Shown here piece after piece: positions 1-63,823 of a DNA stretch of 63,823 nucleotides. The position numbers were made by a program, and so were the translations under genes. The stretch is from a virus (Duplodnaviria > Caudoviricetes). The notes under the pieces are model-generated. The model did no database searches. It saw nothing but the letters and a program-made list of their open reading frames with translations, and was not told the DNA's origin. The stretch is from IMG/VR virus record IMGVR_UViG_3300020034_000013, positions 1-63,823 of that record; one strand, written 5' to 3'. Positions within the stretch are counted from its first letter, which is position 1. Every line of letters begins with the position of its first letter.

Positions 1-3
1 AGG

Positions 4-441
4 TCACACTATGAGATCCGGAGTTTGACCTTGTAGAAGTCTCTCTGCTTTTACTCGTCCAAGTTCTTCATACGAGATGATGCGAATATTCCCGGGAATT
101 CTCCAGTGCTCCCGAAGTTTTTCTTTCTCGTAGCGAGTTTTCTCGACGAGGGCGGCCGGGAGAATGAGAATAGGGCGTACCGAATCTAGGACATAGGGTG
201 CGAGGAGAGATATCAGAGTCTTCCCGTACCCCACGGGAATAGGACCGAACAACCCCCCGGTTTCCGCTAGCTCTATGAGTGCCTGCGCCTGTATTGGTTT
301 GAGGGTCCACGTACCTCCAGGAGTCTTAAGGACGGCGGTGAGTTCTAGCGCGAGTGCGGCCCAATCTCTCTCGGTGCGACGAGGAAGAGCAGCTATACGA
401 CGGAACTCGGCAGTAGCAGAAAGCGACGATTTATTGAACAT
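4..441 (-). CDS. SF2 (SNF2/DEAD-like) helicase, N-terminal part
   Basis: Q-motif-like LKPIQAQA, Walker A-like PVGYGKT, ISYEEL, and ends at PDLIV just before the expected DExH. ATG at 441 overlaps the upstream stop (TAATG). A TGA lies at 4-6, at the contig edge. Confidence 0.8.
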   Translation of the reverse strand: MFNKSSLSATAEFRRIAALPRRTERDWAALALELTAVLKTPGGTWTLKPIQAQALIELAETGGLFGPIPVGYGKTLISLLAPYVLDSVRPILILPAALVEKTRYEKEKLREHWRIPGNIRIISYEELGRVKAERLLQGQTPDLIV

Positions 442-770
442 TACGTCACCGGGGAGGCGTAGCAAGGGATCCATAGACCAACGACATCCCAAGAATACAC
501 CGTGCCATTTCCCCCACCGTCGGCCATCTTGCAGAGGCTTTCCAGATGATCTGAATACAGGGTGACACTCTTGACTACGAAAAAGAAGGACAGGCGGTAC
601 GAAGGAAGAAGGGTTATCGAGGGGACTTCCGAGATCTCCGAAGGCTCCCACCCCGCTGCTAGGTAGTCTAGGCTAATGGCCTGAAGGATGTCGATATCTG
701 CGCTCATGAAGGTTCGGTCACCTACGGCAAGAATATACACCGACGGCTGGCTATGAAGGATGGGGGTCAT
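441..770 (-). CDS. hypothetical protein
   Basis: 109 aa ORF with start/stop overlaps to both neighbours. Confidence 0.5.
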   Translation of the reverse strand: MTPILHSQPSVYILAVGDRTFMSADIDILQAISLDYLAAGWEPSEISEVPSITLLPSYRLSFFFVVKSVTLYSDHLESLCKMADGGGNGTVYSWDVVGLWIPCYASPVT

Positions 771-1141
771 TTATTACTTTCGGGGTGACGCAAAGAAAAG
801 TAGCCGTCCAAGGATTCGAGACCTCTTACGATCTTCTCCGCGCCCTTGACGCTAATGTATACATCGATACTGTTCCACTTGCGATAACAGAACACCATCC
901 CTTTGCCTCGGTCCCGAGAATCGAAACGGACCCGGGCTGTACCGAAAGCAAAAACCCTGCGATCGATGCCCCCCTGTCCGGACAGTACCGCTAGGATGCT
1001 CTGTACAAAAGGAAAAATGGCTTTTGCCCGTAGAAAAAAGTCCTCCTTCTCTCTTAGAACGGAATTCCCAAATGTAAGAATAACGCCGTCCTTGGCCTGC
1101 TGTACTTCTAAGGATGTGTTGTGACTGCCACGGATTTTCAT
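767..1141 (-). CDS. hypothetical protein
   Basis: 124 aa ORF with 4-nt overlaps to both neighbours. Confidence 0.6.
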   Translation of the reverse strand: MKIRGSHNTSLEVQQAKDGVILTFGNSVLREKEDFFLRAKAIFPFVQSILAVLSGQGGIDRRVFAFGTARVRFDSRDRGKGMVFCYRKWNSIDVYISVKGAEKIVRGLESLDGYFSLRHPESNK

Positions 1142-2721
1142 CGCGACACCCGGACAACCTCTAGGGCCGTCGAAACAAGGGCAGAGAGTACAGCCTGACC
1201 CTCCGGAGTAGAGGAACAGAGGTAGAGACTGTCGAGATTAGCTGCGTTCACGAGCTCTTGGGTCACCTTGCTGAGACGGCCGGTGCCCTTCCCGTACTCG
1301 ATCTCCCGGTAGTCTGAGACACTGGCGGCTTCGTTGATTTGTTGCTTGGCCTCCGCGATGAAATCATCGGCCTCTTCAATCTCTCGGCTCGGGCGGCAGT
1401 CGATGTAGAGGACATACCCCTCGGGGGCAGGCCACTCCGCTGCCGCCAGCACGCTGGGAATATCGTCTTCTGGCGCTTCCTGAGACACTGCCCCGCTTTC
1501 AACTGCACGAGCTTCTTCCACGGTGTCCTGAGGGGCGCTAAATTCCGGGGCCTTGTCTGCCACGATCTGCGCCTTAGTCCGGCGGGTTTTCTTGGCTTTC
1601 GGGGGCTCTGTCGAGATTTCAATGGGCGCAGGGATGTCCACTTCGGAGGCGGCCACTGCGAACACACTCTCCGGAGGGTTGATTGGGCCATATCCAACAG
1701 ACAGAAGAGTAGTTTCAGGGCCGTATCCTAGGTCGTCCGCAGTCACCCCCCCGCCTTCGCCCTCGGCCGCCTTCTCGTCCTTTAGTGCTTCGAGCTTTGC
1801 CGACGCTACAGGGAACTTTTCACTGGCCTCTGCCTTGGCGGCTGCGAGTTCTTCAGCGCGCACCTCTTCTCTAATGGCAGGCACCGGAGTAGGGCTAGCC
1901 GTGGTAGCGGGGGTTCCAGCTGCCTGTCGTGCTCTGAGCTTTTCGAGGATACTCATATCGGGGATTCCTATGTGTGGGGTATTGAGAGTGAAGAGACTCT
2001 TGCGGAGGTCCACGGGACCGAGGTTGCATCTGCCCTGGTACGGACAACCTCCGTAAGAGCGGCACATTGTAGGAGTGGGCTCCAAAGCCAGCGGGTTACT
2101 CACGGTACTATGTGTATGAGAGATCTCCTTGGCAAGAGTAACAAGTGAAGAAAACTCTAGGGCCGCGTGCTCCTTCGTGAAGGTAACGGTAACAGGCTGT
2201 GCAGTAGGATTACGGGTTCGAAGGTAGAGCCATGTCGCATCGATAGCATCTACATTGGACTCCTCTATAGAGATGTGCGCGTAGATTACCGCCTGCGGGT
2301 CCCTGAGGAGGGTAGTCTCAGTCTTAGCCCATCGGAAATCGCTGGTAGTCTTGTAGTCGTACACCGCGACGCCAGGAAGGAGTAGATCCCTGTAGCCATT
2401 GAAGATGAGGTTGTTACCCGGCACCCGGTATTCGAAGGGGACCTCGGTCTGCGCCGCAGCCAGAGGGGGGAGATGCGCAAGGGCCTCTGCGGCGATGTAT
2501 GCAGCCTTGCGCGGAGTCCCATCATGGTTATCGTAGGCCCATGCCCGCTTTGTCTGTACGTACTCCTCTAGTAGAGCATGCACCTCCGTGCCGAGTGCGG
2601 CAGCGGGATGAGGATCCGGATAGATCTTAGCTATATACTTCCACGCCCACTTTCGTTTGCAGTCGTTCCAAGCATTGATCTGTGAGGCGCTGATCTTGTA
2701 AGGTTTTTCGCTGTCGGACAT
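1138..2721 (-). CDS. Cas4/RecB-like PD-(D/E)XK exonuclease with long acidic C-terminal extension
   Basis: SASQ..C.RKW, GTEVH, GYRDL, DYKT, Q.xxY and C-x4-CPY-x3-C (four Cys, Fe-S type). Start moved to ATG 2721 because the longer ORF overlaps the primase gene and its promoter. Confidence 0.85.
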   Translation of the reverse strand: MSDSEKPYKISASQINAWNDCKRKWAWKYIAKIYPDPHPAAALGTEVHALLEEYVQTKRAWAYDNHDGTPRKAAYIAAEALAHLPPLAAAQTEVPFEYRVPGNNLIFNGYRDLLLPGVAVYDYKTTSDFRWAKTETTLLRDPQAVIYAHISIEESNVDAIDATWLYLRTRNPTAQPVTVTFTKEHAALEFSSLVTLAKEISHTHSTVSNPLALEPTPTMCRSYGGCPYQGRCNLGPVDLRKSLFTLNTPHIGIPDMSILEKLRARQAAGTPATTASPTPVPAIREEVRAEELAAAKAEASEKFPVASAKLEALKDEKAAEGEGGGVTADDLGYGPETTLLSVGYGPINPPESVFAVAASEVDIPAPIEISTEPPKAKKTRRTKAQIVADKAPEFSAPQDTVEEARAVESGAVSQEAPEDDIPSVLAAAEWPAPEGYVLYIDCRPSREIEEADDFIAEAKQQINEAASVSDYREIEYGKGTGRLSKVTQELVNAANLDSLYLCSSTPEGQAVLSALVSTALEVVRVSR

Positions 2722-2745
2722 CCCTACGTGTACCATGCCGAGGCC

Positions 2746-2774
2746 TTGACTGCAAGGCGAACTAAGCTTACTAT
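2746..2774 (+). promoter_or_regulatory. sigma70-type promoter for primase
   Basis: TTGACT-N17-TACTAT. Confidence 0.5.
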
Positions 2775-2866
2775 AACCGTCTACGCTTGCCCAAAGGACC
2801 CATGAATAACGAGGATATCGCAGTACTTCACCTCCGAGATGTCGATACAATGAAGGAGGGACGTCG

Positions 2867-5059
2867 ATGATGTACCCCCTCTCAGTATCTCCTAGCATCG
2901 CTAAAAAAAGTGCCAAGATCACCGATTACATCGAGTGCACCTGGGAGGATTTCTGCGCCATAGAAGCAGCTCCTGATGGTAAGGCCAAAGAAGAGTACGA
3001 ACTCCTCTATCCCGCGCGTTTTGAGAATTCCTATCGCACCGATGATAACGCCCGAGATCTATGGGCCGCCCGTATAGATGTCGACCAGCGTCATGTCACC
3101 GAGGAGGAGCTCCGGAAGGCGCTCACTCCCTTTAAAGCGGTGGCCTGGACATCCTACAATTCTACTCCCGAGGCCCTGCGGTGGGCCGTCTGGGTCGTCT
3201 TAGATAGGACTCCGGCCTATAAGGCGGAGTACCAGGCCACCGTGCGACGCCTAGTGGAGATCATCCCCGGAGCATCCAAGGGTCAAGCCGATATGTCCCG
3301 GCCCCGTGTGGTGCCAGTCGACCGACCCGGTTTCCGTAAATTCGTGACGGATGGCTTTCCTCTGGCGGTTGCCTTGGTGACCAAGGAACCCGCGCATCAG
3401 AAAAGCGAGAACCCTCTATGGGAGAGGGCAGGGAAACCCGACATCCAGAAGGCCAGGGAGATCCGCCGCACACAGGGCTACCCTCCACAGGGGGAGCAGT
3501 ATGACCTCTCCCGCCTCCTCGCCCGGGCGTTGGTAGATGCGGGCTACGATGAGGGAGATGCCTGCTCTATGGTGTCTGCAGACGGAGATTACGACACTGC
3601 TTGGATCGGCCCCGTGCAACGCTCGGCTGTCGCAGGAGGGGAGTCGCTCAAAAGGTATTGGCCGGCCGCGGAGGAGTTCCTCAATGCTCTCGGGATCGAG
3701 AGATATGGCACGACCTCCGCTAAAACGCTCATCGCTGCCCTCCGCGCTCGTGAGGCGGTGGTGGAGACACCTGCAAAGCCCGGACATGAATATACGTACG
3801 ACCCTTCTTTCGTCGTGAATGGGGAGGTCGAGAGCGCCTCTCTTCATACGGTAACAACGACACTGATCTCCTCCGCCGAATGGCAGAACGTCCTCAAATG
3901 GAACGACTTCTCCAACCGACCGGAGGCTCACGGCCCTCCAATGAAGCTCGATGCAGAGCAAGATAAAGGGGTGTCGAAAAACGATATCACCCTTATCCGG
4001 CTATGGTTTGCATGGAGACACGGCATGAAGGTGCGAGAAGAGGATTGCCGTGCGGCGATCTACACGGCGACCAAACGTAACCACTATCATCCGGTGCAGA
4101 TCTGGCTGAACGCCCTCCCCGAAGCAGATCCCCGTATCCTGGATGGCCTGGCAGGTCGGTTATTCGGCGCTAGCGATCCTCTCGAAGAGGTCTTCCTACG
4201 GAAGTTCCTCGTGCAAGCCGTCGCGCGGATCATGCGGCCCGGTTGCCAGGCGGATAGTGCCCTCACGCTCTATGAGGAACGCGGCGGCATGAAAAAGAGC
4301 ACGTTCGTGCGTGTACTCTTCGGGGAGGCCTGGATGGCTCCGTTCGGGAAGATGAAGCTAGGGGAGATCGAGACCAGTAGGAAGCTCCTAGGGAAATGGG
4401 CGTTTGAGATCGCAGAGATGGCTGCGATGCGGGACAGCCAGGTGGAGGACATCAAAGCATTTTTCACTACAACGTCCGACCACTTGCGGGATATGTGGGA
4501 CCCCAACTACTGGGACCAGCCCCGACAGTGTGTGTTCGTGTGCACAACTAACGATAAGCAAATCCTCAAAGACGAAGCCCACGAGCGGAGATTTTGGATC
4601 ATCGACGTGAAGCAGGTGATCGATATCGAATACCTTGAGGCTAACCGAGATGCCATCTGGCGAGCCGCGCTCGATCTCTACAGAGCAGGGGAACAGTGGT
4701 GGCTTACCAACGAAGAAAAGGAACGGGCGAAGATCATACTAGAAGGGTTCCGAGAACAGCCGGACCCGTGGCATGAAGCTATCGAAGACTACTGCTCCGG
4801 CAAGGAGTATGTCCTGTCGTCCAAGATGTTCACCGATCTCTTCGCCGGCACCGGAGGGGGGATCGAGAAGTACGGAGTGAAAGAGCAGAGACGGATCTGC
4901 ATTTCCCTGAAAAGGATGGGCTGCGTCTCCTGTACGATGAGGACAGGGGATAAGGTGATCCGAGTGTGGCGGATGTCGGATAAACTGAGGTCTCAGGCTT
5001 CTCCCCAGCCCGAACCCAAACTCAGGCTGGTTTTACCGACATCTCATACATCTGCCTAG
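2867..5059 (+). CDS. primase-like N-terminal domain fused to VapE/VirE-family P-loop helicase
   Basis: N-terminal IDVD and V.WTS motifs. C-terminal YHPV, MRPGCQAD, GGMKKST, WAFEIAEM, PRQCVFVCTTN, ERRFW, EQWWLT are typical of VapE. Confidence 0.88.
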   Translation: MMYPLSVSPSIAKKSAKITDYIECTWEDFCAIEAAPDGKAKEEYELLYPARFENSYRTDDNARDLWAARIDVDQRHVTEEELRKALTPFKAVAWTSYNSTPEALRWAVWVVLDRTPAYKAEYQATVRRLVEIIPGASKGQADMSRPRVVPVDRPGFRKFVTDGFPLAVALVTKEPAHQKSENPLWERAGKPDIQKAREIRRTQGYPPQGEQYDLSRLLARALVDAGYDEGDACSMVSADGDYDTAWIGPVQRSAVAGGESLKRYWPAAEEFLNALGIERYGTTSAKTLIAALRAREAVVETPAKPGHEYTYDPSFVVNGEVESASLHTVTTTLISSAEWQNVLKWNDFSNRPEAHGPPMKLDAEQDKGVSKNDITLIRLWFAWRHGMKVREEDCRAAIYTATKRNHYHPVQIWLNALPEADPRILDGLAGRLFGASDPLEEVFLRKFLVQAVARIMRPGCQADSALTLYEERGGMKKSTFVRVLFGEAWMAPFGKMKLGEIETSRKLLGKWAFEIAEMAAMRDSQVEDIKAFFTTTSDHLRDMWDPNYWDQPRQCVFVCTTNDKQILKDEAHERRFWIIDVKQVIDIEYLEANRDAIWRAALDLYRAGEQWWLTNEEKERAKIILEGFREQPDPWHEAIEDYCSGKEYVLSSKMFTDLFAGTGGGIEKYGVKEQRRICISLKRMGCVSCTMRTGDKVIRVWRMSDKLRSQASPQPEPKLRLVLPTSHTSA

Positions 5060-5083
5060 ACGTCCGAAGAGATAGACTTCATG

Positions 5084-5115
5084 AAGGCCCGGCTAATCCC
5101 CGGGCCTTTTTCTTT
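5084..5115 (+). terminator. rho-independent terminator
   Basis: AAGGCCCGG-CTAATCC-CCGGGCCTT followed by a T-run. Confidence 0.8.
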
Positions 5116-5159
5116 GGTTGCCCTCCATAACGGGAGGTGACGGGTGGTCGTCGGAGTGG

Positions 5160-5530
5160 TGTTACAAATCTGAGCTTATTTTCTCGGGGTTGTATCTCTG
5201 TAACATGTGTAATATATATTTTTTATAAAGTATATATATTATAGTAGTAGTGGGGAGGAGGGTGAGGGCGGGGAGCGCGGTGGTGGAGCGTGGGGGGGGG
5301 GCAACGGACCCTTCTTATGTTTATTACGTGTTACAGCGTTTCAGTGAGCTACACCCTAAAAACAAGCCGTAGCGTAAACCACCTACATGACCTGGACGCG
5401 TTACGGGGGGCGTGACAAACTGCCTACCGTACCTTCCTAGCGTATAAGTTTGATGCACCTGTATAAGTTAAAACTCTTCGGCCGACCTAAAATTAGCTTT
5501 TGGAAAACTTAAAAATTCTAAAATTACGGA
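5160..5530. other. putative replication origin
   Basis: Non-coding, directly after the primase/helicase. AT-only inverted repeat at 5211-5240, GTTAC/GTAAC-like repeats, GTATAAGTT x2, CTAAAATTA x2, G-rich tract. Confidence 0.6.
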
Positions 5531-5631
5531 ATCCGTTCTGGGTGGATTCTGTACCTCGTTATGGCAACTCGACGACCCTGTCTTGACACTTACTCTTGGA
5601 ATGGCCATCCTCAGAGTAGAGTGAGGACATC

Positions 5632-5745
5632 ATGACCGAGTGGCAGATTATCTTCGTGTACATCATCCTGGTACTATGTGTGTTCTTTGCCGGGTTCTGC
5701 GTAGGATGTGCGTGGTGCTGCTCGGGTAGGGGCGGTAGAAGGTGA
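5632..5745 (+). CDS. small Cys-rich membrane protein (37 aa)
   Basis: TTGACA-N17-CATCCT at 5583-5611, GAGG RBS, MTEWQIIFVYIILVLCVFFAGFCVGCAWCC. Confidence 0.45.
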   Translation: MTEWQIIFVYIILVLCVFFAGFCVGCAWCCSGRGGRR

Positions 5746-5801
5746 CGCAAGACTTGCATAAATATCTGGACACGGCCCTCGATATATCGTAGCGTAGTGT
5801 C

Positions 5802-6362
5802 ATGGCTCTTGTGCATCTTAGCGAAGTCCTCGACATCCTTTCTACCCGGACGCAGGCACCATCTATCCTGGGGGCGCAGCTCGAAGGGCTCGAGGTGGGG
5901 GACGGCAGAGTAGATCGTTACGAGAGCGACCCTCCTCATGTAATAGAGGAGGTGCTGCATGTGGCCGGAGTCCTTCGGTGCATCCAAGCTCTACGAGAAA
6001 ACGGACCCCCACGGGACGACAAGTGGAATACTCTATACCCTGCGCTCGCACGTACCAAGGACCGCTTTCGCTCGGTCGGTCGGTATGTAGGGATGGGGTA
6101 TCTCATCTCCGCTGTCCTGACCGTATATTCGGAATTCGGCGTGCGGGAGCCTACGCGAGGTCTCCTTTCTCTGCATCGTTGGTTATCCTCTCAGGCCCCG
6201 GTCGCCTACCCGCCGCTCAAGGGTGATTATGAGGCGCAAGTCGCTGGGTTCTCCGAGAGTACCGCCGCCAAGCGAGAAGTCTCTGAGCTCTACGCAGACG
6301 CACTCCTCGCCGCAAATAAACATGTACAGAGCTGGAACGCCCCTAATGCCCTCCGAAAGTAG
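5802..6362 (+). CDS. hypothetical protein, possible late transcription regulator (by position)
   Basis: 186 aa ORF preceded by TGGACA-N17-TAGCGT-N6-ATG (leaderless). Confidence 0.55.
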   Translation: MALVHLSEVLDILSTRTQAPSILGAQLEGLEVGDGRVDRYESDPPHVIEEVLHVAGVLRCIQALRENGPPRDDKWNTLYPALARTKDRFRSVGRYVGMGYLISAVLTVYSEFGVREPTRGLLSLHRWLSSQAPVAYPPLKGDYEAQVAGFSESTAAKREVSELYADALLAANKHVQSWNAPNALRK

Positions 6363-6657
6363 ACCGCCCTCCCCTAAATGGGTTACCCTCGCGGAGGCCG
6401 CGAAGTATACCGCTATCCCTCATCGTACGTGGCGGCACTGGTGCGCTACCGAAAAGGCCCCGGCCAAGAGGTACGGTAGGGCGTGGTACTTGGATATCGC
6501 AAGCTGTCTCAATGATGAAGAGGGCAATCTGAGAGACTATGCTCTCCAGATTCTTGACAATGTCTCTCAGATCGAGAGCTGTAAGGAGGTAGCAGGCACC
6601 TGGGTTATCGTCGTAGGCCCGCGTATCGGCAAGCGTATCGGCAAGAAAGTGCCCTGA
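6346..6657 (+). CDS. excisionase-like helix-turn-helix DNA-binding protein
   Basis: WVTLAEAAKYTAIPHRTWRHWC..KAPAKRYGRAWY matches the Xis/MerR-like HTH pattern. Confidence 0.7.
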   Translation: MPSESRPPSPKWVTLAEAAKYTAIPHRTWRHWCATEKAPAKRYGRAWYLDIASCLNDEEGNLRDYALQILDNVSQIESCKEVAGTWVIVVGPRIGKRIGKKVP

Positions 6658-6804
6658 GCTCCTGAGGGTATATGAGAGGGAAGCGTTTATCGCAGGGCGT
6701 GTCCCACCGGTTCACGGACCGGTCCCCTCAACCACTATTCGACGGGTCCTCGGGACCCGTGCAACAGACTCCGCTCTCTTCTACCTGAAAGGACCCGGTG
6801 AACA

Positions 6805-6960
6805 ATGGCGAAAAAGTACGACAAGACGGTTCTTGAACCCAAGCCTAAGGCTAGTGGTAAGATCGTAGATGAGAGAAATTCGACCATCCAGGCAGCGGCC
6901 GATAAGATGCGCAAAGAGCAAGCGAAGGCCACCCCCAAGGCCCCTAAAGGTAAGAAGTAA
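6805..6960 (+). CDS. small basic protein
   Basis: AAAGGA RBS, Lys-rich 51 aa ORF, TAATG coupling to the next gene. Confidence 0.55.
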
Positions 6961-7103
6961 TGCCCCTCAAGGCTGGCAAGTCCAATGCAGTGAAGAGCGA
7001 GAACATCAAAGAACTCGTGAAGTCGGGGCGTCCGCAGAAACAGGCGATCGCCATCGCCTACGAGAAGGCCCGCGAGAGCGGCAAATCCAAGGGCAAGAAA
7101 TAG
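6960..7103 (+). CDS. small basic phage protein (MPLK.GKS...[18 protein letters not shown] type)
   Basis: Recognisable widespread phage late-region peptide; not in the ORF track (47 aa). Confidence 0.75.
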
Positions 7104-7105
7104 CC

Positions 7106-7378
7106 ATGGACCCCCAGTCAAAACCTTGCACCTGTTGTGCGATGGCTCGAGAAGGTATCCCTTCGGACATCTCTTTTTTGACGGGGGCGGCTCTGGGCAT
7201 CCTGCATCTCGGCCATAGCGCTCCTCTCCCCTTGTGCGAAAAGCACGCGGCTCTCACGCTCGAGCAACTTCGGTGGCTCGCGGGGCAGCTGGACATTACT
7301 CTCGCACCCCCCGCCGACCCCAAAGACTCGGGGCCTCAAGTCAACGTCCTTACTCCTAAGGGTACGGTGCTCTCATGA
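7106..7378 (+). CDS. CxCC...CxKH protein, paralog of 45026-45265
   Basis: Manual alignment with the early-arm copy. Confidence 0.65.
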   Translation: MDPQSKPCTCCAMAREGIPSDISFLTGAALGILHLGHSAPLPLCEKHAALTLEQLRWLAGQLDITLAPPADPKDSGPQVNVLTPKGTVLS

Positions 7379-7665
7379 TCGCCTACGTCAAAGTAGAGCA
7401 ACAGGGTCGCCATTGGACCGCTTCGTTTCCGGAGTATCCTGGGAAGTTTGCAAACGGCTTTACCCGAGTGTCGGCCATCCGCTATGCCAAGGATGCCCTC
7501 GAAGCTTGGATGAGTGAGCAGCTCGATAAAGGCGTGGTCCCTGTGGCTGCTCCGGTGTCGTCCGACGACCTTGAAGAGGTCAAGCTGTCTCAGGATATCG
7601 GAGTACGCGTTCACTCTCTTACGGTCCGTGCTAGCGCACCCCGCGCTAAGTTCCCCGGTACGTGA
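7375..7665 (+). CDS. HicB-like antitoxin domain protein
   Basis: WTASFPEYPGKFANGFT..AI..AKDALEAW.....G...P is the HicB N-terminal pattern. Confidence 0.75.
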   Translation: MIAYVKVEQQGRHWTASFPEYPGKFANGFTRVSAIRYAKDALEAWMSEQLDKGVVPVAAPVSSDDLEEVKLSQDIGVRVHSLTVRASAPRAKFPGT

Positions 7666-7811
7666 TGAGCGAACCGGAGAAGACCCTCGAAGAGCAGGTA
7701 AAAGAGTTCCTTGCCGCAGTCGATAAGTACTGGCCGGAGGATGCCTCGACGAATATCTTCGCCGGCGATCCAGATTCTGATGACGAGAACGACGGCCGGG
7801 GCCGAGACTGA
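7665..7811 (+). CDS. small acidic protein (48 aa)
   Basis: TGATG coupling; MSEPEKTLEEQVKEFLAAVDKYWPED. Confidence 0.45.
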   Translation: MSEPEKTLEEQVKEFLAAVDKYWPEDASTNIFAGDPDSDDENDGRGRD

Positions 7812-7887
7812 TCTTCTTTTGTTACCTTCACACTGCCGATCGGCGAAATGCGTAGCACGAAGGATACAATCCAGCCTCTCGGGATGA

Positions 7888-8259
7888 TCAGCGACCCACA
7901 TATACCTGCGCGCTGTAATCTTCGCGGACCGCGGCGCGCGCGGACTGGCAAAAGCTGAACCATTCAGACGCCTCGCAGATGACGTCGTAGCTCTCCGGCA
8001 GGAACCGAGCCGCATACTGGTCGCGATCATCGTCGTCGCTGTAATCTCCACTGAGCTCAACGAGTACATCTCCAGGCCGAATGTTGAGGCTGTACATGAG
8101 GACGTATCGCTCAAGATCTTCGAGCCTCGAGCAGCAACTGATTCCGACCGGCTGCGTATCAGCCGACTCGTCCGACGCAACCCATCCGTCTTTGCGGCTA
8201 TGGTCAAGCAGAGTTTCGAGGCTCTCGTCGCGTGAGTGGATTCGGTACGCGCTGCTCAT
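7888..8259 (-). CDS. moron-encoded acidic protein, possible ADP-ribosyltransferase-like fold
   Basis: Own promoter TTGACA-N16-TACTAT-N7-ATG; YR..GISCC..L..Y..LVELSG pattern. The fold call is inference. Confidence 0.6.
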   Translation of the reverse strand: MSSAYRIHSRDESLETLLDHSRKDGWVASDESADTQPVGISCCSRLEDLERYVLMYSLNIRPGDVLVELSGDYSDDDDRDQYAARFLPESYDVICEASEWFSFCQSARAAVREDYSAQVYVGR

Positions 8260-8266
8260 GTCACTC

Positions 8267-8294
8267 ATAGTAGGCCGGATACCCGGCCTGTCAA
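8267..8294 (-). promoter_or_regulatory. promoter with palindromic spacer (possible operator)
   Basis: TTGACA GGCCGG-GTAT-CCGGCC TACTAT. Confidence 0.7.
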
Positions 8295-8326
8295 CTGCCA
8301 AACGCATTGCCGTAGAAAAGTAGTAC

Positions 8327-8512
8327 ATGCGCTCGATGATCACGCGTGAGACCCGGCTCAGCGAGCTTCGACAGATAGTACGCGATCAGCGTTCTACCGA
8401 CGAACGCGACGGTGTGCGTGTGGTCAAAAGTATCCAGCAAAGCCTTGCCGCCGAGGGAATCGTCTGCTCCGAAGAACTCGTACGAAAGGCCGGCGAGAAA
8501 GTCCGTAGGTAA
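8327..8512 (+). CDS. small hypothetical protein divergent from the moron gene
   Basis: 61 aa ORF. Confidence 0.4.
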   Translation: MRSMITRETRLSELRQIVRDQRSTDERDGVRVVKSIQQSLAAEGIVCSEELVRKAGEKVRR

Positions 8513-8569
8513 GTGGCCAGGCAGGGCCTCAGTCACACCTTTAACTAATCAGCTACCCGCGCGCATAAA

Positions 8570-9010
8570 ATGAGCTATAAAACGAAGCCATTGCCCCCTG
8601 GCACGCCCGAGAAGGTGGCGAGGGTGAGGCACTTGATGAAGCTGATGAGTAGCGGCGGCTACTATGGGCGCAATACTTGCTTTGACCTGGCTGAAGAGTG
8701 GGGAATCCACTGGACGACGGTGAGGGACGATGCGGCTGAGGCTGGTCGATTTCTGCAGCTGACTCCGGAGGAGAAGGAGCAGCGTAGGGCTGAGCTTTCG
8801 GGTTGGGCGTCTAAGGTGGCTGAGCTGGCGCTGAACACACCGAATGTGATCACGGGTCTACCGGACTACAGAGCGGCGCTTGAGGCTAACCGGCTATGTG
8901 CGATTTGGCAGGGCATCAGCGATAAGGTCGAGGCAGATCTCAACTCCTCTAATGGTCCTAAAGAGCCTGTGAAGATCGAGATAGTCCTCGCCCCCGAAGA
9001 AAAGTCTTGA
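8570..9010 (+). CDS. terminase small subunit (putative)
   Basis: HTH-like LAEEWGIHWTTVRDD, helical middle, C-terminal PVKIEIV; upstream of the large terminase. Confidence 0.7.
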   Translation: MSYKTKPLPPGTPEKVARVRHLMKLMSSGGYYGRNTCFDLAEEWGIHWTTVRDDAAEAGRFLQLTPEEKEQRRAELSGWASKVAELALNTPNVITGLPDYRAALEANRLCAIWQGISDKVEADLNSSNGPKEPVKIEIVLAPEEKS

Positions 9011-9040
9011 CCTGGTTGCTAGGTACCGTAGCATAGAGGT

Positions 9041-9433
9041 ATGCTGCGCGCTATCCTTTGTGTCGTTATCTGCCTAGTTCTCCTCATCTCTGTATCTACT
9101 GAGGCTAAGACCGATCGCTGCACTCCTCCTGCCGGGCTCGTCTCATACCGAGCTACAGTGCAAGAGCCTGTAAGCCTTACGCCTCAGTGCAGAGCATTGC
9201 TTTCTTCGTACGCGAAGAATGTCACATTCCCCTTTGAAGACGGTGTATTCCGCGGGCGTGGCGACACCGCCGTTTCTCCTGATCGATGCCGGTATGCTAT
9301 CGAGAGCAAGAAAGAGGACTTGGTTGTCGCTTTTTCTTTTGATGAATCATGGACTAAGGGCGTAGGTATCATCATCGACGGCAGCGTGGATGGCGGTTGC
9401 AGCTTCCCCTTTACCTTTTATCGCAGTCTCTAA
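9041..9433 (+). CDS. secreted Cys-rich moron protein (family member 1)
   Basis: Signal peptide; own promoter TTGACC-N16-TAGCAT-N6-ATG at 9007-9034; inserted between the two terminase genes. Confidence 0.7.
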   Translation: MLRAILCVVICLVLLISVSTEAKTDRCTPPAGLVSYRATVQEPVSLTPQCRALLSSYAKNVTFPFEDGVFRGRGDTAVSPDRCRYAIESKKEDLVVAFSFDESWTKGVGIIIDGSVDGGCSFPFTFYRSL

Positions 9434-9441
9434 CGTCCCGG

Positions 9442-10794
9442 ATGCAGGTAGACTTCTCCAAATCGCTGGCTCAGAGCCAAGCCTTCCGTGCTCTCAATCC
9501 GGGGATGACTATTTGCCTCGCGTTCGGACGAGGGGTGGGCAAGAGCACCTGCCAGCGGCTCTTTTGGTACATCCTTCTCGCGAAGGCCGATGCAGACCTA
9601 AAGAGCGGGGCGGCTCCTCACAAGATCCGGGTTCGCATCGTGATGTTGATGCCGACCCTCAAACAGGCGAATCGGACGCACGCGGATAACTACTTTGCGG
9701 AGCTCGCGCCTGATGGTGATTGGGGCTTCCTTGGCGCGCGTCTCAACAAGACTACGCTCAAGGCGACCTTCCCTAGTGGAAGTTGGATCCAATGGGTCTC
9801 GGCTGACAACGCCAACGACAACCGAGGCCTTCGCTGCGACTACGTCTCTATAGACGAATGTGACGACATCGATCCAGAGATCTTCTACGGCATCTGCCTC
9901 CCCTGGCTCTCAGAGCCGCACAGCAAAAAGATTACAGTCTTTTCAGGCACCCCCCGGCGCGGACGCTACGGCCTCCTCTGGAAGGCATATCGCGAACTCC
10001 CCGCTAACGATCCAGAAACCTGCCGCTCCTTCCACGCAACAGCCTACGACGTCCCGCTCCTAGTCGATCCGAAGATCGTTCAAAGGGCGAAAGATATCAC
10101 CCCCCCGAGCACCTTCGCCAGAGAGTGGCTTTGCGATTTCGATGCTGCGGAGGGCCTTGTTTATCCCATGTTTTCCGATGAAAACACGAAGTCCGCCTTT
10201 GCGAATGTGCGAGGGCAGAGTCGTCCAATCTACGGCAAGTGGGATGACATTCTGATCGGTGTCGATCACGGTTACGAAGACCCCGCGGTCTTCCTCGTGG
10301 TTGGTGTCGCCGGACGCGGTAAAGATGCCGTTGCTCATGTCATCTGGGAGTACTGCGAGAGCCATAAGACTATCGACGAGTTGGCGGAGGTCGCCTCCGA
10401 GATACATACGCACTATCCCACCGCGAAATGGTATGCGGACTCGAGCAACCCGTCAGCCATTCGCAGCTACGAAAAACGCACTGGTAAGAAGATCAAGCAC
10501 GCCACTCACAAGATCGAGGATGGCGTCGACATCGTAGCTTCCATGCTGTCCCCCCGCCCCGACGAATTCGGCGGTCGCACTCCTCAGCTCTTTGTGGACC
10601 CTGCATGTACGCATCTCATTCACGAGATGGGCATGTACAGGCGTAAGCGAGACCCGAAGAATCTCGAACGCATCCTCGACGACATTGAGGACCGTAACAA
10701 TCATTGCCAGGATAGTTTGCGCTACTCCGTCTATCACTACTTCGGAAACACCCACGGTCCACGTCACGAGCTCCACGATTACGACGACAGCTAA
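9442..10794 (+). CDS. terminase large subunit
   Basis: Walker A GRGVGKS, RGLRCD.VSIDE (Walker B), SGTP, RuvC-like IGVDHG, and NHCQDSLRY. Confidence 0.95.
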   Translation: MQVDFSKSLAQSQAFRALNPGMTICLAFGRGVGKSTCQRLFWYILLAKADADLKSGAAPHKIRVRIVMLMPTLKQANRTHADNYFAELAPDGDWGFLGARLNKTTLKATFPSGSWIQWVSADNANDNRGLRCDYVSIDECDDIDPEIFYGICLPWLSEPHSKKITVFSGTPRRGRYGLLWKAYRELPANDPETCRSFHATAYDVPLLVDPKIVQRAKDITPPSTFAREWLCDFDAAEGLVYPMFSDENTKSAFANVRGQSRPIYGKWDDILIGVDHGYEDPAVFLVVGVAGRGKDAVAHVIWEYCESHKTIDELAEVASEIHTHYPTAKWYADSSNPSAIRSYEKRTGKKIKHATHKIEDGVDIVASMLSPRPDEFGGRTPQLFVDPACTHLIHEMGMYRRKRDPKNLERILDDIEDRNNHCQDSLRYSVYHYFGNTHGPRHELHDYDDS

Positions 10795-10800
10795 AGCCCC

Positions 10801-12525
10801 ATGCGCCAGAACAAGATCCAAAATTACGCCATGGCGCAGAAAATCGCTCTCGAGGCCATGTCCCCGAGGGCGCAGTGGCTCGATTTGCTCGATCGTTATT
10901 TTCTCGGCACGCAATACGAAGGCCGCCCTGATTATTGGAGCGATAAGGTCCCAGAATGGGAGCGCGCACCTTGTTTTGTCTATCAGGTCGTAGAGGCCGC
11001 GATTGACGCTATTCGCACCAAGGTGCTGGGTGAAGGTCGATTCCCTGATGTTACCACCCGCGCCGCGTGGGATAGCAAGGGTCAGCAGATTCCCGAAGAG
11101 AACGCAGAAGTCCTTGATCGTGCGCTAGAGGGCTGTTCCAAGCAGGCTCGTTTTCAGGCCGTGTGTAAAGAAGCGCTGGAGATTGCAGCCAGTTGCTCCT
11201 CTGTTGCAGTAGTCTTCCGTGTGCAGAATAATCGTCTCTGCCTCGACACCGTGAAGCCGCAATGGTGCACTCCCGAATGGGATCAGGAGACCGGAGAGCT
11301 GGTCAGCCTGGAAATCAAGTATCCATACATCGATACTTCGCTCATCGAGCGAGGCCGCGTGAAAGCGCGTGCTATGATGTACAAGCGTGTCATCGACACA
11401 GAGAACGAAACTACGTGGGAGCCTGTAGAGATACGTACCAACCATCCACTAGATGTAGAGTTCGGTCCGGTTCGGAGTAAGATCGCTCATGGCTTCCCAG
11501 GCTGTCCGGTGCATTGGTATGCCTTCGAGAAAGGCTGCAGCATTGAAGGCCGCTTCGACGGCCATGCCATCCACGAGACACAACTCGGGGAGATCGATGC
11601 GCTCAATTTCACGCTCTCGGCCCGCCACGGAGCCGCCCTAAAAGCAGGGCAACCCCAGTGGGTCGAGACCGGCGTAGAGCCTGGGTATAACCCCTCCGAG
11701 GGTGGTAGGATGGCGCATCCTCCGATTGCTTCCTCGCCTCTCGGGGGGACTCCGAATCCGAGCACCAACCCGCTCAATGTCTCTGGCTATCTTGCTCCTC
11801 ACATCCAGAAGGGCGTTCGCAAGAAGGGCGCCGGCTATGTCTGGCAGTATCCCTCCGAGCTCACGAGAGTCGAGATGCACACTCTCCCAGGAGATGCCCT
11901 CAAGGCCATCGCTGAGACTGCAGCCGACGAACGGAACAAGATCTTCGAAGCCTTGGGTGTTCAGTTCATCGATCACGAGAACCTCCCTAAAGGAGCAGCC
12001 ATGTCGGGCACCGCGCTCGACGCCCTACGAGAGAGGTTCATCGCTCGTTGTGATGACATCCGTCAAGACTTCGGCGATGGGTTTATCGTCCCTCTCTACG
12101 GCATGATGTTGCAGATGGCGCTCCTAAAAGGGCTGTCTATCCCCGAGTTGGAGAAGGCTCAGAGCATCATCGCTGATTTGGCGGATGTCTGGTCATGGGA
12201 CTGTCCCCCTCTCGAACTTTCGTGGGGCACATATTCGCAACCCACCGCAGACGAGCAGCAGAAGACGATGACCATGGTCATCTCGGGCATCCAGGCCGGG
12301 CTCATCACCAAGCGTGTGGCGGTCAAGATGCTGCGTGGCATCCTGGGGGTCGAAAGCATCGACGACTATCTCGAAGAGCTCCTACACGAATCTGAAGTCA
12401 CACAACAAGACGAACAGGGCCTCGCACAAGAGAAGTCGGAAGATGCTCACGAGAAGTCTCTCGAGCTGCAAACCAGTGCGTACGAACAGCAACTGAAACT
12501 ACAGAAGGCCAAGGCACCGAAATGA
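10801..12525 (+). CDS. portal protein
   Basis: 574 aa directly after the large terminase; AMSGTAL motif typical of SPP1 gp6-like portals. Confidence 0.85.
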   Translation: MRQNKIQNYAMAQKIALEAMSPRAQWLDLLDRYFLGTQYEGRPDYWSDKVPEWERAPCFVYQVVEAAIDAIRTKVLGEGRFPDVTTRAAWDSKGQQIPEENAEVLDRALEGCSKQARFQAVCKEALEIAASCSSVAVVFRVQNNRLCLDTVKPQWCTPEWDQETGELVSLEIKYPYIDTSLIERGRVKARAMMYKRVIDTENETTWEPVEIRTNHPLDVEFGPVRSKIAHGFPGCPVHWYAFEKGCSIEGRFDGHAIHETQLGEIDALNFTLSARHGAALKAGQPQWVETGVEPGYNPSEGGRMAHPPIASSPLGGTPNPSTNPLNVSGYLAPHIQKGVRKKGAGYVWQYPSELTRVEMHTLPGDALKAIAETAADERNKIFEALGVQFIDHENLPKGAAMSGTALDALRERFIARCDDIRQDFGDGFIVPLYGMMLQMALLKGLSIPELEKAQSIIADLADVWSWDCPPLELSWGTYSQPTADEQQKTMTMVISGIQAGLITKRVAVKMLRGILGVESIDDYLEELLHESEVTQQDEQGLAQEKSEDAHEKSLELQTSAYEQQLKLQKAKAPK

Positions 12526-12737
12526 ACTTCCAAAATCTCAAAGATCTTACCTGGAAAGAGGTCGTGCTCTTGCTCGGTCTCATCGGAGGTGTGCTCCTCG
12601 CCCGGAAGTATGTGGGCGAAGCTGTTGGGGATGTCTCCCTCATCGTAGTCACAGTCCTCGCGTGGCTGAAGCAAAGCTCGCCTCCCTCGCTTTCTCCCAC
12701 GCCGGTCCCCCCGGTTGCTCCTCCGAGTGGCTCGTGA
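12522..12737 (+). CDS. small two-TM membrane protein
   Basis: Two hydrophobic segments and a Pro-rich tail. Confidence 0.55.
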   Translation: MNFQNLKDLTWKEVVLLLGLIGGVLLARKYVGEAVGDVSLIVVTVLAWLKQSSPPSLSPTPVPPVAPPSGS

Positions 12738-12868
12738 AGTACTGCCAAGAGTGCGCACATCTGCTCGCAGAAGACCTTGAGACTTGCCCTCTTTGCGGGG
12801 GGCAATCCTGGGGAAACCCCGAGCCTGTTGAAGCGCCCAAGCCGAAGGCCAAGAAGGCTCCTAAATGA
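12734..12868 (+). CDS. small zinc-ribbon protein
   Basis: GTG start; CQEC...CPLCG. Confidence 0.6.
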   Translation: MKYCQECAHLLAEDLETCPLCGGQSWGNPEPVEAPKPKAKKAPK

Positions 12869-13320
12869 AGACTAAAGAACTCCCCCTCGTTGCGACCTAT
12901 ACATCCCCTGCTGCGGCAGGTACCGTTGTGGGTCCTTCTCTGTCGGGCCTCGGACTTTCGCGCGCTGATATCCTCATGGTCGATGCAGTACTCACGGGTG
13001 CAACCGGAGGCACGGTCGATGTCTATTTGCAGCGCGCTACGGGCGTCAACGACTGGACCGACTGGGCTCACTTTCCTCAAGTCGCGGTAGCCGCCGCGGC
13101 TACCCGCATTACCTTCGCTATCGACGGCGCGGGCACCATATCGATGCAGCCTATTGGCGGCGGTACGGATGCAGCACCCGGTGTCGCTCTAGCGGTGAAT
13201 TCCTATACTAACGTGATGCCTGGCGGTAATCTTCGCGTCGTCACGGTAGCAGGTGCTGGTACGTCGGCGGGCGCGAGTCAAAAGATCACCGTGACACCCT
13301 ACACGGAGCGGTTCGGCTGA
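12865..13320 (+). CDS. putative virion beta-sandwich (decoration-like) protein
   Basis: Ala/Gly/Thr-rich beta pattern VDVYLQ...WTDWAHF; lies in the head module. Confidence 0.55.
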   Translation: MKTKELPLVATYTSPAAAGTVVGPSLSGLGLSRADILMVDAVLTGATGGTVDVYLQRATGVNDWTDWAHFPQVAVAAAATRITFAIDGAGTISMQPIGGGTDAAPGVALAVNSYTNVMPGGNLRVVTVAGAGTSAGASQKITVTPYTERFG

Positions 13321-13634
13321 TGGCCATCCAGTATAATCAAGATCTCCGCAGCTATGTGGATACAGATACAGGATTGCGAATTGAAGAGGCAACCCCCGTT
13401 GCAGTAGCACCTGCAAAGCCCAAGGCTCCCAAAGCCGCGCCGATCCCTAAAGAGCAGGGCCCTTTCAATGTCATAGGGGCCTCGAAAGCTCGACTCAAGT
13501 TCCTGGCAGGGGAAATCAAACGCCTGCGTAAGCTCGAACAAGAGCACACTGAACTCACTCGACTCCTCGATGCGGCGAAGGGCCCAAAGCTCGCCGTTGT
13601 TCGTGACATCACTAAACAGCGTTCCGCGAAATAG
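13320..13634 (+). CDS. hypothetical coiled-coil protein
   Basis: TGATG coupling, 104 aa. Confidence 0.55.
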   Translation: MAIQYNQDLRSYVDTDTGLRIEEATPVAVAPAKPKAPKAAPIPKEQGPFNVIGASKARLKFLAGEIKRLRKLEQEHTELTRLLDAAKGPKLAVVRDITKQRSAK

Positions 13635-13678
13635 CGGGCACCCTTTCACTAGCCGGCTATCGGCATGGAGAATTATAC

Positions 13679-14068
13679 ATGGCACTTCAATCTGGCACGA
13701 TCCTCGGCATCACGCTGGTCAGCGGCAACCCGTCTGGCCTTTCGGATGCGACTCCCTCTCAGCGTTTCGACTTTCTCGTGACCGCTAACTTTCCTGCGTT
13801 TACGTCCGGCACGGATACGGCGGCTCTCCCCCTCATCGGCGCGGCTATCGCGGCCGAGACCCGCTCGGGCAAGTCCGTCACCTTGCGTGACGGACTTTGT
13901 GCAGGTCCCGGACAAGATGCCAATGGCGTCGAAGTCTACACGAACCCCCCGACGGTCTCCGGTGATGGTCTGACGTTCAACTTGACCAATGCAGCTGGCA
14001 CTGCGCAGACGTCGGTCGCCACGAATATCCCCGTGTCGTTCATCGTTGCAGTTGACTTCGTCGGCTAA
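13679..14068 (+). CDS. putative virion structural protein
   Basis: GGAG RBS, small-residue-rich beta protein in the head module. Confidence 0.55.
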   Translation: MALQSGTILGITLVSGNPSGLSDATPSQRFDFLVTANFPAFTSGTDTAALPLIGAAIAAETRSGKSVTLRDGLCAGPGQDANGVEVYTNPPTVSGDGLTFNLTNAAGTAQTSVATNIPVSFIVAVDFVG

Positions 14069-14130
14069 TAGTTACGGATTCGCACCTCCATTACCGGACG
14101 CCGCGGGTTATCGGGCGATAGGAGATAGTT

Positions 14131-14766
14131 ATGGCAGATGTCACTGAAAGCACCATCGTTGAAACCGAAGTTGTGTCTACCGATTCTGATGTTGCTGCTC
14201 CTGCAGCAGCTGAGAGCAAAGTAGAACCTACTTGGATCAAAGCTCGTCTTGAACAGGCTGAACGAGCCACGCAAGCAAAGATTCTGAAGGAACTGGGAAG
14301 CACCGATTTCGCGGAGGTAAAGACGGCCATGGCTGATCTCGCCGCCCGACGGGAAGCCCAGAAGACTGCAGAGCAGAAGGCGGCGGAACTCGGAGCACGT
14401 CTTTCCAGCGTCGAACAAGAAAAGGCTACTCTGGCCGAAGCCCTCAAAGGCTATGCGGCGTCCCAGCTCGAAGGTCTCACCGAGACACAGCGAGAAGCGG
14501 TCGTTGAAGTCGCGGGAGAAGACCCAGCTGCGCAACTAAAAGCCATCAAGGTGATGTCTAAAACGTGGAGCGCGAAGCCCTCGGCTGAAGCTCCCGCAGC
14601 CAAAGCCCCTGTCGCAAATACCTCAGCGGGAAGGAATGCACCCGCAGCTAACGGCAGCAGTACTCCGCTACCCATCAAGTCTCAATACGCGGCACTCAGG
14701 GAAACCAATCCTTGGGCCGCAAGCCGTCTTGGGGATCAACACCCCGACATCTACGGTAAAAAGTAA
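14131..14766 (+). CDS. head scaffolding protein
   Basis: Acidic N-terminus, coiled coil, directly before the capsid gene; AGGAG RBS. Confidence 0.8.
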   Translation: MADVTESTIVETEVVSTDSDVAAPAAAESKVEPTWIKARLEQAERATQAKILKELGSTDFAEVKTAMADLAARREAQKTAEQKAAELGARLSSVEQEKATLAEALKGYAASQLEGLTETQREAVVEVAGEDPAAQLKAIKVMSKTWSAKPSAEAPAAKAPVANTSAGRNAPAANGSSTPLPIKSQYAALRETNPWAASRLGDQHPDIYGKK

Positions 14767-14812
14767 ATCCTCCCTCGGGATATCCGGGGCTCACCCAAAG
14801 GTCTAATCACTA

Positions 14813-15910
14813 ATGTCTACGATCAATCGAGCGACCCTCCCCGAGGAGTTCTACGATAAAACTACGGACTTGCTGCTCAAGCAGCCGGAGCCGCAGTACC
14901 TGTTTGCACATCTATACATGAACGCCCTCCAGGCGGAGCTCTCTACCCCGGATGCGATCGGTCTCGCGATCGAAGATCGCCAGGTCACTGGCGTGAACGC
15001 GGATTACATCGCGTATGACCGAGATCGTCTGAACCTCGCCGCGGCTCTCCCCGGGGAGCTTATGGCCGCCGAGCTCGACTTCTACAAAGCTCCGGGCAAC
15101 ACCATCCGCCTCAATCGCCCCAAATACACCAACACGGTGTACACGGAAGCCAGCCGCCGCATCTCGTCGGGCTCGACGATCAGCACTACACCTACCTCTC
15201 TCGGCAGTGAGCAGACCAGCCTGACCCTCTTCCGCTATGCGGGTCCGTTTGATGTCGGCGCAAATGCAGTTGCTCCCTATGCGGTCGAGTCCTTCGATGC
15301 GCTTATGGGCGTGCACAAGCTCAGCAAGATCGTGGGCGTGCATCTGCAACGCGACTATCATCGTTTTATCGACGTGAATTTCAGCGGTTTCGGCGATGCT
15401 GGTGGAGTGGTCCCGATTTACCCGGACGAGGCTGTTGTCGCAGATTCGGGCATTCCGACGGCGGGCGCATACCCTGCGACGGTCGAACAACTTAGCCGCG
15501 GTCAGCAGCTTATGGACGATCTGAACCTCCCGACCCTCGGCGATGGGCACCGCGTTGCGGTCCTCCGTCCGGCGCAATGGAAACAGATCAAGCACGATCC
15601 GGAGTACACGGCCCTCAGCTCCTTCCACAAGGAGTTCAACCTGCTTTTCAAGAGCTATGTGGGTACGGTCAGCGGCTTCCACGTCTTCGTTTCGACGACT
15701 CTCCCGGCTCCTGTCAACGGCTCCGGCGTCGCTGTTGCGCACGGTCAGCTCCTCGCCCCCGGCGCGTTTATGTGCGGCATGGGTTCGCGACCGCTGGTTC
15801 GCTCGGCTTCCGATGACAACTACGGCCTCACCCCGAAGGTGATCTGGGAAGCGACGATGGCCTTTGCCCTCGCCGACAACCGCTTCATCCTCTCGTTCCG
15901 TTCGGCCTAA
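14813..15910 (+). CDS. major capsid protein
   Basis: 365 aa after the scaffold; PGNTIRLNR, YVGTVSGFHVFVST and DDNYG fit an HK97-fold capsid. Confidence 0.88.
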   Translation: MSTINRATLPEEFYDKTTDLLLKQPEPQYLFAHLYMNALQAELSTPDAIGLAIEDRQVTGVNADYIAYDRDRLNLAAALPGELMAAELDFYKAPGNTIRLNRPKYTNTVYTEASRRISSGSTISTTPTSLGSEQTSLTLFRYAGPFDVGANAVAPYAVESFDALMGVHKLSKIVGVHLQRDYHRFIDVNFSGFGDAGGVVPIYPDEAVVADSGIPTAGAYPATVEQLSRGQQLMDDLNLPTLGDGHRVAVLRPAQWKQIKHDPEYTALSSFHKEFNLLFKSYVGTVSGFHVFVSTTLPAPVNGSGVAVAHGQLLAPGAFMCGMGSRPLVRSASDDNYGLTPKVIWEATMAFALADNRFILSFRSA

Positions 15911-15927
15911 AGAATACAGGATATACA

Positions 15928-16347
15928 ATGGCACTCAGATACAATACCCAGGCTACGTCTGGCAACTTGTCTACTCTCGTGGCGGGTTCGACTGTTGGCG
16001 GCGCCGCGGTCAATCTCGGCGACAATACTCGGACGAAAGTCAAGGACCTGTCGGCACTCGTTTCTGTCACTGCGGCTACTGCAACCCTCACGGTTTCGGT
16101 CAAGTGGCAGGTGTCGAACGATGCCACCGTGTGGGTCGATCTCGCGAATGGCACCAACAACGCGGCTTCAGTGGTGTTTACTACGGGCACCAGCTCGATC
16201 GTCACGAAAGCCATTCCCGCCCCCAGTGCAGTCTTCGGCTGGCGTTTTGCTCGTATCGCTCTCGTGACGGGGGTTGTTACCGGCGCGGTCGGCGACCTGT
16301 ACGCTCTCGGATATTGCGATCGCAGCACCCGCTCTCTCGACGGCTGA
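15928..16347 (+). CDS. capsid decoration-like protein
   Basis: Beta-rich, VKWQVSND..WVD, WRFARI; follows the capsid gene. Confidence 0.6.
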   Translation: MALRYNTQATSGNLSTLVAGSTVGGAAVNLGDNTRTKVKDLSALVSVTAATATLTVSVKWQVSNDATVWVDLANGTNNAASVVFTTGTSSIVTKAIPAPSAVFGWRFARIALVTGVVTGAVGDLYALGYCDRSTRSLDG

Positions 16348-16383
16348 TTACTCCTTCTCCTCTTCTCGTACATGTGAGCTAAT

Positions 16384-17274
16384 ATGGCATTCAGCGAATC
16401 TGATATTGAGCAGATCATGTACGAGATGGGGTACAATCTTCTGACCACCTCGGCGGAGGTCTATGTAGGCATTGTGGCCTTCTTCCGCCAGGTCCTCAAA
16501 CCTTTCATCTCGATGGGGGCCATCACCTCCTCGAGCACCGTTGTCCTTACTCCTACTAGCCTTCCGACCCCCGTCTCGTTGACGTTGCTGTCGATTGCGG
16601 GCATCTCGGTAGGCACGAAAGTCACGGTGGACGTCGACTCCCTGGCGGAGACCTGCACGGTGCAGTCTGTCACGGGGAGTTCGATCACAGTCCTTCTCCA
16701 AAAGCCTCACTCGGCCACATACCCCGTTCTGATCCAAGAGACGGGCGTTTACACGAGCACTTCTACCCAAGTGCCCTCGATAACATCTCCGCCTTCCTCC
16801 GTGTCGATTACTGTGGCGGATGCTACAGGTTTTGTTGTCGGAGACCGGGTGGTCATCGATACGGATGCGCGTCAAGAGACTGCCAGCATCCAGAGCATCG
16901 TTGGTACGACGATGACCTTGCTCCTGAGTAAGGGACATGCAGGGACTTACCCTGTAGCGGTTGCCTCCGGTGAGATGATCATTCGGGGCATCATGCAAAA
17001 GCTTCGAGCGATCGCCGATACTCTCGGCGGTGGCGATGGTGCGGGTGGCACGGATGCTTTTAGCGGGGCATTGGCCGGCGCGGGCATCAAGAAAGTGGAT
17101 GAGATCGAGTTCTTCGGAGGGACCACGAACAGCGGTTCGACCGGAAACTTCGGGGGCAACGCTCTTCAGCAGGTCATCGCGCTTCGCGAATACTGGCGGG
17201 ACGAGCTCTCATATGCCATCGGCATCGTGCGTCTCAATGGCACTAAGGCCGGAAACGCTATTTCGAGCTATTGA
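16384..17274 (+). CDS. head-tail adaptor with internal tandem beta-domain duplication
   Basis: Position; IKKVDEIEFF and YWRDEL C-terminus; two ~70 aa repeats ending H..TYPV. Confidence 0.65.
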   Translation: MAFSESDIEQIMYEMGYNLLTTSAEVYVGIVAFFRQVLKPFISMGAITSSSTVVLTPTSLPTPVSLTLLSIAGISVGTKVTVDVDSLAETCTVQSVTGSSITVLLQKPHSATYPVLIQETGVYTSTSTQVPSITSPPSSVSITVADATGFVVGDRVVIDTDARQETASIQSIVGTTMTLLLSKGHAGTYPVAVASGEMIIRGIMQKLRAIADTLGGGDGAGGTDAFSGALAGAGIKKVDEIEFFGGTTNSGSTGNFGGNALQQVIALREYWRDELSYAIGIVRLNGTKAGNAISSY

Positions 17275-17929
17275 CCGACGCCCTCGCATCAGAGGCCTTG
17301 CAGGAAACTTCGCCTACGTGAAACTCAACAGGAGGCTTACAGTCGATTGTGAAGTCTGCATTGCCTTTGACAACTTTGACTTCTTTAGGTGCGGTCTTCA
17401 TGTCGATGCAGACAGTGGTCGTCTTTATGTCTCCGACCATCTCCGAAAAGCGGCGAATCTCTCCTCGGATGATGTAGGTGTTCACCACATACCGGCTATG
17501 GTCTTCGATATGGCAATGTGAAGAGAACCATGACTGGACTTCATTGTAGTGAACTCGGCACATCTTGTAGGCTGAAGCCTCTGCCACACGAGCTGCCTGT
17601 CCTTCTTCACATACGGCATCATCGCCCGCCTGTTCTTCAAGCACTTGTTGCTCATTCTGAGCCTTCTGAACTACGGCAGCTGCTGCTCGGTCCGTCTTCA
17701 TCTGCGCGATGTCTGCGCGTTGTGCAGCGAGAACAGCTTCATTCTTCTTTATGATGGCGAGCTTTTCATCCCCTTTGCGCGCCAGGTTCTCTGCAGTAAG
17801 CGGAGCCCGCGCCGGCCAGTTCTGCCACGCATGAACCCTCGGAAGAGTAGGTGCCGGTGCTTCCTGCGCCTGGGCGGAGCAGCCGACGAAGAGAGCGACA
17901 AGAGAGGCTGCAAAGAGAATCGTTTTCAT
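17258..17929 (-). CDS. moron-encoded lipoprotein
   Basis: MKTILFAASLVALFVGC signal/lipobox; own promoter TTGACA-N16-TATCTT-N7-ATG at 17937-17964; antisense within the neck operon. Confidence 0.75.
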   Translation of the reverse strand: MKTILFAASLVALFVGCSAQAQEAPAPTLPRVHAWQNWPARAPLTAENLARKGDEKLAIIKKNEAVLAAQRADIAQMKTDRAAAAVVQKAQNEQQVLEEQAGDDAVCEEGQAARVAEASAYKMCRVHYNEVQSWFSSHCHIEDHSRYVVNTYIIRGEIRRFSEMVGDIKTTTVCIDMKTAPKEVKVVKGNADFTIDCKPPVEFHVGEVSCKASDARASVNSSK

Positions 17930-17981
17930 ACTCCTCAAGATATCCCGCTTTCCTTGCGTGTCAACCCCGAGAGATACATAA

Positions 17982-18440
17982 ATGTCCTTCCGAACAGGGT
18001 TGCTTGCCAGAGTAGACCGTATCCGGCAAATCCCCCAGCGTCTCGATCTCCGGCAGAACCGCATCTTCATTGTGGTCAGGCAGTGGACCGACCAGCGGGT
18101 AGGGCTTGGCACCTATTCCGACAACGTAACGGAGCTGTTCATTGACCATACATATAGGGTCAGAGTGCAACAGATCAACGCTAAGGATGTCGTAGCCAGC
18201 GGCGGGCTGCTGACGCAACAGGACGTGAAGGTCGGTCCTTTTACCCCCGAGTATATCACCGGCGGCGTAGCCAAGCTTGTGTTCGATCCTCCTCCTTCCG
18301 ATAGCGCTACCGAAGTTCTCTTCCACGTCACGGGGCATTCGATGGGTCCGGATGGGCGTTGGTTCAAGCGCCTTTACGACATGTCGATCCGTAACTTTAC
18401 CAATATGATCTATCTCCAGTCGACCGGCGTGCAAGCGTGA
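17982..18440 (+). CDS. head closure/neck protein (putative)
   Basis: Synteny; 152 aa. Confidence 0.6.
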   Translation: MSFRTGLLARVDRIRQIPQRLDLRQNRIFIVVRQWTDQRVGLGTYSDNVTELFIDHTYRVRVQQINAKDVVASGGLLTQQDVKVGPFTPEYITGGVAKLVFDPPPSDSATEVLFHVTGHSMGPDGRWFKRLYDMSIRNFTNMIYLQSTGVQA

Positions 18441-18868
18441 GGTTCATCGATGCGGGTGCGACTCTCGTCGCACTTGAAGGGCTCGAACTCAAGATACGAG
18501 CAGCCGCCTATACGGCTCTCGAGGGTGCGGTCAAGGATGGGGTCTCCTCCGCCAAAGAGTCCAAACTCTTCAAAGACGTCACAGGAGCCACAAGGGCGTC
18601 CGTTTCGGGTTCGGTTGATAGGTCCACCGCCCGAGGGATTGTCGTCGCAGGAGGCGCCGCCAGGTGGCTGGAATCTGGTACACGGCCGCACCGCATCGAA
18701 GCCAAGGGAAAAGCTCTCGCATTTTCGATGAATGGGGAGATGATGTTCCGAAAGGTCGTGGATCATCCGGGCACCGCTGCTCGTCCCTTCATGCAGCAGG
18801 CACGGGATCAGGCAGAACGATCCCTCGATTACTATGCAGAGATGTTCATCAATGAGGCCGTAAAATGA
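18437..18868 (+). CDS. HK97 gp10-like tail completion protein
   Basis: TGATRAS, ARWLESGTRPH, HPGTAARPFM. Confidence 0.8.
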   Translation: MRFIDAGATLVALEGLELKIRAAAYTALEGAVKDGVSSAKESKLFKDVTGATRASVSGSVDRSTARGIVVAGGAARWLESGTRPHRIEAKGKALAFSMNGEMMFRKVVDHPGTAARPFMQQARDQAERSLDYYAEMFINEAVK

Positions 18869-19593
18869 CAGATTATGCCTCAATCAAAGTAGGGGGACTT
18901 CAGACCCCGCTAAATCCCAGCACGACAAATACGCTACTCCGTGATGCGGATCCTGCGCTTTTTTACATGCTGGACTTCTTTTCTGCCATGCTTCGGACGC
19001 ACTTGGGGGCGCGCTTCGCCGCCCAAGCTGCCAAGGCTGGCATTCCTGGAATTCACTCAGTATTGGGTATGAGTCTGCCGCTCGATCCGGCACCCTGGTT
19101 GGCCACCAATCAGCTCAAATTCCCTTTGCTAGCCATCTATCGGACGCAGGACACCGATGATGAGCGCACTCGCATATGGACTCGAGCCCATTGTGATGTG
19201 ACCGTGAATTACGTTCTGCCTCCTCTTACGGCGGGCCAGGCTGAAATCCTTGCGCCCATCCTCAATGCAGTAAGCAAGGTCATCTCTCAGCGCATAGAGC
19301 AGGGAATGGATCCCACCTATACACCCCCGGGTGGCATCCAGGGCGATAGCGCCTGGCAGCTTTCGGGACTCGATCGCATCTGGCTAAAGTCTAGTAAATG
19401 GGGCGGATACGATGACGGAGAAAAGCTCTTCTTCCCGGCTTGGACGGGAATTGTGCAGCTTGAGGAACGTTCAGATTTCGTACCTGAGGATTATGAAGAT
19501 TTCAGCGGAGCCATCGTGAACATCGATCTCAAGGATCATGTAACCGATACGGTTTTGCCTGATGTTGTTGTCATTGATACTAGCGTCGGATAA
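18865..19593 (+). CDS. tail terminator (putative)
   Basis: Synteny before the sheath; FPLLAIYR. Confidence 0.6.
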   Translation: MTDYASIKVGGLQTPLNPSTTNTLLRDADPALFYMLDFFSAMLRTHLGARFAAQAAKAGIPGIHSVLGMSLPLDPAPWLATNQLKFPLLAIYRTQDTDDERTRIWTRAHCDVTVNYVLPPLTAGQAEILAPILNAVSKVISQRIEQGMDPTYTPPGGIQGDSAWQLSGLDRIWLKSSKWGGYDDGEKLFFPAWTGIVQLEERSDFVPEDYEDFSGAIVNIDLKDHVTDTVLPDVVVIDTSVG

Positions 19594-19616
19594 CCCCGGC
19601 AAATAACGGAGATTGA

Positions 19617-19946
19617 ATGAAACTTCGCGTTTTGGCGCGCGGTACGGCGATGGTGCCGGATATCGACGCGCAGGAAAACCGTGTCCGAAGGTTTATCGGA
19701 CGGACCCTCGTACGCGGGGAGTTCTACAAGGATGCTGAGGGCGTCGAGCGCCAGGCAGGAAGCTTCCACCCGGGCACGGAGCCCGTCGAAGTACCAGACC
19801 TGCATGAATATGTTCGCTCCGTGAAAGAGGGCGACCTTTGGGCCGCCGATCTCGCAACCGCCGTCCGATGTGGGGTCGTATTTGACCCGAACTTTGGCGA
19901 GCCCGCGGCCAAAAAGGCCGCCAAATCCGAAGAAGGATCTAAATAA
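19617..19946 (+). CDS. small pre-sheath protein
   Basis: EYVRSVKEGDLW resembles the small gene preceding Mu-like sheaths. Confidence 0.6.
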   Translation: MKLRVLARGTAMVPDIDAQENRVRRFIGRTLVRGEFYKDAEGVERQAGSFHPGTEPVEVPDLHEYVRSVKEGDLWAADLATAVRCGVVFDPNFGEPAAKKAAKSEEGSK

Positions 19947-21472
19947 TGGCATCGGCAGATATCGTACTCACTGGCTTGGCGGCTAACGATCCTGTCCCCG
20001 GAGTCTACGTCGAAGAAAACTTCGCACAGGGACCCGCGGCAGGGGATTCTTCGCCCCGTGAGGTTCTCCTCATGGGCAACAAGACGTCCTCCGGCTCCGC
20101 GGTCGCGGATACTCAGGTCTACGGACCTGACACGCAGGTGCCTCTCCAGACGGAACAGGACTGCATCAATCTTTTCGGCGCGGGCTCCGAGCTTCATCGG
20201 ATGTTCCGTCGCTTTACGACGATCAATCGCACCACGACCCTCCGAGCTATCGCGGTCACGGCTTCGGCCGGCGCAGCGGCTACGGGCGTCATCACGATTG
20301 CAACCGCAGCTACCGGCAGCGGCAATCTCCGCATCTGGATCGGCGATACGGTCATTGATACGGCGGTACTGCAAGGTGACTCCGTCACGTCGGTTGCGGC
20401 CTCAGCAGTTCTCAACATCAATGCGCAGACCTTTCTTCCGGTCACGGCAGGCGCGGTGGCGGGTGTTCTCACGCTAACCGCAAAGAACGCAGGACCTCGC
20501 GGCAATCTCATCCGCTTCCAGACCGCCATTACATCGGGCATCGGGATGACGGCTACGGGGTCTGCGGATGCGTACATGTCTGGCGGTGCAACGGCGGACT
20601 CCAATGCCACGGCCCTCGGCACTATCCTCAGCACCAAGTACTACCGCATCGTCCCCGCGGCGGTGGATTCTACGCAGCTTCTTGCTCTTTGCACGCAGGT
20701 CGGCATCCAGGCGCAACCGGTTTCGGGTATGGTCCAACGGGTCATCGCCGGGTCGGTCGATACGCTTGCCAATGCGATCACCCTCGCTACGGGCCTCAAT
20801 AATGCACGAGCAGAAATCTCGTGGTCGAAATTCTCGCCCTGGACCCCCGCGGAGCTCGCGGCCAACATGGCGGCCATTGTGAGCCTGTATGAAGACGTGG
20901 CCGGACCTAATCCGCGCTGCAACTTCGCCGGTTTCGGCAATGACGCGACCACGCAACCCTTTTGGGTCGTGCCTGCAAGTCGAGACACCTCGGCCAGTCC
21001 TACCCGAACAGACGTAAAATCGGCGCTCAATAATGGTCTGTCTCCTATCGGCGTCAACCCGAACCGAAGCACATACCTAGTCAACCGGATCACGACCCGC
21101 TCGCTCTCGGGGGTGGTGCAAGATTACCGTATCCGCGACAGCCACAAGGTCACCATCGTCGACTTCTTCAGTGACGACCTCAAAGCTAAGACGCAACTTC
21201 AGCACAGTGGCAAGAAGATCGCCAACGACCCCCCGAAGGGCGCACACCCGCCGGGACCTACGGTTGTCACACCGACGATCTACAGGGGCACCATTTTCGG
21301 GCTCATCGACCAGTACGATGCGAACGACCTGCTGCAGGACGTGGTCACTATCAAGGCCAATACCATCGTTAAACGTGGCAACGCCAACACAACCCAAATG
21401 CAAGCACGCATCCCACTCGACACGATCGATTGCTGCTTCCAATTCGCAATTGCAGTGGACCAGGTAGGATAA
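19946..21472 (+). CDS. tail sheath protein (Mu gpL-like)
   Basis: VPGVYVE, FGAGSELHRM, LTAKNAGPRGN, ALNNGLSP, RITT. Confidence 0.93.
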   Translation: MASADIVLTGLAANDPVPGVYVEENFAQGPAAGDSSPREVLLMGNKTSSGSAVADTQVYGPDTQVPLQTEQDCINLFGAGSELHRMFRRFTTINRTTTLRAIAVTASAGAAATGVITIATAATGSGNLRIWIGDTVIDTAVLQGDSVTSVAASAVLNINAQTFLPVTAGAVAGVLTLTAKNAGPRGNLIRFQTAITSGIGMTATGSADAYMSGGATADSNATALGTILSTKYYRIVPAAVDSTQLLALCTQVGIQAQPVSGMVQRVIAGSVDTLANAITLATGLNNARAEISWSKFSPWTPAELAANMAAIVSLYEDVAGPNPRCNFAGFGNDATTQPFWVVPASRDTSASPTRTDVKSALNNGLSPIGVNPNRSTYLVNRITTRSLSGVVQDYRIRDSHKVTIVDFFSDDLKAKTQLQHSGKKIANDPPKGAHPPGPTVVTPTIYRGTIFGLIDQYDANDLLQDVVTIKANTIVKRGNANTTQMQARIPLDTIDCCFQFAIAVDQVG

Positions 21473-21476
21473 AGCA

Positions 21477-21851
21477 ATGGCATCTAGTCAACTGTATACA
21501 CGGGCTCTGGTTACTATCAACGGTAAGCTCCTTACCGAGGAAACCAGTGTCACGGTCAAACGAGACACCAAAGCGCAGGAGGTCGACACTGTGGCCAAAG
21601 GCTTCGCAGGGTTCTCGCCCGGCGCCTTCGTGACCACGATCGATGTCGAGAGCGCGGTCCCCTCCGCGGATTTTGAGCTAAATCCGGGTCCCTTCATGTT
21701 GTCCTTGCAAGTCGTGGAGATTGGGATTATAACAGACGGTGCGCAGCTTATTTGCACTGGTTTTATCATCAACGACAATTTCCAGCACGCAGTGAACTCC
21801 GAGAGCAAGCTCTCGTTCTCGTTTGTTGGCGTGCCCGCGGACTGGCAATAA
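21477..21851 (+). CDS. tail tube protein
   Basis: 124 aa after the sheath; GFAGFSPG. Confidence 0.8.
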   Translation: MASSQLYTRALVTINGKLLTEETSVTVKRDTKAQEVDTVAKGFAGFSPGAFVTTIDVESAVPSADFELNPGPFMLSLQVVEIGIITDGAQLICTGFIINDNFQHAVNSESKLSFSFVGVPADWQ

Positions 21852-22439
21852 ATGAGTGACCACACGAGTGAAGCCCCCGACGTAGTTTTCTTGCTCCTGC
21901 AGCAACTACCTAGGCCGATCACTCGTGTGGATTTCCCACGTAAGGACCCGGTTACGGGCGAGCCTATTGGGAAGATCGCGATGCAGGTGCTTTCGCAGCA
22001 GGAACAAATCCTCGCGGCGATCTCGGCAGAAACCTTCACCCGCAACAGGCTCAAGATCAAGCCCGGAGATTCCGTGGCGGGCTCTATCGGCTACGAGGAC
22101 ATCTATCGTAATGCGGTCAGCGCGGAGGTTATCCAACGCGCCTGCATCTCAGCCAACGCCTACGACAACGGGGATATCCGACAGTTTTTTCTGACCAGTA
22201 AGACGGTCTACGATATGCTAACTACCGCAGAGATCGGTAAGTTGCTTAGCTTATACTTAGCCTTCCAGGCGGATTGTGTTTCGCGCATCGATAAGATTGA
22301 TGCTGCGGAGTTGGACTTTTGGGTGGACGCTCTTCAACAGGAGGGCGTTACCGCTCTAGAGACCCTGAGCCCAGAGGCAAAGAATGAACTGCTAGTCATG
22401 ATGGCTGGTAGGGTTTTAGAGCTAACACCGATCGGGTAG
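21852..22439 (+). CDS. tail assembly chaperone (paralog 1)
   Basis: Between tube and tape measure; PRP...VDFPR..P.TGE. Confidence 0.65.
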   Translation: MSDHTSEAPDVVFLLLQQLPRPITRVDFPRKDPVTGEPIGKIAMQVLSQQEQILAAISAETFTRNRLKIKPGDSVAGSIGYEDIYRNAVSAEVIQRACISANAYDNGDIRQFFLTSKTVYDMLTTAEIGKLLSLYLAFQADCVSRIDKIDAAELDFWVDALQQEGVTALETLSPEAKNELLVMMAGRVLELTPIG

Positions 22440-22445
22440 GTCCGC

Positions 22446-23051
22446 ATGGCACTCACCAATAGCGAGTTGTTCGTGGAGATCATGAAATCTCCTCGGCCGC
22501 ATCGAATAGTAGATTTCCCTCGAAACAATCCGTCAACAGGAGAGTCACTAGGCAAACTCGCTCTCTGGATCTTGACACCCTCCGAGCACGTGCAAGCAGC
22601 CGGCTCTGCGGAGGAATATTGCCGCTCCTTGCTAGGAGTAGCAAAACTAGATGAACGCAGCGCGGGGCGTGATTCTATCTATGAGACGGCGGTAACGTCG
22701 GAGATTTTGTTTCGCGCATGTCGCCGGGCAGAAGATCTGAAGTTACCGCTTTTTCCGTCTTCTGCAGATGTGCGTGCGTATCTTACAGGCGATGAAGTCG
22801 CGGTGCTCGTTAGCGCATATGCGGAGATGCAGTCCGAACTCGGCCCGATCAAGAGTCAAATGGGAGAGCTGGAAATGGATGCATGGGTCGCGAGACTCAC
22901 CGCGGGGGCGGACGCAGTGGCCCCTTTTTACTTGCTATCATCGGAAATGAAGAACGACCTCATCAGGCATTTGGCTGCTCAATTGCGGAACTCACGACGG
23001 TTCAATACTGGCTCTGGCATTCCTGTCGAATCGAGCATCTCCGACGCGTGA
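22446..23051 (+). CDS. tail assembly chaperone (paralog 2)
   Basis: Collinear similarity to 21852-22439. Confidence 0.65.
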   Translation: MALTNSELFVEIMKSPRPHRIVDFPRNNPSTGESLGKLALWILTPSEHVQAAGSAEEYCRSLLGVAKLDERSAGRDSIYETAVTSEILFRACRRAEDLKLPLFPSSADVRAYLTGDEVAVLVSAYAEMQSELGPIKSQMGELEMDAWVARLTAGADAVAPFYLLSSEMKNDLIRHLAAQLRNSRRFNTGSGIPVESSISDA

Positions 23052-23077
23052 ACGAACCCTCCAAGTAAGACGACCCC

Positions 23078-25333
23078 ATGGCAATAGCACCCGTCATAAT
23101 CAACCTCCAAGTGGGCGGTATTGCCGATGTGGGCAAAGCTCTAAAGTCCGTCGAGCAGGCACTCACCAACCTCGAGAAGCGTCGCACACAGCTCGCACAG
23201 AATACGTCCAAGGTCGTCGATAAAGCCACCCGTGATGAAGTCAATTCTGTCGAGAAGGGGGCACGGGCTAAGATCGCTGCGGAGCAGAAGTACGAGCGCA
23301 CTGCCGGTCTGGCCATGGGCAAACTTGCTCAAGAGACTGAAAAGTACGAACGTGCGAAAACTCGCACAGTAGAGCAAGAGACTCGGAGGCGACAGAATGC
23401 CGTTGCCAAGCAGACAGCCGATGAGCTCCGGCTCCGAAAGGACGCGCACGATAAAATGTCCCGCATGTCGGGGCGCGCCGGCAATCTCGTAGCAGGAGGG
23501 GTCACGCGAGGCCTTTCGGCCGCTTCGGGCTTTGCTACGGCCACTCTCGGCGTCATGGGGGGCTTCGGTATCGCGGATGCTGTACGATCTCGTGCAATGG
23601 AAAGTGGACAGGCTGCAGGCATTGCTCTCAGCGGAAGCAAAACAGGAGGCAAGAAATTCACATCCGGTCAGGTGCTGAAGTCGGCTACTGCTGTTGGAGT
23701 GGAATCTGGTCTAGGTGTCCAAGATGCCCTGGAAGGGCTTGAGGTTTTCACCGCAAAAACAGGAGAACTCCAAGTAGGCATGGATATTCTGAAGGATATC
23801 GCTATGTATGCAGATGCATCGGGCACATCTCTTCACGATATGTCCAGTGCTTCTGCAGAACTTTTTTCTTCGGGCACCGTCTCGAACGGGGAGGAACTCA
23901 AAGCCATCCTAGGATCTCTCATTGAAATGGGTAAAGACGGCGCAGTCGAGATCAAAGACCTCGCCGCTGGATTCGGACGTATCACGGCCTCCGCCGGCCA
24001 GTTTATCGGGGATAAAAGCAAGAACGTCAAAACATTGACCGCCTTCGCCGAGATGTCGAAGAAGTATGCGGCTGCGAGTCCTCGCGAAGCCCTGACGTCG
24101 GTGCAGAACCTCGCAAGTGATATCGCCAAACACCGAGAGTCTTTTGCGGCTTTGGGAGATGCACATGCAGGTCGAGGACGCCGCCACAAAGGACCGGCAG
24201 GTGTAGAGATTCTGGATGCGGGAGGGAAGTTCCTAAGAGACCCGTTGGAGATCTTGCATGACGCGATGATCAAGACGGGCGGGCTCAGCGTCCCTCAGCA
24301 GCACAAACTCTTCGGTGAACGTTCCTTTCGTGCCATTGCTGGCGCGAGTGAGATTTTCAACAAGTCAAAGGCAGGGGGGTCTACCGACGAGGAGGCCTGG
24401 GCCAAGGTGATGAAAGAGTTCACCGAGCTTACCTCCGCGATGATGACTCCGGAGCAGGCGCAGAAGGCCGCACTGGAACGCCGGGCAGAAGCCGATCGCA
24501 AGATGGCTCAAACCATGGAAGATCTCCGAGCAAAAGTTGGAGACCAGCTCCTGCCGGCGGTGATCCGAATTTCCGGGGAGATGACTAAGCTCACGCCCAG
24601 CATTGTGGATTTTGCTTCCGGGCTAGGCAAGTTGGCTCAGATCTTCACGGAACATCCGTGGGCGGGACTCGGAGCTGTCGTCGGTGCATTCATCGTCAAA
24701 GAGCTTGCGATCGCAGGCATCGGTGCGGCTGTCCGGAGTGCGATTACGGCGGCCGGGACCAACCTGGCCACAGGCGCGGGCGGAGGCAAAGTTGGAGGTC
24801 CCGGAGGTGCTGCTGTTACCACGGCTGCGCTGTTAGCAGCCGGTGCCGGTATTTCCGGGGGTGCAAGTGTCGGTATGCAGACATCTGACGTAGTCAATGC
24901 AACCAACGCTGCTTCCAGCAATACAATGGAAACCGTGGCCAATTTGGCCACCAAGATCCGATCTGGCAAAGCCACCCCTGCAGAGAAACAGGCAGCACTA
25001 GATTTGGTGAACTCTACTAAGGCTAAACTCGGGGCCGCCAGTAAAGTAGAAACAGGGACTATGGCGTCCCTGAATGCAGGGACATCTGCTGCGTGGGAGG
25101 GTGCCGCAAATGCTGTTATTACCCCCTTTGGGATTCCTGAGTTGAAGGGCGCCCACAAGAAAGCGGCGGATATTACGGAAGCCACGGTGCTTAAACAGCA
25201 ATCTTCGGGGCTTGAAAGCGCTATCAAGAATCTAACGCAGGCGCTGACCTCGAACACCAACGCTAAAGGTGAACAACGTACGGGCGAAGGGGCGTCGGGA
25301 GCATCTCTCGCTAAACGAGGTGGAACACAATGA
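23078..25333 (+). CDS. tape measure protein
   Basis: 751 aa, Ala/Gly-rich and helical; GKDGAVEIKDLA motif; hydrophobic segments. Confidence 0.88.
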   Translation: MAIAPVIINLQVGGIADVGKALKSVEQALTNLEKRRTQLAQNTSKVVDKATRDEVNSVEKGARAKIAAEQKYERTAGLAMGKLAQETEKYERAKTRTVEQETRRRQNAVAKQTADELRLRKDAHDKMSRMSGRAGNLVAGGVTRGLSAASGFATATLGVMGGFGIADAVRSRAMESGQAAGIALSGSKTGGKKFTSGQVLKSATAVGVESGLGVQDALEGLEVFTAKTGELQVGMDILKDIAMYADASGTSLHDMSSASAELFSSGTVSNGEELKAILGSLIEMGKDGAVEIKDLAAGFGRITASAGQFIGDKSKNVKTLTAFAEMSKKYAAASPREALTSVQNLASDIAKHRESFAALGDAHAGRGRRHKGPAGVEILDAGGKFLRDPLEILHDAMIKTGGLSVPQQHKLFGERSFRAIAGASEIFNKSKAGGSTDEEAWAKVMKEFTELTSAMMTPEQAQKAALERRAEADRKMAQTMEDLRAKVGDQLLPAVIRISGEMTKLTPSIVDFASGLGKLAQIFTEHPWAGLGAVVGAFIVKELAIAGIGAAVRSAITAAGTNLATGAGGGKVGGPGGAAVTTAALLAAGAGISGGASVGMQTSDVVNATNAASSNTMETVANLATKIRSGKATPAEKQAALDLVNSTKAKLGAASKVETGTMASLNAGTSAAWEGAANAVITPFGIPELKGAHKKAADITEATVLKQQSSGLESAIKNLTQALTSNTNAKGEQRTGEGASGASLAKRGGTQ

Positions 25334-26337
25334 CCGACATCCTAGAACAGCTGCTACCGTGTTCGTGGACGGGAGTCAACCGTCCACGCATCGAATTTCC
25401 GGTCACCACGATCACGCTCTCCATGGATCAAGACCTCGCAGAGCACAAGTTCTGGGGCGTCGATGGGGTGCAAGTAGAGGCCACGGGAAGAAACTCTCTT
25501 GTCTTCGAGGCTACCATCCCCTTCCGTAATGGCATCGTGCCGGGCAAGTCTGAGAACTGGGGTATCTTGTACCCCACCGCCTTCCGGCAGTTCCTCACGG
25601 CGTGTGCGGACCGAGCAACGGGCATCTTGGTGCACCCCGAGCTCGGGGAGTTCACATGCAAAGTGAAGTCGCTCCGTACATCTCTCACGGGGGAACGGCG
25701 AGATGGCGTGGATGTCACGGTGACGTGGGTCGAGACTCTCTTCCCGGAGGACATCTCGAACATCGAGGACTCTTCAAACAGCCCCGTGGCCAATGCGGAG
25801 ATTTCGGCCCTCTCTCTCGACAGTAATCTCGACCAACTCACCACTGTCGACGCCAAATATAAGCTCCCCGTATACGCGCCCACTTTCGCCGACAGTGTGA
25901 ACCAACTCACATCGATCACCGACCGGATTTCCCTGCAAGAGCAACGATATGTAGGTGTCATCGACAAGGTGAGCTATCGGTTGAACCAGATCGAAGACTC
26001 GGTTACTCGAGTCGTGACGCCACCGCGGACCTCAGTGAAGTCGATCATCAACCCGAATCCGCAAGCTACAAACAAGGCGATTGCCACGCTCGCATGGCCT
26101 ATCCGGGCCTCTATCGGGCAGCTGCGGAACACGCTCAACGATGTCGTCAAGAAGATCTTGCAGACGGGCCAGAAGATCATCTTCTATCGGGTCCCTTCGC
26201 CGGTGACGTTGGCGGGGGTTTCTGTTTCGACGGGGGCGGGTATCGTAGATCTTATGAACCTCAATCCTTCGCTGGTAGGCCAACCCTTTTTGCAGACCGG
26301 CACGATGGTGCGCTACTATTCCGGAGCTATTCGCTGA
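25330..26337 (+). CDS. Mu gpN-like (DNA circularisation/tail initiator) protein with C-terminal LysM-like segment
   Basis: IEFPV, EHKF, TGR, GILVHPELG; C-terminal LMNLNPSL. Confidence 0.8.
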   Translation: MTDILEQLLPCSWTGVNRPRIEFPVTTITLSMDQDLAEHKFWGVDGVQVEATGRNSLVFEATIPFRNGIVPGKSENWGILYPTAFRQFLTACADRATGILVHPELGEFTCKVKSLRTSLTGERRDGVDVTVTWVETLFPEDISNIEDSSNSPVANAEISALSLDSNLDQLTTVDAKYKLPVYAPTFADSVNQLTSITDRISLQEQRYVGVIDKVSYRLNQIEDSVTRVVTPPRTSVKSIINPNPQATNKAIATLAWPIRASIGQLRNTLNDVVKKILQTGQKIIFYRVPSPVTLAGVSVSTGAGIVDLMNLNPSLVGQPFLQTGTMVRYYSGAIR

Positions 26338-27578
26338 TGGCCGTCCTTCCTCGCTACAATCCAGAAAATGACGTCGTGGTTATGGAGCTCGTACAAAGCG
26401 GGGTCCAACTCAATGCGTGGAAGGAATATTCGGTCACATCCAGCTATATGGAACCCACGGATTCGTTTAGTTTTACGATCGCCGCGGAACATATGACCAA
26501 GCCGCAGAAAGATGCACTGCTCCCTGGGGCGGAGATCAAGTTGATGGTCAACGACCATCTCCAGGTGAGTGGTTATATCGATCAGATCGCCTACTCCGCC
26601 ACCCGTTCCGACGGTGCCGAGCTCAAGATTTCTGGCAGGGATAAGATGTCCTTGATCGTGGACTCTTGTATCGATCCGACCACGAACTTCAAAGAGGCGA
26701 TGAACCTGGAGCAATTTCTGGCCGCGGCGCTCGCTCCTTGGGGCTACACGAAAGATTCTTTCACGATCGACGATGAGACCAACCTAGGTATCGTGACGGG
26801 CAATGTACGAGGCGTGAAAATGTCTCACAGCAAGAAGCGATTGGGAGCGCCCATCAACAGCTACAAGCTGCATCAAATTCGTCCCTATTCGGGAGAAGGT
26901 GCCTTCGAATTCTGTTCTCGCATCTCCCAGCGTCTCGGGCTCTGGATGCGACCGCAGGCAGACGGCAAGCAGATCACAGTATCCAAGCCTACCTATGATG
27001 GCACGGCGATCTATACAATACGTCGCAGCTATGATGGCCATAACGATATTCTCGACGGCGAGGTTGTACTCAACCTCGAGAGCCAGCCAAGCATCATCGT
27101 AGCGGATGCTTTCTCGACGAACGGAGTCTTCGGCGCCGGCAGGTGCTGGGCATATATGGAGAATCCGATCATCGAAGTCCCCATGGGAGCTCACAGTGCC
27201 ATCACGAACAAATTCAGAAGTTCAAGCTCCAATAGAGTGGCCTTTCCGGAGCTCGCAACGAACCAACTTTATACTGTGCCACAAGCCCGTCCCCTTTATC
27301 TTCACGACGATGAAGCCAAAGATCAGACGATGCTCAATAACTATGTGAAACGGGAGATGGCGCATCGTCTCAAAAAGTCTCTTACCTTCAACCCCACGGT
27401 GCAAGGCCATGAAGCAAATGGCTCAGTGTGGTCGGTGAATACGATCGTCTCTGTGGATTGCGAGGTTTCGGGGCTCAAAGAGAATCTTTGGGTAATGGCG
27501 AGGACCTTTACAAAGTCTCGATCTCGTGGTACGCTCACCAAGCTGGAACTGATCCGCCAACATTCGTTCGAAGTCTGA
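26337..27578 (+). CDS. baseplate hub (Mu gpP-like)
   Basis: W..YSV, DSFSFT, SGYID, ISGRDK..LIVDS, W.VN..V.V; start at ATG 26337 (TGATG). Confidence 0.85.
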   Translation: MAVLPRYNPENDVVVMELVQSGVQLNAWKEYSVTSSYMEPTDSFSFTIAAEHMTKPQKDALLPGAEIKLMVNDHLQVSGYIDQIAYSATRSDGAELKISGRDKMSLIVDSCIDPTTNFKEAMNLEQFLAAALAPWGYTKDSFTIDDETNLGIVTGNVRGVKMSHSKKRLGAPINSYKLHQIRPYSGEGAFEFCSRISQRLGLWMRPQADGKQITVSKPTYDGTAIYTIRRSYDGHNDILDGEVVLNLESQPSIIVADAFSTNGVFGAGRCWAYMENPIIEVPMGAHSAITNKFRSSSSNRVAFPELATNQLYTVPQARPLYLHDDEAKDQTMLNNYVKREMAHRLKKSLTFNPTVQGHEANGSVWSVNTIVSVDCEVSGLKENLWVMARTFTKSRSRGTLTKLELIRQHSFEV

Positions 27579-27584
27579 GGTCTA

Positions 27585-28259
27585 ATGTCTTCCCCCCTGC
27601 GCTCCGGAGAATTTCAAAACGGTATCGATATTCTCGGCACCGAGGTCGACCCTGAGACCGGCACAGTGCTCTCTCAAACGGGGGATGCGCCCAATAAACA
27701 GACCGATTCCGACGGCGTCAAGATGCTATTCCCCCCGGGATTCATCGCTCGGCCCCCTGCGCCTACTCCAGATGGTAAAGCGTGTCAGGCACTTGTCCGG
27801 CGATGCGGTGATCGGGATGTAGCCATCGGATACTTCGACGTGCGAGCGCAAAAGCTCGCAGGCAACCTGGCTCCCGGAGAAACCTGTCTCTATGCCGGCG
27901 GTACGGACGGTAAAGGTCAAGCTCGCCTGCTACTCAAAGCAAACGGCGCGGCCGCTCTTTATACGGCGGAGGGCAACACCCAGGGTGGCAACTCAATCGC
28001 CATCCAGGTAAACACTGATGGCTCGATCTCGCTCTCATGCGGTGGCGGGGCTATCACGATTGGCAATGACGGCATCAAGATCGTCGAAAAGGGCGGAGCA
28101 GGTATCATGCTCTCCGGAGGTAATATTACACTGATCGGTACGGGCATCGCTCTCAACGGAGGCTCGGTAAGTCTCGGTGCAAACGCCACGATGCCAGTCC
28201 TCTGGGGACCTACGGGTATCGCGGGCGCAGCATCGCTCTCTGTAAAGGTGGCGATTTGA
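27585..28259 (+). CDS. baseplate spike (Mu gp45-like)
   Basis: PPGFIARPP, LAPGETCLY, C-terminal beta-helix repeats. Confidence 0.8.
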   Translation: MSSPLRSGEFQNGIDILGTEVDPETGTVLSQTGDAPNKQTDSDGVKMLFPPGFIARPPAPTPDGKACQALVRRCGDRDVAIGYFDVRAQKLAGNLAPGETCLYAGGTDGKGQARLLLKANGAAALYTAEGNTQGGNSIAIQVNTDGSISLSCGGGAITIGNDGIKIVEKGGAGIMLSGGNITLIGTGIALNGGSVSLGANATMPVLWGPTGIAGAASLSVKVAI

Positions 28260-28586
28260 GTGGCCACTTCCTGTTCTTTCGTGAGTTTCACAATCCCTCC
28301 GATCACTCTTCCCGTACCATCGCTCCCAGCACTCCCGACCATCAGCGTCACCATTCCGAGCATTGATGCATCCTTTCCCGCTCCCCCTTCATTCTCGATT
28401 CCACCCATCGCTTTTCCTATCCCCGGACTTCCGGCCCTCCCCACTATTAGCGTCACAATCCCGACGCTTGATGCCAGTTTCCCATCGCCACCTTCATTCT
28501 CGATTCCACCCATCACATTCCCTATCCCTAGCCTTCCTGCGTTACCAACAATCAACGTCCCAATCCCCTTCTGCCCGATAGATTGA
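28260..28586 (+). CDS. Pro-rich repeat protein (35 aa unit, ~2.7 copies)
   Basis: IPPI.(L/F)P.P.LPALPTI.V.IP repeats; ends CPID. Confidence 0.65.
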   Translation: MATSCSFVSFTIPPITLPVPSLPALPTISVTIPSIDASFPAPPSFSIPPIAFPIPGLPALPTISVTIPTLDASFPSPPSFSIPPITFPIPSLPALPTINVPIPFCPID

Positions 28587-28587
28587 T

Positions 28588-29166
28588 ATGCCCCTAACAG
28601 GTACAGGTCCCATTTTGGGTGTAGCCATGGCTGCGGGAGCAGGATCTGTAGATGCTCCTGGCATCGCTGCCTGGATTGGCGTCGGCGACGCTATCGCAAC
28701 GTGGATGCCAGCGAACCTCACAGTGCTCCCGGGTGCAATGGTGGCGGCGGGAGTCGCGGTTGGTGGCTTCGGTCTATATTCGGCAGCAGCTGCACCCACT
28801 CTAGGGGTTGCTATGGCCGCTGGTGCGGGCTCCGTCGATGCTCCTGGCATCACTGCCTGGATAGGGGTCGCTACCGCCCTCGTGGCGCACGTTGTGGCCT
28901 TCGGCCAGGCCAACCCCAATGCCTTCGTAGCCAATCCTCTAGGCGGCCCAGTAGTGGGCGCGGGGCAGATGCAGTTCACGAACCCCGCCGCAGGCCCCGC
29001 ACTCGCCGCCGGAGCAGGATCTGTAGATGCTCCTGGCATCGCTGCCTGGACAGGGGTTGGCACCGCCATTCTTACACACATGGCCGCCAATACAATAGTG
29101 CTTTCCCTCGGTTTCACCAGCCCTCCGGGCGGCGGTCCTCTCGTAGGCACCGCTCATATCTTGTGA
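28588..29166 (+). CDS. triple-repeat baseplate-associated protein
   Basis: Three copies of AAGAGSVDAPGI.AW.GV..A. Confidence 0.7.
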   Translation: MPLTGTGPILGVAMAAGAGSVDAPGIAAWIGVGDAIATWMPANLTVLPGAMVAAGVAVGGFGLYSAAAAPTLGVAMAAGAGSVDAPGITAWIGVATALVAHVVAFGQANPNAFVANPLGGPVVGAGQMQFTNPAAGPALAAGAGSVDAPGIAAWTGVGTAILTHMAANTIVLSLGFTSPPGGGPLVGTAHIL

Positions 29167-29172
29167 GCAATC

Positions 29173-29637
29173 ATGCCCGGCGCAGGTAATTCTTCAGCAG
29201 GAAACACGGATGCAGGGTTCGGGGATATCAACTTCGCTGTCATTCCCGGCGCCGATGTCTTTAGGGACCCTTTTAGTACGAAACATCTCTCCTCTCGTCG
29301 GATCGATCCCAAGACGAGAGATTACGTGATCAATGCCACTGGGCAAATTCTTGGCATGACCCGCGCTCAGCAGTTTGTTGAGCTCGCCATGGGTACCGAC
29401 AAAGGGTCTTGCGTTCTTTCGGATGTGGGACAGCAACTTCGTCGGATCCAGAAGATCACGAGTAACTTCGTGACCCAGGTCACCTCGGAGATCCGCTCCG
29501 CCCTATCGGAAGGTGTGAACGAAGGACTCATCTCCATTACGGCGATCACGGTCCTGCGCACGGGAACTACCGGCGCTTACGCAAACATCCGTTGGACTGA
29601 CCTCACCAACTTCGAAGAGAACGAGACCAACATCTAA
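29173..29637 (+). CDS. baseplate wedge / sheath initiator (gp25/gp46-like)
   Basis: Synteny; GQQLRRIQKIT, IRSALS..V.EG.I. Confidence 0.7.
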   Translation: MPGAGNSSAGNTDAGFGDINFAVIPGADVFRDPFSTKHLSSRRIDPKTRDYVINATGQILGMTRAQQFVELAMGTDKGSCVLSDVGQQLRRIQKITSNFVTQVTSEIRSALSEGVNEGLISITAITVLRTGTTGAYANIRWTDLTNFEENETNI

Positions 29638-31163
29638 TGTCTGCCGACCTTTTCACCTTCTCCGTCCCCGACCCCGAAGAGATCCGCGATGGCTTCCTTC
29701 GTACGATCAAGGCAGGTCTCATCCAGCGTGGGGTGCTCAACCCAAACGTTAGCGCGCAATCCGACTTCTACGTCGAAGCTACGGCGTTCTCCAACGAAGC
29801 CTCTGTTGTCCACGGTAACACTGTCGTCAAGGCTGACGAGATCTTCCCTGACACTGCTCCGGCGGGGGATGCCCTTATCCGGGCCGGTGCGAGAGTGGGC
29901 GTGGAGCCCAGAAATCCGGCGGGTTCTTTTGGCAGCGTGGTTTTGAACTGTACTGCATCCACTACGATTGCACTCGGACAGCAGCTCATCGACCCGTCTG
30001 GTTTGATCTACGAGGTCACCGTCGGGGGGCTGTACAACAATGGAGACCAGGTTCCCATACAGGCAGATGCCGCCGGTGCGAGTACCAACCTCCCTGAGGG
30101 TACGTCCCTTCGTTGGCAAACAGCCCCTCCGTTTTCCGCGAGCGCGGCACTTGTCGGTCTCGGAGGTCTCATCAACGGTACAGACGTCGAGAACCCCGAA
30201 GCCTTTCGCGCTCGCGTGCTCTCAAACTACCAGAATCCACCGGGCAATGGCAATCCGCAGCATGTCATCAACATCGCGGAGCAATCTTCTCCGAGCGTTC
30301 AAAAAGCGTTTGTGTATCCGACCATCCAGGGTCCAAGCACGGATCATGTTGCGGTCTGTGCAGCCCCGACGGCGACCAATCCGAGCAGGGAAATCAGCTC
30401 CACGCTCATGGCTGGAACAATCGTGCCCTACATCCAAGGAGCGCTCCCTACCCGCATCTTCACGACAATCACCACGGTCACCGATGTCTTCGTGACTTGC
30501 GCCTTCGCAGTGGCATTGCCCAGTGCACCCACGGGCTCCCCTCCCGGTCCGGGCGGAGGGTGGCTGGATGGTACACCGTTCCCTCAGATCAACCCGACAG
30601 CAGCTATCTATTCGGTGCCAACAACGGCGGTGCTAGCCAGCAACCGGTTCACGATCGCCGCCCCTGTAGTTGCCCCTACGGTAAACGTCTCACGCATAGC
30701 ATATTTCTCTTTTACACAACAGAGACTTTACAAAGCTACTGTCATCGCGTACGATACACTTACCCACGAAATTACCATCGACACCCCTTTCGTAGGTATC
30801 AACGCAGGCGATTTGATTTTCCCCCAGAGCGCAAACCAAGAATTATACATCGCGGCTATCAAAGCTGGGTTCGAGCTCATGGGACCCGGAGAAAAGTCGA
30901 CCAATACCTCCGTGCTCGTGAGAGGGTTCCGCCATCCGCCTCCCGTCACTTCCTGGCCTAGCGGCATGGGACCTAACCTCCTGAGAGCTATCACGGATGC
31001 AGGAGAGGAAGTTGGGGCAGCGCAGTATGCCTTTCGGTATGATGGGATCACTACGAATACTTCTTCGGGCGGTACGTTTTATCCGGCTGTCCCCGTTGTC
31101 GTAACAGATCCTCCTAATCTTTTCGTTCCCTTCAGAATCGGTATCTACCCGATCTCCTCATAA
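29637..31163 (+). CDS. baseplate J-like wedge protein
   Basis: IFPDTA, GASTNL, GTDVE..EAFRARV, PPGNGN, AFVYP. Confidence 0.92.
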   Translation: MSADLFTFSVPDPEEIRDGFLRTIKAGLIQRGVLNPNVSAQSDFYVEATAFSNEASVVHGNTVVKADEIFPDTAPAGDALIRAGARVGVEPRNPAGSFGSVVLNCTASTTIALGQQLIDPSGLIYEVTVGGLYNNGDQVPIQADAAGASTNLPEGTSLRWQTAPPFSASAALVGLGGLINGTDVENPEAFRARVLSNYQNPPGNGNPQHVINIAEQSSPSVQKAFVYPTIQGPSTDHVAVCAAPTATNPSREISSTLMAGTIVPYIQGALPTRIFTTITTVTDVFVTCAFAVALPSAPTGSPPGPGGGWLDGTPFPQINPTAAIYSVPTTAVLASNRFTIAAPVVAPTVNVSRIAYFSFTQQRLYKATVIAYDTLTHEITIDTPFVGINAGDLIFPQSANQELYIAAIKAGFELMGPGEKSTNTSVLVRGFRHPPPVTSWPSGMGPNLLRAITDAGEEVGAAQYAFRYDGITTNTSSGGTFYPAVPVVVTDPPNLFVPFRIGIYPISS

Positions 31164-31172
31164 GGATACCCC

Positions 31173-31667
31173 ATGGCAGGTCTACCCGGCATCGACGACA
31201 TTGACTCCTACGGAGGGGTTTTCATCAACTACTCCCCGATCGAGGATCCCCAAACCGATCTTGACGCCGGGTTCTTCAACCTGATTTCGAGTAACGTAGC
31301 CGGGATGACACAGACCGCATGGCGTGCGATCGTGCGCGTGCAAATGAACGGAGCTGCCGCACCCACGCTACTGCAACATTGGGCAGTCTGGGGCAATGGT
31401 CCTTCTGTCGCACCTACGCTGGTGCGATCTGGCGTTGGAGCTCTCCAAGTGATCTGGCCCTCTACAGTAGTGGATGCCCTTGTTCAGACGAAGTCTGTAG
31501 CTTTCCGCGATGCATCCTTGCAGATGCGAGGTTTGCAGGCCATCAAACTGCACCCCATCGTCGACTTCCCGGTCAGCCCCAACCAAGTGTTCTGCTACTT
31601 CTTCACATCAGCGGATGCTGCGAGCGATGGTACCACCGGGCAGCAGTTTACGCTGTTTGTGAGCTAA
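31173..31667 (+). CDS. baseplate/tail protein
   Basis: Synteny; AAGGA RBS. Confidence 0.6.
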   Translation: MAGLPGIDDIDSYGGVFINYSPIEDPQTDLDAGFFNLISSNVAGMTQTAWRAIVRVQMNGAAAPTLLQHWAVWGNGPSVAPTLVRSGVGALQVIWPSTVVDALVQTKSVAFRDASLQMRGLQAIKLHPIVDFPVSPNQVFCYFFTSADAASDGTTGQQFTLFVS

Positions 31668-32392
31668 TGTTCGGCGGCCTTCGATCCTCCCCTTGGCGGT
31701 TTGGCGGGGGGCAAACGCAGCTTGAGATCCTTCTAATCTCGCTGAACAATGCGATGGGGACCGCCTACACGACGGATCAAACCTCCGTGGTATACCTCCG
31801 AAACTTGGCGATGGCGAAAGTCATTCGGCAGATGCTCTCTTCTAATCAGAGACTCGCCAATCAAGGAGACCCCAACAAGCTCTCAACACTTCTCTCTCGA
31901 TGGGAGAAGATCATGGCGCTCCCGATAAATCCCGATCTCTCTGATACAGAACGTCGCTTGAGGGTCTCAAAACTCATTGCTCGATTCGGAGCCGTCGAGA
32001 CCTATCAATATGTCACGGACACTCTTACCCGTGAGTTGGGTCCTGTCTTCGTGAGTTTGGAGTTCATCGATGTCTCTCTTGCTCTTATCGGTGTTCCCGA
32101 TGGGTCTTACCCCTACGGCAGCGTATTCCCGGGTAATCCGTGGTTCTCTACGGTGGACCATATCCTTATCCGACTGCAAAAACCTGCAGGATACAATGAA
32201 GCGCAGTTCTACGAGGCGGCGGGCAAAGTGGGTCTCATTCTGGACCCGATCCTCCCAGTATGGAACACGTTCGATTGGTATCGTGCGCCGGAACCTGGAC
32301 CGCCGATAGATATGTCCCCCGAAGGACCTACGGCAGCCGGCTTCTATCTCGATCAAGAACACAACCTCGATAACAACATTCTGGACGTATAA
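31667..32392 (+). CDS. baseplate wedge protein (Mu gp48-like)
   Basis: LLSRWEKIMAL....ERR, ILP.W; TAATG coupling. Confidence 0.75.
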   Translation: MFGGLRSSPWRFGGGQTQLEILLISLNNAMGTAYTTDQTSVVYLRNLAMAKVIRQMLSSNQRLANQGDPNKLSTLLSRWEKIMALPINPDLSDTERRLRVSKLIARFGAVETYQYVTDTLTRELGPVFVSLEFIDVSLALIGVPDGSYPYGSVFPGNPWFSTVDHILIRLQKPAGYNEAQFYEAAGKVGLILDPILPVWNTFDWYRAPEPGPPIDMSPEGPTAAGFYLDQEHNLDNNILDV

Positions 32393-32394
32393 TT

Positions 32395-33741
32395 ATGGCT
32401 ATCACGCGCAGTAAGACCCCCGATTGGTCAGTCGGTGAAAAGCTGACATCCGCCCAGCTCAATGCTCTCGATCTGAACACGACCTATGGCCTCGACAGGC
32501 GTAGCGGGCAGTCGGACAACCTGGCGAGCGTCGTATCGGCGACCGCGGGCGGGAGGATTATCCCCTCTAACACGTCAGTGCCGGATGCTGACATGACATA
32601 CAATATGTCGAATGGCATCTCTTTCGTGCGGATCGACGCGCTGAGCACCGATAGAACGTACACGTTCTCGAACACGGGAGCTGCAGTGGGCGACCGTGTA
32701 TGCCTTGAATGGGGCTCGGCCTCTGGTGCCTCGGCGATCATCAAGAACGCGGGCGGAACTACGCTCATCCAGCTCGGAGATGGTACTGATCCCAGTGACG
32801 ACGGGACATACGCGGAAATCGTCTTCAACGGAGGGTTCTGGCGGCTTGCGAACTATACGACCGGGTCCCGTTTGCATGTCGTGACATTCCTCACCAGCGG
32901 CTCTTGGACCTGCCCTCGTGGCATCACGCAGGTAGACGTCGAGATCTATGGAGGCGGAGGGGGCGGAGGGGGAGCTTCGGGGTTCACTGGGACTTCCGTT
33001 TGGTCCGGAGGGGGAGGCGGTGGCGCAGGCAGCACCATGAACCGAAGGACCGTCGATGTCTCACCTGGCACCACGTATGTCTATACCGTAGGCACCGGAG
33101 GGGCGGGGGGAACGGCATCCGCAGGCGGCACGGCCGGCAACGGCGGAGCAGGCAATGACAGCGTCTTCGGCGGCGGTCCCTTCCTAGCTTACGGCCGAGG
33201 AGCCGGGGGGGGCAAAGGCGGAACTTCCTTGGCCACGAGCTCTCTTGGCGGCGGCATGTCCAGAGGCGGCACCACCGCGAACACACTCCCCCCAGCCGAC
33301 TTCTGGATCTTCTCTACGGTTGCTGCAGCCCAGAATTTCTACACCAGCCGCCAGTTTGGCGATGGTGGATTTGGGGAACTGTCAAACACTTACGACGGCC
33401 AATGGTACGCCTCTCTGTGGCAGGGCATGAGCTCTGTCGCGGGGTTTATAGGTGGATCTGGACATATCGCAGGCAGCAACTCTGGCTCCTACCAAGGAGG
33501 CTCCTCTGGTGGAGGCGGTGGTGGCGGGCCCAGCGGAGCTGGTGGAGCGGGTGGTAGCGGCGGTAATGGCAACAACGGCGGCAATGGGTTCGGCGGAACG
33601 GCTGGGGGTGCGGGTGCCGCGAACACCGGGGCGGGAGGGGGCGGAGGCGGTGCGGCAGGCTGCGGCACCGGAGTTGCTATCCTGGGGGCCGTCGGAGGTG
33701 CGGGCGGCAGCGGCCGAATCCGCCTCTTCTACACTAAGTGA
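32395..33741 (+). CDS. glycine-rich tail fibre protein
   Basis: F.TSGSWTCP.G...V.V..YGGGGGGG...GGAGGSG.IRL glycine-rich domain. Confidence 0.8.
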   Translation: MAITRSKTPDWSVGEKLTSAQLNALDLNTTYGLDRRSGQSDNLASVVSATAGGRIIPSNTSVPDADMTYNMSNGISFVRIDALSTDRTYTFSNTGAAVGDRVCLEWGSASGASAIIKNAGGTTLIQLGDGTDPSDDGTYAEIVFNGGFWRLANYTTGSRLHVVTFLTSGSWTCPRGITQVDVEIYGGGGGGGGASGFTGTSVWSGGGGGGAGSTMNRRTVDVSPGTTYVYTVGTGGAGGTASAGGTAGNGGAGNDSVFGGGPFLAYGRGAGGGKGGTSLATSSLGGGMSRGGTTANTLPPADFWIFSTVAAAQNFYTSRQFGDGGFGELSNTYDGQWYASLWQGMSSVAGFIGGSGHIAGSNSGSYQGGSSGGGGGGGPSGAGGAGGSGGNGNNGGNGFGGTAGGAGAANTGAGGGGGGAAGCGTGVAILGAVGGAGGSGRIRLFYTK

Positions 33742-34134
33742 TCATTCTTTCGTGAGCTCGATATCGTAATCCGAAGAACACGAGTCCGTTTCATAGTGGA
33801 TAAAACCGAAGCCGGTAGACCAATCATCGCTCCAACGGACGTCCTCTTCGGTTTTCCACTCGGGGCACTGCATAGTGAGAGTCACGCCACAGGCATTGTA
33901 GTCGCGTGTACCCTCTCCAGTGCATTCCTTCTCCATTACGAGAGATCCGTCTTTCCAGGTTTGCTCTGGGATGTGGCTCTTGTCGAGAGGGCACGTGCTC
34001 CCAACCCGAGGGTGGAGAGTGAGAAGATACGTAGCCTTACCCTTCGGGTAGGCGCACGAGAAATCCAGGTCCGGCGGGGCACAACCCGAGAGCAAGAACT
34101 CTACGCATACGACTGCGAAGACGAAGAATTTCAT
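33742..34134 (-). CDS. Cys-rich moron lipoprotein (family member 2)
   Basis: LLSGC lipobox; own promoter TTGACT-N16-TAAAGT at 34155-34182 and GAGGAG RBS. Confidence 0.75.
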   Translation of the reverse strand: MKFFVFAVVCVEFLLSGCAPPDLDFSCAYPKGKATYLLTLHPRVGSTCPLDKSHIPEQTWKDGSLVMEKECTGEGTRDYNACGVTLTMQCPEWKTEEDVRWSDDWSTGFGFIHYETDSCSSDYDIELTKE

Positions 34135-34188
34135 ATCTGTCTCTCCTCAGGGAGACTTTAGCCACCCTCTTGTAAGAGTCAATACCCT

Positions 34189-37101
34189 ATGGCCGCTTCA
34201 CCTCTGTGTCTTGTAAATGGAGGTTCCACCACCAACGGAACCAATGTCACGGCTGGAAGCCTAGTGACCATAACTCTGCAAAGCTCTGCGGGTGTGGACC
34301 TTTGGCAACTCCTATGTGTCGGCACCGACGACACGCTTACGGCTGCTGCGATCAACGCCAGCCTGACCGTCAACTACGTCACCAAGGTCGCGACCTTCAT
34401 CGCGCCTTCGCCCGATCCAAAGACGATCATCTTCCAAAGCAAGGTCAACAACGGGATCAAAAATCCCGTGGACGGTGTCGTTGACCCCAATCTCACGACT
34501 ACATTCGGAGTATACGTCGCCACCGACAACGAGGAACGTGTCGCTGCTGTCAACGAACGCACGGAAGGATCGGTAAATTACGGGTGGGTCACAGTACTCA
34601 ATAATGCACTCCGTAATGGGGGTGGTGGAGGCGGTGGTGGCACTATCGTCCGCACGGCTCTTGTGGCAACTGCAGTGGTCGCCGGAGATGTCATCACGTC
34701 TGCGAGCACCCTCGGCGGCACTACAGTAACAAAAGCAACTACAGCAGCACTGGCCCTTGGTAATCTGCCTACAGGTATCGCTCTCACGCCGGCAATTCCG
34801 CCCCTCGGCATCACAACCTTCGCGGGTATGGGCGATCGTGTGCCTGCAGCCACTATCGGTCTTGGCGCAGGAACAGCTACGTGGGGGATCGTGAATGCTA
34901 CGGGCCGCGTAGTCCGGAGGGACCCTCCGGTGATCGGGGACATCGTCGCTGGCGTAGTTGACACCTTGGGCAATCTACTCGTTCTCCCATTCATCTGGAG
35001 CTTGAATGGCGTCCAAGCTGCACTCGCGCCATACAAAGCGAATAACGACAATACGGCAGACGCGCAGCCTGTGTTGCAGGCGGCTATCGACGCGACATAT
35101 CTTCTTCCTGCTTCCGTAGGTCGTTCCGATGCGGCGAAGACACTAAAGCTTGGGGAGGGGTTCTATCGCATAGATCATCCGTTGCATCTCCATACCAGTG
35201 GCATCCACATGATGGCCGACGGCGATGAGACAATGAGCATCCAGGCGCGCAACTATATCGGCCCTGCCATCTGGGTTTGTCCGTATACCGATCTCCTACC
35301 GATGGTTGCCAATACATCAGGGAGCGGTGGCAATGCTGCGGTAATCAAGACGGAGATAAATCGCTTCCTCGAGAAATTTATCGAGCTGCGTAAGTATGGC
35401 GCCGGCCTTGAGATACACGGAAGAAACCAACTGGAGATCCGTTTCGTGTACAAACGCTCGGCCATGGCAACGAACGGAGGGAGTTTTTTGGCCTCATATG
35501 GAGGCAGGAATTCCGACGAACCCGCCCAGGGCGCATTCAGCATTTATATGAATGATTCGGCAGCAGGAACGCCATTCGCAATCCAGTTCAACCTTTTCAC
35601 GACTGTTGGTGGCCAACATGTCCTGCAAACTCCAGCGAACTCGTTCACTTTAGATAACTTATGGCATGAAGTCTGCTGCTCTTGGGACGGCGCGACGGCC
35701 CGTATTTATATCGACGGTGTCCTTCAAGCTCCCGTTGGAGATCCTGCAGTAGGAGGGACACTCATCCAGTACGATTGGGAGACGACGCAATTCGGAGGGC
35801 GCTGCCTTTCCTCGAACTTTGGGCGCAATCCCATTACAGGCAATGCAGATGGTCTGTGTGCATGGCTCACGATTCAAGACATAGCTGAACATACCCCCGC
35901 GCTCTTCCCTGCTGGATACACGCCAAATTTCGCTGTCAAGCCCACGTGGAATGTGAACACGCGATGGCATTGCGACTTCAATAACAACTTCGGCGCGTTC
36001 GTGGGGGCCACTTCACGGCCATTCACAGATTCCACCACGCATATCGTGACGTGGCTGCCAAGCCATAACGATAACTACTTCGCGGGCGGCAAGCTGATGA
36101 CAGCAGTCAACTTCTCTAAGATGACTGTCTTTAGTGCCTACGGGCCGGCGCTTGAGATGGACAACAACAACAATTGCCTCGTCGAGAAATGCACATTCAA
36201 CGGCAAATGGGGCCTCATAGCATCCAATGTATGCTATTCCTCTACATTCAGGGATATCAAGTGTACTTCGACTCCAACTAATACCGCTCCTCAAGCCGGC
36301 ATTTTCCTGGGGGATTCCTGCTACTACACATCGACGTATGACATTCAGATCATTGGCTACCGATACGGTTGGCAGACGTTGAGTGAGAGTTTTCTGTCCG
36401 GTAAGAGCTACATTCTTGGTAATGGCGTAGGCATTTATTCCAGTGGTGGGACGCTCAACATTGCCGGCTCTCACGGGCTTTCTGACGAAGGTTGGACCAA
36501 CGTAAAGACACATGTCATGCTGAACGGAATCGTCAACGCCAACATTCAGGGCATCACGTCCGTCGGCGGAACGAACCCGCAGCAGGTTAGCGTTGACAAC
36601 CTTGGGTTTGGCCCGGGTGTAGGTGGCAGCCAAAGCAAGGTTTCATTCCGGTCATGCATGTTCGGGATGAATTCTGGTGCCCCAGGATGCTTCCTTGTCC
36701 GAGGCGGATTTGCTACCGCAGCTACAGCATTCATCGATGTGGAGTCGTGCACTAAGTATGACCGCACTGCATTGTGGTACCACACAAGTACACCAACAGC
36801 AGCACGTGTCACGTTCGCCCACGAAGGTAGGACCGGCCGCGTCCCGCTGGCGATGACGGATGCAGATTACACGGTGAGCCGTGAGGACTGGATCAACTAT
36901 GCAGTAGTCTTCACCGGAACTCTTACGGCGGCTCGCACGGTGACTTGCCCTGCGGCCAACACGGGCCCGCGAGCTATCAGTAATCTTACCGGACAGACCT
37001 TGAACCTAAAGGCAGCTGGCGGTGCGGTCACGATCTCACTGTCTGCTGGAGCGTCCGGCATCTTCAACAGTACAGGGACAGAGCTGTACCTACTCTCATA
37101 A
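34189..37101 (+). CDS. tailspike / receptor-binding protein (beta-helix with inserted LamG-like domain)
   Basis: D....LQAAID, LGEGFYRIDHPL (pectate-lyase-3-like start), WHEVCCSWDG..ARIYIDGVL (LamG-like), C-terminal FTGTLTAARTV. Confidence 0.8.
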   Translation: MAASPLCLVNGGSTTNGTNVTAGSLVTITLQSSAGVDLWQLLCVGTDDTLTAAAINASLTVNYVTKVATFIAPSPDPKTIIFQSKVNNGIKNPVDGVVDPNLTTTFGVYVATDNEERVAAVNERTEGSVNYGWVTVLNNALRNGGGGGGGGTIVRTALVATAVVAGDVITSASTLGGTTVTKATTAALALGNLPTGIALTPAIPPLGITTFAGMGDRVPAATIGLGAGTATWGIVNATGRVVRRDPPVIGDIVAGVVDTLGNLLVLPFIWSLNGVQAALAPYKANNDNTADAQPVLQAAIDATYLLPASVGRSDAAKTLKLGEGFYRIDHPLHLHTSGIHMMADGDETMSIQARNYIGPAIWVCPYTDLLPMVANTSGSGGNAAVIKTEINRFLEKFIELRKYGAGLEIHGRNQLEIRFVYKRSAMATNGGSFLASYGGRNSDEPAQGAFSIYMNDSAAGTPFAIQFNLFTTVGGQHVLQTPANSFTLDNLWHEVCCSWDGATARIYIDGVLQAPVGDPAVGGTLIQYDWETTQFGGRCLSSNFGRNPITGNADGLCAWLTIQDIAEHTPALFPAGYTPNFAVKPTWNVNTRWHCDFNNNFGAFVGATSRPFTDSTTHIVTWLPSHNDNYFAGGKLMTAVNFSKMTVFSAYGPALEMDNNNNCLVEKCTFNGKWGLIASNVCYSSTFRDIKCTSTPTNTAPQAGIFLGDSCYYTSTYDIQIIGYRYGWQTLSESFLSGKSYILGNGVGIYSSGGTLNIAGSHGLSDEGWTNVKTHVMLNGIVNANIQGITSVGGTNPQQVSVDNLGFGPGVGGSQSKVSFRSCMFGMNSGAPGCFLVRGGFATAATAFIDVESCTKYDRTALWYHTSTPTAARVTFAHEGRTGRVPLAMTDADYTVSREDWINYAVVFTGTLTAARTVTCPAANTGPRAISNLTGQTLNLKAAGGAVTISLSAGASGIFNSTGTELYLLS

Positions 37102-37122
37102 TTCCCCGTAACCAGGTGCAAT

Positions 37123-37878
37123 ATGCCTATTCCTCGTGGACTGATCAATCGTATGCGTCTTGTGGGTTCGGGAGCTGGATATACCCCCGCCAACCTGCCC
37201 TCTCTTGTAGCTTGGTGGAGGTCTGATCAGGGCGTATCTCTCGACGGCTCCAACCTCGTTCAGTCCTGGACGGACCTTTCTCCTAGTGCTTGGGTGGCCT
37301 CACAGGCCACCGCGGGCACTCGCCCGGCCGTCAACGCAACGGGTATCAACGGCAAACGATCGGTAGTTTTTACGGGCAGCAAGGTCCTCACGAATGCTCT
37401 CAACAACATCGTGACCGCTGGCAGTTCTTACAGTGTCTTCATTGTTGGCAAGACGGGTAACGGCGCCCCGATTTCTTTTAGGACATCTACGGTATACGAG
37501 ACAATGCTGCTGTTCCAGCCTGGCGGCATATATTTCGTCTATGGCGATGGGGTGAATTCATCCGCTAATATCACCATCGCAACCGCTGTCACAGAGACCA
37601 ATGGGGTGAACCCGTTCAAGAGCTGCCACCGTTTCACGGGCATCGCGGATAATCCTGGTGTCTGGATCAACACCACGCAGCGGGCGATCACAAGTGGTGG
37701 CACCACGCATCAATCAACGCCAACGGGAGCCACCGGGTTCATGATCGGGTCTTCTCCTGCGCCGGGCAACCAGTTCTGGAACGGGCATATCGGCGAAATA
37801 ATCATCACGTCCAGCGCAGTGTCTCCTGCAGATAGGCAGGCCATCGAGGCGTATCAAGCTTCTTACTGGGGTTTTTAG
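37123..37878 (+). CDS. LamG/ConA-like lectin domain virion protein
   Basis: LVAWWRSD.GV, V.SW.DLS, RP....ING, WNGHIGEIII, IEAY. Confidence 0.8.
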   Translation: MPIPRGLINRMRLVGSGAGYTPANLPSLVAWWRSDQGVSLDGSNLVQSWTDLSPSAWVASQATAGTRPAVNATGINGKRSVVFTGSKVLTNALNNIVTAGSSYSVFIVGKTGNGAPISFRTSTVYETMLLFQPGGIYFVYGDGVNSSANITIATAVTETNGVNPFKSCHRFTGIADNPGVWINTTQRAITSGGTTHQSTPTGATGFMIGSSPAPGNQFWNGHIGEIIITSSAVSPADRQAIEAYQASYWGF

Positions 37879-37898
37879 TTCTAACTTTGGGAAACTAC

Positions 37899-40283
37899 AT
37901 GAAAAGATTCTTGTTTCTTACTCTGGGCATCGTGTTTACACTGATGGCCTGCATCACGGTCAACAATGGACCCGATATCCCGGTCTGCTCGTCAGAAGAG
38001 GCCATCACCGTCGCGCGCCCCGCTGCCAGGATGATCCTCACGCCGGCTTTCATCGCGCAACTTCGCGCTCGTGCGACCGCCGGAGATTCTTATTGGACAT
38101 CTCTCAAGACGCGCTGCGACGGCTATTCGGCCGGCACGATGGTCATTCCAAACGGCGACGCAGAGGAGGAAGAGGACTATCCTGACGTCGGCAGCGGCTA
38201 CCAAGGAGAAACGTATCTCCCTGCGATCATGCAGCTTGGTCTCTGCTACCAGGTGAGCACAAGTAGCGCCGACAAGGCATCTTACGCGGACAGCGGCAAC
38301 CGACTATTGCAGGCCATGGCTACGCCTGCTGCATCCGGGGGCGTCAACATCCCGTTCGACCACGGCTACGGAATCCGTAACTACGTCGTCGGCATGGCCT
38401 TCGGTTTCGACTGGCTGTATCCGGGCCTGACGTCGGCCACGAAGACGCAGGTTGTGACGGCGATCAATGCATGGATCGACTATTACGATGCATCTGGCTA
38501 CCTCAACAACGATGGTCTAGGCAACTACTTCGCCGGGTACTTCCTTGCGAAGACGGCGGCGGCACTCGCCACCGAAGACGACAATGTGAAGGCCGCTGCC
38601 TACCTCACCGACGTCCAGGACCGTATGTATGGCGCGCTCCTCAAGCCCCGATACCTCTCATCGATGGGCGGCGGCGGCTTCCCCGAGGGTTGGCAGTACG
38701 GCCCCCGAGCGGTCCAGAACGTAGTGCTCGCACAATGGGCCGTGAAGACGGCCAAGAACGTCGATTGGTGGAGTGAGGTCCCTCACGCACGTGACGAAGC
38801 ACGCTACATCCAGTATGGCTCGTGGCCCGCACGCAACCACATGAACGACTATGGCACGATCCGCGACGGAGTACCTGGAGTCCCTGCGGCTACGGCTGCA
38901 ACGCTCGCACAATTCCTCGCACAAATGGGGGAATCTTCGGCGCCCAAGGCCCGCGCGTTCTCTGCGGAGCTAGGCGTTGGTGGGGACTACTGGGAGAAGT
39001 TCCTGTTCTTCGACTCGACGCTCCCTAGCGCGTCCTACAAGGACAACCTCTCGTATTTCGCTCCTGGACCGAACATGGTCTATGCGCGCTCCGATTGGAG
39101 CAATTCGGCGACGTGGGGCGGCTTCCCGAGCGGTACGTACATTGGGTCCTCCGACAGCGGAGAGGAGCTATTCAATCAGGGCAGCTTCGCGGTCGTCTCA
39201 GGAGGTACTCCGATCCTGATCAATGCCACTGGCCAAATGGCGTCGAACTACAGCGGCGGGGAGACCGACGTCTATAACGATGGGTATGGGGGTGGGCGCA
39301 AACTGTATAATACCTTCTATGGAGGTTCAATCAAGCAGGGCACACGAGGTCCCAGCGAAGCGTCTACGCACATCGAAAAGTATGAAGAGGGTGGTCCTTA
39401 TGTGCGCGCTCAGGGCACGCAACTAGAGCAGATGTACAGCTCGGGACTCACGAAGTGGACCCGCAACATGGTCTACATCAGGCCAAATACCTTCGTGCTG
39501 AGCGACTTCACGCAGGTCCCGTCGAATGTCGATCAGTGGATGTCGTTCCACTTCATTGGCTCGCCGGCAGGCCATCTCGTTACTATCCTTCCTCTCGGCA
39601 CAGCCAACACGGACGTCACGGTAGGTGGGACCATCATGCGCCGCGAGGTGCACAGCACCGGTCTCAGCAATCAGTGGATCAACGTCATCACTGCCAATGC
39701 CTCGGCGGCAGAGCGCGTGGCCTCTTCGGACGTCATGGGCACCGCAGTCAAGGACAGCATCAACGCCGTGGCGGTCTTCCCCCTCGGCTCCTCGATCGCT
39801 TCGGCACACTACTCGTACACGCAAACGGCGCCCTCGGTGCACGTTCTTTCCGACGTGGTATCTGCGACGTACAACGTCACGGTGTCGGTCTCGGGCGGCG
39901 TGTACTCGGTGACCGCGGTCGCCGGTGGATCGTTGGCGCGTTCGGCGGGCGGAAACCTTTGCTTTCAGGTGGCGGCGGGCGGTGCGGTCTCAGCATGTCC
40001 TGGTGTCGTCATCCCTCCTCCGGTCGATGCTGGTGTGGACTCTGGTCCTCCCCCGGTCGATAGCGGCACGGACTCTGGCCCCGTCGATAGTGGTCCTGTG
40101 GATTCGGGTCCCGTAGACAGCGGTCCTCCCCCGGTGGACTCTGGGCCCGTCGATAGTGGTCCCGTGGATAGTGGACCCCCTCCGGTGGATAGTGGCCCGC
40201 CGCCCGTAGATTCGGGCACGGACTCCGGTCCTCATTCCGACGCTGGCAACGATGCCGGCGCGTGTTACAAGCTCATCAGGTAA
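37899..40283 (+). CDS. large lipoprotein, heparinase II/III / polysaccharide-lyase-like, with DSGP repeat tail
   Basis: MKRFLFLTLGIVFTLMAC lipobox; helical toroid motifs GFDWLY, GNY, GG.PEGWQY; ARSDW and WTR.MVY..PNTFVLSD beta domain. Confidence 0.7.
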   Translation: MKRFLFLTLGIVFTLMACITVNNGPDIPVCSSEEAITVARPAARMILTPAFIAQLRARATAGDSYWTSLKTRCDGYSAGTMVIPNGDAEEEEDYPDVGSGYQGETYLPAIMQLGLCYQVSTSSADKASYADSGNRLLQAMATPAASGGVNIPFDHGYGIRNYVVGMAFGFDWLYPGLTSATKTQVVTAINAWIDYYDASGYLNNDGLGNYFAGYFLAKTAAALATEDDNVKAAAYLTDVQDRMYGALLKPRYLSSMGGGGFPEGWQYGPRAVQNVVLAQWAVKTAKNVDWWSEVPHARDEARYIQYGSWPARNHMNDYGTIRDGVPGVPAATAATLAQFLAQMGESSAPKARAFSAELGVGGDYWEKFLFFDSTLPSASYKDNLSYFAPGPNMVYARSDWSNSATWGGFPSGTYIGSSDSGEELFNQGSFAVVSGGTPILINATGQMASNYSGGETDVYNDGYGGGRKLYNTFYGGSIKQGTRGPSEASTHIEKYEEGGPYVRAQGTQLEQMYSSGLTKWTRNMVYIRPNTFVLSDFTQVPSNVDQWMSFHFIGSPAGHLVTILPLGTANTDVTVGGTIMRREVHSTGLSNQWINVITANASAAERVASSDVMGTAVKDSINAVAVFPLGSSIASAHYSYTQTAPSVHVLSDVVSATYNVTVSVSGGVYSVTAVAGGSLARSAGGNLCFQVAAGGAVSACPGVVIPPPVDAGVDSGPPPVDSGTDSGPVDSGPVDSGPVDSGPPPVDSGPVDSGPVDSGPPPVDSGPPPVDSGTDSGPHSDAGNDAGACYKLIR
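40020..40260 (+). repeat. coding tandem repeats (P)(P)VDSGP / DAG
   Basis: About 14 imperfect 15-21 bp units. Confidence 0.9.
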
Positions 40284-40771
40284 TGGCTGACGAGCTCCCA
40301 CGGCGTACCTACACCGGTAAGTTTGAGGTCGACGCTATCTTGCGTCGGCTTCAGGCCACCGAAACCAGCATCCGAGATGTGCGCGCGACGATCGATCGTG
40401 AACGTGTGCACACCTCGGAGGCTCTCTCGCAGCTTTCTGAAGCTGCCAAAACCCATGTAGACCGAGTAGTACAGCCCGTCATTTCCGACGTTGCCCGCTG
40501 CGTCCGTATTCTCGAGCAGCAAGAGATGCGAGAAAAGGCAAAAGTAGAGGTAGAGGCCCAGCTAATCGCCGCGCGTGCAAGAGAAGAAGCTCGGGTGGAC
40601 GATCAGATCAAGCAACGTCTGTTCGTTGCAGATGCCAGCGGTAAATATCGGGCCGTCGAGGACGAGCATCAAACTTCCGTCCAGCAACGTAGATATGGCT
40701 GGCTTCTCCCTGCTATCACTGCTATTCTGGGGGCAAGTGGCTCTGCACTGCTCTCCCACTTTTTCAAGTAA
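40283..40771 (+). CDS. coiled-coil protein with C-terminal TM (lysis cassette, holin- or spanin-like)
   Basis: TAATG coupling; C-terminal hydrophobic helix. Confidence 0.55.
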   Translation: MADELPRRTYTGKFEVDAILRRLQATETSIRDVRATIDRERVHTSEALSQLSEAAKTHVDRVVQPVISDVARCVRILEQQEMREKAKVEVEAQLIAARAREEARVDDQIKQRLFVADASGKYRAVEDEHQTSVQQRRYGWLLPAITAILGASGSALLSHFFK

Positions 40772-40779
40772 AGGACGAC

Positions 40780-41205
40780 ATGTTCAAAAAGATTCTCGTG
40801 GCCGGAACTCTGGCCTTGTCTCTTGGTGCGGGATGTCTCCCGGCCAAAAATGCTGAAACTCCCGACCGCGCTACAGCACGCGCCACCATTCTCACGGTGG
40901 CCAAGGCAGTCTCTATTGCAGACCAGGCCTGCGCGACCTATGCCACCGCCAACCACGATGCCGCCACTGCTAAAAAGTGCGCGGACGCCTACGACCTTGC
41001 CCGTCCTTCATTGGTCGGCGCGGAGGCTGCAGTCGATGGGTGGTCGGATGCTACGGCCGGTAATCTGGCTTGCCTTTCGGCGGATGCTATCTCTGCTCTC
41101 GAGCAGTTTGCGGGCATCTTCCTTGGCGCTCAACTCGCTCTTCCCACCACGGTGGTCGATGCTCTGCATCTCGCCGACACCCTTCACCAATTGTGTGTAA
41201 ACTGA
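40780..41205 (+). CDS. lipoprotein (possible spanin component)
   Basis: LGAGC lipobox, AAGGA RBS, helical with Cys pairs. Confidence 0.65.
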   Translation: MFKKILVAGTLALSLGAGCLPAKNAETPDRATARATILTVAKAVSIADQACATYATANHDAATAKKCADAYDLARPSLVGAEAAVDGWSDATAGNLACLSADAISALEQFAGIFLGAQLALPTTVVDALHLADTLHQLCVN

Positions 41206-41411
41206 TGGACGACCAACAGGAACAAACCGTTTTTGACGGCATCGGCATTGCGATTTCGGTGCTTTCCGTGCTCATCAAAGCATATCCCCAGTTCGCCGAC
41301 TGGATTCGAGACTTGATCGATGGGAAAATTGATCCAATTTCCGTCCGTGTCGCGGACATCCTCCCGGAAGAATCGGCGAGCCGTAAAGCCCAGCACGATC
41401 TCGGTGGGTGA
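41205..41411 (+). CDS. small membrane-associated lysis-region protein
   Basis: TGATG coupling; hydrophobic segment. Confidence 0.5.
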   Translation: MDDQQEQTVFDGIGIAISVLSVLIKAYPQFADWIRDLIDGKIDPISVRVADILPEESASRKAQHDLGG

Positions 41412-41530
41412 TCCTGTGGATCTCTGGAAAGAACGTCTTCGTTTTGCCGTGTACGGATCAACAGCAGGTGCAGTGGTCGGAGCTGCGGTCATGCTCGTAT
41501 CGTTGATCGTAACGCACTGCCTAAAATGAC

Positions 41531-41728
41531 ATGGCGAAGGCAGTGAAATGCAGTGCGCTCGACCCCGTGACCGCCGTCCCTTGTCCCAGGTGCGACGGTT
41601 GCGGATCTCGTGGGTATGAATCCGAATGTTGGCTCTGTGACACGACGGGGATTACGACCTCGCATCGAGCTGACGCATACATAACTGCAGATCATTCGGG
41701 CGTGATAAGAGTGGAACAGGAGAAGTGA
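41531..41728 (+). CDS. DnaJ-type zinc-finger mini-protein
   Basis: CPRCDGCG...CWLCDTTG. Confidence 0.6.
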   Translation: MAKAVKCSALDPVTAVPCPRCDGCGSRGYESECWLCDTTGITTSHRADAYITADHSGVIRVEQEK

Positions 41729-42297
41729 TGCACCCCTCTGTAAAAGATCGCTGGATTGCTTTCAACGAACCTCTTGAGGGCATCGTGTACAACATGTACG
41801 CCGACGTAAAGAATCTCATCACGTGCGGTATGGGGAACCTGATCGACCCCAAAGTAGGGGCCCTCTCCCTTCCTTGGCAAAAGCCAGACGGAAGTCTGGC
41901 CACATACAACGAAATCAGCGCAGCATGGGACGCTATAAAGAGAGACCCATTCTCTGCATCACGAGGGTGGAAGTACGCTGCGAGACTCCCGGGCAATGCT
42001 CTCCGGCTTTCGCGGCCGGCGGTAGAGACTTTCATCTTCGACAAGCTCCGGGATAACGATCGGTCTCTAGCGAAACGCTTTCCTAACTGGGAAAATATAC
42101 CTTCGGACGCTCAGCTCGCGATTCATTCGATGTGTTGGGCAATGGGTCCGAACTTCTTCTCTGGCTTCCCGAGATTCACTTCCTTCATCAAGGCTGGAGA
42201 CTACAAGGCCGCTGCGGAGGAGTGTACGATTCATCCAGAGATGGGCACGATCGTAAAGAGAAACGCACTGAACAGAGAGCTACTGCGTAACGCGTAG
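41725..42297 (+). CDS. endolysin (T4-lysozyme-like muramidase)
   Basis: E-G-x7-D-x5-T-x-G-x-G catalytic pattern (LEGIVYNMYADVKNLITCGMG); FPRF...GDY.AAA.E; RN. Confidence 0.85.
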   Translation: MMHPSVKDRWIAFNEPLEGIVYNMYADVKNLITCGMGNLIDPKVGALSLPWQKPDGSLATYNEISAAWDAIKRDPFSASRGWKYAARLPGNALRLSRPAVETFIFDKLRDNDRSLAKRFPNWENIPSDAQLAIHSMCWAMGPNFFSGFPRFTSFIKAGDYKAAAEECTIHPEMGTIVKRNALNRELLRNA

Positions 42298-42304
42298 CAC
42301 ATAG

Positions 42305-42333
42305 CCCCACCGATGACCTCGGTGGGGTTTTTC
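42305..42333. terminator. terminator at the convergence of the two genome arms
   Basis: CCCCACCGA-TGACC-TCGGTGGGG followed by a T-run. Confidence 0.85.
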
Positions 42334-42542
42334 TTATTTGGTGTCTTCGAGACCTGGCCATGCCCGGTAAGGTGTGCCCGGGGTATGGTGAGAGTAGGTT
42401 TCGGTGATTCCCGTCTCTCTCGGGGCGTAAGAGAAGTGTCGTACAGGGGTCCAGGGTAGGCAGGCTTCTAGAAGGCCCATTAGCGCCACGAAGAGAGCCA
42501 GGCTACACACGTGCCACCCACCTCTCAAAAGGCGCGTGCTGG

Positions 42543-42764
42543 TCATCGTGAGAGGAACTTTACGAGTTCCGTGAGAGCAACTGTGAGATCTTCCTGTCGT
42601 CGGAGGCGGAGGTCATGGGGCTCTTGTCTGGATGTCGATACGTTAACCCGGGCGACGGCAACAGCCCGTTCTAGGTCGAGACGCTCCGTCCGAACTTTCT
42701 CCCCATACTCGGCCATCCGTTCGGCATGCGCGCGCTGTTTATCGGTGAGCTCAAGAGTCGTCAT
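42543..42764 (-). CDS. hypothetical protein
   Basis: MTTLELTDKQ..., overlaps the methyltransferase stop. Confidence 0.5.
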   Translation of the reverse strand: MTTLELTDKQRAHAERMAEYGEKVRTERLDLERAVAVARVNVSTSRQEPHDLRLRRQEDLTVALTELVKFLSR

Positions 42765-43953
42765 CAGTGACTTTCGTCCAGTGTTCAATCCTGAGACACG
42801 CAATTCTGTTATACCCCTCATCCTCCGGGTCAAGCTCGATGCCAACGACCTCATCCCACCCTGCCAGAAGAGCGCCGATCATCTCGCTGCCAGATCCCGA
42901 GAAGGGAACGAGAAGCCTGCGCGGCGACCCGTCGGACCGCGGGGGAGGCAGAATCAGCTTCGCCAAATATTCGCATAGGGCGATAGGCTTCACGCAAGGG
43001 TGGTGATTCCGGTGCCCGCCAGTACGCCCGGCGCCTGCAGCCCCATTGCCGATATCCACTGCGCCGTCCTCGCGATCAACGCAATCGCCCGCCGACTTTA
43101 GCACCAGGCTTTCGCACCCAGCATTGCGCTCTTTACTGGACACTTTCGCCGAGAAATAAAATCTCGCAGCGCCCCCGTTGTCCCTGAAGCCCCGCTTCCC
43201 GCCGCCCCCATTGGCCGTTACGGAGGGGTGTGACGGGCGATTGCCGACAATCTCATCCAAGACCTGTCCTGCGCCCTCATCTAGGATCACGTTGCGGGGC
43301 CAATTGCCAACCGGAGCACCGACGCGCTCGATGCGACAACCATCAACCCACATCGCGCCAGTCCCCCACTTGAGGGCGTTGATCGCGTAGATGCCGTCGA
43401 GGGGTTTGCGCGCCACGGTAACGGGCTCCCACGCCGGAGCCAGCGCCATGCCGTGACCTTCCCAGGGAGCCGACAGCTCGGAACCTGCGCCGGTGATGGC
43501 AATCGTCTTGGTCGTGGAGCCCACGCCTATCCCGTAGGTGCCGCCCTTCTCCGCAGTCGAGATGCCTGCGTTACCGGTCAGAACCTTATGCCCGACAACC
43601 AGGCGCTCGTTTCCGAGATGCGCGTCGATCAACTTGCCCATCGTCGTTGCCGGCTTTGGCATGCCCTTGGCGTACATCCAGGCGATATGGTCGCGAATCT
43701 CAAACCCAGCGTCTTCCACGTTGCAGTCTGCGCGGTGGAAAGTACGGGAGCCACCGAATGACATCGCATAGGCACCGGGCTTCAGAACGCGTAGAATACT
43801 CTCCCAGCATCCAACGCTGGGCAGCGTATAGTCCCATTTCTTGCCCATAAATTTGAGCCCATATGGCGGATCGCAGAGGACCGCATCGAAATGATTTTCG
43901 GGGAGCCTGGAACAAACATCTTCCACCTCTCCCTGTATGATCCAATATTTCAT
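42751..43953 (-). CDS. DNA N6-adenine/N4-cytosine methyltransferase (beta class)
   Basis: DPPY, HPCVKP, VPFSGSGS, GIE in beta-class motif order. Confidence 0.93.
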   Translation of the reverse strand: MKYWIIQGEVEDVCSRLPENHFDAVLCDPPYGLKFMGKKWDYTLPSVGCWESILRVLKPGAYAMSFGGSRTFHRADCNVEDAGFEIRDHIAWMYAKGMPKPATTMGKLIDAHLGNERLVVGHKVLTGNAGISTAEKGGTYGIGVGSTTKTIAITGAGSELSAPWEGHGMALAPAWEPVTVARKPLDGIYAINALKWGTGAMWVDGCRIERVGAPVGNWPRNVILDEGAGQVLDEIVGNRPSHPSVTANGGGGKRGFRDNGGAARFYFSAKVSSKERNAGCESLVLKSAGDCVDREDGAVDIGNGAAGAGRTGGHRNHHPCVKPIALCEYLAKLILPPPRSDGSPRRLLVPFSGSGSEMIGALLAGWDEVVGIELDPEDEGYNRIACLRIEHWTKVTDDDS

Positions 43954-44225
43954 TCGTACCCCTTTTCATCATACTGCCGGTCTTCAGCGTCGAGTTTGCA
44001 ACCAAAGCGGAGGTTGTATAGGAGCGAGGTCAATGCGGATGAAGGGATACCGATGGCCGTAGAGACGTGCACATCATCGGACAATCCGTTGGTCCAACGA
44101 ACTTCTACTATTCGAGAGGCTCCGAAGGGGGAGATTTCCAGATGTCGAGGGGGGCCTTCTCTCTGGGAGTCAAATTCTCTACCGGCGGCTAAGATGTCGG
44201 TGATCGTCGACAGAGGGATCATCAT
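43950..44225 (-). CDS. hypothetical protein with AEDRQYDE C-terminal tag
   Basis: 91 aa, coupled at both ends. Confidence 0.65.
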   Translation of the reverse strand: MMIPLSTITDILAAGREFDSQREGPPRHLEISPFGASRIVEVRWTNGLSDDVHVSTAIGIPSSALTSLLYNLRFGCKLDAEDRQYDEKGYE

Positions 44226-44818
44226 TCCCCCTCGTCATACTGTCGATCTTCGGCGCCGCGCTCAGGATTGTAAGGGACAACGATGTCTCCAATAGATCTA
44301 AAGGTATCATAAAATTCTTTCGTTCGGTCGACAGTGCCGGGCACATACACGATCGCGTTGCTGTGGGATGGCGCGTTCTTCGCTTCATCTCCGGGCCAAT
44401 CAAATCGTATGCGCTTGCGGGGGATGCACACCGGGAACGCTGTGGCTGGCAGGCAGTCTCGGCCCTGGCTCACTGATAGGCCTTCGACAGAGAAGAACAT
44501 GAAGATAGCATGTTGTATGTGCCCTAGATCACGTTCTCTCATGAGTTTTTGCCAGAATAGGAGTGTCTTGCTCTTGTTGCCAACCTTGCCGCCAGGGGGA
44601 TTCACATAGAGAGCAGCAGGCATCCCTCCGAGTGACCAGTCTTGTTCAAGTCCGTTGGATGCCTCGTCGAAATACTTCGACGCGCATATGCGTTTGTTCG
44701 CCATATAGGATGATGCAGGGTCCAGGTCGATCTTTCCAAGAACGCGAGTCACCAGGCCGATAATATTCCGAGGCGTCATCCACGAGTCTTGCCTGCTGCT
44801 ATGCTGGATGTTCATCAT
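44222..44818 (-). CDS. phage Dam-like DNA N6-adenine methyltransferase with AEDRQYDE tag
   Basis: W.TP, IDLDPAS, NGL.QDW, YVNPPG (NPPY variant), RIRF. Confidence 0.85.
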   Translation of the reverse strand: MMNIQHSSRQDSWMTPRNIIGLVTRVLGKIDLDPASSYMANKRICASKYFDEASNGLEQDWSLGGMPAALYVNPPGGKVGNKSKTLLFWQKLMRERDLGHIQHAIFMFFSVEGLSVSQGRDCLPATAFPVCIPRKRIRFDWPGDEAKNAPSHSNAIVYVPGTVDRTKEFYDTFRSIGDIVVPYNPERGAEDRQYDEGE

Positions 44819-44970
44819 CCCCCCTCGTCGTACTGTCGATCTTCGGCACCAAGTTCGAATTCGGCCTCCGCAAGGAAATCCTCGAGGGAAGGCTCATCCT
44901 CGAACTCGTCATTTTCCCGAACTATGCCCACCTGAACCGCGTATTCGTAAATCATACCGTCGAGCGTCAT
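44815..44970 (-). CDS. very acidic 51 aa protein with AEDRQYDE tag
   Basis: Promoter TTGACA-N16-TATCTT at 44994-45021 and GGAGG RBS place the start at 44970; 17 D/E versus 2 R. Confidence 0.7.
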   Translation of the reverse strand: MTLDGMIYEYAVQVGIVRENDEFEDEPSLEDFLAEAEFELGAEDRQYDEGG

Positions 44971-45025
44971 GTCATCCTCCGTCTGCAGCCAGTAAGATAG
45001 GTCTCCTACGAACGGTGTCAAGAGG

Positions 45026-45265
45026 TCAGTTGAGAAAAGTCCCCGGCGAGAGAGGAGCAGAATCTGCGTCTGCTTCTTCCAGACGGTCCACTTCATCTTG
45101 GATTTTGTCCAATGACCGTGCGAACTCGGCATCATGCTTCGGACAAAGGACAAGAGGGTACGCTCGCGCCAACGACAAGACTCCAATGGCCATCCCTGTA
45201 AAAAAGGTCACAGGAGTGCTGGCAGAAAGTTTAATCATCGAGCAACACATACACTTACCTGACAT
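45026..45265 (-). CDS. CxCC...CxKH protein, paralog of 7106-7378
   Basis: Manual alignment. Confidence 0.65.
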   Translation of the reverse strand: MSGKCMCCSMIKLSASTPVTFFTGMAIGVLSLARAYPLVLCPKHDAEFARSLDKIQDEVDRLEEADADSAPLSPGTFLN

Positions 45266-45439
45266 TGAGGAGCTCCTGTTTGCGGGCATTTACGTAGACT
45301 CTGCGTACCGCGGCTTTGAGAGATTTGTTCCAAGTCTGGACCCTCTGATCTTCTTGTTCGAACCGAACAAAAAACCCTCCGTCGGGTGTCCGGGTAATAG
45401 TAACCCGGCCATGGTAAGAGAGGGTGGCAAGGTGGTGTT

Positions 45440-45706
45440 TCACACGGCCTCCGGATCATATACGTAGCGCAAAGTTTCTTTCTCGGCGCGCTCTGCTGGG
45501 AAGAAGGGGGTGAAATCCTCGAATTCGAAGATGCCGCAGTCTCGAGTATAGACCTTGCTGTCCACTACTGTAGCCGGTCCTCGGATGTGCAGATCATCTC
45601 CAGGCGGGAGGTCGGAAACCCACTGGATCATGGCCACGGGGGACGAGAAGCCCACGAGTTCAAAGTCCCCGTAGTAGAACTGGATGCCGAAGTGCGTCGT
45701 TTTCAT
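45440..45706 (-). CDS. hypothetical protein (leaderless)
   Basis: TTGACA-N16-CATCTT-N7-ATG at 45714-45741. Confidence 0.55.
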   Translation of the reverse strand: MKTTHFGIQFYYGDFELVGFSSPVAMIQWVSDLPPGDDLHIRGPATVVDSKVYTRDCGIFEFEDFTPFFPAERAEKETLRYVYDPEAV

Positions 45707-45746
45707 ATTGTAGAAGATGGGCATGGACAGAGGGTTGTCAAGACCT

Positions 45747-46058
45747 TCAGAGAGAAAGTCTTTCCCCTGTTGCCATGCGTGACATGAGGACAGGGCTTAC
45801 GTTCCAGGTAAACTCCGTACCAGCCCGAGGATTATCGACGATACGCCCCGCTCCATGCACTTCGAGGCGCCGGAAAACATGAACGACCGCCTTCCGGCAA
45901 AAAGCTACTCCGGACTTTCGTAGGGTATCGATGCATACGTTGACAGATTCATTGGGGGGACTCCCGACATCCTGGTTACCAGCCCAACGATCGAAGAGCA
46001 CCTGAGCTAATGGATCGGTGTCGTACAGTTTGATGATCTCAACGATATTCACGGACAT
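45747..46058 (-). CDS. hypothetical, possible winged-helix protein
   Basis: AGGAG RBS; VVHVFRRLE..GAGRI. Confidence 0.5.
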   Translation of the reverse strand: MSVNIVEIIKLYDTDPLAQVLFDRWAGNQDVGSPPNESVNVCIDTLRKSGVAFCRKAVVHVFRRLEVHGAGRIVDNPRAGTEFTWNVSPVLMSRMATGERLSL

Positions 46059-46066
46059 GGTAACTC

Positions 46067-46522
46067 CTAGGTGGATTGACCGGACTTAGGGAGCCGGCCC
46101 AATTTCCATAGTGCAAGACACACGGCATCAAGGACATCCTCTGTTGCTTTCTCGGGGATTTTGGAGGTGACGGCATCCACAACCTTGCGCTCCACGGAGG
46201 TAAGCTTGGTGTACATCCTGGCATGGTGCACGGGCTTCTTGACCTGCCCCTTCCAAAGTTTCGGCAAAACTAAGGAAGGGGCAGGGCCGCGGCTTTCAAG
46301 GCGCTCTTGGTACCGGCCTACGCGGTGAGCGAGGGTGATGAGATTGTTGGCTTGGGAAGCGGGGGTCTGGGGGTAGACCTCCTGATCTTCGATGACCGCG
46401 GTAAGCTCCTTCTGCCCCCATGCTGAAGGTATGAAATCTTCTCCCCGCCCGCAAGCTAGAATACCAGCGGGTGTGATGTGGCACCATCCTGTCGAGATGC
46501 CTGGGTCGATGGCGATGATCAT
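46067..46522 (-). CDS. RuvC-like Holliday junction resolvase
   Basis: IIAIDPGISTGW, VIE, P..WKG, DVLDAV. Confidence 0.85.
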   Translation of the reverse strand: MIIAIDPGISTGWCHITPAGILACGRGEDFIPSAWGQKELTAVIEDQEVYPQTPASQANNLITLAHRVGRYQERLESRGPAPSLVLPKLWKGQVKKPVHHARMYTKLTSVERKVVDAVTSKIPEKATEDVLDAVCLALWKLGRLPKSGQST

Positions 46523-49231
46523 AACTTCGCCTGATCGGAGGGCAGGTCGTTTCCTGCAGTCCAGTCTTCGAGAAACTTTATTCGAGCCTTCAATGAGGCT
46601 ATGTCCGCGAGATCTAGCGCAAACTCTTTGGCTAGAGCGGCCCATTCATCTCGATCTTTTGTGACAAGTTCGAGCTTCGCTTCCAGTTGTGCGATCTGAT
46701 ACCACAGCATTTCGTCGCTCATGCTTTTCTCCCAAACAGCATCGTCGAGATGTCTCGAGGAGAACCTGCGCGGCGATCCTCTACGGGCCTATATTCCGTG
46801 CATGTCGCCAGCAGCGTAGTTCGATCCCCCACTCTCACGGTGGATCCGTAGCCAATCCGATGCATGTCATCCAGGGCGTCGAGAATGTCCCGTCGCGCGC
46901 GCACAATACGGCCGGCAATATCGTAGACGTAATTCATGAGAAATCCGAGGACAGCAAGATGTCCAAGGTCCCATAAAAAGATTCATCGCCCAGTCTGGCC
47001 ATATTCCAAAGAAGATCCTCGTGGACACAAAGCAAGCTGTAGGAATCACCGGGCTGCACCCCCGCCTCCCCAAAGCCACGAGTATAGGACTTGAAGAGAT
47101 ATTTCCCCAACATCTTGTGATACTTCACGGTGGCATCGAACTCGGAACTGTCGATATATTTACGGATTTTCTTGAGGAGTTTTTTGCTTTTCTTTTCAGA
47201 CAGGAGTTTCATCGTCGTGCCTCTGAACAGTCATAGCATAAACTGCGGTTGTGGTTGAGTGCGTGATTACTGGGTGTTTTACAATGAGCGCAAACACCGG
47301 AGAGGTCCGGTGTCATCGATAGGGAAGGGGAGATCTCAGGAACAGTTACTGTGATACCAGGAGTCCCCTCGGGTGTTGCGAAGATTTCCACGACATCGAA
47401 GCCATTCATCGAGCCGGGGCGAGGTACGTCCTTCCACATTCTGCCACATAGATTACACGTAGTGATACCCTTATCGCGTGTTTTCATAGAATAGTGACAA
47501 GAACAGTAACTTCCGAGATATACGGTGGTCATCAGAGCACCTTCCTATTGATCAAGATTGTGGTTTTCTCCCTAACAGAGAGACAAGAGCGACGCCAGTA
47601 ACAATGCCAAACAGATACGTAAAAAGCACAGCGAGGGTCACGGTTTCTCCGGAGGTCGGACGAACTGGATTTCTACGGTGTAAGTATGTCCGGGGCTCAG
47701 TTTAAAATCATAAGCTTCCCACCGGGCCATGTCCACCCCCACGAACGCTATGCCTTCTGGCAGGGCCTCAAGTTCGTCGATGGCAGCCTGTAGGGCACAT
47801 CTAGGGTACTTACTTCCGATATTCTCTGCGCCGCAGCAGGGACATTTATCAGCAGCATACCCCGAGAATTTGACAACTCTCAACAGTTTCAGCAGCTCAT
47901 TCCTCTTCATCGTCATCCCTCTGCTTGGAGGGCATCCACACGGAGCAGAATTCTGCATCTTCTGGTAGTCGAACGTACCCACATCCTCGACAGAAACGCC
48001 AGCCTTCTCCCGCATCGAAGAACTCTTCATGGAAGATGATAGACTCGGTGATTTCCTTTTCTGTGCAGAGTTGCCAAGGGATCCTAAGTTCAGGGACAGA
48101 TGCGGCCCAGATGTGCACAAGATCTCCCTTTTCATAGTACAGCAGCCCAGCGCAAATCGCATCCTCGACCTCGAGCTGACGTCGTTGGCTTTCGGTGAGG
48201 CTCATCAATTATCCCAGCCCTGAGCGAAAGCGTAGTGGACGGACCAGGGCAGACCCTCGCGGAAGTCCACCTTTGCGGCCCGTGACCAAAAGCGACGTAC
48301 ATACCTCCGCCACTGCGATCGACTTCCTCCGTTTACACCTTTACATGTGCGTTTTTCGTTCTTATTTTGTTGACGTCGGTTCATACTTGCTCCGCGGGCA
48401 CAAAGTACTCTGGCGGTAGGTAGAAGTATGTCTCATCGATGCGTAGGATGGCTTCCGAACGAGAGTGGAGATTGGGGACGATCTCACTCCACGGCGCCAC
48501 CTCGAGAGAGGCGACCTGCCCGGTGCGGGGGCCGTGGGTGATGCGGACCGAAGAGCCTACAGGGAGAACATTCATCTCTTTCATGTTGCCCTCCATTCCC
48601 AGATGTGTGTATCCACGACAATCTCCATAGTGTGAATCTGCGATCCCCCTCTGTACAATATGGCAAGAGCTTGATCGAGGACTCGGGGGTCCGTGCAGAC
48701 AGCCCTCACTGAAAGCCCCGCTGTTGTATCCCAAAGGATGTGGGCACAATGGTTCTTGCAATTCATGTTGGCATGCATCTTCATGTTGCATTGTCCCATT
48801 CTGAAGGTTTGCTCGGAGGCTTGGGGGACGGTCGCGTTTTCATATCTCAGAACCTAACTCGGCCTCGTATCCTGTCAAGACCCCGCCAAGACATGCAGCA
48901 GGATCAAAAGCAGTGCGATCGCCACCAAGACAGCCCCGCTATCTTTAGCTTCGAGATTATCGAGGAATTCTTCGATGCGGGGATCTATCTTCTTCATGAA
49001 GAGAACCTAACCGAGCTTCCAGGTGTGTCAAGTACCAATCGTACCCTCCCCTAGAGCGTCTCGAAAACGTCTAGCCCAACGCACGAGTTCGATCCTAGCG
49101 CTCGGAGGGTACATATCCGTGAAGGGGTGCTGCCCAAAGCCCGAACCTCGGCTGAGTTCAGATGTCTCGACGTCGGTGCAGAAACTCTCCACAAGAGTTC
49201 TAAGAAGCAATAGGTCTTCTTGGTTGTTCAT
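46519..49231 (-). CDS. cluster of ~11 small coupled hypothetical ORFs, several Cys/Zn-finger-like (e.g. 46519-46722, 46719-46937, 46934-47212, 47209-47532, 47638-47910, 47897-48208, 48381-48584, 48875-48997, 49028-49231)
   Basis: Tiling ORFs with ATGA overlaps; promoters TTGACA-N16-TAGGTT at 48851-48878 and 49004-49031. Confidence 0.55.
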
Positions 49232-50142
49232 GTTTGCACAGCCGGATAGAAACGGGATGAGAATTCGGAGGCTCGCCCCCTGCGGTCTACCGTGAACGAT
49301 ATGATGCTTGCACCGACATCCCACGGTCGAGAAATCCGGTTCCCAAACGAGCCTTTCTTGACCTGGAAGCAGCCTCCGCTCGCGCAAAAAATGTCCTCCG
49401 CCTGCGCGTAGCAACTAGCCACGTGATGAAGATGTCCCGCCAGTATGAGATCCGTAGGATCTTGTAAATTCTCCGCGTGAGAGTTGAGCATGCGACGGAT
49501 TGCATTGGGTGTACTGGCCGCACCCATGGGGTGCCAAAGGTGCGTACGGGCTCCTTCGATCACAGCATTGCCACGGCACGTTCCCGCATGATGCCAATCT
49601 AGGCCGGCCTTGCGCATGCGGTCTTCAACGATCTTCCCGATGTCCAGGCCTATCGCATCCGATGAATAGTAGTCATGGTTCCCGGTGATGGCGGCGACTT
49701 TCCACGGGTTGCCTTTCATCGTGTCGACGAGTTCATCGATCTGCTCATCTGCTCCATGTAGTCGCTGTTCAGGCAGAAGGATGCTTTTGACGCCATCGGT
49801 ACCATCTCCGGTGAAAGCGATCGACCGGCACCCTTCCTTCCATGCAAAGGAAAGAAACTTCTTGAGGGCCTTGGGCGCGAATTGTCGGCTCCCCGCGTGC
49901 GTGTCCGTGACGTGTGCGATCTTGTGACGGCCGGGACTCGGTTTTCCGATGACAACGAGAGCGCCTACGCCGACTTCGAGCTTGGTGAAGACGTGCTGCC
50001 CTGTGACGTGGAGGTTGTAGCCTTCCTTCTTGCCGTTAGCGATGGTGGATCGAAGCTCTTTTTCGGAGCACTGGAGTTTGGCCGTGAGCCACGAGATCTC
50101 CCGGGGTTTCTTCGAGGTGTGATGAATGAGGTCATGCAACAT
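49228..50142 (-). CDS. calcineurin-like metallophosphoesterase with N-terminal HTH
   Basis: DTH, GDGTDG, GNHD, HP, GHLH motifs. Confidence 0.88.
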   Translation of the reverse strand: MLHDLIHHTSKKPREISWLTAKLQCSEKELRSTIANGKKEGYNLHVTGQHVFTKLEVGVGALVVIGKPSPGRHKIAHVTDTHAGSRQFAPKALKKFLSFAWKEGCRSIAFTGDGTDGVKSILLPEQRLHGADEQIDELVDTMKGNPWKVAAITGNHDYYSSDAIGLDIGKIVEDRMRKAGLDWHHAGTCRGNAVIEGARTHLWHPMGAASTPNAIRRMLNSHAENLQDPTDLILAGHLHHVASCYAQAEDIFCASGGCFQVKKGSFGNRISRPWDVGASIISFTVDRRGRASEFSSRFYPAVQT

Positions 50143-50686
50143 TGGACAACTCCATTACGATCTGCAGGGCTCTTTGATACGTGTGGACGCGCGTGTAGCA
50201 TGAAAATACCGCATCATCGGCATTCCACGGGCGGTCGAACAAGATGGCTCGACCCCGGGGATGGGCCGCGGCCCATGCTTTCACAGTGTGCAAGTTATCT
50301 TCGATGAGGATGTCTCCTCCGACAAGATGTTTCAGATGCGAAGGGCAATGGATCACGAAAGGAGACCACGGCTCAATCCACTCCTGTCGTTCGCTCGTCC
50401 AATACAGGGACGGCGTGGGGGCCGTGAGCGCGATGAAATCCGTCTCCTTCGCGAGCTCCCCTAAGAATTCATGAGCGCCCGAGTAAAGAGGAATCTGCTC
50501 GCAGAAACCCCGCTGCATCGAGAGCTCACGGAGGATATTCAGGCTCTCTGGATCGAGCACTTTTGAGAGATCCCAATCCGTGAACTCTTCGGGCGAGTAT
50601 AGGATGCCTCGCGTCTGCAGGAGGTTGCAAATATGTCCCACGTAGTCGGCGACGACCCCGTCTATATCGAGGAGCACGGTAATCAT
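50132..50686 (-). CDS. 5'(3')-deoxyribonucleotidase (HAD, NT5C-like)
   Basis: LLDIDGVVAD, LTAP, K..V.GDILIEDN, FDRPWN. Confidence 0.9.
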   Translation of the reverse strand: MITVLLDIDGVVADYVGHICNLLQTRGILYSPEEFTDWDLSKVLDPESLNILRELSMQRGFCEQIPLYSGAHEFLGELAKETDFIALTAPTPSLYWTSERQEWIEPWSPFVIHCPSHLKHLVGGDILIEDNLHTVKAWAAAHPRGRAILFDRPWNADDAVFSCYTRVHTYQRALQIVMELSNVA

Positions 50687-51063
50687 ACTGCCCCCGAAAC
50701 TTCCGCTGGCGCGATCGTGAGGATATTTAGATTGTTCGAGATAAAGTGCAAAATCCAGGGAGTAACGAGCCGGATAAGATCTTCCTCCCACTTGTCTTCG
50801 TATGGCTTCTTTATCCAACCTTCGATGTTAGGACCTACCCCCGATGCCTCCAAAAGATAATGGATGATCTCATGCAGGAGAGTGTCACGTTGGCGGTCAG
50901 CGGAGATATTGTCCCGCACCAAGATGCGGCCTTGTTCGATCTTCGCGATACCCTCCGGCACATTGCTGCCTGGTGAGGAGTCCGCTTCTTTCATTTCTTC
51001 CTCAGTGACAAGAAAGACGGAGATATTCTGTCCACAGATATCGAGATCTCGGAGATATCTCAT
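50683..51063 (-). CDS. HExxH zincin-like protein
   Basis: DTLLHEIIH...EE. Confidence 0.7.
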   Translation of the reverse strand: MRYLRDLDICGQNISVFLVTEEEMKEADSSPGSNVPEGIAKIEQGRILVRDNISADRQRDTLLHEIIHYLLEASGVGPNIEGWIKKPYEDKWEEDLIRLVTPWILHFISNNLNILTIAPAEVSGAV

Positions 51064-51521
51064 GTATCCTCTTCATCACGGCGAGCTTCTTCACGAGCGA
51101 CCGCATCCTCGAGGACATTAGCCAGGGTGCTGAGAACATGTCGCGCGTTGACATACGAAGCTGCCGCAAGTACTCCGAGGAGGCCCGTGAGAATGAAGTC
51201 ATCCCGGCCATGTGTCGCAACCCCGTGACCTAAGCAGAACATGCTGGCAAGGAGCGCCAACCAGAAGATCACACAGAGACGATCTCGGTGTTTGAGCGCC
51301 TCGTCATAGTCCCGAAGAACTTGCTCATCAGTTGGATGCATCAGAATCTCCTTTGGTCGACCTAGGGGCGGCATCCTTTGCATAGTACCGATCTCCCCGC
51401 CTAACGATAAGCCCTTCACGGATGGCTCGAGCCAGCGCGTTGTCGAAGGTCTCGTCGTTTTCGTTGTAGTCTACGTCGCCCATGTTGGACAATAGGTTGG
51501 TAACTGTAATCTTCATGATGT

Positions 51522-52034
51522 CTAAGATGCCTCGACCTTGATAGTGGATTGCACAATACCTACAGAACCTCGGGTTCCGTCCAGACCTTCAGTCTGGGCC
51601 AGGATAAATAGGACACAGCACGCCGCATGTGCGAGATGAGGGAGTCCGGATTCCTGATCGTTACGCTCACCCCCCCGCCATGCCTCGTAGTGGCGCAATA
51701 ACGCGTCTTCATACCGTTCCGTAGAGACACCCTGCCAATTATTGCTACCGTACTTCTGGGCCCCGAAGGTGAGCACCTTGGCCGCGAGTCTGAGAGCCTT
51801 CCACGGGAGGAGCGACATGCGGTCCTTGCCCTGATCGTCCTTGCGAGGGGCGGCGGGTAGGACGGGACCCTCGGCATGAGCCTCTTCTGGCCAGCGAGGT
51901 GGTGGGGGGATAGCATCGCGAGGAGGCTCCACCCAATTGGGGGCAGGGCCTACCCTATGATTTCGACATGCCGTATCCCCGGGGAGCGTGGGGCTGGAAC
52001 AGCCCCATTTGCTACATAGGCCTAGATCGCTCAC
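51522..52034 (-). CDS. dATP/dGTP diphosphohydrolase-domain protein (DUF5664-type)
   Basis: K.D.GK.R.SLLP, VLTFGA.KY..NNW, ALLRH, D.ESGLPHLAHAAC. Confidence 0.88.
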   Translation of the reverse strand: MSDLGLCSKWGCSSPTLPGDTACRNHRVGPAPNWVEPPRDAIPPPPRWPEEAHAEGPVLPAAPRKDDQGKDRMSLLPWKALRLAAKVLTFGAQKYGSNNWQGVSTERYEDALLRHYEAWRGGERNDQESGLPHLAHAACCVLFILAQTEGLDGTRGSVGIVQSTIKVEAS

Positions 52035-52249
52035 GCTACCCTCGTCACTTTCGAGTAGTTCCCTGCGACACGTAGGACATACATCTTCTGACCCACGGGC
52101 ACAGCGTAGTCCGCGCGGGGGACACGCAACGGCAACACATCCCCTACGAGTGTCTCGCCCAAGGACATGTTAGACCGACCGGACATGCCGTATAGATGTC
52201 GCTTCAGCAGATCGAGCAGTTCGAGGGGTACATCCAGCGTTTCATTCAT
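52031..52249 (-). CDS. hypothetical protein (leaderless)
   Basis: TTGACG-N17-TATCTT-N6-ATG at 52256-52284. Confidence 0.55.
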   Translation of the reverse strand: MNETLDVPLELLDLLKRHLYGMSGRSNMSLGETLVGDVLPLRVPRADYAVPVGQKMYVLRVAGNYSKVTRVA

Positions 52250-52298
52250 AGGATGAAGATAATGCACGGATTGCATCTCGTCAAGGCATGTAGGATGC

Positions 52299-52323
52299 AA
52301 AAAGCCCCTGGGTGACCGGGGCT
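52299..52323 (-). terminator. rho-independent terminator
   Basis: AGCCCCGG-TCAC-CCAGGGGCT-TTTT. Confidence 0.7.
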
Positions 52324-52540
52324 GGGGATACTTCTTAGGGGAACTTCTTTTCGGCCCTCTTGCGGGCTTCATAGGCATCGAGTAGTGACTCTACTCTATC
52401 GTCTACATGTACTACCTTGGCGTCATGGTCATCCTCAGCTATTGCAAGTCGGAACCGCCAGACCCAACTATCTCCCACTTCGTTGCGACCCCCCGGGCTG
52501 TAATGCGTGACGAACTCTTCGGCGAGTGAGCGAAGCGCGC

Positions 52541-52888
52541 TCATGACCCCTCCCATGTGGCGATCGCCTCGTCCAGGACCGCTAGGATTTCTGCATGAGT
52601 TCGATTCTCTTCATCATTGAAACTAGGAAGAGCGCCCCCGTAGTTTTCGTCTCCGTGGTAGTCGAGCGCCGGCGCGAATCGGCGATCCGTCGTGTCCGGG
52701 TACTGCTCCTCCAGGTAAAGCCCAAGCTGCTGGAACTCCAGAATAGTGCAAGCCCACCCTAATGCGCATGCGCGGGTGCCGCATTTCCCATCAGAAAAGC
52801 CCGCGTCAGCCCACCGTCTCATGTCGAACCGATCTTCCGGCACCGTGTCCAGGAAGTCCGCGAGGATGAGAAGTCGTTCTTTGTTCAC
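52541..52888 (-). CDS. hypothetical protein sharing its C-terminus with 57965-58357
   Basis: CGT.ACALGW; ends FND...TH.E.LAVLDEAI. Confidence 0.65.
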   Translation of the reverse strand: MNKERLLILADFLDTVPEDRFDMRRWADAGFSDGKCGTRACALGWACTILEFQQLGLYLEEQYPDTTDRRFAPALDYHGDENYGGALPSFNDEENRTHAEILAVLDEAIATWEGS

Positions 52889-52904
52889 GGTCCCATAATA
52901 ATCC

Positions 52905-53732
52905 TTACGATTCGAGTGTCAAGAGTCTCTCCTGGAATTCTTCAAAGGTCTCGATACTCCGGCCCGTCCTTGCGCACCACTCGGCAAGAGACTTGTTGCT
53001 TTTCGAGCTGTTGCAGGACTTACATGCAGGCGCGATATTGGAGCCGATGTCACCCGGGCACATAGGATCTGTAATCGCTACGACATGGTCCCGGGTTAGC
53101 CTCACGCCCGGCTGAGGTTCTATGCAGTAGGCGCAGAGATATCCATACGCCTCGCAGATAGCCGCGAAGTCGTATTTCTCCTTGTGCAGACCTGCAAGAA
53201 GGGCTCTTCGCGCGTGCGCATAATCTTTGCAGCGTGTCTTGTTGGCTCTTCGCCAGGCCGACTGCCGGGCTGCGATCTGCTCAGAGTTCTCCTTGCGGTA
53301 GGCCGCGATCTTTTCGGAGTTCTCCTTGCGGTAGACCGCATTCTGAGTTGCGATCTTCTCAGCGTTCTCCTTGCGGTAGGCCGCGATCTTTTCGGAGTTC
53401 TCCTTGCGGTAGACCGCATTCTGAGTTGCGATCTTCTCAGCGTTCTCCTTGCGGTAGGCCGACTGCCGGGCTGCGGTCTGCTCGGCGTTCTTCTTGTAAT
53501 AGGCCGACTGCCGGGCTGCGATCTTCTCAGCGTTCTCCTTGTAATAGGCCGCGATCTTTTCGGAGTTCTCCTTGCGGTAGACCGCATTCTGAGTTGCGAT
53601 CTTCTCAGCGTTCTCCTTGCGGTAGGCCGCGATCTTTTCGGAGTTCTCCTTGTAGTAGACCGCTTTGTAACACTTCCGACATAGACCTTTTGCGCAGTGC
53701 TTTGCGTCTACGCACCCGCACGTCAAGTCCAC
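52905..53732 (-). CDS. HNH endonuclease with tandem YRKEN(S/A)EKIAA repeats
   Basis: CAYC, DHVV, N.APACKSCNSSK; N-terminal AKGLCRKCY. Confidence 0.9.
   Translation of the reverse strand: MDLTCGCVDAKHCAKGLCRKCYKAVYYKENSEKIAAYRKENAEKIATQNAVYRKENSEKIAAYYKENAEKIAARQSAYYKKNAEQTAARQSAYRKENAEKIATQNAVYRKENSEKIAAYRKENAEKIATQNAVYRKENSEKIAAYRKENSEQIAARQSAWRRANKTRCKDYAHARRALLAGLHKEKYDFAAICEAYGYLCAYCIEPQPGVRLTRDHVVAITDPMCPGDIGSNIAPACKSCNSSKSNKSLAEWCARTGRSIETFEEFQERLLTLES
53259..53660 (-). repeat. coding tandem repeats of 33 and 45 bp units
   Basis: Ten near-identical units; a 78 bp composite recurs. Confidence 0.9.
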
Positions 53733-55705
53733 GGCACCAACCGCCCTTCAGAGTCATGTACCGGTTTGGCTCCTTTAGCCCATCTGTTCATCAGGAGGAC
53801 TTCGATGTCCTCGAAGGGGCAATCCGGCACAAACTCATTAGCGCCTTCCGCCATCAGCCGGCTGAGACGCATCGCTGCATCGTGAGCCCCGGGTCCCAGG
53901 CGTGTCTCCAGGATGAACTCGTCATGCACGATGTTGACGATGCGAGAGCCAAACAGAGGGCTCCTCTTGTCGACGTAGCACTCCTTGGAGATGCACCAAC
54001 CCGTCCGCTTCATGCAATCGGAGCCCGGAGCTTGGAACCAAGTATTGCACCAGCTCGTATAGTTGAGACCTCCGCGCCGCCTTTTCGATCGTGGGAGCAT
54101 CACGATACCCTCCCCGTCTTTGCACTCTTTGGCGGCCATATCGAACCATTTCTGCATCTCCGGGAACGTTTTCTTCCACACAGCTCGGAAATATTGGATG
54201 GTTTTGATGTCGAGTTCGATTCCGGCATTGCGGAGGTAGATCTTGAACTTCTTGTCCCCCATCCCTCCGGGCAAGCCGAAGTTGAAGACTTTGGCGATCT
54301 TCCGAGGCATCCAGCTTTTATCCTTCGCACACTCCAGGGCCTCTTCGTAGGTGATGCTCTCAAGTTGCGCGGCGAACGCCGTGTGGGGGTCGATGCCATC
54401 GTTGATCATCTCTCCCAGCTTTGACTCCCCGAACATGTCGAACGAACTCTGGGCGTGCGTGTGCAATTCGAGAGCAGGCCAGTCACCCTGGATGAAGCAC
54501 CACCCCTCGCGAGGGACGAAAGACTCTCGGATACTGAGCTCATCGTCGTCGGTCTCGATCGTCATGCTTCTCAGATTCTGTACATTCGGTTTACTCGACG
54601 TGTCTCGTCCAGTGGCGGCCAGATCGAATCTGCTTTGCACCGGCGTCACGGTGCCCGCGAGTAGCATCGGGATGTCTTTTTGCAGGATGTTCCCGTAGGA
54701 GGTCAGGAGGGCATAGTCCGCCATCGCGGGATCTTCCGAGGCCTCGCAGGCGTCGGCGTCGAGTACGACGTTGCCCTTTTCCGTAAGACGCACAGGTATG
54801 CCAGCTCTGTAGCACACGCTCTTCATGTGCGCAGCCGCTGCCTTGATATCTCGGGAGCCGTCAGGGCGTACGATGCCTGCCTGTATGAGCCGAGTTTGCA
54901 CCGTACCGTGTGCCTTGACAGTGGCTTGTCGGAGCTTCTCTACGCCTTCCGGTGATGTCCGGAGCCCCCATGCGGACATCAAGTGATGCCAGAACCCCGA
55001 ACGCGCTTGCTCGAACTGGTTCTCCAGAAAAGCTTTGTGGACTTCCTGCGTTTCATAGATCTCGAGCGTCACGACCGCATCTTCCACCGCGTAGTCGATA
55101 ACTCGTTGTGGGTCGGAGGCGATCATTCCTTTGAGGTTGGCGAGAGCGAACTTTTTTTCCTTGTTCTTTGGATCAAGTCGGACTCGTGTCTCGGCGCGAG
55201 CGAGATCGGCTTTGGACCTCTCTTGGAAGTCTCTGGCGTGCGCGACCCACCGGTCTAAGGGTACGTCCCGGAACTCGGCGTAGAACATGCGCCAATCGTC
55301 CTTCACCAGCGAGCGGGATGTGAACCTCTTGGCGAGATCGTAGAGGGAATACTTGGGTTTTACCCACTTGCCACCCTCCGGCCAACCTGCGAAGAGCCCT
55401 GCGGCGATGTCCAAAAGCTGCGCTCGGATCTTGGTGTCCGTTACACGGTCCGCATCGTAGGCCTCGAAGACAAGAGGAAGGAGATCGGGGTACTCTTCAC
55501 AGATGCAACCGAAATCGAACGCGATGTTCTGGCCAACGAAGGATATCCCCGGATCGAGGAGCCATGTCTTCATGACATCGCGGACACCCGTGTGGTGCAC
55601 GATGTTGCCAGGCTCTCCCAGGGATGCAAACGTCATGCAAGTCACGGGCGGAGCGAGGAGACCTGGTCGGATGATGGCTGTTTCGAGGTCGAAGGAGACA
55701 ATCAT
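53723..55705 (-). CDS. DNA polymerase family A with 3'-5' exonuclease
   Basis: Exo motifs FDLET, NIAFD, YAVED; TGR.SS.PN.QN; motif A GDWPALEL, motif B RKIAKVFNFG, motif C VHDE. Confidence 0.95.
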   Translation of the reverse strand: MIVSFDLETAIIRPGLLAPPVTCMTFASLGEPGNIVHHTGVRDVMKTWLLDPGISFVGQNIAFDFGCICEEYPDLLPLVFEAYDADRVTDTKIRAQLLDIAAGLFAGWPEGGKWVKPKYSLYDLAKRFTSRSLVKDDWRMFYAEFRDVPLDRWVAHARDFQERSKADLARAETRVRLDPKNKEKKFALANLKGMIASDPQRVIDYAVEDAVVTLEIYETQEVHKAFLENQFEQARSGFWHHLMSAWGLRTSPEGVEKLRQATVKAHGTVQTRLIQAGIVRPDGSRDIKAAAAHMKSVCYRAGIPVRLTEKGNVVLDADACEASEDPAMADYALLTSYGNILQKDIPMLLAGTVTPVQSRFDLAATGRDTSSKPNVQNLRSMTIETDDDELSIRESFVPREGWCFIQGDWPALELHTHAQSSFDMFGESKLGEMINDGIDPHTAFAAQLESITYEEALECAKDKSWMPRKIAKVFNFGLPGGMGDKKFKIYLRNAGIELDIKTIQYFRAVWKKTFPEMQKWFDMAAKECKDGEGIVMLPRSKRRRGGLNYTSWCNTWFQAPGSDCMKRTGWCISKECYVDKRSPLFGSRIVNIVHDEFILETRLGPGAHDAAMRLSRLMAEGANEFVPDCPFEDIEVLLMNRWAKGAKPVHDSEGRLVPWT

Positions 55706-55889
55706 AGGGGGTTCCTCCGAAGTTTCTGTGTTTAGCTTTTTAGGGCCTGTTGCAAAAAAAGATAAAGCGAGACGGCTTCTTCACGATTCAAGTGGGCCGC
55801 CATGCTGCCGTTGGCATCCTTCAGGAGGACATCCACTCGGCCATCGCCGAGGCTCTTCACGTCGAACTTCATACCATTGGTAGCTTGTT

Positions 55890-56375
55890 TCATGCTGCCT
55901 TCTGTTGCTCTTTGCGTTGGTCCATGTGCCGCTCCCTTTTCTTTGCCAGGATCCGTTCCTTGTGTTTTGCGTAGTAGGCCTTGTTGTCCGCTAAACGGGC
56001 CACTTTCTGCTCGGGAGTTCGCTCCCTTTTTCCTAGCCTCCGATCGTTGTTTCGCTTGAGGACCTTCTCTCGGTTGGCGTAGTAGTACTTGCGCCATGAT
56101 GCGCGAGCAAGCGCCTTCTGCTCTTTTGTTCGCTCCTCCCACCAATTCACGTGGAGAGCGCGGTACGTCACGGGATTCTTGGAGCGACATAGTCGAAGGT
56201 ATTCGCGGCAGTGTTCCCTGTGCTCCGATCTCCACTCTTTAGCCTGGAGCAACTTCTTCTGCCAGAGACGATAAAGAACAGCCTCCGTAGACCGGCCGGC
56301 TAGATGCCTTATCTCCGTGGAGGACCGTTCCGCAAATTCCTCTAGGACTCCTTGCTCGAGATCAATCCACGCCAT
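55890..56375 (-). CDS. basic helical protein with YY..N-type repeats
   Basis: Arg/Lys-rich; resembles HNH linker repeats but has no nuclease domain. Confidence 0.6.
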   Translation of the reverse strand: MAWIDLEQGVLEEFAERSSTEIRHLAGRSTEAVLYRLWQKKLLQAKEWRSEHREHCREYLRLCRSKNPVTYRALHVNWWEERTKEQKALARASWRKYYYANREKVLKRNNDRRLGKRERTPEQKVARLADNKAYYAKHKERILAKKRERHMDQRKEQQKAA

Positions 56376-56435
56376 CGTCCGGTCCCTCTATGTAGAGCAG
56401 GATAAGCACGAGAATGATGAAGTACAAGAGTCTTT

Positions 56436-57775
56436 TCACGGCTTATCTCCAGTTCTCTTGAGGTACTTCAGCCTTATCTCCCTAAGTCTTGCGTCACGCC
56501 ACTCTGACAGGGTCTTTTGCGCCGGATCGTTGGCGGCGTATGAAAGAGCCACATTGCCCCAGGAGAAGTTCACACTCTGGACTTCACGTTCCTCGGGAGT
56601 CATGGGCGGGAGGGTCTTGGCCCACGCGATGAGCTCTTCATAGGTCATGTCGCTGGGCATGCTCATGTCATATCCTCGCGCACCGGACAACACCCAGGGC
56701 AGAACCAACCCACCCATTCATCAGGATCATCTTCTGCGTAGCCATCCACGATGCAATCCTCACACACGAACTCATCACATTCTCCGCATCTCACGGTCCA
56801 ATCCGCATCGATATCTTCAGTGCATGCAACACAGCAGTTCACGGTGCACCCTCCTCTTCGAGATAGCGAGCTGAATGGAAGAAGAACCCATGCCGGAGGA
56901 TTCGGATGCATTCAGATAGCATCTCCTCGTGGCCCTTCGCTCTACCAAGTTCAAAGGCCTTGATCAAATCCTCTCCGTACTCGACGGCTTTGAATCGGTC
57001 TTTGTCCACCTTGTCTTCAAGCGTTTCCCCGCCTTCTCCGAAATTATCCACGATCTTTATCCTCCTCGAGATACCCCGCGATGCATTTCGCGCACGCCTT
57101 GAAAGTCCCGATACAATCGCACTCGATGACCCACCGTGCCACGCCTTTGGTGGCGATCGCCCGTACACAATGGAGATCGTAGCCCTCAGTCTCCCAGACC
57201 ATGTACCTCCCATACGCGTCCGAAACGCCTACCGGAGGGGTCTTGGAGAGTTTTTCCGCCAGCACCAAGGCCATGTCCACCGTCGCACGAGTCTCATAGC
57301 GACTGAAATCTAATAGCCGGCTTACGCGGTATCTCACGGCTTGAGTCCTAGTTTTAGGTAGAGAGTGTCCTCTAGTTTCGCGAGGCGCTCCTGAAGTTCA
57401 TTGCATCGCTGCCGCACTTCTTCCAGACGATCCGTCGGCTCAGGCTTCTCCAGCTGTGACGTTGCGGGATTGAGCCAGGCTGTCGTGTTCACACTGAGTC
57501 TTTTCATTATGCTCTCCTTGAGTCTGCTGCGATGTATCTTCGAAAAGCTCAGCGGCTGCATGCTCTGCCATCTCGCGCGTGACATCGCTGTTCTCAATGA
57601 CGGCGTTTCCGTAGGCCCAGTCCGCAACCTCCTCACATGTGAGACGGGTAGATAATTTTCCCTCGGCCTGGAGTTGCTGCGCCTTGCGTTTCAACTTGTC
57701 GTACCGATCCTTTAAGTCTCCAGTGCGGCTCACGGCGTCGTCACACTCACGCCAGCAATCCCCATCACGAGCCAC
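56436..57775 (-). CDS. cluster of small hypothetical ORFs (56436-56666, 56663-56842, 56839-57047, 57044-57337, 57334-57507, 57440-57775)
   Basis: Tiling coupled ORFs; one is a multi-CxxC acidic protein. Confidence 0.5.
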
Positions 57776-57964
57776 TTGAGGCCATCTCCCCTCGCCGCGC
57801 CCTCCAACAGGTCACGATCCACCCTGGTGATCTGCGCTACCCCTCCGTGTCGCGTAGCAAGAAGATGTACTCCTCGTGGATATCACAGTACCGTACCTCC
57901 CAATGCATGCCGCCGGGGGTCGCGAATATCTTCAAATAGCCTCTAATCTCCTTGAGATGCCTTT

Positions 57965-58357
57965 TCATTTGCCACCCACACCCTCGATCGCCTCGTCTAG
58001 AACCGCCAGGACCTGCTCATGAGTCGTCTCTGGATCGTCGTTGAACGCTTGAGACGGGCTAAACAGGGTAAAGCCGAGCGACAGCGCACGTGCCACAACG
58101 CCCTCGACTTCACTGATCGCGCCCTCGCATCCAGGAGCAGTCGTCCCACCTGCAGCGCGGGTGATCGCTCCCTGTAGGCAGTAGCATGACGCCATTGGGT
58201 GGCATGCGTCCACGGGCAACCCCAAGGGACTCCTCGCGTGGGCACCCTTTGTCCAGCGGCACTCGTCTGACAGGAGACTCCTGGCGGCCCGAAGGACTTC
58301 TTCGACACTTTTACCACACAGATGGCTGTACGGACTGTAATGATTATTTTCGCTCAT
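57965..58357 (-). CDS. DUF6197-like protein
   Basis: VLRAAR.LL...WTKG, CYCLQGAI, FND...TTHEQVLAVLDEAI. Confidence 0.7.
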   Translation of the reverse strand: MSENNHYSPYSHLCGKSVEEVLRAARSLLSDECRWTKGAHARSPLGLPVDACHPMASCYCLQGAITRAAGGTTAPGCEGAISEVEGVVARALSLGFTLFSPSQAFNDDPETTHEQVLAVLDEAIEGVGGK

Positions 58358-58483
58358 CGTAATCTCCGAGATAAAGTGTGCGCCCTGGGTTAGTTAGGGT
58401 GTCACGAAGGCCGGCATTCTCCATACGAAGCTCTTCATTCTCGGATCTACAGATCTCGAGATCTTGGCGGAGCTGTTCGTTCT

Positions 58484-58792
58484 CTAGGCCCAAGGTATCC
58501 CAGCATGCCTTTCGGCCGTCACGCAAGCCCTCGAATCTCCACGGTCATCCTCCTCCATGTCCGAAATCGCACACTCTACAATTTCGCGGATACTGACCGG
58601 ATTGCTCTTGAGACGTTTGTAGTCGATCTCGCCAGAGGGAAGAATATCGAAGGACCCATGGTCTTTTGGCCAATATCGCGGAAAGTTTTTGACGTAGATG
58701 CGGGTGAAACCGACCTTGTTACGCGCTTTAGCCCGTTTTCCCGAGACCTTGAGTACTGCCACGATCTTGTCCGTCATCTCTTCCGTGGTCAT
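58484..58792 (-). CDS. early protein, paralog of 61594-61851
   Basis: TT.EM..KIV.VL...G..AK...K.G..RIYVK; promoter TTGACT-N16-TATCTT at 58835-58862. Confidence 0.7.
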   Translation of the reverse strand: MTTEEMTDKIVAVLKVSGKRAKARNKVGFTRIYVKNFPRYWPKDHGSFDILPSGEIDYKRLKSNPVSIREIVECAISDMEEDDRGDSRACVTAERHAGIPWA

Positions 58793-59580
58793 CTTCCCAT
58801 CCTCCTGTGGGCACCCACTGCCCTCACCCCATTGAAGATACACACGGAGATATCCGAGTCAAGACCCGTGGCGACGATTCCCTCACCACATCCGGCACAG
58901 GGTGAATCCAACGCAAAACCTAAGCATCAACGCATCAACGCATCCTCGATGTAGTCCCGCATCTTCTTCCTGCTCATCCGCGATGCGTACTATGGTCTAT
59001 ATTTCTCACGCCAACCTCTGCCATCCCAGGCCTGGTCCCCATAATGAGTCTAATCTCACATAGATTTCATCGCCGGCGTCGTCCCGGAGTACCGCATATC
59101 TCGCATAATCGCCCATCCGGCGCTGGCGAGATGGGCTCAGTGTATCCACGACCTCCCATTCCATGTCGGGATGGGTCTGCGGGTGCCGCCAAACCTGTCC
59201 GAGATTCATCCGCCGGCTCAATCCAGGCACATCCCCCACTCCGCTCATCGGCCTGCCTCATTGCACTCGTAGCAGAGACCCCGATGATGTCCCTTGGCGT
59301 GACTGCTCTCCACGTGGCAGGAGACGCAGCGGACGGCCATGTCAGCAGGGGCAACCTCGTATTCCTCCGCCACCGGCTTCTCAAAATATTCCTTCAGCAG
59401 CTTTCTGAAAATATTCTTTACATTCTTTTTTCGTAGACGCGTTCCTCAACGGGCCAGAATATCCAATCGGCTTTCCCTGGGAGTTGAAGACGATAGTGTC
59501 CCCCGGAACGAACCCGATATCCACCAGTCGAATAAAATACTCGAGCCGCTTCTCCTTGAGTTTGCATTTCAGATCCTGGC

Positions 59581-59988
59581 TCATTGCTTTATGAACCTCA
59601 CCGCGAAGGGCGTCTCGCAGCGCCCGTTGTCGAAGGTTCCTGTTCCGACATCGCCATTCCAGGTGACATCGACCGATTCAAGGCCAATCGCAACCGTGGT
59701 GCGGCAGATGAGCGCGTCGAAGTTCTGGACCACGCCCGGGAGCTCAGTAACCAGCAGCCCCTGATCGAACTCCGATACCGTGAGCGGCGTAGGGCCGCAT
59801 CCGCCGGATACGTAGTCCACGAGGTAGATCCCAGTAGGAGCTACGCACACGCTGTCGATCTTCGACTCGCTAGGCTTTTCTGCGGACACCGGAGCGTCTC
59901 CCCCGATGCTCTCGGGCGCCGGGTCCATTCCTTGCGCACAACCAGACAGAAGAACACACGCGATAATCTTGTATACGTTACCCATCAC
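59581..59988 (-). CDS. Cys-rich lipoprotein (family member 3)
   Basis: LLSGC lipobox; C..P.G.Y...C...C...W..G.G...C..F. Confidence 0.75.
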   Translation of the reverse strand: MMGNVYKIIACVLLSGCAQGMDPAPESIGGDAPVSAEKPSESKIDSVCVAPTGIYLVDYVSGGCGPTPLTVSEFDQGLLVTELPGVVQNFDALICRTTVAIGLESVDVTWNGDVGTGTFDNGRCETPFAVRFIKQ

Positions 59989-60724
59989 ACCACCCCCTGG
60001 CGGGAAAGCGCTGCCGCGTACTGTTCCCTAGCTGCGCGCACGTCGAGTCGCACCGCTTTGGTGATCTCGTGCAAGACGCCGTACTTGGCGCTGGTTCGCA
60101 TGAGGTTGTCGATCGCCACCTGATACTCGAGCCGAGCTGCTTGTTTTGCGTTCATGTTCCGTCTCCTCATCCACCATCTTTGCAACGCGTATCACTTTGT
60201 CAAGATGTGACTTTATTTTACCACCTTGCCTGACCGCGAACAATTGCAGGCAGAACCGATGTATATCTTCATTGTTCACGCTCCTCCGGAAGTATCATAG
60301 AGCTTTTTCGTTTTAGTGATATGCAAGAGATTTCCCTGTTCATCGACGATGTGGATTTCTGCTGGATGCCTCTTGGCGGAGCAGACATTAATAGAGTCCA
60401 GAATGAGCCCGGGCCGTTGTGTTTCATAGTTCCTCCAAAGACTTGCCCCGAGGTCCGTCAAGGTATATTTGATGGGGCCGGTCTCGGGGGGTTCTACGGT
60501 TCGATCGCTGAGGTAGTCCCACATAAATTGTGGGGACATCATAAGAAGCTCACTAATTGGTCGATGCGGGCCCGCGCCTCTTTGAGTTCTTGGGTCAGAC
60601 TACGGACGGTATCGTTGACGGTGACGACTTCTCTGTGTAGTTCTTCGCATCGCTGTAAGAGCAACTCGATAGTCCTTTCGGACTCAAATCTCTCGGCCTC
60701 GCACTCTTTACAGAAATCCTTCAT
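59985..60724 (-). CDS. small hypothetical ORFs (59985-60155, 60276-60542, 60539-60724)
   Basis: Coupled ORFs with RBS. Confidence 0.5.
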
Positions 60725-61242
60725 TTGCCACCCCATTCCTCGCACCGGATTTCTCGCACGATGTCCAAGAGAATTTCTGCCGTTGTTGCGTGTGCTAGTT
60801 TGGCCCGTGCTTGTATGCAAGAGACGGCGAATTCTTCACCGTCTCTATGGCCCTTGGTGTAAGCCACTTCACACTCCTCTACCCCTTTTGCGAAACCTTC
60901 ACGGTACTCTTTTTCGTGCGTCTCGTCCATTCGGTGGCGTTGGGGGGGATTCTCGGGACTCGGGGTGTTCTCCACGAGGTCTTCGGGTCGCGTGAATTTG
61001 ATCGACTCCAAGTGGGTGATTTGGGCTTTTAGTCTACCCACTTCTCGGGCTCGAAGATCCCCCGCCCTGTCGTGTGCGTCACTCCACCAAAAATACCATT
61101 CGCTGTCTTTGAGAAGATCCGCTTGAGGATCTTTCGGCGAGAAATATCGGAGAGTATTATACGCCTGTCCTGACTCGACAACCTCCCCTTCGAATGTGAG
61201 AATCCCGCGGGTAAGCGCATACTTGGTGCAATAGACTTTCAT
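60721..61242 (-). CDS. KVYCTKYALTRGI-family protein
   Basis: GAGGAGG RBS; paralogous to the upstream frameshifted copy. Confidence 0.7.
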   Translation of the reverse strand: MKVYCTKYALTRGILTFEGEVVESGQAYNTLRYFSPKDPQADLLKDSEWYFWWSDAHDRAGDLRAREVGRLKAQITHLESIKFTRPEDLVENTPSPENPPQRHRMDETHEKEYREGFAKGVEECEVAYTKGHRDGEEFAVSCIQARAKLAHATTAEILLDIVREIRCEEWGGK

Positions 61243-61251
61243 GATTCCTCC

Positions 61252-61511
61252 TCACGTACGTAGCGGATTTGAATCGCTAAACGAGAGCTTATTTAGGCGC
61301 TCGAGCTTCTTTTTACTTGAAACGATTGCAGCATCCCTCATCTCGAGGCAGCGCTCTCTAGCCTCCTCAAACGTCTCGAAAAACTCTCCTGGGGACAGAA
61401 ATGTGCCGTCGACCCCCCGGGGATAATCTCCTCGAACGAGGATCCCACGATTCGCCCTTCGACCTCCAGGATCCCTCGAGTCAATGCGTACTTGGTGCAG
61501 TAGACTTTCAC
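61252..61511 (-). pseudogene. frameshifted paralog of 60721-61242
   Basis: GGAGG-N-GTG start, KVYCTKYALTRGIL; the matching C-terminus (EFFETFEEARERC...KLERLNKLSF) lies in another frame after ~61445. Confidence 0.6.
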
Positions 61512-61593
61512 GACATTCCCTCCGTTAGCGCCGAATCGACCAGGTACCAGCCCCCAGCCATCTGGCGGATAAGACCACGTCAACACCATAACT

Positions 61594-61851
61594 TCATTCC
61601 CCTGCCTCAACAGAGAGAGCATCTTCAACCAAGTCACGAGTCCCCGCCATCTGCCTCGTGAGACCCTTGTAGTTGCGTTCCCCGCTCAGCAAAATCTCGA
61701 TGAAGCCGTGGTCCTTGGCGCCGTAGCCAAGTGCGCTCTTGACGTAGATGCGGACCAGGCCGCCCTTGTCCCACACCTTAGCGGCGCGGCCTTTGCTCTC
61801 GAGCACCTCAACAATCTTCTCCGCCATCTCGTCCGTGGTTATCGCGCTCAT
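61594..61851 (-). CDS. early protein, paralog of 58484-58792
   Basis: AKVWDKGGLVRIYV; promoter TTGACA-N16-TATCTT at 61894-61921. Confidence 0.75.
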   Translation of the reverse strand: MSAITTDEMAEKIVEVLESKGRAAKVWDKGGLVRIYVKSALGYGAKDHGFIEILLSGERNYKGLTRQMAGTRDLVEDALSVEAGE

Positions 61852-61931
61852 CGTCTCATCCTCCCGGGGACATCCACTGCCCTCACCCCACTGAAGATAA
61901 TTCTCTCTCGGGGTCTGTCAACGGGTACACC

Positions 61932-61962
61932 AAAGAAAAAGCCCCAGGGTAGCCGGGGCTTG
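61932..61962 (-). terminator. rho-independent terminator
   Basis: AAGCCCCGG-CTAC-CCTGGGGCTT-TTTCTTT. Confidence 0.8.
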
Positions 61963-61987
61963 GAAGAAACGGCCTCGTGTACCTTAG

Positions 61988-62056
61988 GGCCGCCGACCGG
62001 ATCTGCCGGCATCTATCTCTTTTACTCGAGATCCCTCTGCTTGGGGTACGGTTGCC
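61988..62056 (-). ncRNA. degenerate tRNA-like element
   Basis: GGCAACCG/CGGCGGCC closing stem (6/8 pairs), UA linker, three hairpins in cloverleaf order; T-loop is non-canonical. Confidence 0.35.
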
Positions 62057-62071
62057 AGTACCCGAGACCGG

Positions 62072-62160
62072 GGCATCGACGTGGATTCGAACCACACGAG
62101 CCGGGCTATCGGCTCTCCTCCTCAGGGTTCCCTGAGATGCACCCCATGTGCTTTCGATGC
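62072..62160 (-). ncRNA. tRNA-like RNA (long variable arm) lacking a canonical anticodon loop
   Basis: Perfect 7 bp acceptor GCATCGA/TCGATGC, D-stem GCAC/GTGC, variable arm GAGCCG/CGGCTC, T-arm GTGG-TTCGAAT-CCAC. Confidence 0.7.
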
Positions 62161-62173
62161 AGTTGTCGAGGAG

Positions 62174-62647
62174 CTACACGGCGGTGAAGTAGAACTTCTG
62201 GAAGGTTTTACCCTCGTGCTTACCCTTGCCCGCTTCGTCCTCGACCCGAATGCGGACTTTGGACCCCTTGTAAAGATCATCGGCCCACTCCACGAGTTTG
62301 ACCTCGATCGCTTTGGAGGCTCCAGTTTTCTCCTCTTGATTGAGATCGCTTCGGTCCAGACCCTCGCAAGCGAAGGCAAGTTGGTACAGAAGGTCTGTAC
62401 TGGGCCCCGCCGACAGACCATTCATGCTGCGATACCAAGAACGCTCCGAGCCAACCCGAATCCCGGGATTATCGGACTCTACGACTTTGAACTCACCAAT
62501 GAGCGCACTTCCGTGCATTTTGGTCTCGAACGCGAGGAGTTTCTTGACCTCGACAACATAATTCCCGATTTCAAACCCCGGGAGGCGATCCGTAATCTCC
62601 TTCGAACCCGTGCCCGTGAAAAGTTTCTTTGCGAGATTGCTTGACAT
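62174..62647 (-). CDS. single-stranded DNA-binding-like protein (putative)
   Basis: G.YVVEV, EFKVVES, G.KVRIRV, F.K..F suggest an OB fold; next to the helicase. Confidence 0.55.
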   Translation of the reverse strand: MSSNLAKKLFTGTGSKEITDRLPGFEIGNYVVEVKKLLAFETKMHGSALIGEFKVVESDNPGIRVGSERSWYRSMNGLSAGPSTDLLYQLAFACEGLDRSDLNQEEKTGASKAIEVKLVEWADDLYKGSKVRIRVEDEAGKGKHEGKTFQKFYFTAV

Positions 62648-62686
62648 GTACTTACCTATTTGTGGTGCGTGTGTGTGTTTTGAGCG

Positions 62687-63823
62687 CTATGCTCGATTCC
62701 AACGATAGCCTGCCTGAGAGAGTATGTCCACTTCTTTTGGGAGTATTTTATCCGCGAGCGTTAGGCGTTGCGTCGATCCCATCATGTCCCCCGTGGCCTT
62801 AGCTTGCGCCATTGCCTTGTGTAGCGCCTCCCAATGCTCGATGCAACCGATCATTACGTCCACACTTACTTCATCGCTGCGATGTCCTGGTCGATGCGTT
62901 CTCCCTAGGAGCTGTTCCCACTGTTTGGCGGAGGGATCGGGGGCAGAAATGAGGTTGCGATCCCACGTCTTTTGCAGGTTGAGGCCCTCCACGCAAGCGA
63001 ATGCACTGGCGATGATCGGTACCGGCTTGTCCACGACGTGGTCGGCGAAGGCTTGTAGATGTCGGCCTTGAGCATCGGTGGCCTCTTGTCCGAAGTAGGG
63101 GACCCCGGTGCGCCGAGAGAGCTCCCGACCAAAAAATACGTGGGACACCCACACGATACCCGGTCCCTGTTTTATCCACGCTTCACAGGTCGCCAGTGCA
63201 CTTTCATCGTGCCAAATGTCCTTGGGGTTGATCTTGAAGGTCGGCCGTATGGCGCGCCACTTGGCCAATGGTTCTCGGCCACTTGGCAGCTTGCCATCAT
63301 CCACTGCATTGGTCACTGCGAGTTCGGAGTCTATGGATTGAGACCGCGACAAGATCTCTCTCACGTAGGACGCCCACTCCCGTCGAGCATCACGCCATAC
63401 CTCGGGTGGACGTGGAGACCATACACCGTTGAAACCCAGTGCGAGTTGCCGCGCGTACATCCATTCGAGTGCGGATTCAGAAAACGTCCAACCGTCCGGA
63501 GTCTCATTGAGCGTGCGCAATGTCTCGAAATTCGCCTCCGTGGTGGCAGATGTTTGGTACACAAGGGCCTGTAGATAAAGAGAAGCCCCCACGCCCTCCG
63601 CATCGGCGCCCGCAGCTACTACTCCGGGGGTAGCCACCAAGCGAGCATGAAAACCTCGCCTTGCGGCTTGCAGCGCGCTATCGTGCTTACCTGGGGGTGA
63701 CCAGTCCACGAGAGGTCCGGGGCGCACCCTCTTGAGGGGATTTACTTTCTCGTCAAGACAATCGGCCCACTCGGAAAGTTCTTGATCGGAAGAAGGCACG
63801 GGGGCACCTGACTTGTGAGTGAA
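62687..63823 (-). CDS. SF2 helicase, C-terminal part (open to the window end)
   Basis: GIVWV, EGLNLQ, WEQLLGRTHRPG (motifs IV-VI); frame is open to 63823 (FTHKSGAPVP...). Confidence 0.88.
   Translation of the reverse strand, partial: FTHKSGAPVPSSDQELSEWADCLDEKVNPLKRVRPGPLVDWSPPGKHDSALQAARRGFHARLVATPGVVAAGADAEGVGASLYLQALVYQTSATTEANFETLRTLNETPDGWTFSESALEWMYARQLALGFNGVWSPRPPEVWRDARREWASYVREILSRSQSIDSELAVTNAVDDGKLPSGREPLAKWRAIRPTFKINPKDIWHDESALATCEAWIKQGPGIVWVSHVFFGRELSRRTGVPYFGQEATDAQGRHLQAFADHVVDKPVPIIASAFACVEGLNLQKTWDRNLISAPDPSAKQWEQLLGRTHRPGHRSDEVSVDVMIGCIEHWEALHKAMAQAKATGDMMGSTQRLTLADKILPKEVDILSQAGYRWNRA

What the first reader, a model, noticed from the sequence alone, without database searches (positions are those of the whole stretch)
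43950..44970. Three unrelated consecutive genes end in the same AEDRQYDE peptide, conserved at the protein level
Seen: the 51 aa acidic ORF, the Dam-like methyltransferase and the 91 aa ORF end in GAEDRQYDEGG, GAEDRQYDEGE and DAEDRQYDEKGYE. Each ~38 bp copy also supplies the RBS and ATGA overlap for the next gene. Across the 8 core codons every difference is synonymous: GCC/GCT, GAT/GAC, CGA/CGG, GAC/GAT, GAG/GAA between copies 1 and 2, and TAT/TAC between copies 2 and 3. Inference: this is both a portable gene-junction module allowing cassette gain and loss by recombination, and a selected C-terminal tag (partner docking, targeting or stability). Speculative: A-x-D-x-x-Y followed by acidic residues resembles the adaptor-binding half of the ssrA tag (ANDENY) with a non-degradable end.
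Basis: partly seen in the sequence, partly recalled or inferred. Interest (0 to 1): 0.85.

Follow-up and report, generated by a model that had tools for sequence, protein, structure and literature searches.

The report
Shared C-terminal tag on three phage genes
Three neighbouring, unrelated genes of an uncultured soil phage end in the same eight-residue acidic peptide, which selection has kept unchanged while the DNA beneath it drifted; it is probably a common address or docking label, but its partner is unknown.

Summary
AEDRQYDE is encoded exactly three times in this complete 63.8-kb soil phage. Each copy lies 2-4 residues before the stop of one of three consecutive minus-strand genes: a 51-aa acidic ORF, a Dam-like methyltransferase-fold protein and a 91-aa ORFan. 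Each junction also carries the Shine-Dalgarno run and a 4-nt stop/start overlap for the next gene.

The peptide is selected. The third copy differs from the others at 5-6 of 8 third codon positions and at no other position (P about 3e-5). The residues flanking the core do change. The tail is an add-on: 0 of 119 Dam-family homologues carry it.

The "portable junction" idea is only half supported. Two copies share 38 of 41 nt, so a recent duplication is plausible. The third shares at most 8 contiguous nt. No relative, deletion form or circle was found. The ssrA analogy fails two defining features.

No related phage or second tag-bearing locus exists in the collections searched, so the partner is unknown; my one complex prediction gave no answer. 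This scan has noted similar shared terminal tags on other phage and mobile-element DNA. Best reading: a lineage-specific C-terminal docking tag on a methylation module. Interest is moderate.

The parts
44994..45021 (-). sigma-70-like promoter candidate (TTGACA, 16 nt, TATCTT) just upstream of the 51-aa ORF; possible start of the tagged-gene transcription unit
   Evidence: 10 of 12 consensus positions; consensus match only; sequence, with GGAGGA 4 nt before the ATG at 44970
44815..44970 (-). 51-aa strongly acidic ORF ending in ...ELGAEDRQYDEGG; no family, no homologue found
   Evidence: (0 Pfam/PHROG families); best codon-usage frame of six
44824..44847 (-). tag copy A: the 8 codons for AEDRQYDE in the 51-aa ORF
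44812..44852 (-). junction repeat A (about 41 nt): last 11 codons, G-rich Shine-Dalgarno run, tandem TGA stops, ATGATG start of the next gene; 38 of 41 nt identical to repeat B
44222..44818 (-). Dam-like (PF05869) methyltransferase-fold protein, 198 aa, with a 14-residue extension PERGAEDRQYDEGE beyond the family's usual end
44231..44254 (-). tag copy B: the 8 codons for AEDRQYDE in the Dam-like gene
44219..44259 (-). junction repeat B, same build as repeat A
43950..44225 (-). 91-aa ORFan ending in ...KLDAEDRQYDEKGYE
   Evidence: only itself among 2 candidates; no credible homologue among 1.84 billion representatives; best codon-usage frame of six
43965..43988 (-). tag copy C: same peptide, 5 of 8 third codon positions differ from copy B and 6 of 8 from copy A
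42751..43953 (-). untagged 400-aa N6/N4 DNA methyltransferase, translationally coupled (ATGA overlap) to the 91-aa ORF
42543..42764 (-). 73-aa ORF if read from the internal ATG; untagged, downstream in the same unit
   Evidence: read from the 103-aa ORF listing; codon-usage frame; start site inferred
42334..42546 (-). 70-aa ORF with a hydrophobic N-terminal segment; untagged, last ORF before the terminator
   Evidence: weak coding score
42303..42329 (.). 11-bp G+C-rich hairpin followed by a T run, lying between the convergent structural and early arms; likely end of the unit
   Evidence: scored on the + strand; use on the minus strand is inferred

Best explanation
AEDRQYDE is a lineage-specific short linear peptide tag. 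It sits on a flexible tail, 2-4 residues before the C-terminus of three unrelated proteins. These proteins open a small methylation or anti-restriction-type transcription unit: promoter candidate, 51-aa acidic protein, Dam-like protein, 91-aa ORFan, untagged 400-aa N6/N4 methyltransferase, two small ORFs, terminator.

The tag most likely acts as a common docking or recognition handle that brings the three proteins to one partner, either a phage or a host protein. The partner has not been identified.

The tag spread at the DNA level together with the gene junction that encodes it. That junction holds the last ~11 codons, the Shine-Dalgarno run and the overlapping stop/start. A gene inserted at such a junction therefore gains both the label and coupled translation of its downstream neighbour.

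Shown: the three copies, their position, the coupling signals, purifying selection on the 8 residues, the add-on nature of the tail in the Dam-like protein, and the near-identity of two junctions. Inferred: that the peptide binds something, and that duplication happened by recombination at the junction.
For: Three exact copies against 0 expected, and no others in the genome.

Selection on the core: 0 non-synonymous and 5 (B vs C) or 6 (A vs C) synonymous differences. All lie at third positions. There are about 4.3 synonymous and 19.7 non-synonymous sites. P that 5 random substitutions are all silent is about 3e-5, and P that all 5 fall on third positions is 0.0013.

The residues beside the core do differ: G/G/D before it, and GG / GE / KGYE after it.

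The tail is an addition. None of 119 Dam-family homologues holds any 4-mer of the tag. Their median length after the last conserved Gly is 6 residues, against 21 here.

In the AlphaFold2 model (mean pLDDT 90.9), confidence falls to 77 and then 62 in the last two 10-residue blocks.

The junction RNA shows no structure signal (z = 0.23, -0.01, -0.13), and the + strand reading of the repeats is not conserved in copy C. The constraint is therefore on the minus-strand peptide.

Both small ORFs look coding. Junction repeats A and B are 92% identical over 39 nt.
Against: There are only three copies in one genome, and no relative is available to repeat the selection test. The pattern scans found single, mostly out-of-context matches in 1 IMG/VR locus, 43 metagenome loci and 27 genome loci, and never two in one locus.

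Two of the three carriers are ORFans whose expression is unproven. No partner is known.

The distance from motif to stop differs between copies (2 vs 4 residues). That is acceptable for an internal motif, but it means no free-carboxylate recognition.

Copies A and B are young duplicates, so they count as little more than one observation. The selection argument rests on the A/B lineage against C.
Confidence: 0.55

Rival explanations
1. Passenger peptide of a translational-coupling junction. Selection keeps the junction (Shine-Dalgarno run plus a correctly placed stop/start overlap) so that inserted genes and their downstream neighbours are expressed. On this reading the shared peptide is only what the retained 3' codons happen to encode.
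For: All three copies sit exactly at 4-nt stop/start overlaps with a G-rich Shine-Dalgarno run inside the last codons. Copies A and B are a recent DNA duplicate (38 of 41 nt). The Dam-like gene floats between genomic contexts: of 80 homologous loci, 3 have the large methyltransferase nearby, 5 the RuvC-like gene, and 0 any of the small ORFs.
Against: The coupling signals occupy only the last 3-5 codons, while the six codons upstream of them (AEDRQY) need not be kept for coupling. Yet the core shows 5-6 silent and 0 replacement changes, whereas residues next to it and the Shine-Dalgarno-bearing codons themselves differ (EGG, EGE, EKGYE).
Confidence: 0.2
2. The primary function is a DNA-level recombination module: a portable gene-junction repeat that lets cassettes be gained, lost or shuffled, as PeSL cassettes do in T4-type phages.
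For: Repeats A and B (about 41 nt, 3 mismatches) flank the Dam-like gene as direct repeats 593 nt apart. This is the product expected of a single crossover or a copy-choice insertion. From my own knowledge, phage recombinases can use homologies of this size. PeSL-mediated shuffling and mini-circles are documented (PMC2839356, abstract read).
Against: Copy C shares at most 8 contiguous nt with copy B (alignment of the sequences), so the three are not one DNA element. Contigs of three runs show no joint between repeats, though contigs cannot show rare forms. The repeat occurs nowhere else in this genome or in the public collections scanned. There is no promoter-plus-stem-loop build at the junctions. 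No single-strand annealing protein was recognised among the 39 window ORFs that I scanned.
Confidence: 0.1
3. Adaptor-binding mimic of the tmRNA (ssrA) tag with a non-degradable acidic end. On this reading the tails bind an SspB-like adaptor, either as decoys or for regulated delivery.
For: GAEDRQY aligns without gaps to AANDENY with A, D and Y in register, and the acidic end resembles the engineered stable DD variants. Both comparisons are recalled knowledge and were not tested by any search.
Against: The tag is encoded in the genes and is not added by tmRNA. It has no LAA-type end. Two recalled SspB determinants differ (first Ala to Gly, Asn to Glu). The host and its tmRNA tag are unknown: the best match to a deposited phage record is 38.8% TerL identity to an uncultured phage. 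The phage encodes no tmRNA.
Confidence: 0.05
4. Nascent-peptide effect. On this reading the conserved residues act inside the ribosome exit tunnel to pause termination and so promote re-initiation on the next gene.
For: There is peptide-level conservation right before a stop/start overlap at all three junctions.
Against: The motif lies 2 residues from the stop in copies A and B but 4 in copy C. From my own knowledge, arrest peptides normally need fixed spacing to the peptidyl-transferase centre. Nothing was tested directly.
Confidence: 0.05

Closest known systems
C-terminal docking tails shared by unrelated replication and packaging proteins: T4 gp43/gp33/gp55 tails on the gp45 clamp, the SSB C-terminal tip, and the acidic aromatic tails of T7 gp2.5 and gp4 (all recalled, no call)
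   Same: A short, flexible C-terminal peptide placed on proteins of different folds gives them access to one partner. The composition here, acidic with one aromatic residue, is like the SSB and T7 tails.
   Different: Here the motif is internal to the tail (2-4 residues follow it). The carriers are a methyltransferase-fold protein and two ORFans, no partner is known, and the three genes are adjacent and share the DNA junction.
Large-terminase C-terminal tail that binds the portal (PMC5389665 and PMC5290284, passages read)
   Same: This phage's TerL ends in ...HELHDYDDS. Its closest relatives (nine of those at 49-64% identity, P0123-P0126, P0128-P0130, P0133, P0140) end in acidic, Tyr-rich tails such as EDxxYED..., resembling EDRQYDE.
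   Different: The resemblance is weak. The window's TerL tail ranks 13th of 830 ORF tails against the tag. The P22 tail cited in PMC5290284 is basic. I ran no binding test with the portal.
PeSL regulatory cassettes of T4-type phages (Arbiol et al. 2010, PMC2839356, abstract read)
   Same: Short repeated elements at gene boundaries in accessory regions flank ORFan genes and can mediate insertion, deletion and mini-circle formation.
   Different: PeSLs are intergenic promoter plus stem-loop units. The repeat here lies inside coding sequence, encodes a conserved peptide plus a ribosome-binding site, shows no stem-loop signal, and its third copy is conserved only as protein.
ssrA (tmRNA) tag and its SspB-binding half (recalled, no call)
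   Same: There is an A-x-D-x-x-Y pattern near a C-terminus.
   Different: The tag here is gene-encoded, has an acidic rather than LAA end, and the host adaptor is unknown.
Shared terminal tags noted earlier by this scan on other phage and mobile-element DNA (e1-1098814, e1-120483, e1-5873883, e1-6111187; AI notes, not checked here)
   Same: Runs of neighbouring, unrelated accessory genes end in one short peptide held at the protein level. One case is also acidic-aromatic-acidic.
   Different: The peptide sequences and gene sets differ. Those cases had many relatives, whereas this one is a three-gene singleton with a duplicated coupling junction.

Membership tests
Pfam PF05869 (phage Dam, N6-adenine methyltransferase), for the 198-aa carrier | Score above the family's gathering threshold | tested here: met
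   32.8 bits against a cut-off of 28.1, E 6.9e-8, covering residues 7-77 only. phrog_111 DNA methyltransferase matches at E 1.4e-16.
Pfam PF05869 (phage Dam, N6-adenine methyltransferase), for the 198-aa carrier | Catalytic (D/N)-P-P-(Y/F/W) motif with an aromatic fourth residue (motif recalled) | tested here: not met
   N72-P73-P74 are invariant, but they are followed by G-G in 33 of 35 aligned family members, including the window protein. Methyltransferase activity is therefore not assured.
Pfam PF05869 (phage Dam, N6-adenine methyltransferase), for the 198-aa carrier | Class I methyltransferase-like fold | tested here: inconclusive
   The model is confident (pLDDT 90.9). Foldseek's best hits are adenine methyltransferases, but they are weak (E 8e-4 to 1e-2, TM 0.4-0.5).
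C-terminal short linear docking motif | Peptide conserved under purifying selection while the flanks and silent sites vary | tested here: met
   0 replacement and 5-6 silent differences in 8 codons, P about 3e-5. The flanking residues differ.
C-terminal short linear docking motif | Lies outside the folded domain, on otherwise unrelated proteins | tested here: met
   The extension is absent from 119 of 119 homologues, and pLDDT drops in the tail. The three carriers share no family. The two ORFans could not be modelled: the Atlas model of the 91-aa protein has pLDDT 0.45.
C-terminal short linear docking motif | A defined binding partner | not testable with these tools
   The host is unknown. The one complex prediction allowed gave no verdict (see Tried and rejected).
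ssrA/SspB-type degradation tag | Added co-translationally from tmRNA and ends in a hydrophobic LAA-type ClpX determinant (recalled) | tested here: not met
   The tag is encoded in the three ORFs and ends in DEGG, DEGE or DEKGYE. There is no tmRNA gene in the phage.
PeSL-type mobile regulatory cassette | Intergenic sigma-70 promoter plus terminator stem-loop | tested here: not met
   The repeats lie within coding sequence. The folds of the three junctions are no more stable than shuffles (z = 0.23, -0.01, -0.13). The only good promoter match (10 of 12) lies upstream of the first gene and not at the junctions; one weak match (9 of 12, minus strand, 44246-44218) overlaps junction B.
Programmed -1 frameshift site | X XXY YYZ heptamer in the 0 frame at each junction | tested here: not met
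   G GGG GGA is present only at the 51-aa/Dam junction. The other two junctions read G GGG GAA and A AAG GGG.

The most novel reading that the evidence does not exclude
The tag is the address label of a self-contained phage protection module. It plugs a methyltransferase-fold enzyme, a small acidic (possibly DNA-mimic) protein and an ORFan into one hub. One candidate hub is the packaging vertex, reached by imitating the acidic Tyr-containing tail of this phage lineage's large terminase. The genome would then be modified or escorted as it is packaged or delivered. New genes would join the system simply by landing in the junction that encodes the label.
Probability: 0.07. Interest if true: 0.85.

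Novelty: new variant of a known kind. Interest (0 to 1): 0.5.

Why it matters
If the tag is a docking label, it shows how a phage can enrol newly acquired accessory genes into an existing protein network in a single recombination step. The same 40-nt junction supplies the expression signals and the address. It would also give a handle for assigning function to ORFans: whatever binds the tag defines the pathway.

Together with similar tags this scan has noted on other phages, it suggests that short terminal address peptides are an under-described organising principle of phage accessory modules. My searches found no description of this in print. Searches returned nothing relevant, and one search found no paper holding the motif; supplementary files could not be searched.

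Tried and rejected
**Complex prediction.** The job held the 400-aa methyltransferase, the 73-aa ORF and the 51-aa tagged protein as partner. It gave no answer (score 0.00, controls not run). This is not evidence either way.

**Sequencing runs.** No RNA holder is listed. Three DNA runs were laid, as contigs only. There were no joints, and a second soil study holds near-identical pieces of the same phage (15 of 16 pieces at 99% or more). Contigs cannot show rare deletions or circles.

**Exact-peptide DNA scans.**
- IMG/VR gave 1 hit, which lies antisense to a real gene.
- Metagenomes gave 43 loci and GTDB genomes 27 loci, each with a single match.
- Those within 6 codons of a stop mostly have 3-19 open codons upstream, or belong to one repeated gut element. 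Others are internal to long frames, for example a YD-repeat protein.
- I did not inspect each of them beyond this table.

**Close relatives.**
- Single-protein scans of IMG/VR with the Dam-like, 91-aa and TerL proteins found none.
- A profile scan returned 80 Dam-family loci.
- A search of the window plus these 80 loci for neighbouring ORFs sharing a 7-mer in their tails recovered the window's tags, plus five loci that I reject. L078 is alternative frames of a pentapeptide-repeat gene. L130 is a 182-nt tandem duplication. L087, L117 and L137 are Arg/Pro-rich frames, judged by eye.
- Three more distant TerL relatives, fetched whole or in part (G001, G002, G004), showed only low-complexity matches.

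**91-aa ORFan.** HMMER against 1.84 billion representatives found itself plus four large repeat proteins. One of these has a repeated DAED..VQYDxDG unit whose Pfam matches all have 0 passing stretches. I reject these as homologues. The ESM Atlas gave nothing usable for either small ORF, and PDB sequence search gave nothing at E below 1.

**TerL-tail mimicry.** The window's TerL tail ranks only 13th of 830, so I keep this as a lead only.

**Other checks.** Rfam gave 0 families. ARAGORN found one tRNA-like call with an undetermined anticodon far from the locus. The host could not be inferred.
Full report
**What the window is.** The window is a complete IMG/VR virus record of 63,823 bp (CheckV completeness 99%). 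It was assembled from soil metagenomes, and near-identical pieces turn up in a second soil study. It encodes a large terminase, a portal, a tail sheath and a primase-helicase. It also encodes a family A DNA polymerase, an HNH protein and a nucleotide-metabolism cluster. Structural genes run rightward to about 42 kb. An early/replication arm runs leftward from about 56 kb to 42.3 kb. No relative among deposited phage records is close: the best TerL match is 38.8% identity, to an uncultured phage. The host is unknown.

**The observation.** The degenerate pattern for AEDRQYDE matches exactly three times, all on the minus strand, while none of 100 shuffles gave a match. A six-frame search finds DRQY, RQYD and QYDE nowhere else. 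The copies lie at the ends of three consecutive ORFs:
- a 51-aa acidic ORF (44815-44970, ending ...ELGAEDRQYDEGG);
- a 198-aa Dam-like protein (44222-44818, ending ...ERGAEDRQYDEGE);
- a 91-aa ORF (43950-44225, ending ...KLDAEDRQYDEKGYE).

Each ORF overlaps the next by 4 nt (ATGA), and the overlap is preceded by a G-rich Shine-Dalgarno run lying in the last codons. In the first two junctions the repeat also contains a second in-frame TGA and a second ATG. That second ATG is the start used by the Dam family consensus MNIQHSS. The fourth gene, a 400-aa N6/N4 methyltransferase (42751-43953), is coupled in the same way but has no tag. Both small ORFs score best in their annotated frame out of six with the phage's own codon usage: 0.41 and 0.14 bits per codon, with the other same-strand frames negative.

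**Is the peptide selected?** Copies A (51-aa ORF) and B (Dam-like) are young DNA duplicates: 92% identity over 39 nt and 38 of 41 nt by eye. Copy C is only 64% identical to B, and their longest shared run is 8 nt. Within the 8 core codons, C differs from B at 5 positions and from A at 6. Every difference is at a third position and is silent, and there are none at the roughly 19.7 non-synonymous sites. Silent sites are effectively saturated. The chance that 5 random substitutions are all silent is about 3e-5. The residue before the core (G, G, D) and those after it (GG, GE, KGYE) do differ. The junction RNAs fold no better than shuffles, and the opposite-strand reading is not conserved in copy C. 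The constraint is therefore on the encoded peptide, in at least two long-separated lineages of the tag.

**Is the tail an add-on?** The Dam-like protein has 119 homologues at E of 2e-11 or better. None contains any 4-mer of the tag. Their median length beyond the last conserved glycine is 6 residues, against 21 here, and many end at ...VPYN, the point where the window protein's extension PERGAEDRQYDEGE begins. The AlphaFold2 model is confident (mean pLDDT 90.9) apart from its first ~10 residues (pLDDT below 50) and the tail, where the last two 10-residue blocks fall to 77 and 62. Foldseek places the core weakly among adenine methyltransferases. The family carries N-P-P-G-G in place of an aromatic-ended catalytic motif, so its activity is uncertain. 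The 91-aa and 51-aa proteins have no credible homologues or structural look-alikes. The add-on test therefore cannot be repeated for them.

**Context.** A sigma-70-like promoter match (10 of 12) and a good ribosome-binding site lie just upstream of the 51-aa ORF. A strong hairpin with a T run lies at 42303-42329, where the two genome arms converge. The tagged genes therefore appear to open a six-ORF unit dominated by methyltransferase-type proteins. This unit is an assemblage peculiar to this phage. Among 80 IMG/VR loci with a Dam-family gene, none has a homologue of the 51-, 91-, 87-, 62-, 94-, 103-, 73- or 70-aa ORFs. Only 3 have the large methyltransferase within 6 kb, and 5 have the RuvC-like gene.

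**Is it a portable junction?** Repeats A and B flank the Dam-like gene as direct repeats 593 nt apart. That is what insertion by a single crossover or template switch at the junction would leave. It is the only positive evidence. Copy C is not a usable DNA repeat. Contigs from three runs show no joint, though contigs cannot reveal rare variants. No other locus in IMG/VR, the JGI metagenomes or the GTDB genomes carries two copies, and the single matches are out of context. No close relative of the phage exists in IMG/VR. More distant TerL relatives (47-50% identity, with G+C of 47-71%) and the 80 Dam loci show no comparable shared tails once low-complexity frames, a pentapeptide-repeat artefact and a tandem duplication are set aside. 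The module idea is therefore plausible for one step (A to B or B to A) and untested beyond that.

**What might the tag bind?** I could not settle this.
- One lead is the large terminase. It ends in ...HELHDYDDS, and nine of its closest relatives (at 49-64% identity) end in acidic, Tyr-rich tails, one of which fits ED-x-x-Y-[DE]-[DE]. Terminase C-terminal tails are reported to bind the portal (PMC5389665 and PMC5290284, passages read). But the window's terminase tail ranks only 13th of 830 ORF tails against the tag, so this remains a lead.
- The ssrA analogy rests on three in-register residues and fails the family's defining features.

**Comparison and novelty.** In its working, the closest known things are C-terminal docking tails shared by unrelated proteins (clamp-binding tails, the SSB tip, the T7 acidic tails; all recalled). 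For the DNA side, the closest are the PeSL boundary cassettes of T4-type phages (PMC2839356, abstract read). It is not a PeSL, not an ssrA tag and not a frameshift site (see the membership table). The full-text searches returned no description of shared terminal tags on neighbouring phage accessory genes, and the motif itself appears in no paper searched. This scan's own earlier notes describe similar tags on other phage and mobile-element DNA. I did not check those notes; they show that the kind recurs.

**Verdict.** The peptide-level tag is supported. The recombination module is partly supported. The partner and function are unknown. Interest is moderate: this is a clean but tiny and so far unique example.

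Noticed in passing
window 49228-52034 (-): Nucleotide-pool cluster: a dATP/dGTP diphosphohydrolase N-terminal domain protein (PF18909, E 3.9e-31), a deoxy-5'-nucleotidase (NT5C, E 2.2e-19) and a metallophosphatase lie side by side. This may point to altered DNA base composition or modification. No PurZ-like gene was looked for.
   Followed up: no
window 52541-52888 (-) and 57965-58357 (-): Two ORFs of 115 and 130 aa align only over their last 21 residues (62% identity...FND....TH..[IV]LAVLDEAI). The DNA there is 80% identical over 40 nt (family D5). This is a second shared C-terminal segment in the same phage.
   Followed up: partly
window 58784-58840 and 61843-61899: A 57-nt direct repeat (84% identity, family D6) spans the start codon and upstream region of a minus-strand ORF at the second site. 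It may be a repeated promoter or leader.
   Followed up: no
window 44815-44826 (-): The 51-aa/Dam junction reads G GGG GGA in the 0 frame. A -1 slip there would enter the Dam frame and fuse the two proteins. The other two junctions lack such a heptamer.
   Followed up: partly
window 44222-44818 (-) and alignment A1: The Dam-like family has invariant N-P-P followed by G-G-K in place of the aromatic residue usual in adenine methyltransferase motif IV. It may not be an ordinary Dam.
   Followed up: partly
window 9397-10794 (+) and proteins P0123-P0140: The large terminases closest to this phage's, at 49-64% identity (e.g. P0123-P0126, P0128-P0130, P0133, P0140), end in acidic, Tyr-rich tails; most of the more distant ones do not.
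   Followed up: partly
window 53177-53666 (-): Tandem repeats of about 78 nt lie inside the 275-aa HNH protein, whose N-terminal part weakly matches a histone-H1-like Lys/Ala-rich family (family D1).
   Followed up: no
window 62070-62160 (-): ARAGORN calls a 91-nt tRNA-like gene with an undetermined anticodon. Rfam finds nothing there at gathering score.
   Followed up: no
window 46276-46285: Contigs of all three runs differ from the record by a small cluster of substitutions and 1-nt indels inside the RuvC-like gene. This is a possible assembly error or a strain difference in the record.
   Followed up: no

What the first reader, a model, noticed from the sequence alone, without database searches (positions are those of the whole stretch)
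62072..62160. tRNA-like RNA with intact acceptor, T and variable arms but a sealed anticodon arm
Seen: an 89 nt cloverleaf with a perfect acceptor stem, canonical TTCGAAT T-loop and long variable arm. The anticodon arm is TCTCAGG-GAAC-CCTGAGG, a 7 bp stem with a 4 nt loop and no U33. No CCA is encoded. Full pairing argues against random decay. Inference: a non-decoding tRNA mimic, for example a decoy for anticodon nucleases or synthetases (SerRS reads the variable arm, not the anticodon), or an RNase P/Z processing signal in the helicase-SSB transcript.
Basis: partly seen in the sequence, partly recalled or inferred. Interest (0 to 1): 0.75.

Follow-up and report, generated by a model that had tools for sequence, protein, structure and literature searches.

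The report
Phage tRNA look-alike without an anticodon
A soil phage carries a perfectly folded tRNA-shaped gene whose anticodon loop is closed into a hairpin, so it cannot read codons; related phages carry similar anticodon-less look-alikes at the same spot, which points to a kept, non-decoding tRNA mimic rather than a broken gene.

Summary
On the minus strand at 62160-62073 (discriminator 62072) lies an 88-nt cloverleaf. It has a 7-bp acceptor stem, 4-bp D stem, 6-bp long variable arm and 5-bp T stem with a UUCGAAU loop. The anticodon position is a 7-bp hairpin with a GAAC loop.

- **Tool calls:** ARAGORN calls it tRNA-??? with a two-letter 'anticodon'. Rfam tRNA gives no match, and tRNA-Sec scores 22.2 bits against a cut-off of 47.
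- **Context:** it sits 13 nt after a DUF669-like 157-aa gene that follows an SNF2-type helicase, and 111 nt before an intrinsic terminator.
- **Homologues:** I found no sequence-level orthologue.
- **Relatives:** the same slot holds tRNA-shaped elements, all on the helicase strand. There are 30 perfect acceptor/T-arm hits, against 0 on the other strand and 0.2 in shuffles. ARAGORN reads 11 of the 30 as ordinary tRNAs, and 19 have closed, shortened or missing anticodon arms.
- **Conserved pair:** one sealed pair (L141/L110) keeps 47 of 48 paired cells, with one compensatory change.

Best reading (0.45): a kept non-decoding tRNA mimic, cut from the mRNA by tRNA-processing enzymes, whose function lies in the acceptor/T half. 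The main rival is a young tRNA relic (0.28). The anticodon-nuclease and SerRS decoy ideas are poorly supported. Earlier notes of this scan describe similar mimics in other phages. No expression data exist.

The parts
62073..62160 (-). 88-nt tRNA-shaped RNA gene (anticodon-less tRNA mimic)
   Evidence: Sequence. MFE cloverleaf. ARAGORN tRNA-???. RF01852 22.2 bits. RF00005 no match at E<=10.
62154..62160 (-). Acceptor stem, 5' strand (GCAUCGA)
   Evidence: Pairs 7 of 7 with 62073-62079.
62139..62151 (-). D arm: 4-bp stem GCAC/GUGC with 5-nt loop AUGGG (contains the GG of the elbow)
62120..62137 (-). Sealed 'anticodon' arm: 7-bp stem UCUCAGG/CCUGAGG with loop GAAC (62127-62130). No U33 and no 7-nt loop.
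   Evidence: ARAGORN reads a 6-nt loop with a 2-nt 'anticodon'.
62097..62119 (-). Long variable region: linker AGGA, 6-bp stem GAGCCG/CGGCUC with 6-nt loop AUAGCC, then G
62080..62096 (-). T arm: UGUGG / CCACG with loop UUCGAAU
   Evidence: A 16-nt stretch of it (62080-62095) is identical to part of the T arm of L141:1453-1529.
62069..62079 (-). Acceptor stem 3' strand (62073-62079), discriminator C (62072), then CCG (62069-62071). CCA is not encoded.
62174..62647 (-). 157-aa ORF of a conserved phage family (DUF669-like by atlas lead), ending 13 nt before the element
   Evidence: ORF. No Pfam or PHROG hit. Homologues: L109 33% identity, E 1e-25; L141 28%, E 3e-15. tblastn finds the family in 57 loci. 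DUF669 lead.
62690..63823 (-). C-terminal 378 aa of an SNF2-type helicase, cut by the contig end
   Evidence: P0002 residues 207-584 at 100% identity. Pfam PF00270/PF00176 precomputed for P0002.
7..474 (-). N-terminal 156 aa of the same helicase, at the other contig end. About 50 codons are missing between the two ends.
   Evidence: tblastn of P0002.
61939..61961 (-). Intrinsic-terminator-like hairpin (9 pairs, 6 G-C) followed by UUUCUUUGGU, 111 nt downstream of the element
62702..62730 (-). Sigma-70-like promoter match upstream of the 157-aa ORF (9 of 12). A consensus match only.
61894..61921 (-). Sigma-70-like promoter match (10 of 12) just after the terminator, before the next minus-strand genes

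Best explanation
The element is a kept, non-decoding tRNA mimic. It is transcribed as the tail of the helicase / DUF669-like mRNA, because no promoter fits in the 13-nt gap. It folds into a tRNA L-shape with an intact acceptor/T 'top half' and an intact D-loop/T-loop elbow.

Because of that shape (inferred, not shown), it is cut out by the host's tRNA enzymes. RNase P would cut at its 5' end, a 3' processing nuclease such as RNase Z would cut after C73 or after CC, and the CCA-adding enzyme would complete the end. The closed 7-bp hairpin in place of the anticodon loop keeps it out of decoding.

Its selected role therefore lies in the top half. Most likely it is a cut-here and 3'-end-defining mark for the upstream mRNA, which also releases a stable small RNA.

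- **Shown:** the fold, the context, and the recurrence of such elements in relatives.
- **Inferred:** transcription, processing, stability and any benefit.
For: 1. **All 29 pairs of five helices are intact.** Only the anticodon arm departs from tRNA rules. Its 18 nt form a 7-bp stem with a 4-nt loop, against the usual 17 nt of a 5-bp stem with a 7-nt loop.
2. **It lies on the same strand, 13 nt after the upstream ORF.** A terminator follows 111 nt downstream, and the only promoter-like sites lie outside this interval.
3. **tRNA-shaped elements recur downstream of the helicase in relatives.** I scanned the 3 kb downstream of the helicase in 133 non-redundant loci (347,876 nt). T-loop sites with 12 of 12 acceptor+T pairs number 30 on the helicase strand, 0 on the other strand and 0.2 in shuffles. 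With one mismatch the counts are 17, 5 and 3.7. Few copies therefore look decayed.
4. **Most of those 30 elements are not ordinary tRNAs.** ARAGORN reads 11 as ordinary tRNAs and 3 as '???' (the window, L141, L055), and leaves 16 uncalled. The non-canonical ones have short closed loops or no anticodon arm at all (54-59-nt forms in L123, L129, L141, L179-181, L072). So the top half is kept and the anticodon domain is free to vary.
5. **Synteny holds.** Helicase, then a 157-aa-family ORF, then an irregular tRNA-like element is seen in L109 (closest relative held, helicase 56%), L141 and L110.
6. **A sealed pair is conserved.** L141:1453-1529 and L110:2411-2487 are 82% identical where the flanking genes are 73-75% identical. 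They keep 47 of 48 paired cells, with one double compensatory change in the acceptor stem and two GC/GU swaps in the sealed stem.
7. **Substrate precedent exists.** RNase P is known to cut tRNA-like non-tRNA substrates, including phage RNAs and mRNAs (passage in PMC11143913).
8. **A minimal form resembles mascRNA.** L141:1653-1709 resembles the RNase P/Z-processed mascRNA model RF01684 (33.5 bits, below its 42.5 cut-off).
Against: - **No orthologue.** No clear orthologue of this particular RNA was found, so its own sealed stem has no covariation support. The best candidate, L031:6835-6929, is only suggestive: alignment z 2.96, 3 of 500 shuffles, as 1 of 11 comparisons. That alignment is not consistent with the structure.
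- **The slot is usually empty.** 29 of 44 distinct loci with the 157-aa gene have no tRNA-shaped element within 600 nt, 12 have a perfect one and 3 have only an 11-of-12 match. The operon does not need such a mark.
- **Circularity.** My scan demands perfect acceptor and T stems, so their intactness in the 30 hits is partly circular. Only the excess over the controls and the small one-mismatch class speak to selection.
- **The conserved pair is small evidence.** With two sequences the shuffle control is uninformative (248 of 500).
- **No RNA evidence of any kind.**
- **Two tRNA features are off.** A8 instead of U8 and a 5-nt D loop may weaken the tRNA-like tertiary fold.
Confidence: 0.45

Rival explanations
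1. It is an inert relic. A phage-borne type II tRNA gene (Leu/Ser/Tyr-like) recently lost its anticodon loop by a small rearrangement and has not yet decayed or been deleted.
For: - The slot behaves like a gain-and-loss hotspot. It holds tRNAs of many identities (Leu, Arg, Thr, Gln, His, Tyr, Pro) in different relatives, and it is empty in 29 of 44 loci.
- The sealed type in L141/L110 is a paralogue of a Tyr(GUA)-like type II tRNA in L110, which scores 35.2 bits, E 3e-6, with model R2. So sealed forms do derive from tRNA genes.
- The window's element is a singleton.
Against: - Random decay should hit the 58 stem positions as well, yet all 29 pairs are intact.
- Turning a 7-nt loop into two or three extra pairs plus a tetraloop needs several coordinated changes.
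- Across relatives, perfect elements (30) far outnumber the excess of one-mismatch ones (about 12-13), and 19 of the 30 are non-canonical. Passive decay does not predict this.
- The L141/L110 sealed arm survived the divergence of two phages whose helicase genes differ by 27% at the DNA level.
Confidence: 0.28
2. It is a trans-acting decoy or sponge. Once cut out, the RNA binds a host or rival protein that recognises tRNA shape. Candidates are a tRNA-targeting defence nuclease, a synthetase, or a modification or CCA enzyme. Its closed arm makes it uncleavable or unusable.
For: - The tRNA elbow and acceptor end are intact while the anticodon loop is absent.
- Phage tRNAs are known to counter tRNA-cleaving defences. 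I saw only the titles and abstract starts of PMC10264068, PMC11464382 and PMC11555353 (listing).
- Irregular soil tRNAs with G-1 are charged by HisRS yet do not decode (PMC5389517, section 16). The window element has C73, as bacterial tRNA-His does.
Against: - Anticodon nucleases such as PrrC need the anticodon sequence and a breathing stem (PMC3014915 passage).
- Identity rules argue against charging (PMC9976931 passages). For Ser it has C73, C2-G71 and U4-A69 instead of G73, G2-C71 and R4-Y69. For Leu, A73 is crucial and C73 abolishes charging of truncated tRNA-Leu. For His, G-1 is missing (base -1 is U).
- The irregular elements in relatives differ widely in build, which does not suggest one specific protein target.
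- No tRNA-related enzyme gene was found among the 79 window ORFs scanned with Pfam.
Confidence: 0.18
3. It is a working decoder with an unusual loop: an 8-nt loop GGGAACCC on a 5-bp stem, or a 6-nt loop as ARAGORN draws it.
For: - ARAGORN allows 6- and 8-nt loops and reports '(aa)'.
- A relative has an 8-nt-loop call, L055 with 'tcca'.
Against: - The loop has no U33 and no purine 37.
- Its outer bases are G-C complementary, so the MFE fold closes it to 4 nt.
- Rfam tRNA gives no match at E<=10.
Confidence: 0.03
4. The signal is at the DNA level. It would be either an attP-type tRNA copy for integration or a palindromic protein-binding site.
For: The arm is an inverted repeat, CTCAGGG-AA-CCCTGAG.
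Against: - No integrase was found among the 79 ORFs scanned with Pfam or the 19 scanned with PHROGs.
- attP sites carry a tRNA 3' part, not a full compensated cloverleaf.
- The palindrome occurs nowhere else in the window. With up to 3 mismatches there are 3 matches, against about 0.9 expected by chance; two are the site itself read on its two strands and one is a 3-mismatch site at 30876.
Confidence: 0.03

Closest known systems
mascRNA / MEN-beta tRNA-like small RNA (Rfam RF01684)
   Same: Both are tRNA-shaped cloverleaves with a reduced, non-decoding anticodon arm embedded at the end of a longer transcript. From recalled knowledge, mascRNA is released by RNase P and RNase Z and receives CCA. 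A minimal element of a related phage (L141:1653-1709) scores 33.5 bits on this model.
   Different: mascRNA is a eukaryotic nuclear RNA. The window's element is larger (88 nt, with a long variable arm) and did not match RF01684. The match in the relative is below the 42.5-bit cut-off, so this is an analogy and not membership.
Phage T4 RNA C and RNA D (small stable RNAs of the T4 tRNA region)
   Same: These are phage-encoded small RNAs made from a tRNA gene region, with unknown roles (passage in PMC3014915). That they have tRNA-like 3' parts is recalled, not checked here.
   Different: No sequence or structure comparison was made here. The T4 RNAs lie in a tRNA cluster, whereas this element stands alone after a replication-module gene.
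Irregular tRNA polycistrons and allo-tRNA-like sequences of soil (probably acidobacterial) metatranscriptomes, Mukai et al. 2016, PMC5389517
   Same: They come from a soil setting and are expressed, tRNA-shaped genes. Some are charged but not used in translation, and the authors consider a regulatory non-coding role (abstract and section 16). Relatives of this phage also carry tandem irregular tRNA-shaped genes (L112/L113).
   Different: Most rows I read in supplement sheet 2 (part 23) list a three-letter anticodon; a few partial tRNA0 rows list none. The defining 8/4 or 9/3 acceptor/T build is not present here, which is 7/5. No sequence similarity was tested, because the paper's sequences were not entered into tools.
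Canonical bacterial/phage type II tRNA (Rfam RF00005) and tRNA-Sec (RF01852)
   Same: It shares the acceptor, D, T and long variable arms, the T-loop consensus and the GG in the D loop.
   Different: The anticodon loop is closed. RF00005 gives no match at E<=10 and RF01852 gives 22.2 bits against a 47-bit cut-off. Position 8 is A and position 73 is C.
tmRNA tRNA-like domain
   Same: It is a tRNA top half without an anticodon.
   Different: There is no tag reading frame and no pseudoknots. ARAGORN's tmRNA search found none.

Membership tests
Decoding tRNA (Rfam RF00005) | 7-bp acceptor stem, 5-bp T stem, T-loop consensus with G53-C61 | tested here: met
Decoding tRNA (Rfam RF00005) | 5-bp anticodon stem with a 7-nt loop, U33 and purine 37 | tested here: not met
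   The arm is a 7-bp stem with a 4-nt GAAC loop. ARAGORN gives a 2-nt 'anticodon'.
Decoding tRNA (Rfam RF00005) | Score at or above the family's gathering cut-off (29 bits) | tested here: not met
   No match at gathering and none at E<=10.
tRNA-Sec (RF01852) | Score of 47 bits or more, UCA anticodon and an 8-bp acceptor stem (bacterial 8/5 build; the build is recalled) | tested here: not met
   22.2 bits. The acceptor has 7 bp and there is no UCA loop.
allo-tRNA (Mukai et al. 2016) | 8/4 or 9/3 acceptor/T-stem configuration | tested here: not met
   The build is 7/5. The definition comes from the abstract of PMC5389517.
SerRS substrate mimic (bacterial serine identity) | Large variable region, C72 and C11-G24 | tested here: met
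   against the identity table passage of PMC9976931.
SerRS substrate mimic (bacterial serine identity) | G73, G2-C71 and R4-Y69 | tested here: not met
   The element has C73, C2-G71 and U4-A69 (table).
HisRS substrate mimic (bacterial histidine identity) | G-1 paired with C73 | tested here: not met
   C73 is present, but base -1 (62161) is U.
tRNA-like processing element (works like mascRNA or tRNA punctuation) | tRNA-shaped fold inside a longer transcript, lacking a decoding loop | tested here: met
tRNA-like processing element (works like mascRNA or tRNA punctuation) | Cleavage by RNase P and a 3' tRNA nuclease, followed by CCA addition | not testable with these tools
   No RNA run holds the locus.
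attP tRNA copy of a temperate phage | A tRNA 3' segment next to an integrase gene | tested here: not met
   No integrase family was found in 79 ORFs scanned with Pfam. The element is a full cloverleaf.
tmRNA | tRNA-like domain plus a tag-peptide reading frame | tested here: not met
   ARAGORN searches for tmRNA and reported none.

The most novel reading that the evidence does not exclude
A whole clade of soil phages (SNF2 helicase, then a DUF669-like gene) maintains a diverse family of anticodon-less tRNA mimics in which the anticodon arm is sealed, shortened or deleted. These act in trans after maturation. They might be tRNA-shaped molecules that occupy tRNA-binding host factors such as defence nucleases, synthetases or CCA/modification enzymes, or they might be charged but kept out of the ribosome. 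That would make them a new class of viral tRNA-mimicry effectors, more than processing marks.
Probability: 0.2. Interest if true: 0.8.

Novelty: new variant of a known kind. Interest (0 to 1): 0.55.

Why it matters
Phage tRNA genes are usually discussed as codon supplements or as replacements for tRNAs cut by host defences. Here the decoding part is abolished while the rest of the tRNA is kept intact. In relatives, more than half of the tRNA-shaped genes in the same slot are of this kind.

If these are selected RNAs, tRNA gene finders systematically miss a class of viral small RNAs. The tRNA 'top half' would then be a reusable module for phages, serving transcript processing, stability or interference with tRNA-binding proteins.

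The element also gives a simple, testable substrate: an 88-nt RNA with predicted RNase P and 3'-end cleavage sites.

Tried and rejected
**Searches for homologues of the element**
- **DNA homologues:** blastn of 61900-62700 against 50,697 phage records gave no match. Exact patterns from the T arm/acceptor gave 0 hits in viral contigs and in genome contigs.
- **Sealed-arm 16-mer:** it hit 3 viral contigs (L002-L004). None has a tRNA call from ARAGORN, and the two I read (L002, L004) show no tRNA-like context, so these look like chance matches.
- **Single-protein locus searches** with the 157-aa ORF and the 370-aa helicase part found nothing in viral contigs. Word-based homology for the 157-aa ORF found only itself, yet tblastn later found the family in 57 loci.
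- **GenBank relative MW202816.1** (helicase 27%, polymerase 25% identity) has no tRNA by ARAGORN or Rfam.

**Covariance models**
- **R1**, a single-sequence model of the element. Outside the window itself, no match over 1.45 Mb of loci scored above 22 bits; the best E-values were about 0.03 (L123, L122, L141). Over 49 whole viral records, 1 of 49 matched, at E 0.3.
- **R2**, the L141+L110 model, does not hit the window's element at E<=5. The window's RNA is therefore not shown to belong to that subtype.

**Other tests**
- **Window versus L031 homology** is suggestive only.
- **Sequencing runs:** no RNA holder is listed. Contigs of four DNA runs laid on 61500-62900 show no variant. Two runs from the likely source sample cover the element, and the other two do not reach it.
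- **Overlapping ORFs** (61883-62095 minus, 61708-62187 plus, 62081-62644 plus, 61977-62135 plus, 61848-62012 minus) have no Pfam or PHROG support.
- **Terminal repeat:** none of 20-79 nt was found.
- **Literature:** searches for anticodon-less phage tRNA-like RNAs returned no paper describing this arrangement. That is a statement about those four searches only.

Full report
**What is there**

The window is a whole IMG/VR phage contig: 63,823 bp, 99% complete by CheckV, classed as linear. Read on the minus strand, bases 62160-62073 form an 88-nt cloverleaf:
- Acceptor GCAUCGA/UCGAUGC, 7 of 7 Watson-Crick pairs.
- AA at positions 8-9.
- D arm GCAC-AUGGG-GUGC.
- An arm UCUCAGG-GAAC-CCUGAGG where the anticodon arm should be.
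- Linker AGGA.
- Variable arm GAGCCG-AUAGCC-CGGCUC.
- T arm UGUGG-UUCGAAU-CCACG.
- Discriminator C (62072), then CCG.

This fold is the minimum-free-energy structure (-40.2 kcal/mol, z -2.76). ARAGORN reports it as the only tRNA-type gene of the window, 'tRNA-???' with a two-letter anticodon. Rfam finds nothing at gathering thresholds. At relaxed thresholds only tRNA-Sec appears, at 22.2 bits against a cut-off of 47. The general tRNA model gives no match at E<=10.

**Context**

The gene order on the minus strand is as follows.
- **Helicase.** An SNF2-type helicase is cut by the contig ends. Residues 207-584 of the full 584-aa protein P0002 map to 63823-62690, and residues 1-156 map to 474-7.
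- **157-aa ORF (62647-62174).** It has no Pfam or PHROG match. An atlas lead points to DUF669.
- **The element,** 13 nt after that ORF.
- **A terminator-like hairpin,** 111 nt further on, with a U tract (61961-61939).
- **A promoter-like site,** just beyond the terminator.

The only other promoter-like site lies upstream of the 157-aa ORF, so the element is most simply the tail of that mRNA. ORFs overlapping the element have no family support. Across 79 ORFs scanned with Pfam I saw no integrase, CCA-adding enzyme, RNA ligase or synthetase.

**Relatives**

No DNA-level homologue exists in the collections I could scan. The helicase, however, has many relatives at 40-62% identity. An alignment of 37 of them (A1) retrieved 79 viral loci, 3 genome loci from Labilithrix, Gemmatimonadaceae and Polyangiaceae MAGs, and 80 metagenome loci.

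ARAGORN finds tRNA genes of varied identity 0.2-1.6 kb downstream of the helicase, on its strand, in a number of them.

A simple scan adds many elements that ARAGORN does not call. It asks for a T-loop motif, a 5/5 T stem, and a 7/7 acceptor stem 30-94 nt upstream.
- **All loci (1.34 Mb):** 42 hits on the stored + strand, 3 on the other strand and 3.2 per shuffled replicate. One of the 3 is the window itself, stored in reverse, so it too lies on the helicase strand.
- **133 non-redundant 3-kb regions downstream of the helicase (347,876 nt):** see the table.

| Acceptor+T pairs | Helicase strand | Other strand | Shuffled mean |
|---|---|---|---|
| 12 of 12 | 30 | 0 | 0.2 |
| 11 of 12 | 17 | 5 | 3.7 |
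| 10 of 12 | 30 | 22 | 12.5 |

After removing duplicates there are 34 distinct elements, and 30 lie 0-3 kb downstream on the helicase strand. ARAGORN reads 11 of these as ordinary tRNAs and 3 as '???', and leaves 16 uncalled. Some uncalled ones still pass Rfam's tRNA cut-off: L109 at 50 bits and L122a at 31 bits, and L014b at 41.9 bits. So they derive from tRNAs, and being uncalled is not proof that they cannot decode.

Their middle domains vary:
- closed hairpins with 3-6-nt loops (L141, L110, L031, L109, L014, L112);
- 8-nt loops (L122a, L055);
- long insertions (L112c, L173);
- no anticodon arm at all (54-59-nt forms in L123, L129, L141, L179-181 and L072).

**Synteny**

The 157-aa gene is a conserved family. 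tblastn finds it in 57 loci, with 33% identity to the L109 homologue (E 1e-25) and 28% to the L141 homologue (E 3e-15).

| Within 600 nt downstream, 44 distinct loci | Loci |
|---|---|
| Perfect tRNA-shaped element | 12 |
| Only an 11-of-12 match | 3 |
| None | 29 |

The 12 loci with a perfect element divide as follows.

| Content of the slot | Loci |
|---|---|
| Canonical tRNAs only | 3 (L186, L012, L008) |
| Irregular elements only | 6 (window, L109, L141, L036, L179-181, L123) |
| Both | 3 (L110, L122, L112/113) |

The four nearest relatives held here (L109 56%, L122 54%, L141 51%, L110 50% helicase identity) all have at least one irregular element in the slot.

**Conservation of a sealed arm**

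L141:1453-1529 has a 6-bp arm with a UGCA loop. Its T arm shares a 16-nt identical stretch with the window's. It aligns without gaps to L110:2411-2487 at 82% identity, while the flanking genes are 73-75% identical.

On the cloverleaf, 47 of 48 cells pair. There is one double compensatory change in the acceptor stem and two GC/GU swaps in the sealed stem. With two sequences the shuffle control has no power.

A model of this pair (R2) also detects L110's Tyr(GUA)-like type II tRNA at 35.2 bits. Sealed forms therefore arise from tRNA genes and can then persist.

R2 does not hit the window's element. The only suggestive relative of the window's own RNA is L031:6835-6929. It is a 94-nt type II cloverleaf with arm ACCAG-AAC-CUGGU, C73 and CC. 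The alignment gives z 2.96, as 1 of 11 comparisons.

**Interpretation**

The pattern across the clade is a top half (acceptor, T arm, elbow) that is kept and an anticodon domain that is free to close, shrink or vanish. That is what one expects if the selected property is recognition by enzymes that read the tRNA top half: RNase P, 3' tRNA nucleases and the CCA-adding enzyme.

RNase P is known to cut such non-tRNA substrates, including phage RNAs and mRNAs (passage in PMC11143913). The eukaryotic mascRNA is the textbook case of a tRNA-like, anticodon-poor element used to make a 3' end (recalled). One minimal element in L141 even scores 33.5 bits on that Rfam model, below its cut-off.

I therefore favour a non-decoding tRNA mimic that is cut out of the mRNA, defining the 3' end of the upstream message and yielding a stable small RNA (confidence 0.45).

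Three things count against this:
- The slot is empty in two thirds of relatives.
- The window's own RNA has no orthologue to show covariation.
- There is no RNA evidence. No RNA run is listed, and the laid contigs show no variant.

**Rivals**

- **Young relic of a type II tRNA (0.28).** The gain-and-loss behaviour of the slot and the singleton status of this RNA fit. It is disfavoured by 29 of 29 intact pairs, by the small class of imperfect copies and by the persistence of the L141/L110 form.
- **Trans-acting decoy (0.18).** PrrC-type anticodon nucleases need the anticodon sequence, and a stable stem inhibits them (PMC3014915 passage). The element also misses G73, G2-C71 and R4-Y69 of serine identity, A73 of leucine identity and G-1 of histidine identity (PMC9976931 passages).
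- **Decoding with an odd loop, or a DNA-level role,** are unlikely (no integrase).

**Known relatives in print**

- Mukai et al. 2016 (PMC5389517; I read the abstract passages, section 16 and supplement part 23) describe expressed polycistrons of irregular tRNAs in soil metatranscriptomes. Some are charged but do not decode. Most rows that I read list a three-letter anticodon (a few partial tRNA0 rows list none), and the paper's 8/4 or 9/3 builds are not present here.
- T4 RNA C and RNA D are small RNAs of unknown role from the T4 tRNA region (PMC3014915 passage).
- Four literature searches found no description of anticodon-sealed tRNA mimics in phage replication modules.
- Earlier notes of this scan report similar anticodon-less phage tRNA mimics on other genomes (e1-6028075, e1-3488758, e1-158109). 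I did not test them and count them only as leads.

**Verdict**

The element is a new variant of a known kind (tRNA-like non-decoding RNAs). It gains interest from the clade-wide excess of such mimics, and it is limited by the lack of orthologues and of expression data for this particular RNA.

Noticed in passing
window 7-474 (-) and 62690-63823 (-): The contig breaks inside the helicase gene. Residues 1-156 and 207-584 of the 584-aa protein P0002 map to the two ends, and about 50 codons are missing. The genome is therefore circular or circularly permuted and slightly longer than the window. No terminal repeat of 20-79 nt was found.
   Followed up: partly
L141:1653-1709, L123:3136-3193, L129:3735-3788, L179:2907-2965 (= L180, L181), L072:4959-5013: These are 54-59-nt 'mini' tRNA-like elements: acceptor stem, T arm and one small hairpin, with no anticodon arm. 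They lie on the helicase strand downstream of the helicase. L141's scores 33.5 bits on Rfam mascRNA-menRNA (cut-off 42.5). L123 and L141 share a 29-nt stretch at 97% identity.
   Followed up: partly
L112/L113:6388-6864: A tandem array of four tRNA-shaped genes follows the 157-aa-family gene. ARAGORN calls only one (Leu, anticodon UAG). The other three have a 5-nt loop, an irregular middle and an 11-nt loop containing CUUUCAA.
   Followed up: no
L059:4425-4512: An 88-nt type II 'tRNA-Ala(CGC)' lies upstream of the helicase. Its loop GUCGCAC is self-complementary, so the MFE fold gives a 7-bp stem with a CGC triloop. It scores 35.5 bits on Rfam tRNA.
   Followed up: partly
L141:1579-1642 and L110:2331-2398: A conserved stretch (76% identity) lies between the tRNA-like elements of these two phages. 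By eye, in the sequences, it looks like a long hairpin whose stem differs between the two by compensating changes (GGCUGACAC...GUGUCAGCC versus GCCGAUGC...GCAUCGGC). This may be another structured RNA. It was not folded or counted.
   Followed up: no
window 51522-52034 (-): A 170-aa ORF matches the dATP/dGTP diphosphohydrolase N-terminal domain (PF18909, E 3.9e-31). It lies near a 5'-nucleotidase-like gene (50132-50818) and two DNA methyltransferase-like genes. This hints at nucleotide-pool or DNA-modification functions.
   Followed up: no
L085 (Labilithrix MAG contig of 276 kb), L086, L087: Helicase relatives (45-48% identity) sit in MAG contigs of Myxococcota and Gemmatimonadota. One contig is 276 kb, so it may hold a prophage. 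This is a possible hint to the host range of the clade.
   Followed up: no
L006:7495-7610 (= L111:6495-6610): Directly after the 157-aa-family gene lies a tRNA-like fold ending in GCCA. It has a T arm and a GUAA-capped hairpin in place of the D arm. It has 11 of 12 acceptor+T pairs, is not called by ARAGORN, and its fold z-score is not significant.
   Followed up: partly
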